From: a virus
Strand: one strand, 5' to 3'
Length of the DNA: 23,997 nt
Virus record (IMG/VR): IMGVR_UViG_3300035338_000008
Span: 1 to 23,997 of that record
Shown: positions 1-23,997 of the stretch, in pieces
Numbering within the stretch: position 1 is the stretch's first letter
Layout of the letters: the number at the start of each line of letters is the position of its first letter
Made by a program: the position numbers and the translations under genes
The notes under the pieces: model-generated
Database searches by the model: none
Seen by the model: only the letters and a program-made list of their open reading frames with translations
What the model was told of the DNA's origin: nothing

Positions 1-1
1 T

Positions 2-142
2 GCTACTGGTTACGGTTTATCTGATGGGGAAATAAGACATATTGATAATTTTTTCAGTCAAATTCAATCGCCAAATATTAGGTTTAAAATTAAAAGAAAA
101 TTAAAATCATTGGATACTATTAGATCATTTGATCCTTTTTGA
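2..142 (+). CDS. 3' end of a gene truncated by the window edge (hypothetical)
   Basis: Frame is open from position 2 (ATGYGLSDGEIRHIDNFF...RSFDPF) to TGA at 140-142 and overlaps the converging ORF by 18 nt. Confidence 0.35.
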   Translation, partial: ATGYGLSDGEIRHIDNFFSQIQSPNIRFKIKRKLKSLDTIRSFDPF

Positions 143-538
143 TTTATTGCCAATGTTATTATAGTATTTTTGTAGACCAATCTTGTGTTTCTCAATAAAA
201 CTAGAATATTTTTCATCTTTAACTTTTAACAATCTAAGTAAACTTTTAAAACAGATTATAACTACCCATACTATTGCTCCGGGTCCTTCTTCATTTTCAA
301 AGATTTTAATGTCTATTACTTCACCACTATTTCCAGTGTAACCACACATCATGTCCATTACTTTTTGATAATTTTCTACTTCCAAGTCAGGATCTGTGAA
401 GATCAGTATTGTTTCCCTCACGTAACCATGGTCCTCTTCATATTCCTTCATCTGCAAGAATTTTAAAACTATACGGAATCCCCTCCTAAGATCCATATGA
501 TCTATAATCATGGTCTTAAGCAGCGTCGAAGAGCACAA
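125..538 (-). CDS. Hypothetical protein; true start probably downstream of 538
   Basis: 137-aa AT-rich ORF divergent from terS, with no recognisable motif. Confidence 0.5.
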   Translation of the reverse strand: MCSSTLLKTMIIDHMDLRRGFRIVLKFLQMKEYEEDHGYVRETILIFTDPDLEVENYQKVMDMMCGYTGNSGEVIDIKIFENEEGPGAIVWVVIICFKSLLRLLKVKDEKYSSFIEKHKIGLQKYYNNIGNKSKRIK

Positions 539-570
539 GAGAACTAATCAACAGAAAAGAAGGGGAGATC

Positions 571-1077
571 ATGAGAGAGAAACAGAAACACATTGACGCA
601 TTCGATTACTTTTACCAGTTGGGTGGTGCTGCATCTGCAGAAAATTGCAGATTAGTTGCAGAAAAGTTTCAGATATCTGAACGGACATTTTGGAATTGGT
701 ATAAAAAATTAGGATGGAAAGAAAGGGTCCACCTCCGCAACATTGATGTTGGAAAAAGAGTGGAAGAGAAGACCAACACCACGATTGCAGACAATAAGGC
801 CAATTACCTGTCTTATGTTCACAAGTTATTCAATGATTGGAAGGCTAAGGTGGATGCGGGTGAGGTTCCGGTTGAGATTAAATCGGTTAGTGATGTTGAT
901 AAGATTGTGAAGTTAGCTTTACTGTTGCAGGATGAGGCCACAGATAAGACTGAGACTAAAATCCAGAGTGAAGGCAAGTATGAAGTTACTAAGAGAATAA
1001 TTTGTTCTCAAGAACACATTGATCATGAGCTCGAGGTTTTAAATGCCGTCAACAAAACCCGAGAAATTGATAAATGA
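571..1077 (+). CDS. terS: Terminase small subunit
   Basis: N-terminal HTH (LVAEKFQISERTFWNWYKKLGW), helical middle region, RBS AGGGGAG, and position directly upstream of and overlapping terL. Confidence 0.8.
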   Translation: MREKQKHIDAFDYFYQLGGAASAENCRLVAEKFQISERTFWNWYKKLGWKERVHLRNIDVGKRVEEKTNTTIADNKANYLSYVHKLFNDWKAKVDAGEVPVEIKSVSDVDKIVKLALLLQDEATDKTETKIQSEGKYEVTKRIICSQEHIDHELEVLNAVNKTREIDK

Positions 1078-2608
1078 TGAGTTTCCATTAGGCCCAGGTA
1101 CTTTTGCAATAGAGTCCAGTAATGGCCGTTGGATTCCATTTAAACATCTTATTTTAATTGTAGAACTTTTAATGTACCTGGTTGATGGTAGGTTCAACCG
1201 GTTAATGTTATTCGCACCGCCAAGGCATGGGAAAACATGGCTTATCAGTAAGTATTTTTTAACATGGTTCCTTGGTAGTTTCCCAGACCTTCGTATTATA
1301 TTAGTAACCCACAGGGCTAGTTTCAGTGCTAAATGGGGCCGTATAAGTAAACAGTTGTTATCATATTATGGTAAGAAACTATTTGTCAAGGAGATGTTAA
1401 CCGAGGAGGGGAAACATGTTCTTGTGGATAATGAGATTAAATTAGATAAGAATAGTCAGGCAAGTTACAGGTGGGACATAGAAGGCCATGATGGAGGGTT
1501 GTTCACTGCTGGACTTGGTGGTGGACTTTTAGGTGAAGGGGCAAATGGGCTGATAATAGATGACCCTACTAAAGGATTTAAGAAGGCTAATAGTAAAACC
1601 CATCAGCAGGAATTGAATGATACTTATTACACTGAATGGAAAACCAGACTGGATAAAGATCTCATCACAGGCAAATATCCTTGGATAATTTATGATGCTC
1701 AGCGTTTAAGTAAAAAAGATTTAGCTGGACAGATACTTCATGGCTTCACAGAAGAAGACCCTGGAGAACCACATATAGATGCACGTGAAGCCATTGAGAT
1801 ATTAAGAAATGGTGGAAGCATACCCATGGGAACATGGGTGGTACTTAACCTCCCGGCCCTGGCTGAAGAAGATGACATCCTGGGTAGACAACCTGGAGAG
1901 GCACTTTGTCCGGCGATAATGAATGAGGATGACCTGGCACAAATAAAAAAGGACATGGGTTCATTCCGATTCAATGCTATTTATCAAGGAGAGCCACTGG
2001 AACGTGAAGGGAAGATATTCAAACGTGAATATTTCTTTGATGAACGTGGAGAACTTCTCGCAAGCGTTTTAACTAATTCTAAAAAATTACCCAACCTACT
2101 CAATGAAGCCCGGTACTGGGATTTCGGTGCATCTGGTGAAGATGGAGACGAAACCGCTGGGATGAGAGGAGCATACAATGAAAACAAACTCACCTTCCGC
2201 TGCCTAGTTTACGATAAGCTCACAGCCAAACAATCCCTCTACAAATACAAATCCACAACCAAGAAAGATGGCCTGGACGTTGTGAGTATAATTGAACAAG
2301 AACCTGCCAGTGAATCCAAAATGCTCATCCAAGAGTTGATGGATTTAGATGAGTTAGCTTGGCATGATATTCGTAAAGACAAAGTCTCAGGTAGTAAACT
2401 TGACCGGGCATTCCACCTGGAAGTCATGGCCGAAGCACACCGTATACAATTTGACACAGACCACATGACCATGGCAGAGATTAAGATGTGCATTGAGAAT
2501 CTGATTGAGTTCACAGGTGAAGAAGGAGACAAAGACCACACCGTGGACACTATGACCGGTTTGGCTAATTATTTCATGGTTAATCAAGGTGCTGAGATTT
2601 ACGTTTAA
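1043..2608 (+). CDS. terL: Terminase large subunit
   Basis: Walker A APPRHGKT, Walker B LIIDDP, RNase H-like nuclease motifs RYWDFGAS..GDETAG and DHTVDTMTG, and RBS GAGGT upstream of ATG 1043. Confidence 0.95.
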   Translation: MPSTKPEKLINDEFPLGPGTFAIESSNGRWIPFKHLILIVELLMYLVDGRFNRLMLFAPPRHGKTWLISKYFLTWFLGSFPDLRIILVTHRASFSAKWGRISKQLLSYYGKKLFVKEMLTEEGKHVLVDNEIKLDKNSQASYRWDIEGHDGGLFTAGLGGGLLGEGANGLIIDDPTKGFKKANSKTHQQELNDTYYTEWKTRLDKDLITGKYPWIIYDAQRLSKKDLAGQILHGFTEEDPGEPHIDAREAIEILRNGGSIPMGTWVVLNLPALAEEDDILGRQPGEALCPAIMNEDDLAQIKKDMGSFRFNAIYQGEPLEREGKIFKREYFFDERGELLASVLTNSKKLPNLLNEARYWDFGASGEDGDETAGMRGAYNENKLTFRCLVYDKLTAKQSLYKYKSTTKKDGLDVVSIIEQEPASESKMLIQELMDLDELAWHDIRKDKVSGSKLDRAFHLEVMAEAHRIQFDTDHMTMAEIKMCIENLIEFTGEEGDKDHTVDTMTGLANYFMVNQGAEIYV

Positions 2609-2636
2609 TTTTTATTAGTTTTAGGAGTTATAAACT

Positions 2637-4271
2637 ATGGAACCATTTGCTTTAGCCCTCGGAGATGGCAGTGTAGTCCTTAAAGAAACACTGGACAAGT
2701 TCGCCCTCAAATCAGATGAATTTGAATTTGATAAGGACATGTTTGACAAGAAGGTATCAAAGAAGGATATAGCAACCAAAGCAAACTCTGGAGAGGAATC
2801 TAAACAACTACGAGAAGGCCAGAACACTTATTCCTTTTACAACCTAATGAGGCCACCATACCCTCCAAAGATGCTCACATCCCTAAAAGAAATAAACACT
2901 TACCACTCTTCAGCAGTTAAAACCAAAGCAGTAGACACAGCAGGGCTAGGAGTTAAAATAGTACCAAGAGGGGACAAATCCAACCCGGAGAATAAAAAGA
3001 TACTAGAACAATTTCTCCAGAATTGTGATCCCACTCCAGAAGACCTTTTCACCCGAGCATGTCAAGATGAAGAAGAAGTTGGATGGCTGGCCATAGAGGT
3101 AATACGAACAGCAGGCCAGACCCTAGCTGAACCTCAAAGATTAGAACACATTCCTAGTCACACCATCAGGATCCACAAAGATGGTAACCGATTCATGCAC
3201 ACTTGGGATGGGATTAACCGGCGCTGGTTTAAACTCATAGGAGATTACCGTAGTGTTAAAGATCAGATGGATAAAGACATTGACAACACTGACGGGTCAG
3301 AAAAGGAATTTAACAGTTTACCAAAAGAAAAAAGAGCCAATGAATTAATTTATGATATTAATTATAGTTCAGGTACATCCTATTATGGAACCCCTGACAG
3401 TATACCTGCAATCCGTACAATGCTAGGGGATCAGGCTGCAACAAACTATAATCTTACTTTTTTCAAGAACTTCGCAACTCCACAGTATGCTGTGTATATC
3501 ACTGGTAATTTCAAAGACCAGCCTATTTTAGATGATGAGGGTAAACCAACTGGTAAATCAGTTTTACAGAAATCAATCGAGGATAGATTCAGAGAAGTGA
3601 AACAGAACCCCCATGGGAACATGGTGTTCATGATACCCAGTAAAGGAGGTTCAGACACCCAACCAGTCACAATCACATTTGAGAAATTATCTGTTGATAT
3701 TAAAGATAGTCACTTCAGATTATACCGTGATGCAAACCGGGATGAAGTAGTATCAGCTGAACGTGTGGATCCATACAGGGCCATGATAGTCCAGAAAGGA
3801 AACATGGGTGGAGGGAACACTGTATCCACCCAGACAGCTAAAAACTATAAATCAACCACTATTAAACCGAAACAACGAAGATTAGAAGCACTAATCAACA
3901 AATATGTGATTTGGAGAGATAAAGAGAAAGGCGGATTCGGTATAACTGATTGGGCTATCAAGTTTGAAGAGATTGACACTGACGATGAAAGCCATGAAAT
4001 GAACATGACACAGGCCCTATTCAATATGGGGACTATGAGTCCTTTACAAATTGCAGACCGCTTTGCAGACCGTTATGGCACAGTAATCCCCGAAGAATTA
4101 CGAGACCATCCCTCCCTGAATGCTTATTACATTAATGGCAACCCCCTTACTCTTGAACCACAAAACCAAGAGATGCCAGAAGAGGTAGCTAAAATCCTGG
4201 AAGATATTGCCAATAAACTAGATCCTGAACAATCACAGAACCATCCACTCAGGAGGCTATTCGGTGGATAA
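2637..4271 (+). CDS. Portal protein (PBSX/HK97-like)
   Basis: 544 aa after terL with motifs LEHIPSHTIR, YYGTPD..PA and NLTFFKNFATPQYAVYITG; RBS AGGAG. Confidence 0.9.
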   Translation: MEPFALALGDGSVVLKETLDKFALKSDEFEFDKDMFDKKVSKKDIATKANSGEESKQLREGQNTYSFYNLMRPPYPPKMLTSLKEINTYHSSAVKTKAVDTAGLGVKIVPRGDKSNPENKKILEQFLQNCDPTPEDLFTRACQDEEEVGWLAIEVIRTAGQTLAEPQRLEHIPSHTIRIHKDGNRFMHTWDGINRRWFKLIGDYRSVKDQMDKDIDNTDGSEKEFNSLPKEKRANELIYDINYSSGTSYYGTPDSIPAIRTMLGDQAATNYNLTFFKNFATPQYAVYITGNFKDQPILDDEGKPTGKSVLQKSIEDRFREVKQNPHGNMVFMIPSKGGSDTQPVTITFEKLSVDIKDSHFRLYRDANRDEVVSAERVDPYRAMIVQKGNMGGGNTVSTQTAKNYKSTTIKPKQRRLEALINKYVIWRDKEKGGFGITDWAIKFEEIDTDDESHEMNMTQALFNMGTMSPLQIADRFADRYGTVIPEELRDHPSLNAYYINGNPLTLEPQNQEMPEEVAKILEDIANKLDPEQSQNHPLRRLFGG

Positions 4272-5154
4272 TAAAAGTGCTGCCAGTCTCCTCAGAATGT
4301 CAGCAATGAAACTAAGAAACCTGGCATTTAACAATGTAGCCATCAAAGAAGTGAGCACAGATTTCCAAATAGCTGGAGCAAAGGAGTTCTGGCAGTTAAT
4401 TGACTCATTACTTGCTGAACATGTCACTATCTCAAAAGAACATGTTCTAGCCGCCAGTAAAAATACTGATCTTAATTTTGAATACCTCCGGCAGATCTAT
4501 CCTGACATTGATAACATTATTCAGGAAGCCGTACCCGATATTAGAACTTACACTGAGAAGTTTTACACAGCAGGTAAGACAGCTGGATTTAGTGATATGG
4601 GAGTTAAAGCTTTTGTTGGAGCTTCCGATACCAATGCAATGTACCACTTGACTAATTACAATTTTGAATTAATACGACAATTAACTGATGACCTGGCCGC
4701 AGGAGTAAGGCGGGAGGTCTGGCAGGGTGTGGCCCGGGACCGTGGTCTTAAGGAGATAGCTAAACGTATTGAGAAAGTCCCTGACCTTGTACCATTACAG
4801 AGAGGTAAACGGGTTTGGTCTATTGCTGAACGTGCAAAGCTCCAGGCACATACTGAGTCCACCAGGGCCAGACACCAGGGCCTATACATGTCATTCAAAC
4901 AGTACGATGTAACTCATTATGAATTGGTGAATACTCCATGGAAACGTTTATGTCCTGACTGTAAGGCCAAGGCGGCGAATAATCCTTATGAGATTGATGA
5001 TTTGACTGCTTGGGCTCCTATCCATGTCCTATGTCATTGTAGTAATATTGCTGCCAGCGATCCTGCTGAGAAGGCCAGTGACCCTGGTGAGTTCTTGAAT
5101 ATGGTGACTGGGCAGATGGAACAGGTTAATAAAAATCTGGTTTTTGCTATTTAG
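4264..5154 (+). CDS. Minor head protein (Mu gpF / SPP1 gp7-like)
   Basis: Follows the portal gene. It has RAKLQAHTESTRA, CPDC and a C-terminal PIHVLCHC motif (variant of HPxCRC). Confidence 0.85.
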   Translation: MDNKSAASLLRMSAMKLRNLAFNNVAIKEVSTDFQIAGAKEFWQLIDSLLAEHVTISKEHVLAASKNTDLNFEYLRQIYPDIDNIIQEAVPDIRTYTEKFYTAGKTAGFSDMGVKAFVGASDTNAMYHLTNYNFELIRQLTDDLAAGVRREVWQGVARDRGLKEIAKRIEKVPDLVPLQRGKRVWSIAERAKLQAHTESTRARHQGLYMSFKQYDVTHYELVNTPWKRLCPDCKAKAANNPYEIDDLTAWAPIHVLCHCSNIAASDPAEKASDPGEFLNMVTGQMEQVNKNLVFAI

Positions 5155-5161
5155 ATTCCTA

Positions 5162-5175
5162 TTTTTTTTGTTTTT
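5162..5175 (+). terminator. Oligo-T tract (archaeal-type terminator candidate, or tRNA leader)
   Basis: TTTTTTTTGTTTTT lies 7 nt after the minor head stop codon and immediately before the tRNA-like element. Confidence 0.4.
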
Positions 5176-5248
5176 GCCTGTGTAACTCAAGTAGATGAGT
5201 GCCGGATTTGTAACCCGGAAGGTGGGGCTACGAGTGCCTCCTCAGGCT
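5176..5248 (+). tRNA. Non-canonical tRNA-Thr (anticodon TGT)-like gene, no encoded CCA
   Basis: Hand-folded cloverleaf: acceptor GCCTGTG/CTCAGGC (6/7 paired), D-stem ACTC/GAGT, anticodon stem CCGGA/CCCGG (4/5) with loop TTTGTAA (TGT at 5209-5211), 5-nt variable loop AAGGT, T-stem GGGGC/GCCTC with loop TACGAGT, and discriminator T. Confidence 0.75.
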
Positions 5249-5269
5249 TTCAGAACTAACATTATTTAA

Positions 5270-5292
5270 ATTAATCTTAAATGGAGGTGAAT
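5270..5292 (+). repeat. 23-bp direct repeat, copy 1 (contains RBS GGAGGTGA)
   Basis: ATTAATCTTAAATGGAGGTGAAT, identical to 5473-5495. Confidence 0.95.
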
Positions 5293-5294
5293 CC

Positions 5295-5459
5295 ATGGAG
5301 GATAAAGAATTCTCAGAACTAATCAAAGAGTTAGCAAATAAATTACAACTAGCCAAAGGAGAACTAACCGGAGCCCAATTACTGATTTTTAAAGGAGTTC
5401 TCAAAGGTGGAGTAGATTTCGTGAATTATACTCTTAATATTGAAGAGTTTAAAAAATGA
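5295..5459 (+). CDS. Small 54-aa hypothetical protein (not in ORF track)
   Basis: Perfect RBS GGAGGTGA 4 nt before ATG. Translation: MEDKEFSELIKELANKLQLAKGELTGAQLLIFKGVLKGGVDFVNYTLNIEEFKK, with TGA at 5457-5459. Confidence 0.75.
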   Translation: MEDKEFSELIKELANKLQLAKGELTGAQLLIFKGVLKGGVDFVNYTLNIEEFKK

Positions 5460-5472
5460 TTTTCTAATTTTT

Positions 5473-5495
5473 ATTAATCTTAAATGGAGGTGAAT
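5473..5495 (+). repeat. 23-bp direct repeat, copy 2 (RBS of protease gene)
   Basis: ATTAATCTTAAATGGAGGTGAAT, identical to 5270-5292. Confidence 0.95.
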
Positions 5496-5500
5496 TGATT

Positions 5501-6979
5501 TTGACAAAGCAAAAAAGCCACAAAAGGATGACAACCCCTGGAAGCTACAGAGATGTAGAAAACAAGTTAAGGGGAGCAATCAATGAAAAATACAACTCAG
5601 GACCAGCCGGAAACAAAGTAAGCACATGGCCAGTAGACATAATCCCAGACCCTCCAATAACTGCTGGAGAAACAATTATCGAAAACTATGACATGAACAA
5701 ATACTTCAAAATGTCATTCGAATTTGATGAAGAAGGCAAAATAATATTAGGCGATGCTGTCGAAGTCACTCAAACATTAACGTATGATCCAGTAGAAAAA
5801 GGATTGTTCGTTACAAAAGACGATGTTAAACAGGAAGTAACTGGACCCGTAATGTTGCCAGGATGTGCAGACTGCGATTTTAAACGTGGCGAAAAAATCT
5901 TCAGTGAAGATGAAGTCGCTAAATTCTGTGAAGAATACGATAAATACAGGATAGCAGATGAAATGCACTTATTCGGGGCAACAGGAAACCAGATAGGAAC
6001 ATCAATCAAGAACTGGACTCTTAAGAGTGAAGAAACCTACACAAACGTTAAAGGGGAAAGTGTAACTCTCCCTAAAGGTACCTGGATGTCTACAGTTAAA
6101 ATCACTGATGACGAGGTCTGGCAGAAAATCGAAGATGGAACCTACAAAGGTTTCAGTGGAACTTACCTCCCTAGGGAGCATGCAACACAACTGATGGAAA
6201 AGATAACAGCTTCCAAAAGCATGAATCCATTGTTAGATTACTTAGAATCAGTTAAACGTACATTGATTAAAGATATTGATGACCCGGTTCCACCAATTGT
6301 TGCAATTGTTGACAATCCCTGTGTACCTAATGCTATTTTTACCAGTGTTAAAACCTGCCCCACATCAGAGAAGGCAGGCCGCAGTATAAGCGATTCCACA
6401 CTGACAACACTACAGAAAGCACACGACAAAGCCCAGAGTGCACTGGACAATGTTAAAAAATTACTTAAAAAAGCGGAAGGCGAAAGGCCTTCAGCAGATA
6501 AGGAGGTAGATGATATGGACGAAAAAGAATTAGCCAAATTAGTAGGCGATACTGTAGACAAAAAATTTGATGAAAAAGTTAAACCCATTTCTGAAAAAAT
6601 CGAGGCAATTGAAGAGAAATTGCCTGAAGCAGATAAAAAAACAGACCCTCCAGGCAAGAATACTCCTGCCACTGAGGCAATCAAATGCACTAAATGTGAC
6701 CATGAAATCAAAGGTGCAGCTAAATTCTGCCCAGAATGCGGAGACCAAATATTACAGGAAGGTGAAGAGCCAGCCGAGAAACTGGAAGACAATCCTGTGA
6801 TTAAAAGCATCCTGGACCAGCAGAAAAAAATTAGTGAAAAATTAGGGATTCCTGCAGAATCTCAGAAGATGAAAGGTCAAGATGATGATGAAGAGGGTAC
6901 AGGTTCTGCAACCAAATCAGATGATGATTTCTACTCTCAGGCTGGTCTGAAACGTAACGGCAGGCCTAAAGAAGAATAA
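5501..6979 (+). CDS. Prohead protease (XkdF-like) fused to scaffold
   Basis: Lies between the minor head and capsid genes. It has the motif pattern VTGPVMLPG..D...DEMH..KGTWMSTVKITDDEVWQKIEDGTYKGFS and a charged coiled-coil C-terminus. TTG 5501 is better spaced from the RBS than TTG 5495. Confidence 0.8.
   Translation: MTKQKSHKRMTTPGSYRDVENKLRGAINEKYNSGPAGNKVSTWPVDIIPDPPITAGETIIENYDMNKYFKMSFEFDEEGKIILGDAVEVTQTLTYDPVEKGLFVTKDDVKQEVTGPVMLPGCADCDFKRGEKIFSEDEVAKFCEEYDKYRIADEMHLFGATGNQIGTSIKNWTLKSEETYTNVKGESVTLPKGTWMSTVKITDDEVWQKIEDGTYKGFSGTYLPREHATQLMEKITASKSMNPLLDYLESVKRTLIKDIDDPVPPIVAIVDNPCVPNAIFTSVKTCPTSEKAGRSISDSTLTTLQKAHDKAQSALDNVKKLLKKAEGERPSADKEVDDMDEKELAKLVGDTVDKKFDEKVKPISEKIEAIEEKLPEADKKTDPPGKNTPATEAIKCTKCDHEIKGAAKFCPECGDQILQEGEEPAEKLEDNPVIKSILDQQKKISEKLGIPAESQKMKGQDDDEEGTGSATKSDDDFYSQAGLKRNGRPKEE
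6515..6979 (+). CDS. Nested in-frame scaffold protein (154 aa) from an internal start
   Basis: AAGGAGGT at 6500-6507 lies 7 nt before in-frame ATG 6515 (MDEKELAKLVGD...). Confidence 0.6.
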   Translation: MDEKELAKLVGDTVDKKFDEKVKPISEKIEAIEEKLPEADKKTDPPGKNTPATEAIKCTKCDHEIKGAAKFCPECGDQILQEGEEPAEKLEDNPVIKSILDQQKKISEKLGIPAESQKMKGQDDDEEGTGSATKSDDDFYSQAGLKRNGRPKEE

Positions 6980-6992
6980 GGAGGATGATAAG

Positions 6993-8045
6993 ATGGCAGT
7001 AGCATCAAACAAACTATACGATTTAATGATGAACAACGGTAGTTTTAAGATCGTCGATGTGGCTTCACTCGGCGATGGTAAACTACCTGTTGAGAAATTA
7101 GGTGCTTTTATCCGAGTTGTGAGGGAGAATAGTCCTGTTCTTGGTGAAGCTACCTATAAAAAAGTTAATGGCGATTCCTTGGCAATCAGCCGGGTGGACA
7201 TGGCCGATGGCATAGTAACACCTGGTCAGGACGCATCAGGTAACAAAAGAGTAGTTCCTGAAGCTGATGAGGCAGGAGCAGAGGTTAAAACTAACAGCCT
7301 AGTCCCCAAAGAGCTCATCGCTAAACTCAGGATTGACTATGAAACCCTAGAGGACAACCTGGAGCAGGATGCATTTGAAAATACGTTAATGGAGCTTTTC
7401 GGCGCAGCTGCAAAAGAAGACCTTGAAAGATACTTCATGTTTGCAGACACGGCCATAACTTGGAGTACTTCTAAAGTCAGTAAACTTCTATCGATCAATG
7501 ATGGATGGCTTAAAACTGCAGGTAACAAAATCTATGGTCTTGAATCTGCAAGTGGGGCCAACGATGAAGATTTCAATCCAGACCCTGAACAGGATATGTG
7601 GCCAATACCATTGTTCAAAGCATTATATAATGCAATTCCACGCAAATTCATAGCAGGAAAAATCAATAGGAACATGTACAGGCTATATGTTGATTCTGAT
7701 GTTGAAGAAGCTTACTCTGACATTGTTGCCGCTAGGCCCACAGTTGCAGGGGATAATGCTCTTCTTGGTAAAGATGTCCTAGCCTGGAAAGGTATTCCTG
7801 TTGTCGATATAGCTTCCTTTGAGGACACAACCTATACTAATGTTGTAGGTAAACCTGCAATGCTCACCAAACCCAAAAACATGTACTGGGGAACTAAAAG
7901 GGACATAATGGTCGAGAACGAGAAAGACATAGATTGGAGACAGCTTAAAAACGTATTATCAATGAGAGTTGATTGTACTTACGAAGATGAGGATGCAACC
8001 TCTGTTGCGTTCCTGAATAAAGCAAAACCAGCTGCATCTCCATAG
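6993..8045 (+). CDS. Major capsid protein (HK97 fold)
   Basis: 350 aa after the scaffold with RBS GGAGGA, IDYETLEDNLEQDAFENTLMELFGAAAKEDLE, and C-terminal RDIMVENEKDI..RVDC. Confidence 0.88.
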   Translation: MAVASNKLYDLMMNNGSFKIVDVASLGDGKLPVEKLGAFIRVVRENSPVLGEATYKKVNGDSLAISRVDMADGIVTPGQDASGNKRVVPEADEAGAEVKTNSLVPKELIAKLRIDYETLEDNLEQDAFENTLMELFGAAAKEDLERYFMFADTAITWSTSKVSKLLSINDGWLKTAGNKIYGLESASGANDEDFNPDPEQDMWPIPLFKALYNAIPRKFIAGKINRNMYRLYVDSDVEEAYSDIVAARPTVAGDNALLGKDVLAWKGIPVVDIASFEDTTYTNVVGKPAMLTKPKNMYWGTKRDIMVENEKDIDWRQLKNVLSMRVDCTYEDEDATSVAFLNKAKPAASP

Positions 8046-8056
8046 CTGGTTTAATC

Positions 8057-8064
8057 TTTTTTTT
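8057..8064 (+). terminator. T8 tract after capsid gene (partial terminator candidate)
   Basis: TTTTTTTT lies 11 nt after the MCP stop and directly before the next RBS. Confidence 0.35.
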
Positions 8065-8078
8065 AGGAGGTAAATATC

Positions 8079-8501
8079 ATGGCATTACCTGAATGGAAGC
8101 AAATTGTGTTCAGTAAATTTGGTGCTGTAAATGCATTGTACAACGCGGTTAAAAAAGAGTTAGTAGCAATTGATACTCGTATTGATTCAGTTGAAGCAGG
8201 TACTGTTGCCCCGGGTTCTATAGACACCCCTGAACTGGCCGATGGTGCAGTGGAAAATGATAAGGTTGGTGCTGCTGCCATCACTTCTGATAAAATGAAT
8301 TATTTCTTATCAGAAGAACAGACCGGAGATGGAACTGCCCAGAGCATTGCTCATGGATTGAGTGCAGAACCTGCCCTTGTGTTAATCATTCCTAGTTTGG
8401 TTGGTACAGATGGGGCAACAATCACTTATACAAAAGGTTCTGCAAATGTGAACGTTACGGCCACTACCGGGGCAAAATACAGAGTATTTGCAATGCCTTA
8501 A
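8079..8501 (+). CDS. Putative head fibre / decoration protein
   Basis: Immediately after MCP, with an N-terminal helix, 10-residue repeats (GSIDTPELAD/GAVENDKVGA/AAITSDKMNY) and a beta-rich C-terminus. Confidence 0.55.
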   Translation: MALPEWKQIVFSKFGAVNALYNAVKKELVAIDTRIDSVEAGTVAPGSIDTPELADGAVENDKVGAAAITSDKMNYFLSEEQTGDGTAQSIAHGLSAEPALVLIIPSLVGTDGATITYTKGSANVNVTATTGAKYRVFAMP

Positions 8502-8513
8502 GGGGATTTAAAA

Positions 8514-8951
8514 ATGGCTGTGACTGTTGAAGCTGTCTTGGATCTACTGCAGGGATGGGAACTCAAAGAAAGCACCAGTGATGGTCCAGACCCTGAAGTT
8601 GATGATGGATCAGTCCACACCATCACAACAGAAGAAGTGACCAAATTCATTACCAAGGCCAAAGTCAGAGCAGCAGCGCACATTGAACTTGAAAACGTTG
8701 CTAAACTACCAGAAACAGACCTGGTTGATGAGGCTGTGGCTACCTGGGCGGCGGGCTTACTCTACAATAAATATGTGATTAAGGTCACTGAGGGAAAAGA
8801 AGACCAGGACCCCACGACATATGGGGATCGGAAGATAAGTGAAGCTAAGGCTATTTTGAAATCCGTGACTATTAGCCCAGAGGATGATGATTCTCAAGGT
8901 GGATCTCAAATAACTGTTTTTTCAATCAACAGTGAAACCCTGGATGAGTAA
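8514..8951 (+). CDS. Head-tail adaptor (SPP1 gp15/HK97 gp6-like)
   Basis: Synteny, size (145 aa), and helical pattern EAVATWAAGLLY...KISEAKAILK. Confidence 0.65.
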   Translation: MAVTVEAVLDLLQGWELKESTSDGPDPEVDDGSVHTITTEEVTKFITKAKVRAAAHIELENVAKLPETDLVDEAVATWAAGLLYNKYVIKVTEGKEDQDPTTYGDRKISEAKAILKSVTISPEDDDSQGGSQITVFSINSETLDE

Positions 8952-8953
8952 CC

Positions 8954-9454
8954 ATGTCAGTTAGGACTACTATTGATTCCAACATCAATAGCCTGGCAGC
9001 GGCTAATAAAGTCCGGGCTTCTAAGGTCAAAGCTGGAGTTCTTAAGGGTTTGGATGAAACTGGTAAGTTTGGAGAAAGGCAGATGAAGGCCATCCATGGC
9101 CCTCACAGCAAATCAGGGAAAATCCTACGGAGCATTAAATGGATTAAAACAGGGGAATACAGTCGGACTGTTGGTGTTTTCACCAATGAAATCTATCCTT
9201 TAATTCTTGAGAAAGGCCGTGGCCCTATTTATCCAAAACTCCGAGTTACTCCAAACACACAACATACTGGTTATCTAGGTAAGCATATTGGTGCAGCTGC
9301 ATTGAAATTCGAGATTGGCGGTAAGGTTATTTTCAGGCGTAGTGTTGGCCCTGCTAAACCACGGCCTTATGTGGAACCTACACGGCGTTCAATGCGAACA
9401 ATGTTCCCTAAAATCATGCAGAAAGAAATAGCCAACGCCATGGGAACCAAATAA
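8954..9454 (+). CDS. Neck / tail completion protein (HK97 gp10-like)
   Basis: Basic protein with SGKILRSI, YPLILEKG and ALKFEIGGKVIFRRSV..AKPRPYVEP. Confidence 0.7.
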   Translation: MSVRTTIDSNINSLAAANKVRASKVKAGVLKGLDETGKFGERQMKAIHGPHSKSGKILRSIKWIKTGEYSRTVGVFTNEIYPLILEKGRGPIYPKLRVTPNTQHTGYLGKHIGAAALKFEIGGKVIFRRSVGPAKPRPYVEPTRRSMRTMFPKIMQKEIANAMGTK

Positions 9455-9459
9455 ATAAC

Positions 9460-9468
9460 TTTTTTTTT
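9460..9468 (+). terminator. T9 tract (terminator candidate)
   Basis: Intergenic TTTTTTTTT directly before RBS GAGGAGG. Confidence 0.35.
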
Positions 9469-9483
9469 GAGGAGGGATTTAGG

Positions 9484-9963
9484 ATGTATCCAGACCTTGA
9501 TGAAACTATTAAGAAGGCCCTGGACGATGCTAAAACAGATGAATCTTTAGATGTAGGAGTTCTCAAACCTTACGCTATTGTTTTTCCAGGACCTAATGTC
9601 ACAACCCCACAGCCACGCAGGATCATGATCTACAATTACGATAATGATCTTGACACACCAGGTTACGATTCTGATGAACGTAAAGTGTACTATATCCTTG
9701 AAGTCAGCATTAAAAAAGTGAAATACTTGGAGGCAATGAAGCTACTGAAGAATATTACAGCTGCTATTGTCAAAGTACTTAGAAAAAGCCCAGTTATGGG
9801 TGGATATAAAGACTACATGGACATTGAAAAGATAACCCCTGAATATGATAATTCCCTAGTTCTAAAGAAGGCACATATCCAGGTAGCTTTCAAGGTAGAA
9901 GAAAATTATGGAATAGATGAAGAGGAATTCGACAGCATCAACTTGAATGTGGAGGTAGAATGA
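9484..9963 (+). CDS. Putative tail terminator protein
   Basis: 159 aa with an alpha/beta pattern, located before the sheath gene. Confidence 0.55.
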   Translation: MYPDLDETIKKALDDAKTDESLDVGVLKPYAIVFPGPNVTTPQPRRIMIYNYDNDLDTPGYDSDERKVYYILEVSIKKVKYLEAMKLLKNITAAIVKVLRKSPVMGGYKDYMDIEKITPEYDNSLVLKKAHIQVAFKVEENYGIDEEEFDSINLNVEVE

Positions 9964-10175
9964 GTATGACTGGTAAAAAGAAAACAGAGACTAAACCAGC
10001 TCAAGAAGGGAAAATAAGCCTAATAGTATTCAAAGAACTCCAAGGCATACCAAACATAACTTATGCAGGGTTCAAAGCTTCGCTAAAAGCAGAAGACTCT
10101 ACTGAATACACACTGGCAGAATTAGAGAAGGAATACAAGAAATATCAGCTTAAAAAGGCGTTTATCAAGAAATAG
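9960..10175 (+). CDS. Small hypothetical tail-associated protein
   Basis: RBS GGAGGT, ATGA overlap with the upstream stop, and position typical of the small pre-sheath gene. Confidence 0.7.
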   Translation: MSMTGKKKTETKPAQEGKISLIVFKELQGIPNITYAGFKASLKAEDSTEYTLAELEKEYKKYQLKKAFIKK

Positions 10176-10189
10176 GAGGAAGATAGATT

Positions 10190-11584
10190 ATGAATTTAGA
10201 TACAACAATTCCCGGTCGAAGTGCTGAATTTGTTGAACCTGATGTCTCTGTGGCCCTAGGTTCAGCTGGAATCATAGCAGTTGTCGGGCTATTTGAAAAA
10301 GGAGATGAAAACACACCCTATTATGCCAGGAACGCGAATGAAGCCCTGGACATAATGGGTAAGGATCCAGCCTATCCCGGGAGTAAGATCATACCATTGA
10401 TCTTCAAACCAGACCCTGAGAATAACAATTACGGTGCAACCAGTGCGATACTCATCAATGCTGGGACACGGGCAAGAGCATCATGTATACTAGTAGACAC
10501 AACAACTCCAGACCCCGTAACAGTCATGACACTAAAAGTGAAGGCTGGAACCTGGGGTAACGATCTCACAGTGACAATAGCATCTGGTTCCATTGCAGGT
10601 AAAAAAGTAACAATCATGAACGGAACGGAAATACTGGAGACCTGGGATAACCTGGCAGATGCAACAGCAGTGTACAACAAACTTAAGAGCCATTCAAGCA
10701 TTATCGAGGAGATAACAGCTGGAGATTTAACTAAGACTCTTAAAGACGTTGCTGCAAGTCCATTTGCTGGGGGAAGTGAAACAGCAGAACCTTCTACCAG
10801 TGACCTTTCTGAAGCCCTGGTGGAGATCCAGGATGAATCTTTCGACATCCTAATTTTCACAGACCTACTGGATGAAAGCTACATCCCCAGTGTGGAACAA
10901 TACCTTCAGGACCGTTTCGAGGCCGATAACGCCAGTGGAACTATCCTTGCAATGGATAAAGATAACACAGTCAGCCAAGCCAGAACCCTAACCCTGGCAA
11001 ATGATAGTGTCTTCATATTAGGACTTGTCTATCAAACATTCATCATTGGCAACACTGAGCTTAACGAAGCAGAAACAGCAGCCAGATATGCCGGGTATGT
11101 GGCAGGGATGAATATCAGTGAAAGCCCAACCAATAAAGTAATCTCTGATGTCACTGGCCTGAATAAGAGTTTCAAAACTGGTTCAGCTGATGAATATGCC
11201 CTGGTAGATGCAGGGGTGACAATCTTCAAATTGAAAAACAGGAAAGACAACAAGTTCTGTGTAGTATCAGCAGTCACAACCAGCCAGGAAACAGATGACA
11301 GTGGGAAGAAACTCAACGAAATAGTCACAGCCAGGACCCTGTTATTTGTCACAAAGTACATGGATGTGTCCAACTGGCCAGGAGTAACACGGTCTATAAC
11401 TGCCCTCAGCGGCATAGCGAATCAGTTGAAACAGAACCTGATTGATGAAAAGATTGTACAGGACCTAACCATCACACTGGAAAAATCCACCTCTGATGAA
11501 CAGGTTCTGAACCTGGACATTGCAATAAAAGTCCAGGACGTGATTAAACACATCCATAAACGTGTTAAAAACATTGTAGGGTGA
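10190..11584 (+). CDS. Tail sheath protein (contractile tail)
   Basis: 464 aa with IAVVGLFEKG..NTPY, KAGTWGNDLTVTI, PFAGGS, AARYAGYVAG..ESPTNK and LVDAGVT. Confidence 0.9.
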   Translation: MNLDTTIPGRSAEFVEPDVSVALGSAGIIAVVGLFEKGDENTPYYARNANEALDIMGKDPAYPGSKIIPLIFKPDPENNNYGATSAILINAGTRARASCILVDTTTPDPVTVMTLKVKAGTWGNDLTVTIASGSIAGKKVTIMNGTEILETWDNLADATAVYNKLKSHSSIIEEITAGDLTKTLKDVAASPFAGGSETAEPSTSDLSEALVEIQDESFDILIFTDLLDESYIPSVEQYLQDRFEADNASGTILAMDKDNTVSQARTLTLANDSVFILGLVYQTFIIGNTELNEAETAARYAGYVAGMNISESPTNKVISDVTGLNKSFKTGSADEYALVDAGVTIFKLKNRKDNKFCVVSAVTTSQETDDSGKKLNEIVTARTLLFVTKYMDVSNWPGVTRSITALSGIANQLKQNLIDEKIVQDLTITLEKSTSDEQVLNLDIAIKVQDVIKHIHKRVKNIVG

Positions 11585-11589
11585 TTGAG

Positions 11590-11955
11590 ATGGCTGTAAA
11601 AATATATGTGAATGGGGTGCAAGTTGCCCGTGGAACTGGATTCGATTTTGATGAGAAATGGGATACCAGTGAAGAGGACACCTTTGACGGCCCTGTCTAT
11701 GACCAGGGAGAATATCCCAAGTACACTGTGAAGATTTCTAAGATAGACACATACAATTCCCAGTACGAAACAATCCTTAGAAAAGCAATTGATGACTATC
11801 CTGATGGAGTTCCAATATCCATTGTGGATGGGAACGTGACTGATATTTTCACAGGTTGTATAATTGAATCAAGGTCCTTTAAACGCGACCCTAAAAGTAA
11901 AAGGAAAGTGGATTTCAGCTTTAAAGCAAAAACCCATGAGGAGCAAAGGACGTAG
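11590..11955 (+). CDS. Tail tube protein
   Basis: Small beta-rich protein directly after the sheath. ATG 11590 follows RBS GGGTGA; the alternative start is GTG 11581. Confidence 0.8.
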   Translation: MAVKIYVNGVQVARGTGFDFDEKWDTSEEDTFDGPVYDQGEYPKYTVKISKIDTYNSQYETILRKAIDDYPDGVPISIVDGNVTDIFTGCIIESRSFKRDPKSKRKVDFSFKAKTHEEQRT

Positions 11956-11961
11956 ATAGTT

Positions 11962-12369
11962 ATGGTTAAAGAAGAATCAAAAGGCATAGAAAGCTTTGAC
12001 GATATCGATGATTTCAACCTGGAAGCACTAATAGTGGAAGGGAAAGAAACCGTTATCGAAGACGAAATTGAATTGTACAATCCACAAACCAAGGAAACTA
12101 AGAAGATGAGGGTATACCTCCGTCCAGTTTCTCATTCAGAGTGGAGCCAGTCCGTGAGGTCTACTGGTAAAAATAGTAAAAAGGATTTGGAGGAAATAAT
12201 CTGTAGTAAAGCCTGGCTCACCCCTGATGGTATGCCTATTGAATTATCTAAGATTAAGGCTATGCAGAAAGGAGTGGTCACCCAGGTATACGAGAAAATA
12301 AAAATAATCAGTGGCCAACTGACCGATCCTTTTGAAGAAAAATATCTCGAAAAAATTACGGATTTTTAG
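11962..12369 (+). CDS. Tail assembly chaperone (gpG-like)
   Basis: Acidic 135-aa protein between tube and tape measure, ending ACG GAT TTT TAG. Confidence 0.8.
   Translation: MVKEESKGIESFDDIDDFNLEALIVEGKETVIEDEIELYNPQTKETKKMRVYLRPVSHSEWSQSVRSTGKNSKKDLEEIICSKAWLTPDGMPIELSKIKAMQKGVVTQVYEKIKIISGQLTDPFEEKYLEKITDF
12360..12366 (+). other. Predicted slippery heptamer G_GAT_TTT
   Basis: In-frame with the chaperone and directly before its TAG. Confidence 0.7.
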
Positions 12370-12545
12370 ATCCACGGAAAAAAGGTCGTTGCGGTTACCT
12401 TGTTACTTTACTGAAGAAACAGAAATACCGCCTTACTCTCCGCATATCTGATTTAACTCTTTTGCAGATTAACGCTGTGATGATCATCGAACATATCTGG
12501 TACGAATTGAATGATCCAGACTCAGATGAAATCGATGATGATTAA
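12366..12545 (+). CDS. gpT-like extension reached by -1 frameshift (59 aa, no own start)
   Basis: The -1 frame reads LDPRKKGRCGYLVTLLKKQKYRLTLRISDLTLLQINAVMIIEHIWYELNDPDSDEIDDD to TAA 12543-12545 and fills the gap before TMP. Confidence 0.75.
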   Translation, partial: LDPRKKGRCGYLVTLLKKQKYRLTLRISDLTLLQINAVMIIEHIWYELNDPDSDEIDDD

Positions 12546-12575
12546 CCTATTACCTCTCATATTGGTCTGATTCTC

Positions 12576-15308
12576 ATGAGCTACCAAGAAGAACTCCTTA
12601 TCAGGATAAGGTCTGCCTACGAATCCGGCGGATTCAACAAACTAGATGCTGACCTCTCCAGAGCCAGAGGAGGATACACTCAATTGCAAACAACCAGTGG
12701 CAAAGCCACAAGCAATATGAGTTCTCAGTTAAACAGCACAGCAGCATCAGCAAAATCTTTCGGAAGTACGGTAGTGGGGGCGTTTGATGGATTAGGAGGT
12801 GCGATAACAGGGGTCGTGGCCGGGTTCGGATTAATGACCATGGTCACCACAGCGTGGCAGGGAGCTACACAGGCACAACTCAACAAAATGCTTTTAACTA
12901 AAAAGTATGGAGCCGACATGGCTGACAGCCTGGTAAAAAACATTCAACAAATAGTTGCTGCTGTTCCAGGTGATGACACCTTTATGAATGCTTTCCTGTC
13001 TGGTGTGGCCCGTGTAGGAGACATTAAAAATGTAGACTCACTCAAGAATGTGGCCTATGTTGCATCAGACTACATGAATGCATCTTTAGCTGCTGGGAAG
13101 ATGGGCTATGAGATCCAGCAGGACCTGACTAAATACATCCTGTATGGTAACACAGCCGAACTTGAAAGAGGAAGTATCCTTTCATCCCAAGTTGATTCAC
13201 TTAAAAATAAGGCCACGATAGAAGAACGTGTCATGGCTATGAATGAGGCCATGAAGAAATTAGGCCTTGATGGTTTAAGCCAGCTTGATTCAGCAGCAAA
13301 CAGATGGGAAGAAGTTAAAGGAAACATTCAACTGATTCTCACCCAGTTTGGTACGGTTTTATTACCTTACATCCAAGCAGCCTTGAACTGGTTCCTGGAC
13401 ATCAACGAATCAACAGGGGGCTGGGCGGCCAGGATAGTAGTAATCGCTGGGATCATCATAGCTTTGATTCCAATCCTTGGTATGATCGCTGGGCCTTTTG
13501 CAACTGGTGCAGCGTTAGCTTGGAAAATGGTCACAGCCGTAACCGGATTAAAGTCAGCGGTTGCGGGAACTGCTGTTGCTGAACAGGCTCTTACCAGTTC
13601 CATTACTCCGGCCGATGCCGCTATGGGTAATCTCAATAATAAGGCAAACCAAGGAACTAGCCGTCTTCGGGCATTTGCCACCAGTGCGGCCGGGGTAACT
13701 CTCGGTCTCGCAGCCATGGTTGCAGCTCTCCTGGGAGTTACATACTACATCAGCCAAGCCAATAGTGCCCAAGTAGCGTGTGGCGAAGTTGAAGCTCAAA
13801 GAAAAAATCAAATAAACGCATTTAGCGCTACAATTCAAAATTTAGAAAATAAAAAGTCTGATTTGATTAAAAAAAGAGATGAATTAATCAAACAGGGAAA
13901 GAGCGTTATAGATATCAACCGACAAATCAGCGATACAGAAATAGCAATAACAAGCAATACCAACGCTTCAAAAGACGCTACTGATAGATACAACAAGTCA
14001 TTAGAACAAAAAAAATTATTGGAGAGTGCTGGTGAAGGTAGAATTTCAATAAGTAAAACAAATGCAGAAGCAGCAAGTAAAGGGGTATCTCCAGAGGAAT
14101 ATATCCAAGCTTATGGTGATGCAGATACTTATGAGGCCATGTATAAACAGGCCAAACTTCTCAGAGATATCCAAGGACCTTATGATAAACAGGCTGGAAC
14201 TATTGATAGGATAAATAAAGGCACCGACACCTACGCCCAGTTAATGAAATCCAACTCTAATGTTTTCAAGGAGTATAAACAGGATTATAAAGACTATGCG
14301 AAAAGTAGTGAAGATTTCTTCAGGGCCATGGATAAAGGCGACATTGGAGGAATGATCACAGCAGGAGTCATGAGTGGCTTTTACCAATTCAAAGTAGGAC
14401 TTGTTGAGACTAAAGTCAGTGTAATGAGCTGGATGCAGGACACGGGGAATGCAATAAAACAACCATTCATAGATGCATATAATTGGATTGTCATTTCCTG
14501 GAATGGTCTTCCTGCATGGTTTGGAAGCTTAGGTGGGAGAATAGGCCAACTATGGGGGGATGTTGTAAATTACTTCAATGACAAAACAACCATTGGGGGC
14601 CAGGTTTACGATGCCCTTAAAAAGACATATTGTATCATCATGGGTTGTTCACCTGGAATTATCCCGGCATTGCAACAACTTTATTTATATGCTGTGTTTG
14701 TGTTTAATGCCATATTATCACCAGTAATTGCTGCAAAAAACACAATTGAAAACTTTGTTAACTATATCCTACTCAGAATAGAGTTTCTGAAAAATGATAT
14801 AATAACAAAATGGAACTTGGCCCGGGCCATCGTGGGACAATGGATCGGTACGGGTGTAAGTGTTTTCTCAGACCCGATTGGATGGGCTCAGCAGAAATAT
14901 AATGAAGCTAAATCTTTTATCAGTCCTTGGATAGGCTCAGGAGTAAGTGTTGCAACAAATGCAATTGATATTGCTAAAGATGCTTGGCAAAAATTTAAAG
15001 ATTTCGTGCAGAATCCAGTTAAGGCCGTGGTTGACGTAGTGTTCAATAGTCCAAGTGCAGGTTCGCCCACAGAAGTGGATTATCTTTACGGCCAGGGCAG
15101 TTATTATGAAGCAGATTACAGGCCCATTGTAACCTCAACAACATCAGTATCTCCAATGTCTTCTTCATCAACTACAAGTAAAATAGTGATAAGTGAAGGT
15201 GCTGTTAAGGTGGAAGTTGGAAGTATTGACAGTTCAGAACGTGTTAAAGAAGTTGAAAATGCCGTTACTATGGCTCTTAGTGGTTTAAACGATTCAAAAG
15301 GAAGATAA
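12576..15308 (+). CDS. Tape measure protein
   Basis: 910 aa, helical and Ala/Gly-rich, with hydrophobic segments and periodic Trp/Phe (WIG[TS]GVSV repeated 29 aa apart at 14841 and 14928). Confidence 0.92.
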   Translation: MSYQEELLIRIRSAYESGGFNKLDADLSRARGGYTQLQTTSGKATSNMSSQLNSTAASAKSFGSTVVGAFDGLGGAITGVVAGFGLMTMVTTAWQGATQAQLNKMLLTKKYGADMADSLVKNIQQIVAAVPGDDTFMNAFLSGVARVGDIKNVDSLKNVAYVASDYMNASLAAGKMGYEIQQDLTKYILYGNTAELERGSILSSQVDSLKNKATIEERVMAMNEAMKKLGLDGLSQLDSAANRWEEVKGNIQLILTQFGTVLLPYIQAALNWFLDINESTGGWAARIVVIAGIIIALIPILGMIAGPFATGAALAWKMVTAVTGLKSAVAGTAVAEQALTSSITPADAAMGNLNNKANQGTSRLRAFATSAAGVTLGLAAMVAALLGVTYYISQANSAQVACGEVEAQRKNQINAFSATIQNLENKKSDLIKKRDELIKQGKSVIDINRQISDTEIAITSNTNASKDATDRYNKSLEQKKLLESAGEGRISISKTNAEAASKGVSPEEYIQAYGDADTYEAMYKQAKLLRDIQGPYDKQAGTIDRINKGTDTYAQLMKSNSNVFKEYKQDYKDYAKSSEDFFRAMDKGDIGGMITAGVMSGFYQFKVGLVETKVSVMSWMQDTGNAIKQPFIDAYNWIVISWNGLPAWFGSLGGRIGQLWGDVVNYFNDKTTIGGQVYDALKKTYCIIMGCSPGIIPALQQLYLYAVFVFNAILSPVIAAKNTIENFVNYILLRIEFLKNDIITKWNLARAIVGQWIGTGVSVFSDPIGWAQQKYNEAKSFISPWIGSGVSVATNAIDIAKDAWQKFKDFVQNPVKAVVDVVFNSPSAGSPTEVDYLYGQGSYYEADYRPIVTSTTSVSPMSSSSTTSKIVISEGAVKVEVGSIDSSERVKEVENAVTMALSGLNDSKGR

Positions 15309-15325
15309 AAAAATTATCTTCTGGT

Positions 15326-15556
15326 TTACCGATAGCTCATAGACATTGCCCATGCTAAAACAAACAAAAATATAATAGCTCCAATTAAGAACAGAGCACT
15401 GTTTTTAAACCATTTGCTCGTTTTTGCCCTTTTCTCTTCATTTTCATAGTATTTCAGGGTTTCTTCTGGCACGCCATTTAATGGTGTTCCACATTCTGGA
15501 CAGTGTTGTTCATTACCTTCAAGTTTAGTTCCACAATTCTTACAAAAATTATTCAT
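15326..15556 (-). CDS. Zinc-ribbon membrane protein (accessory gene)
   Basis: FCKNCG...HCPECG plus one C-terminal TM helix; RBS AGGGGA. Confidence 0.85.
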   Translation of the reverse strand: MNNFCKNCGTKLEGNEQHCPECGTPLNGVPEETLKYYENEEKRAKTSKWFKNSALFLIGAIIFLFVLAWAMSMSYR

Positions 15557-15580
15557 ATTTAGTTCCCCTGAGTGTAAAAT

Positions 15581-16009
15581 TTAAGTTACGATGACTCCCT
15601 CTTGCCATGCTGAAACAATTGGAATTGGATTTTTATCCTCAGCACTTATCCCATAACCTTCACACACGCCATAAACTGTTACCGTGTCCCCTACTAATAC
15701 ATTATTGGGCACTGTACCAACCATTTCAATTTTTACAATATAATTAGGATTGGCCATGGTAATCACCATGTTAGTTACATCCTTAGCTTGGACAGTGCCA
15801 GTGATTTTGATATTTTGATTTTTATAAGTATCTGCGTTTCGTTGTAAGGCCTCACCAGCCACTGTTGTGGCGTTTGCTTTAATTTGGTCTGAAGTTTGAT
15901 CAGCGGCAGTTGGCACATCAGTACTGTTATTTGATGTACACCCTGAAACAGCTACAATAAACCCAATCATTGCTAAAAGAGCCAAAATGCCATAATATTT
16001 TCTCCCCAT
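15581..16009 (-). CDS. Predicted lipoprotein with OB-fold-like domain (accessory gene)
   Basis: Basic N-terminus, hydrophobic helix, VAVSGCTS lipobox, Ser/Thr linker, YKNQNIKITGTV...GDTVTVYG OB-like pattern, and RBS GAGGTGA. Confidence 0.85.
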   Translation of the reverse strand: MGRKYYGILALLAMIGFIVAVSGCTSNNSTDVPTAADQTSDQIKANATTVAGEALQRNADTYKNQNIKITGTVQAKDVTNMVITMANPNYIVKIEMVGTVPNNVLVGDTVTVYGVCEGYGISAEDKNPIPIVSAWQEGVIVT

Positions 16010-16082
16010 TTGATCACCTCTACTTAATTCTTTTTCATACTTTCTTATTTATCCTTTACTAAAATTAACGAGGTTCTATTAC

Positions 16083-16733
16083 ATGTCTTACATTGTTCTT
16101 GATAACATACCTCTGAAAGTGAAGAGCATATCAAAAGACCCACAACGGAATATGGTAAATAAATCCTATGTGGGTGCAGATGGTTCATATGTCAAGTATA
16201 AAGGTTCAAAAGGCCTTAAACTTGATTTAACGGTTCATGTTAAGAAAGACCAGATACAAGAAGTTGAAGGATTAGAACGGAAAGGAACACCTGTTATTTT
16301 GACGAGTGAATCTAAGGCAAATTACAATGGTCAATACCACATTGCAGAAATCCGGCATAATGAGGGTAAAAAAGGGATTTGGAGTTATACGATTAGTTTA
16401 ATTGAATATGTGGTTCCAAATATTGTTTTCGGTGATTTTTCCAACTGGAATGTGTCCAGCGGAGGCGGGGCAGCAGGAGGGGATGATGAGGTAACACTCC
16501 CCCTCTCCAACTGCCCAACATTAAGGTTAGGAGACCGTGGGGATTGTGTTGGTGAACTCCAAACCTATCTGAAACTAACAGGATATTACATTTACAGTAA
16601 TGGTCATTCAATGGATGTTGATAATTACTTCGGAGAATCAACAGAAGAAAGCGTTAAAGCCTTCCAGGCAGCTAACGGCCTAACCTCAACAGGAGTAGTT
16701 GATCCTGAAACCAAATTAAAAATGATATTATAA
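16083..16733 (+). CDS. Tail tube initiator-like protein with C-terminal peptidoglycan-binding-like (PG_binding_1) domain
   Basis: Post-TMP position. A beta-rich N-domain is followed by a Gly linker (SSGGGAAGG) and LRLGDRGDCVGELQTYL...FGESTEESVKAFQAANGLTSTGVVDPET (16521-16730). Confidence 0.8.
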   Translation: MSYIVLDNIPLKVKSISKDPQRNMVNKSYVGADGSYVKYKGSKGLKLDLTVHVKKDQIQEVEGLERKGTPVILTSESKANYNGQYHIAEIRHNEGKKGIWSYTISLIEYVVPNIVFGDFSNWNVSSGGGAAGGDDEVTLPLSNCPTLRLGDRGDCVGELQTYLKLTGYYIYSNGHSMDVDNYFGESTEESVKAFQAANGLTSTGVVDPETKLKMIL

Positions 16734-16748
16734 AGGGAGGGACTGCTT

Positions 16749-18056
16749 CTGACAACTAAGATTTATGTTCAGAATGAAAGGATCCCCTTCTTTGACTTAT
16801 CCATTAACAATCCTCTTCAGGCGGCTGATACAGCCACTTTCACAACTGATGAACAGGTGGATTTTGAACTGAATCCCCAGGTCCGGATCATAGGGGACCA
16901 TAGGTCCTTTGGAGGGTTCATCACTAAGCCAAGGGAAACAGATGAAGGTTATACTTATGATTGCATGGACTGGACCCGGGCCATGTATGGGAAGATCTTC
17001 AAAGGATTCCATAATAAGACAATAAGTGAAATAGCCTCCGAATTGTTAGAACAATGTGGCGTTAACACTGGAGGATTGGACCCTACAACAAAGAGGCATC
17101 CAGAACTTATTTTTCACAGTAAAAAGATAGTGGATGTCTGTCACCAGCTGGCTAACCTGGAAGGTAAAGAGTTCTTTGTGAACCCTGATAATGTTGCAGT
17201 CCTCCGAGACGTGCCACCTATCAAGGAAGGATATGTTTTCTACCCTCCCAGCTATACAGATTTACAATTCCAGCAGGACTCTAGCAATATAATAACAGCC
17301 GTTTCAACATTTGGTGAAGATGACAGATTCCTGGCACAAGTAAAGGACGATTCCTTAATAGCAACCTATGGATTTATTGAGGATATCGTTTCAGACACCA
17401 GTCTGAAAACTGCTGATGAAGGTAAGGCAAAAGCAACTGAATTATTCAATACAAGTAACAAAATAGTGTTCTCCGGCAGTATCAACACTCCTTTACTGGA
17501 TAAGATGGTTGCAGGGACATGGATTATTATTATCCCTCCACAATGGAGTCAATACACTGCAAAGAGTTTCTACGTTCAGAACGTCCGCACAAGTATTAAT
17601 GAAAACACAGAGGAACACCAGGTCGATCTCCTGAATGGTCAACCCACACCCCCATCTGAATGGATCTATGAAGAACCAGGCCGAACATCTGGAATTGTAA
17701 CTGGTAGTATTACAATACCAGCAGAAATCATTTATTCAGTCACAGACCCTGTGGCCCTCAAGGCAAAGGAGTTAGGGGACCCCAGAACGATTAGGCGCTG
17801 GATAGATGCCAATATACAATACGAATTCTATTATGATTTCAAGTACAATCCTGTTCAGGTTTTACAATACCGTAGAGGTAACTGTTACGACCAGTCACTT
17901 CTTTTTGTCCAGATGGTGCAATCACTGGGTTATCAGGCTTACAGGCGGTGTGGTCAGGTTTGCAATGGTTACGCTCACTGTGATGCTATGATCTTCCTGG
18001 ATGGTAGATGGATCCAGGTGGATGTCACCTGTGCAAGTAGGAATCAGTTAGTATAA
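16749..18056 (+). CDS. Baseplate hub protein with C-terminal transglutaminase-like cysteine peptidase; probable CTG start (track start GTG 16857)
   Basis: Frame is open from 16734 and RBS GGGAGGGG at 16735-16742. Hub-like motifs YTYDCMDW and YGFIED are present. The C-terminus has GNCYDQS...HCDAMIFLDGRWIQVD. Confidence 0.75.
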   Translation: MTTKIYVQNERIPFFDLSINNPLQAADTATFTTDEQVDFELNPQVRIIGDHRSFGGFITKPRETDEGYTYDCMDWTRAMYGKIFKGFHNKTISEIASELLEQCGVNTGGLDPTTKRHPELIFHSKKIVDVCHQLANLEGKEFFVNPDNVAVLRDVPPIKEGYVFYPPSYTDLQFQQDSSNIITAVSTFGEDDRFLAQVKDDSLIATYGFIEDIVSDTSLKTADEGKAKATELFNTSNKIVFSGSINTPLLDKMVAGTWIIIIPPQWSQYTAKSFYVQNVRTSINENTEEHQVDLLNGQPTPPSEWIYEEPGRTSGIVTGSITIPAEIIYSVTDPVALKAKELGDPRTIRRWIDANIQYEFYYDFKYNPVQVLQYRRGNCYDQSLLFVQMVQSLGYQAYRRCGQVCNGYAHCDAMIFLDGRWIQVDVTCASRNQLV

Positions 18057-18070
18057 ATCTGTGGGGGTAA

Positions 18071-18358
18071 ATGATGGGTGGTAGAGAAGGTAAAACTTTA
18101 GACCTTGAAATCAAAAGGGCGATGGCTCCTTATTTTAATTATTGTGAACCTTCTGTTTTCGCAACGGTCACTAGGGTGCATGATACTACTGTGGATATTG
18201 GTTTATCTGTTGGTCAAAATGTAATCCCTTTTGAAAATGTTCCTGTAGTTAAACCATGTTTTGGATCTGGATCTTTGAACCTGGCAATTGGTGATAGGGT
18301 TCTCCTGATTTTCCAGGCAGGCAGTATCAAAGCACCAGTAATCGTTGGTAAAATATAG
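18071..18358 (+). CDS. Baseplate spike N-terminal OB-fold-like protein (gpV/gp45/XkdR-like)
   Basis: ATVTRV..TVDI..FENVPV...LAIGDRVLLIF.AG....PVIVGKI, located after the hub. Confidence 0.7.
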   Translation: MMGGREGKTLDLEIKRAMAPYFNYCEPSVFATVTRVHDTTVDIGLSVGQNVIPFENVPVVKPCFGSGSLNLAIGDRVLLIFQAGSIKAPVIVGKI

Positions 18359-18363
18359 AGGTA

Positions 18364-18753
18364 ATGGCCATGGTAGATGAAACAATCTATGGAACAGATA
18401 TAAAGAACACTTGGGAAGTAGGTCCCCATGGAGATATAAAAACTGTATCAGGGTTAAAGAATGCGGAACAGGCCGTATACAACCGGCTGATGACAAAATA
18501 TGATGAATTATACAAGTTCTATGATGGTTACGGTAATCATGACCATGACGTGATTGGGGAGACGGATAAGGCTGTTGCCGAGAATAAGCTTAAAATCTAT
18601 ACTGAGAACTGTTTACGGAAAGAACCCCGAGTAGAAGAGATTGGGGATATTATGGTAACATTTGAAAGAGACGTTATCATTGTAGAGGTTATTGTTAAGT
18701 TTATAAGTGAAATTAAATCATCAAATCTAGTATTCACACTGGAGAGGTTATAG
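18364..18753 (+). CDS. Baseplate wedge protein (gp25/gpW/XkdS-like)
   Basis: GDIKTVSGLKNAEQAVYNRL...YG...CLRKEPRVEEI. Confidence 0.85.
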   Translation: MAMVDETIYGTDIKNTWEVGPHGDIKTVSGLKNAEQAVYNRLMTKYDELYKFYDGYGNHDHDVIGETDKAVAENKLKIYTENCLRKEPRVEEIGDIMVTFERDVIIVEVIVKFISEIKSSNLVFTLERL

Positions 18754-18754
18754 A

Positions 18755-19900
18755 ATGGCTGACGAATTCACAAACGTAGAAGGCCTGAAAATTAAGCGGG
18801 CAGAAATAGTTCAAAGAATGGTGGACTATTACAAGGCTGCATTTGAAGGAGGATTAACTCAGATTACAGATTTTAATGAAGGTTCAGAGGCTAGGAATTT
18901 TTTAGAATCAGTAAGCATCCCAGCCTATGAACTCAGGCATTGGATTGACTTCATGGTCCGCCAAGCCTTTCCCCAATCAGCTGAACGAGGATACCTTGAC
19001 ATGATTGGAGTGATGTTCAATTGTTATAGAAAACAGGCTGTGAAAGCCACAGGTTACGTTACTTTCTCAACTCCAGGTGTAAAAAGTTACAATATCACAA
19101 TCTCCAAAGGCACATTTGTTAAAACCGGGGGAATTGATGGGATTTACTATATAACTACCAGTCCGGCCGTTATAACTGCTGGTGGCCTATCAGTTACTGC
19201 ACCAATCGAGGCAGCCACTCCTGGAGTTGTTGGTAATGTGAATGCCAGCACGATTGATGAATTACCCAACCCCATTGATGATCTCACTGTGACAAATGCA
19301 GCTGCAACTCTGAATGGATCGGATGAAGAAGATGACGAAACATTCCGGGCAAGAATATTAGAAGCCGGTAAAGCCGGCCAAGTGGGAACAGAAGCCTGGT
19401 TTAAATCCATGGCTGAGAGCATCACTGGCGTTCATGATGCAAAGGTCATCAGCAACCCGGAGGGTGAAGACTACAATATTAAAGTGTTGGTTAATGGGAT
19501 TGAAACACCTACTCCTACTGAAGTGATTAATGAGGTTCTTTCTTTGTTGACGAATGAGAATAACAAAGTTGCAGGGCTTAAAATAACTGTTGATAAACCC
19601 AATTATATTCAAACCGCAATTACAGCAACTGTGACCTTAGTCGAGGGTTATAATTGGTCAGAAATAGCGGCAAATATAGAATCAAACATTAATTGTTATT
19701 TCAATGGTGGAGAAACAAGTTATGGAACTGAATATCCGGGTCTGGATATTGACGATGATCTGATAAGGACACAGATTATGCAAGTTATTAATAACACGGA
19801 TGGAGTTTTAGACTACAATTTAACAGCACCGACTGAAAATGTTGTAACAACTCCAGAAGATGAGGCACAACTAGGATTAATTACATTAACACAAGTTTAA
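18755..19900 (+). CDS. Baseplate J-like wedge protein
   Basis: QAFPQSAERGYLD, RKQAVKATGYVTF, EAATPGVVGNV, NGSDEEDDETFRARIL. Confidence 0.93.
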   Translation: MADEFTNVEGLKIKRAEIVQRMVDYYKAAFEGGLTQITDFNEGSEARNFLESVSIPAYELRHWIDFMVRQAFPQSAERGYLDMIGVMFNCYRKQAVKATGYVTFSTPGVKSYNITISKGTFVKTGGIDGIYYITTSPAVITAGGLSVTAPIEAATPGVVGNVNASTIDELPNPIDDLTVTNAAATLNGSDEEDDETFRARILEAGKAGQVGTEAWFKSMAESITGVHDAKVISNPEGEDYNIKVLVNGIETPTPTEVINEVLSLLTNENNKVAGLKITVDKPNYIQTAITATVTLVEGYNWSEIAANIESNINCYFNGGETSYGTEYPGLDIDDDLIRTQIMQVINNTDGVLDYNLTAPTENVVTTPEDEAQLGLITLTQV

Positions 19901-20142
19901 ATGAGTTTACGAATCTTTGTCCAACCAATAAGAAGGGATTCTTCTTCATTAACAAAATCATAATACCATCTATAGATATATCCTATTTTATTTAGTTTCC
20001 TTCCGATTTCTTCTGTTTCATCACCATGAGTGGTGAATATATGTGGATCTCCATCAATCATCTTCGTTTTAACCACACCAGCTGAATTGAATATTTCACT
20101 AACCTTAGCGGGTAAACTCTTTAGAATCGAATCTTCATTCAT
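19897..20142 (-). CDS. Small hypothetical protein (opposite-strand accessory gene)
   Basis: ATG 20142 follows RBS AGGTGA (track start GTG 20151). The 81-aa ORF shares the TTAA stop region with baseplate J. Confidence 0.75.
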   Translation of the reverse strand: MNEDSILKSLPAKVSEIFNSAGVVKTKMIDGDPHIFTTHGDETEEIGRKLNKIGYIYRWYYDFVNEEESLLIGWTKIRKLI

Positions 20143-20151
20143 GAAATTCAC

Positions 20152-20223
20152 CTTCCTGTTAATATATTGTGTTTTAATTCTATAAATTCTTTTCTGAACT
20201 TAAAAATTAAGGTAAATGATAAA
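20152..20223. promoter_or_regulatory. AT-rich divergent intergenic region with TATA-like boxes
   Basis: TATAAA at 20181-20186 (+), reading TTTATA on the - strand, between divergent starts 20142 and 20224. Confidence 0.4.
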
Positions 20224-20781
20224 ATGACTAGTAAATATGGTGTTAAAATTCGTGAACAGTTCCCAGAACATTCATCTATCCATGAAGACATGAACCCGAT
20301 GAGAGAACTTATCGAGGAAGGGATCGGTCCTGAATTTGATCAGATCATTACTGATTTATTCCACGCTAGTGACAGCAGGTTTTTACTCACAGCCAACGAA
20401 ACAACCCTAGAACTCTTCAGAGAATGGTTTGGAGTTCCACGGAGAAATTTAACTATTGAAGAGTACCGAGCGTATATAATCTCAGTCAAAACTGCAAATA
20501 TCACAATAAACGGAATTAAAAAAGTAATTGGGAATATTTTGAGCATTGATTCAGCAAAAATTATTGTAATTGATGGTAGTGGCCGGGCCTGTAAAGCAGG
20601 AGTGACATTAGCAGCCGATCACTACTCAGGTACTCCTTGTAAATTTGCAAGTCATTTTTCAGAAGCACCAGGAGTAGTTACTGTGAGGATCCCTGAAGGC
20701 CAGGACCTGGCCCTGGTGAAATCTGTTATCAGCCAACTAGTTCTGGCTAGTGTGACTATCTACCTTGAAGAATACGTCTAA
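20224..20781 (+). CDS. Baseplate protein (P2 gpI / XkdU-like)
   Basis: Follows baseplate J with LLTANETTLELFREWFGVPR...EEYRAYI..TINGIKKVI. ATG 20224 is preferred to the track start 20167. Confidence 0.75.
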   Translation: MTSKYGVKIREQFPEHSSIHEDMNPMRELIEEGIGPEFDQIITDLFHASDSRFLLTANETTLELFREWFGVPRRNLTIEEYRAYIISVKTANITINGIKKVIGNILSIDSAKIIVIDGSGRACKAGVTLAADHYSGTPCKFASHFSEAPGVVTVRIPEGQDLALVKSVISQLVLASVTIYLEEYV

Positions 20782-20794
20782 GGAGGTTTTATTT

Positions 20795-20998
20795 TTGATA
20801 GACTATGAACGTTTGAAATTAAAAGTAACTGGAGATATTCACCCAGAACTGCGCGACCGGTTTGATATAAACACGATCGTACACAACGCAGTAGAAAAGA
20901 ACGGAATGATAATCGTTCAAGCACCTGAATTCTGGTTTAAATACGATGCAAAAACCTATGTCCAACTAGGAGGGGGAGGAGGTATAAGCGATGAGTAA
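20795..20998 (+). CDS. Small hypothetical protein
   Basis: RBS AGGAGGT at 20781-20787, then in-frame TTG 20795 (track start 20765). Confidence 0.6.
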   Translation: MIDYERLKLKVTGDIHPELRDRFDINTIVHNAVEKNGMIIVQAPEFWFKYDAKTYVQLGGGGGISDE

Positions 20999-21503
20999 TC
21001 CGTTCATAAAAGGAGGAGATGATTTCTACGCAGAGGCATACAATGGGGCAATTGCCCTATTCACAATGGGCAAACCTGAAATTACCTCCGAACTACCAGA
21101 CGACTACGCTGAAGGGGTATTCCTCACCGGCGCAAACAAATGCCTATTCATGCTAGTAAATCTGATTCTTTCAAATACAGAAATTTATGAGAATAAAATA
21201 CGATTACAAACAGGCCAAACCAGTGGTACGGCAATATTCAGAGTATACCCTAACATAGAACCCTTCAAGAATTGGCTTGAGGTTCTCTGGACCGAAACCA
21301 AAACTACCGGAACAATAGTCTGTGACCTGAGCAAAGGAACCAGTGGGGAAACACCCCTAAAGTCCAATATTGCTAATGGAGAGGATTTATCATTACTCGC
21401 AATTGGTCTTGAGTATGTTGAATTCAAATTCACCTTAACAGAAGTTTCCGGGAACCGGCCTACATTGGACTCCCTGGATCTGAAATTCAAAGGAGGCATC
21501 TAG
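20991..21503 (+). CDS. Putative distal tail / fibre attachment protein
   Basis: Beta-rich 170-aa protein with strong RBS GGAGGAGGT, directly before the fibre. Confidence 0.55.
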   Translation: MSNPFIKGGDDFYAEAYNGAIALFTMGKPEITSELPDDYAEGVFLTGANKCLFMLVNLILSNTEIYENKIRLQTGQTSGTAIFRVYPNIEPFKNWLEVLWTETKTTGTIVCDLSKGTSGETPLKSNIANGEDLSLLAIGLEYVEFKFTLTEVSGNRPTLDSLDLKFKGGI

Positions 21504-21505
21504 AT

Positions 21506-22999
21506 ATGGCTAAAATCATATTTGAACTTGATTCATTCTACACAGCCACAGACCTGATAGAAAAACTAAAAGAAGGTGACGGGGCAGGTAGCGGTTTTGA
21601 TGCAGACCTCCTGGACGGTCAGCATGCATCATATTTCTTACCAGCTGGAACTTATACTGCTGCCGATATTCTCACGAAACTGCTCACAGTAGATGGTGCA
21701 GGTAGTGGTCTTGACGCGGATAAATTAGATGGTGTGGAACTGGCAAAAATCTTAGCCCTGGGTGCTGCCATTCCTGGAAGTGCAAACCTAAACAATTACA
21801 CAGCTACAGGGTTGTATAACCAGCCCAGCACAGCCAACGCAACTAGTGGTACTAATTATCCAGTGGCCCTGGCTGGAATGCTTGAGGTAATCGCTGATGG
21901 ATCAATAATCTATCAGAAATACACGGCCTATGATTCAGCACATTTTGTATACCTTCGGACCTATGAAAATGGGACCTGGTACAGCTGGACCCGCGTCCTG
22001 GACACCACTGACCTGACCACTATCAATAACAACCTGGCCTTGAAATTGAATGCCAGTGTATATACGGCGGATGATATCCTTTCAAAACTCCTCACCGTTG
22101 ATGGAAGTGGCTCGGGATTGGATGCAGATACACTAGACGGGACACATCTTGCAACGTTGAACAGTGCAATCAACGCAAAACTAAACGCCAGCATATACAC
22201 AGCAACCGACATCCTCACGAAACTAAAAACTGTAGATGGATCCACTAGTGGCCTTGACGCTGACCTCCTGGACGGCCAGGAAGGAGCATACTATCTCCCA
22301 GCCAGTTCTTATTCTGCTAATGACGTTCTCACAAAACTAAAAACAGTGGATGGCCCAGGTAGTGGTCTTGACGCAGACACCGTTGATGGAGGCACTCCCT
22401 CGGCAACAGGGGGCACAGCGAATGCAATAGTTAAAGCAGGTAGCAATGGTCTGATTGATAATGCATTTTTACCAATGAGTCCTAATGAAGGTACTTTCCA
22501 GGTGCCAAAACTTATCGAGGCCAAAACAGGAATATCTGGAGGAAATAATCTTGATTTCACAGGATTGAATGGGAACGCTGATGGCATCTATCTTGTTCAA
22601 TGTGCCCTTAGCCTTTCTGCAAATGATGCGGCAGTGTACATGCTCCCTAATTCTTCTACTGCAAACGGACTCAGTAATGGGATTATATCTAGCAGTAGTG
22701 TTGATCATTCGAAAATAGACACAAATTATGCTTTCATGATCGCGAACACTCTTTACAATAACAGTCATGGAGCTGAAGGGGTTTGTCTTGGCCGGACAGA
22801 GATTTTAGCACCTACTGGAAAAAGACGAGTAAGCACTAGTTGCCAATCAAGCACAGGAACGAGTTTGGTAAACTTAAGTGTAACAAGCCACTGGACAAAT
22901 ACTTCTGCAAATATCACCTCACTACGTGCTTACGTGAGTAGTGGAACTATGTCTGGCTGGATTAAGTTGTATAAAATGGTTGACTTAGTGATTAGTTAA
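21506..22999 (+). CDS. Tail fibre protein
   Basis: Five Y[TS]AxD..xKLxxxDGxxSG[LF]DADxxDG repeats, a knob module at 21785-21997, a beta-rich C-terminal domain, and last position in the tail operon. Confidence 0.88.
   Translation: MAKIIFELDSFYTATDLIEKLKEGDGAGSGFDADLLDGQHASYFLPAGTYTAADILTKLLTVDGAGSGLDADKLDGVELAKILALGAAIPGSANLNNYTATGLYNQPSTANATSGTNYPVALAGMLEVIADGSIIYQKYTAYDSAHFVYLRTYENGTWYSWTRVLDTTDLTTINNNLALKLNASVYTADDILSKLLTVDGSGSGLDADTLDGTHLATLNSAINAKLNASIYTATDILTKLKTVDGSTSGLDADLLDGQEGAYYLPASSYSANDVLTKLKTVDGPGSGLDADTVDGGTPSATGGTANAIVKAGSNGLIDNAFLPMSPNEGTFQVPKLIEAKTGISGGNNLDFTGLNGNADGIYLVQCALSLSANDAAVYMLPNSSTANGLSNGIISSSSVDHSKIDTNYAFMIANTLYNNSHGAEGVCLGRTEILAPTGKRRVSTSCQSSTGTSLVNLSVTSHWTNTSANITSLRAYVSSGTMSGWIKLYKMVDLVIS
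21539..22390 (+). repeat. Five 81-nt (27-aa) intragenic repeats in tail fibre
   Basis: Copies at 21539-21619, 21653-21733, 22061-22141, 22196-22276 and 22310-22390. Confidence 0.9.
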
Positions 23000-23119
23000 A
23001 TTGAAAAAAAGAATGATTGTGGTGATAATTTGATTTAAAAATTCATATTAAAATTTTAAAAACGTATATTCCAATATAACATAGATATTCCCTAGTTAAT
23101 TTTTAGGGGGAATTAACGA

Positions 23120-23965
23120 ATGGAAAAGAAAAATAGGGATGTAAATCGTGAGCGTGTTCTTATTGAAACAAAGAAAAGTAAGGGAGATTTAGGGCATGCA
23201 TTAATAATAGGAGGATTACCCGGAATCTTTGGGCCGGTTGGTTCGATTTTTGCTGCATTATTTGGTTCAGTTGTTTACCCACCACCTATTACTCAAAGAA
23301 TTAACCAATTATTAATGGATATTGCATTCAAGTTAGAAGAACTGGAGATAAGAGGTAAATTAGAAATAGATGAACTCTTAAACAATGAAGGTTTTATATC
23401 CACACTATTACATGCCATTCAAATTGCCATTAGGACACATCAAAAAGAAAAATTAGAAGCCCTTAAAAATGCGGTGCTCAACTCTGCTTTGAAAACAGCT
23501 CCTGAAGACGATTATAAAACATTGTTTTTAAGTTTCATTGATAACTTTACGATTGCTCATGTAAAAATTCTAAAATTTTTCTATGATTTACCTAATTCTC
23601 CTAATTATATTTTTAAATTAAATCAAATAAAAATAGATGAGATAAAGAATAATTCCGGTGGAAACTTGAATAATTTCCGTGCAGATCAAAACTTTACGGA
23701 AAAGTTTTCACTTCTTAGTTTTGATTTTGAGATGGGTGATATTAGTGTAATTATTCCAGACATGGAAGGAAAACTAGATTTATACAGTCAAGTTGGAAGT
23801 GATTTGTGTACTAAAGGTTTATTATCAGTCGGCGGAAGTTCTCAACTCACTATGTTAAGAATAAATTGGTGGCAATTAGAACGTCCTCAGAAAACAGACT
23901 TAGGTGAATTGTTTTTACAATTTATAACATCCCCTTTGGATGATATTATAGAGAACCGAGTCTAG
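23120..23965 (+). CDS. AT-rich hypothetical accessory protein (possibly Abi-alpha/DUF4393-like)
   Basis: 281 aa with RBS AGGGGGA, its own AT-rich upstream region, and HQKEKLEALKNAVLNS...FLSFIDNFTIAHVKILKF. The family call is tentative. Confidence 0.7.
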   Translation: MEKKNRDVNRERVLIETKKSKGDLGHALIIGGLPGIFGPVGSIFAALFGSVVYPPPITQRINQLLMDIAFKLEELEIRGKLEIDELLNNEGFISTLLHAIQIAIRTHQKEKLEALKNAVLNSALKTAPEDDYKTLFLSFIDNFTIAHVKILKFFYDLPNSPNYIFKLNQIKIDEIKNNSGGNLNNFRADQNFTEKFSLLSFDFEMGDISVIIPDMEGKLDLYSQVGSDLCTKGLLSVGGSSQLTMLRINWWQLERPQKTDLGELFLQFITSPLDDIIENRV

Positions 23966-23997
23966 TATTAAGATTAAGACTTTTTAATCATTAATCT

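Follow-up and report, generated by a model that had tools for sequence, protein, structure and literature searches.

Bacteriophages and haloarchaeal viruses are well known to carry tRNA genes of their own; for viruses of Methanobacteriales, our literature search returned no such report. An initial annotation described a tRNA-like element hidden among the head genes of an IMG/VR viral contig (IMGVR_UViG_3300035338_000008, estimated 26% complete), which was analyzed here over a stretch of 23,997 nt, hereafter the window. The element departs from several near-universal tRNA positions. The locus raises the question of whether it is a genuine tRNA gene kept by selection and what, with so unusual a core, it could do for the virus.

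Identification of a viral tRNA-Thr(UGU) gene

Infernal search of the 24-kb window gave a single Rfam match. This match, to RF00005, is full length (model positions 1–71 of 71), occupies exactly positions 5176–5248 of the plus strand and scores 43.3 bits (E 2.6e-6; the gathering score is 29 bits). ARAGORN called nothing in the window at default settings. At 90% thresholds (-ps90) it reported a 73-nt tRNA-Thr(tgt) with coordinates 5176–5248, and the default miss is therefore a threshold effect rather than absence of a tRNA. The expectation that standard scanners would score the element poorly thus held for default ARAGORN, while Infernal passes it comfortably. Since default ARAGORN misses such genes, metagenome surveys may underestimate the number of viral tRNAs.

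The predicted cloverleaf has stems of 7, 4, 5 and 5 bp, an 8-nt D-loop (AAGUAGAU, with A18 and no GG), a 7-nt anticodon loop (UUUGUAA), a 5-nt variable loop, the T-loop UACGAGU and the discriminator U73; CCA is not encoded. Its spacing is perfect, as claimed initially; its pairing is not, for two non-pairs flagged by Infernal had been missed, one in the acceptor stem (U6.U67) and one at the base of the anticodon stem (A31.C39). Reading of the sequence against the Infernal alignment confirmed each nucleotide that had been listed as kept or changed. Retained are U8, A14, G19, U33, A37, U54, C56, A58 and the anticodon UGU; altered are A18, U21, A15-U48, C53-G61 and A55. Seven of the 12 most conserved tRNA nucleotides (U8, A14, G18, G19, A21, U33, G53, T54, Psi55, C56, A58 and C61; PMC10424219) are kept in the window tRNA (U8, A14, G19, U33, U54, C56, A58) and five differ (A18, U21, C53, A55, G61). 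Every one of the 37 tRNAs of one Methanobacterium genome has the D-loop GG and the G53-U54-U55-C56-R57-A58..C61 motif, so the elbow departures of the window tRNA are real outliers. Its 43 bits lie close to the bottom of the host tRNA range of 42.9–74 bits.

The pairs G1-C72, C2-G71 and, in archaea, C3-G70 and the discriminator U73 are threonine identity elements, as established in E. coli and Haloferax ThrRS studies. All are present in the window tRNA together with an NGU anticodon, and host tRNA-Thr(UGU) has the same 1–3/70–72 pairs and U73. The element lies in a viral head/tail module and has viral homologs, and no identical cellular gene was found in the searches described below. Judged by the Rfam and ARAGORN -ps90 calls, by homologs at the same site and by covariation, we conclude that 5176–5248 is a genuine virus-encoded tRNA-Thr(UGU) gene, neither a chance resemblance nor a host att remnant. 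The window copy, hereafter the derived allele, is an unusual variant of a known viral gene type, with the "elbow" rebuilt and all but two stem pairs intact.

Genomic context and host of the virus

The window contains genes for small terminase (571–1077), large terminase (1043–2608), portal (2637–4271), a Mu-F-like minor head protein (4264–5154, plus strand; PF04233, E 7.9e-9; phrog_115), an XkdF-type prohead protease/scaffold protein with a zinc ribbon (5495–6979, plus strand; PF14550, E 8.8e-19), major capsid protein (6993–8045) and tail sheath (10190–11584). The tRNA starts 21 nt after the Mu-F stop codon, and the protease gene is the first large gene 3′ of it, in agreement with the original placement between minor head and protease genes. 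A 54-aa ORF (5295–5459, plus strand) separates the tRNA from the protease gene and has no Pfam or PHROG match. According to gene tables and alignments, it is found 3′ of the tRNA in the window and in L006-type viruses and is absent from the tRNA loci of L031 and L066 (these relatives are described below).

Two further features of this region were observed. The L006-type viruses have an extra 54-aa ORF between Mu-F and the tRNA (L006:3888–4098, L079:1502–1666), their tRNA sitting between two small ORFs; L031 and L066 have neither. In the window, an exact 23-bp repeat, ATTAATCTTAAATGGAGGTGAAT, is present at 5270–5292, before the 54-aa ORF, and at 5473–5495, before the protease gene.

Upstream of the tRNA, positions 5149–5175 (plus strand) form an AT-rich stretch. 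The sequence here contains a TATA-like box, TATTTAGA, about 27 nt before the tRNA and overlapping the Mu-F stop codon, followed by T8 and T5 runs. The box and the T-runs may serve as an archaeal promoter, as an oligo-T terminator of the upstream genes, or as both. The same arrangement is present 5′ of the tRNA in L066, L031 and G001, the last being a complete virus genome unrelated to the window. TATA boxes of host tRNA genes sit further upstream than the viral box (at about −27 to −42 in the clearest cases), and for this reason the promoter remains a putative one. Downstream, the 46-nt spacer to the next gene (5249–5294, plus strand) contains the ribosome-binding motif AATGGAGGTGAAT; its longest T-run is 3, and up to about position 5278 it is common with G001.

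The best matches of the capsid protein among known viruses, at about 33% identity, are Methanothermobacter psiM100, Methanobacterium Drs3 and psiM2, and homologs within Methanobacterium genomes reach 85% and 77% identity. On the strength of these matches the host is assigned to Methanobacterium, and the window virus is a tailed virus of this genus. The archaeal affiliation supposed in the initial annotation is therefore borne out.

A tRNA family at the Mu-F/protease gap

Relatives of the window virus, gathered by DNA patterns and by searches with its Mu-F and capsid proteins, fall into three classes at the Mu-F/protease gap. The first has no tRNA and comprises L002–L005 (87% Mu-F identity), L075, and L033, a provirus in Methanobacterium sp. 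GCA_038562635.1. The second carries a canonical tRNA-Thr(UGU), in which G53-C61, the GG of the D-loop and a T-loop of the form UUCAAxU are all present. Members of this class are L066 (55 bits), the L006-type, which scores 53.1 bits and has the same sequence in three contigs, and L031 (60.1 bits), a provirus within a 2.9-Mb Methanobacterium contig, G084. The L006 tRNA, the only canonical sister so run, was called by ARAGORN at default. The derived allele makes up the third class. Flanks of the tRNA can be aligned across all three classes, and the gene is therefore a gain/loss polymorphism in one intergenic region. There are five distinct family sequences, two of which represent the derived allele. 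From the loci compared, these genes form a small family that is scattered among Methanobacterium tailed viruses and proviruses and is located at the Mu-F/prohead-protease gap. No earlier description of such a Methanobacterium-virus tRNA-Thr family was found in a literature search.

The canonical sisters share with the window tRNA the site, the flanks, the anticodon, A31.C39 and U73, and their acceptor stem is identical at positions 1–6 and 68–73. They keep G18-G19, U54-U55-C56, G53-C61 and A21 and score 53–60 bits, whereas the window tRNA has A18, A55, U21, C53-G61, A10-U25 and U6.U67. Core changes beyond those of the window allele are tolerated in the family. At the first position of the D-loop (Infernal position 14), where A is near-universal, the tRNAs at L006:4098–4172 and L066:737–811 carry C.

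The tRNA is dispensable, being absent from several close relatives and from three isolated viruses of Methanobacteriales (Drs3, psiM2 and psiM100, three of three checked). One role initially offered for the element was punctuation of the late mRNA through cleavage by RNase P and tRNase Z. Close relatives have the same operon without the tRNA, which makes an obligatory role of this kind unlikely. At this one site, viruses without a tRNA, viruses whose tRNA has a canonical elbow and viruses whose tRNA has a remodelled elbow form a natural series. Such a series is useful for asking what one extra tRNA does for an archaeal virus whose host already uses ACA as a common codon, and to what extent the "invariant" elbow tolerates replacement as long as selection on secondary structure persists.

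Selection on the cloverleaf

Five distinct family sequences (alignment A2) were scored against the cloverleaf and three tertiary pairs. Paired cells amounted to 92.5%, compared to 29–45% when the partners were slid by 1–3 columns, and double-sided (compensatory) changes were present in 9 of the 24 pairs. The observed covariation score was reached by none of 500 shuffles, which for five related sequences is an indication and not a probability. An independent RNAalifold run recovered the cloverleaf with 8 compensated pairs. The 7/4/5/5-bp stems are thus maintained by covariation, the window copy having its two non-pairs. The Levitt pair 15-48 covaries as well, being G-C in L031 and A-U in the other four members. 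Stem-breaking substitutions at homologous loci had been named beforehand as a sign against the element; the alignment of such loci revealed stem-keeping changes instead.

Changes in the window lineage were polarised by the other family members and the host. Two pairs were swapped in this lineage, G10-C25 to A-U and G53-C61 to C-G; G18, A21 and U55 were lost, and the sole broken pair is due to A67 having become U (U6.U67). In a simulation with 5–9 unconstrained stem substitutions, at least two double-changed positions that still pair, together with at most one broken pair, occurred with P ~0.002 or less. We conclude from the derived 53/61 and 10/25 swaps and from covariation at 15/48 that the paired changes in the window tRNA reflect selection on structure, as had been suspected.

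The window cloverleaf has an energy of −23.4 kcal/mol, which exceeds its minimum free energy by 2.5; for L031, L006 and L066 the corresponding gap is 1.9–2.3. Folding of the single sequence gave no significant result (z = −1.59) and at minimum energy produced an alternative T-arm. Single-sequence energy is uninformative for tRNAs, and the comparative evidence is decisive here.

Persistence and apparent transfer of the derived allele

The 73 nt of the window tRNA are present without change in four other assemblies. One of these is L106. Over 1.8 kb it shows 57 mismatches and 2 gaps relative to the window, its DNA around the tRNA being 96.5% identical (3.5% different), yet its tRNA matches at 73 of 73 positions.

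G001, a virus whose genome of 39.6 kb is complete and has terminal repeats, carries a second form of the derived allele. Its tRNA is identical to the window's at 71 of 73 positions, the only differences being in the T-loop at 55 (G for A) and 57 (A for G). Protein-level similarity between the two viruses is confined to large terminase fragments, and the sole blastn match joins window positions 5171–5278 to 5656–5758 of G001, with 88.9% identity over 108 nt. Within this match the tRNA part is 97% identical, and the common 3′ flank includes the window-type ribosome-binding region. The G001 tRNA lies behind a proteasome/HslV-like peptidase gene and just ahead of head-assembly genes; at the corresponding site of G001's relatives (59% protein identity) there is no tRNA. 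This pattern suggests that a cassette some 110 nt long has moved horizontally between the two viruses. The position of the G001 tRNA next to the peptidase gene suggests an insertion hot spot in the head module.

The peptidase gene directly 5′ of the G001 tRNA (L010:5087–5650) matches PF00227 with E 2e-6. A diverged copy of ATTAATCTTAAATGGAGGTGAAT is present 3′ of the G001 tRNA, and the ORF behind that copy is only four codons long.

An anticodon-stem signature of the viral family

All five viral members carry A31.C39; in the 37 tRNAs of a Methanobacterium genome, G003, the 31-39 pair is Watson-Crick without exception. U32 is likewise present in all five, while host tRNA-Thr(UGU) has C32 and A31-U39. 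The other four anticodon-stem pairs covary among family members and A31.C39 is fixed. Because the mismatch is kept while neighbouring pairs change, it is likely to be selected. The first six bases of the anticodon loop, UUUGUA, are also invariant in the five members. The family thus differs from the host isoacceptor consistently in the anticodon stem-loop, a sequence feature of defence-evading tRNAs.

Possible functions of the viral tRNA

We put the probability at about 60% that the gene produces a working tRNA-Thr whose benefit is robust ACA decoding in late infection. For its expression, processing, charging and selective benefit we infer the following course. Transcription of the tRNA would immediately precede that of the late protease and capsid genes or be shared with it. 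The ends of the tRNA would be trimmed by RNase P and tRNase Z of the host, and a host enzyme would add CCA; the window, G001 and G002 yielded no CCA-adding enzyme (PF01909), one being reported in another Methanobacterium virus (PMC9796341). Host ThrRS would charge the tRNA via the retained G1-C72, C2-G71, C3-G70 and U73, and the charged tRNA would read ACA (and ACG) during late infection. The virus would thereby have a threonine tRNA that is still usable when host tRNA-Thr(UGU) is depleted or attacked. We consider this benefit more probable than codon compensation, because ACA is not rare in the host and because the family differs from the host isoacceptor by A31.C39/U32.

Codon compensation was rejected as the main driver. 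ACA accounts for 0.40 of threonine codons in the window and 0.41 in a Methanobacterium sample, i.e. it is already a common host codon, and for 28 per 1000 codons in the virus against 22 in the sample, which is an imperfect proxy (160 kb of Methanobacterium genome with 33% G+C, compared to 41% in the virus). The proposal of the initial annotation that the tRNA supplies ACA decoding for threonine-rich virion proteins is therefore not supported.

Several features of the window copy count against full activity as an adaptor. A18 together with A55 (G55 in G001) removes the 18-55 elbow contact. The elbow is used by the ribosome and the CCA enzyme as well as by RNase P and tRNase Z, and function could therefore be impaired. 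U6.U67 weakens the acceptor stem beside the identity pairs. The 53-61 pair, reversed here as C53-G61, is among the most conserved in tRNAs (PMC10424219). The low bit score, the small number of distinct sequences and the lack of the gene in relatives likewise weigh against the preferred reading.

Unlikely, in our estimate, is that the product is a tRNA-shaped RNA that no longer acts as an adaptor, but as a 5′-terminal handle by which RNase P or tRNase Z cuts the late protease/capsid mRNA, or as a decoy for a host tRNA-binding factor. Passage through the ribosome would then never be needed and the elbow would be free to drift. The elbow is indeed changed, position 55 being A in one copy and G in the other, with the acceptor and T stems, the substrate of RNase P and tRNase Z, kept. 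The tRNA lies just ahead of scaffold/capsid genes in both unrelated viruses, and since no T-run separates the window tRNA from the next ribosome-binding site, co-transcription with the late genes is plausible. However, T5–T8 runs are found 3′ of the tRNA in L066, L031 and G001, so read-through is not a conserved design, and the same operon works without the tRNA in close relatives. Moreover, the threonine identity pairs and U73 are intact, UUUGUA is kept in all five members and the anticodon stem covaries, although a cleavage handle needs neither anticodon loop nor stem.

We also regard as rather improbable a decaying pseudo-tRNA, i.e. a once-functional viral tRNA-Thr that has lost its elbow and one acceptor pair and persists as a neutral passenger. 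Loss of G18, A21, U55 and the G53-C61 orientation, the U6.U67 mismatch, rejection by default ARAGORN and dispensability of the gene in relatives would all fit such decay. Yet the stem changes of the lineage are compensated (10-25, 53-61; P ~0.002 under free drift) and cloverleaf stability equals that of the canonical relatives. In addition, the sequence has stayed the same next to DNA that has diverged by 3.5%, and its identity in an unrelated virus is 97% against 88.9% for the whole 108-nt match. The working tRNA-Thr remains the preferred reading.

Relation to host tRNA genes

The last alternative concerns origin. No BLAST match to the window tRNA was obtained among 201 Methanobacteriaceae genomes, and in a search of 314 genomes the family pattern matched only the G084 provirus and an unrelated coding motif. 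A phage collection contained no DNA match to the element. The window tRNA is ~75–78% identical to host tRNA-Thr(UGU). In G084, the cell's own tRNA-Thr(UGU), identical to that of G003, is ~75% identical to the provirus copy. The near-identity to a host tRNA that would have marked an ordinary captured gene was thus not encountered in these searches. It is highly improbable that the gene was captured recently from a host or that it is an attP/att remnant left by integration into a host tRNA-Thr gene. Many archaeal proviruses do integrate into tRNA genes (PMC8651126), and the tRNA-Thr(CGU) of one Methanobacterium genome has the same acceptor stem. However, the window tRNA is full length rather than a 3′ fragment and lies within the head gene module, the window and the complete G001 genome lack a tyrosine integrase (PF00589), the cellular genomes searched gave no match, and identity between the provirus copy and the tRNA-Thr(UGU) of its host is only ~75%.

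Several candidates from the pattern searches were discarded. Scanning 185,579 species genomes for the exact pattern yielded no tRNA, only a single chance match in a Clostridia ORF, and 8 of 10 metagenome pattern matches were coding-sequence coincidences. A conserved stretch of ~75 nt in several Methanobacteriaceae genomes and metagenome contigs (GCCTGTCTTCTTA...TTCCAGGCT; L064, L065, L071, L073, L094–L097) fits the tRNA pattern; the four metagenome copies scanned (L064, L065, L071, L073) gave no Rfam tRNA score, and the stretch appears to be coding sequence.

The sole tRNA-Thr(CGU) of Methanobacterium sp. GCA_038562635.1 (L045:82–153; G003:C4:763081–763152) has the acceptor stem and discriminator of the viral family (GCCUGUG...CACAGGC-U) and the T-loop UUCGAGU, one base from UACGAGU. 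By this resemblance it may represent the cellular source lineage of the viral family, or may itself be a mobile-element gene. The tRNA-Thr(CGU) of G084 is 88% identical to the tRNA-Thr(UGU) of the same genome. G003 also contains three tRNA-His(GUG) copies with a 355-nt period, two of them identical (L040:761–1543; G003:C4:2231660–2232442), a tandem duplication beside a tRNA cluster.

Comparison with known systems

Tailed phages and haloarchaeal viruses may carry many tRNAs, 36 in the case of the haloarchaeal tailed virus HGTV-1 (PMC8651126). Like them, the tRNA described here is full length, sporadic among relatives, distinct from the host isoacceptor and without encoded CCA. It differs in having a methanogen as host, in being a lone tRNA whose place in the head module is fixed and, for this allele, in carrying changes at five of the tRNA nucleotides that are most conserved. 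Mitochondrial tRNA punctuation and mascRNA-type 3′ ends resemble our locus in that a tRNA shape lies between coding regions of the same strand and cleavage would separate the transcripts. Such elements need no anticodon or identity set, whereas the window family conserves both, and, unlike these processing signals, the element can be missing entirely from relatives of the window virus.

To our knowledge, the known defence-evading phage tRNAs are all bacterial. Mycobacteriophage tRNAs escape or replace host tRNAs cut by VapC (PMC10264068), T5 tRNA-Lys is a phage tRNA set against the defence nuclease of PARIS (PMC11464382), and phage tRNA-Tyr is linked to retron effectors (PMC11555353). In these cases phage tRNAs that duplicate a host isoacceptor with differences in the anticodon loop have been tied to evasion of anticodon nucleases and of further defences that cut tRNAs (PMC10264068, PMC11464382, PMC11555353). 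The window tRNA likewise duplicates a host isoacceptor and has U32 for C32 and A31.C39 for A31-U39; unlike in the phage cases, no nuclease, cleavage site or defence system was found here, and no tRNA-directed nuclease was identified in any host. Its elbow remodelling has no counterpart in the reports on defence-evading phage tRNAs.

By analogy only, the A31.C39/U32 signature and the rebuilt elbow fit a counter-defence idea. Tentatively, and with rather low confidence, we suggest that both (the elbow with A18, R55, C53-G61 and no G15) could be adaptations that hide a charged, decoding-competent tRNA-Thr from a tRNA-directed nuclease of Methanobacterium, or from host enzymes that read the elbow or core. 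The advantage of hiding would then account for transfer of the cassette between two unrelated viruses. If true, this would be the first archaeal counterpart of the defence-evading phage tRNAs, and a case in nature of a tRNA that works although the 18-55 contact is missing and the 53-61 pair is reversed.
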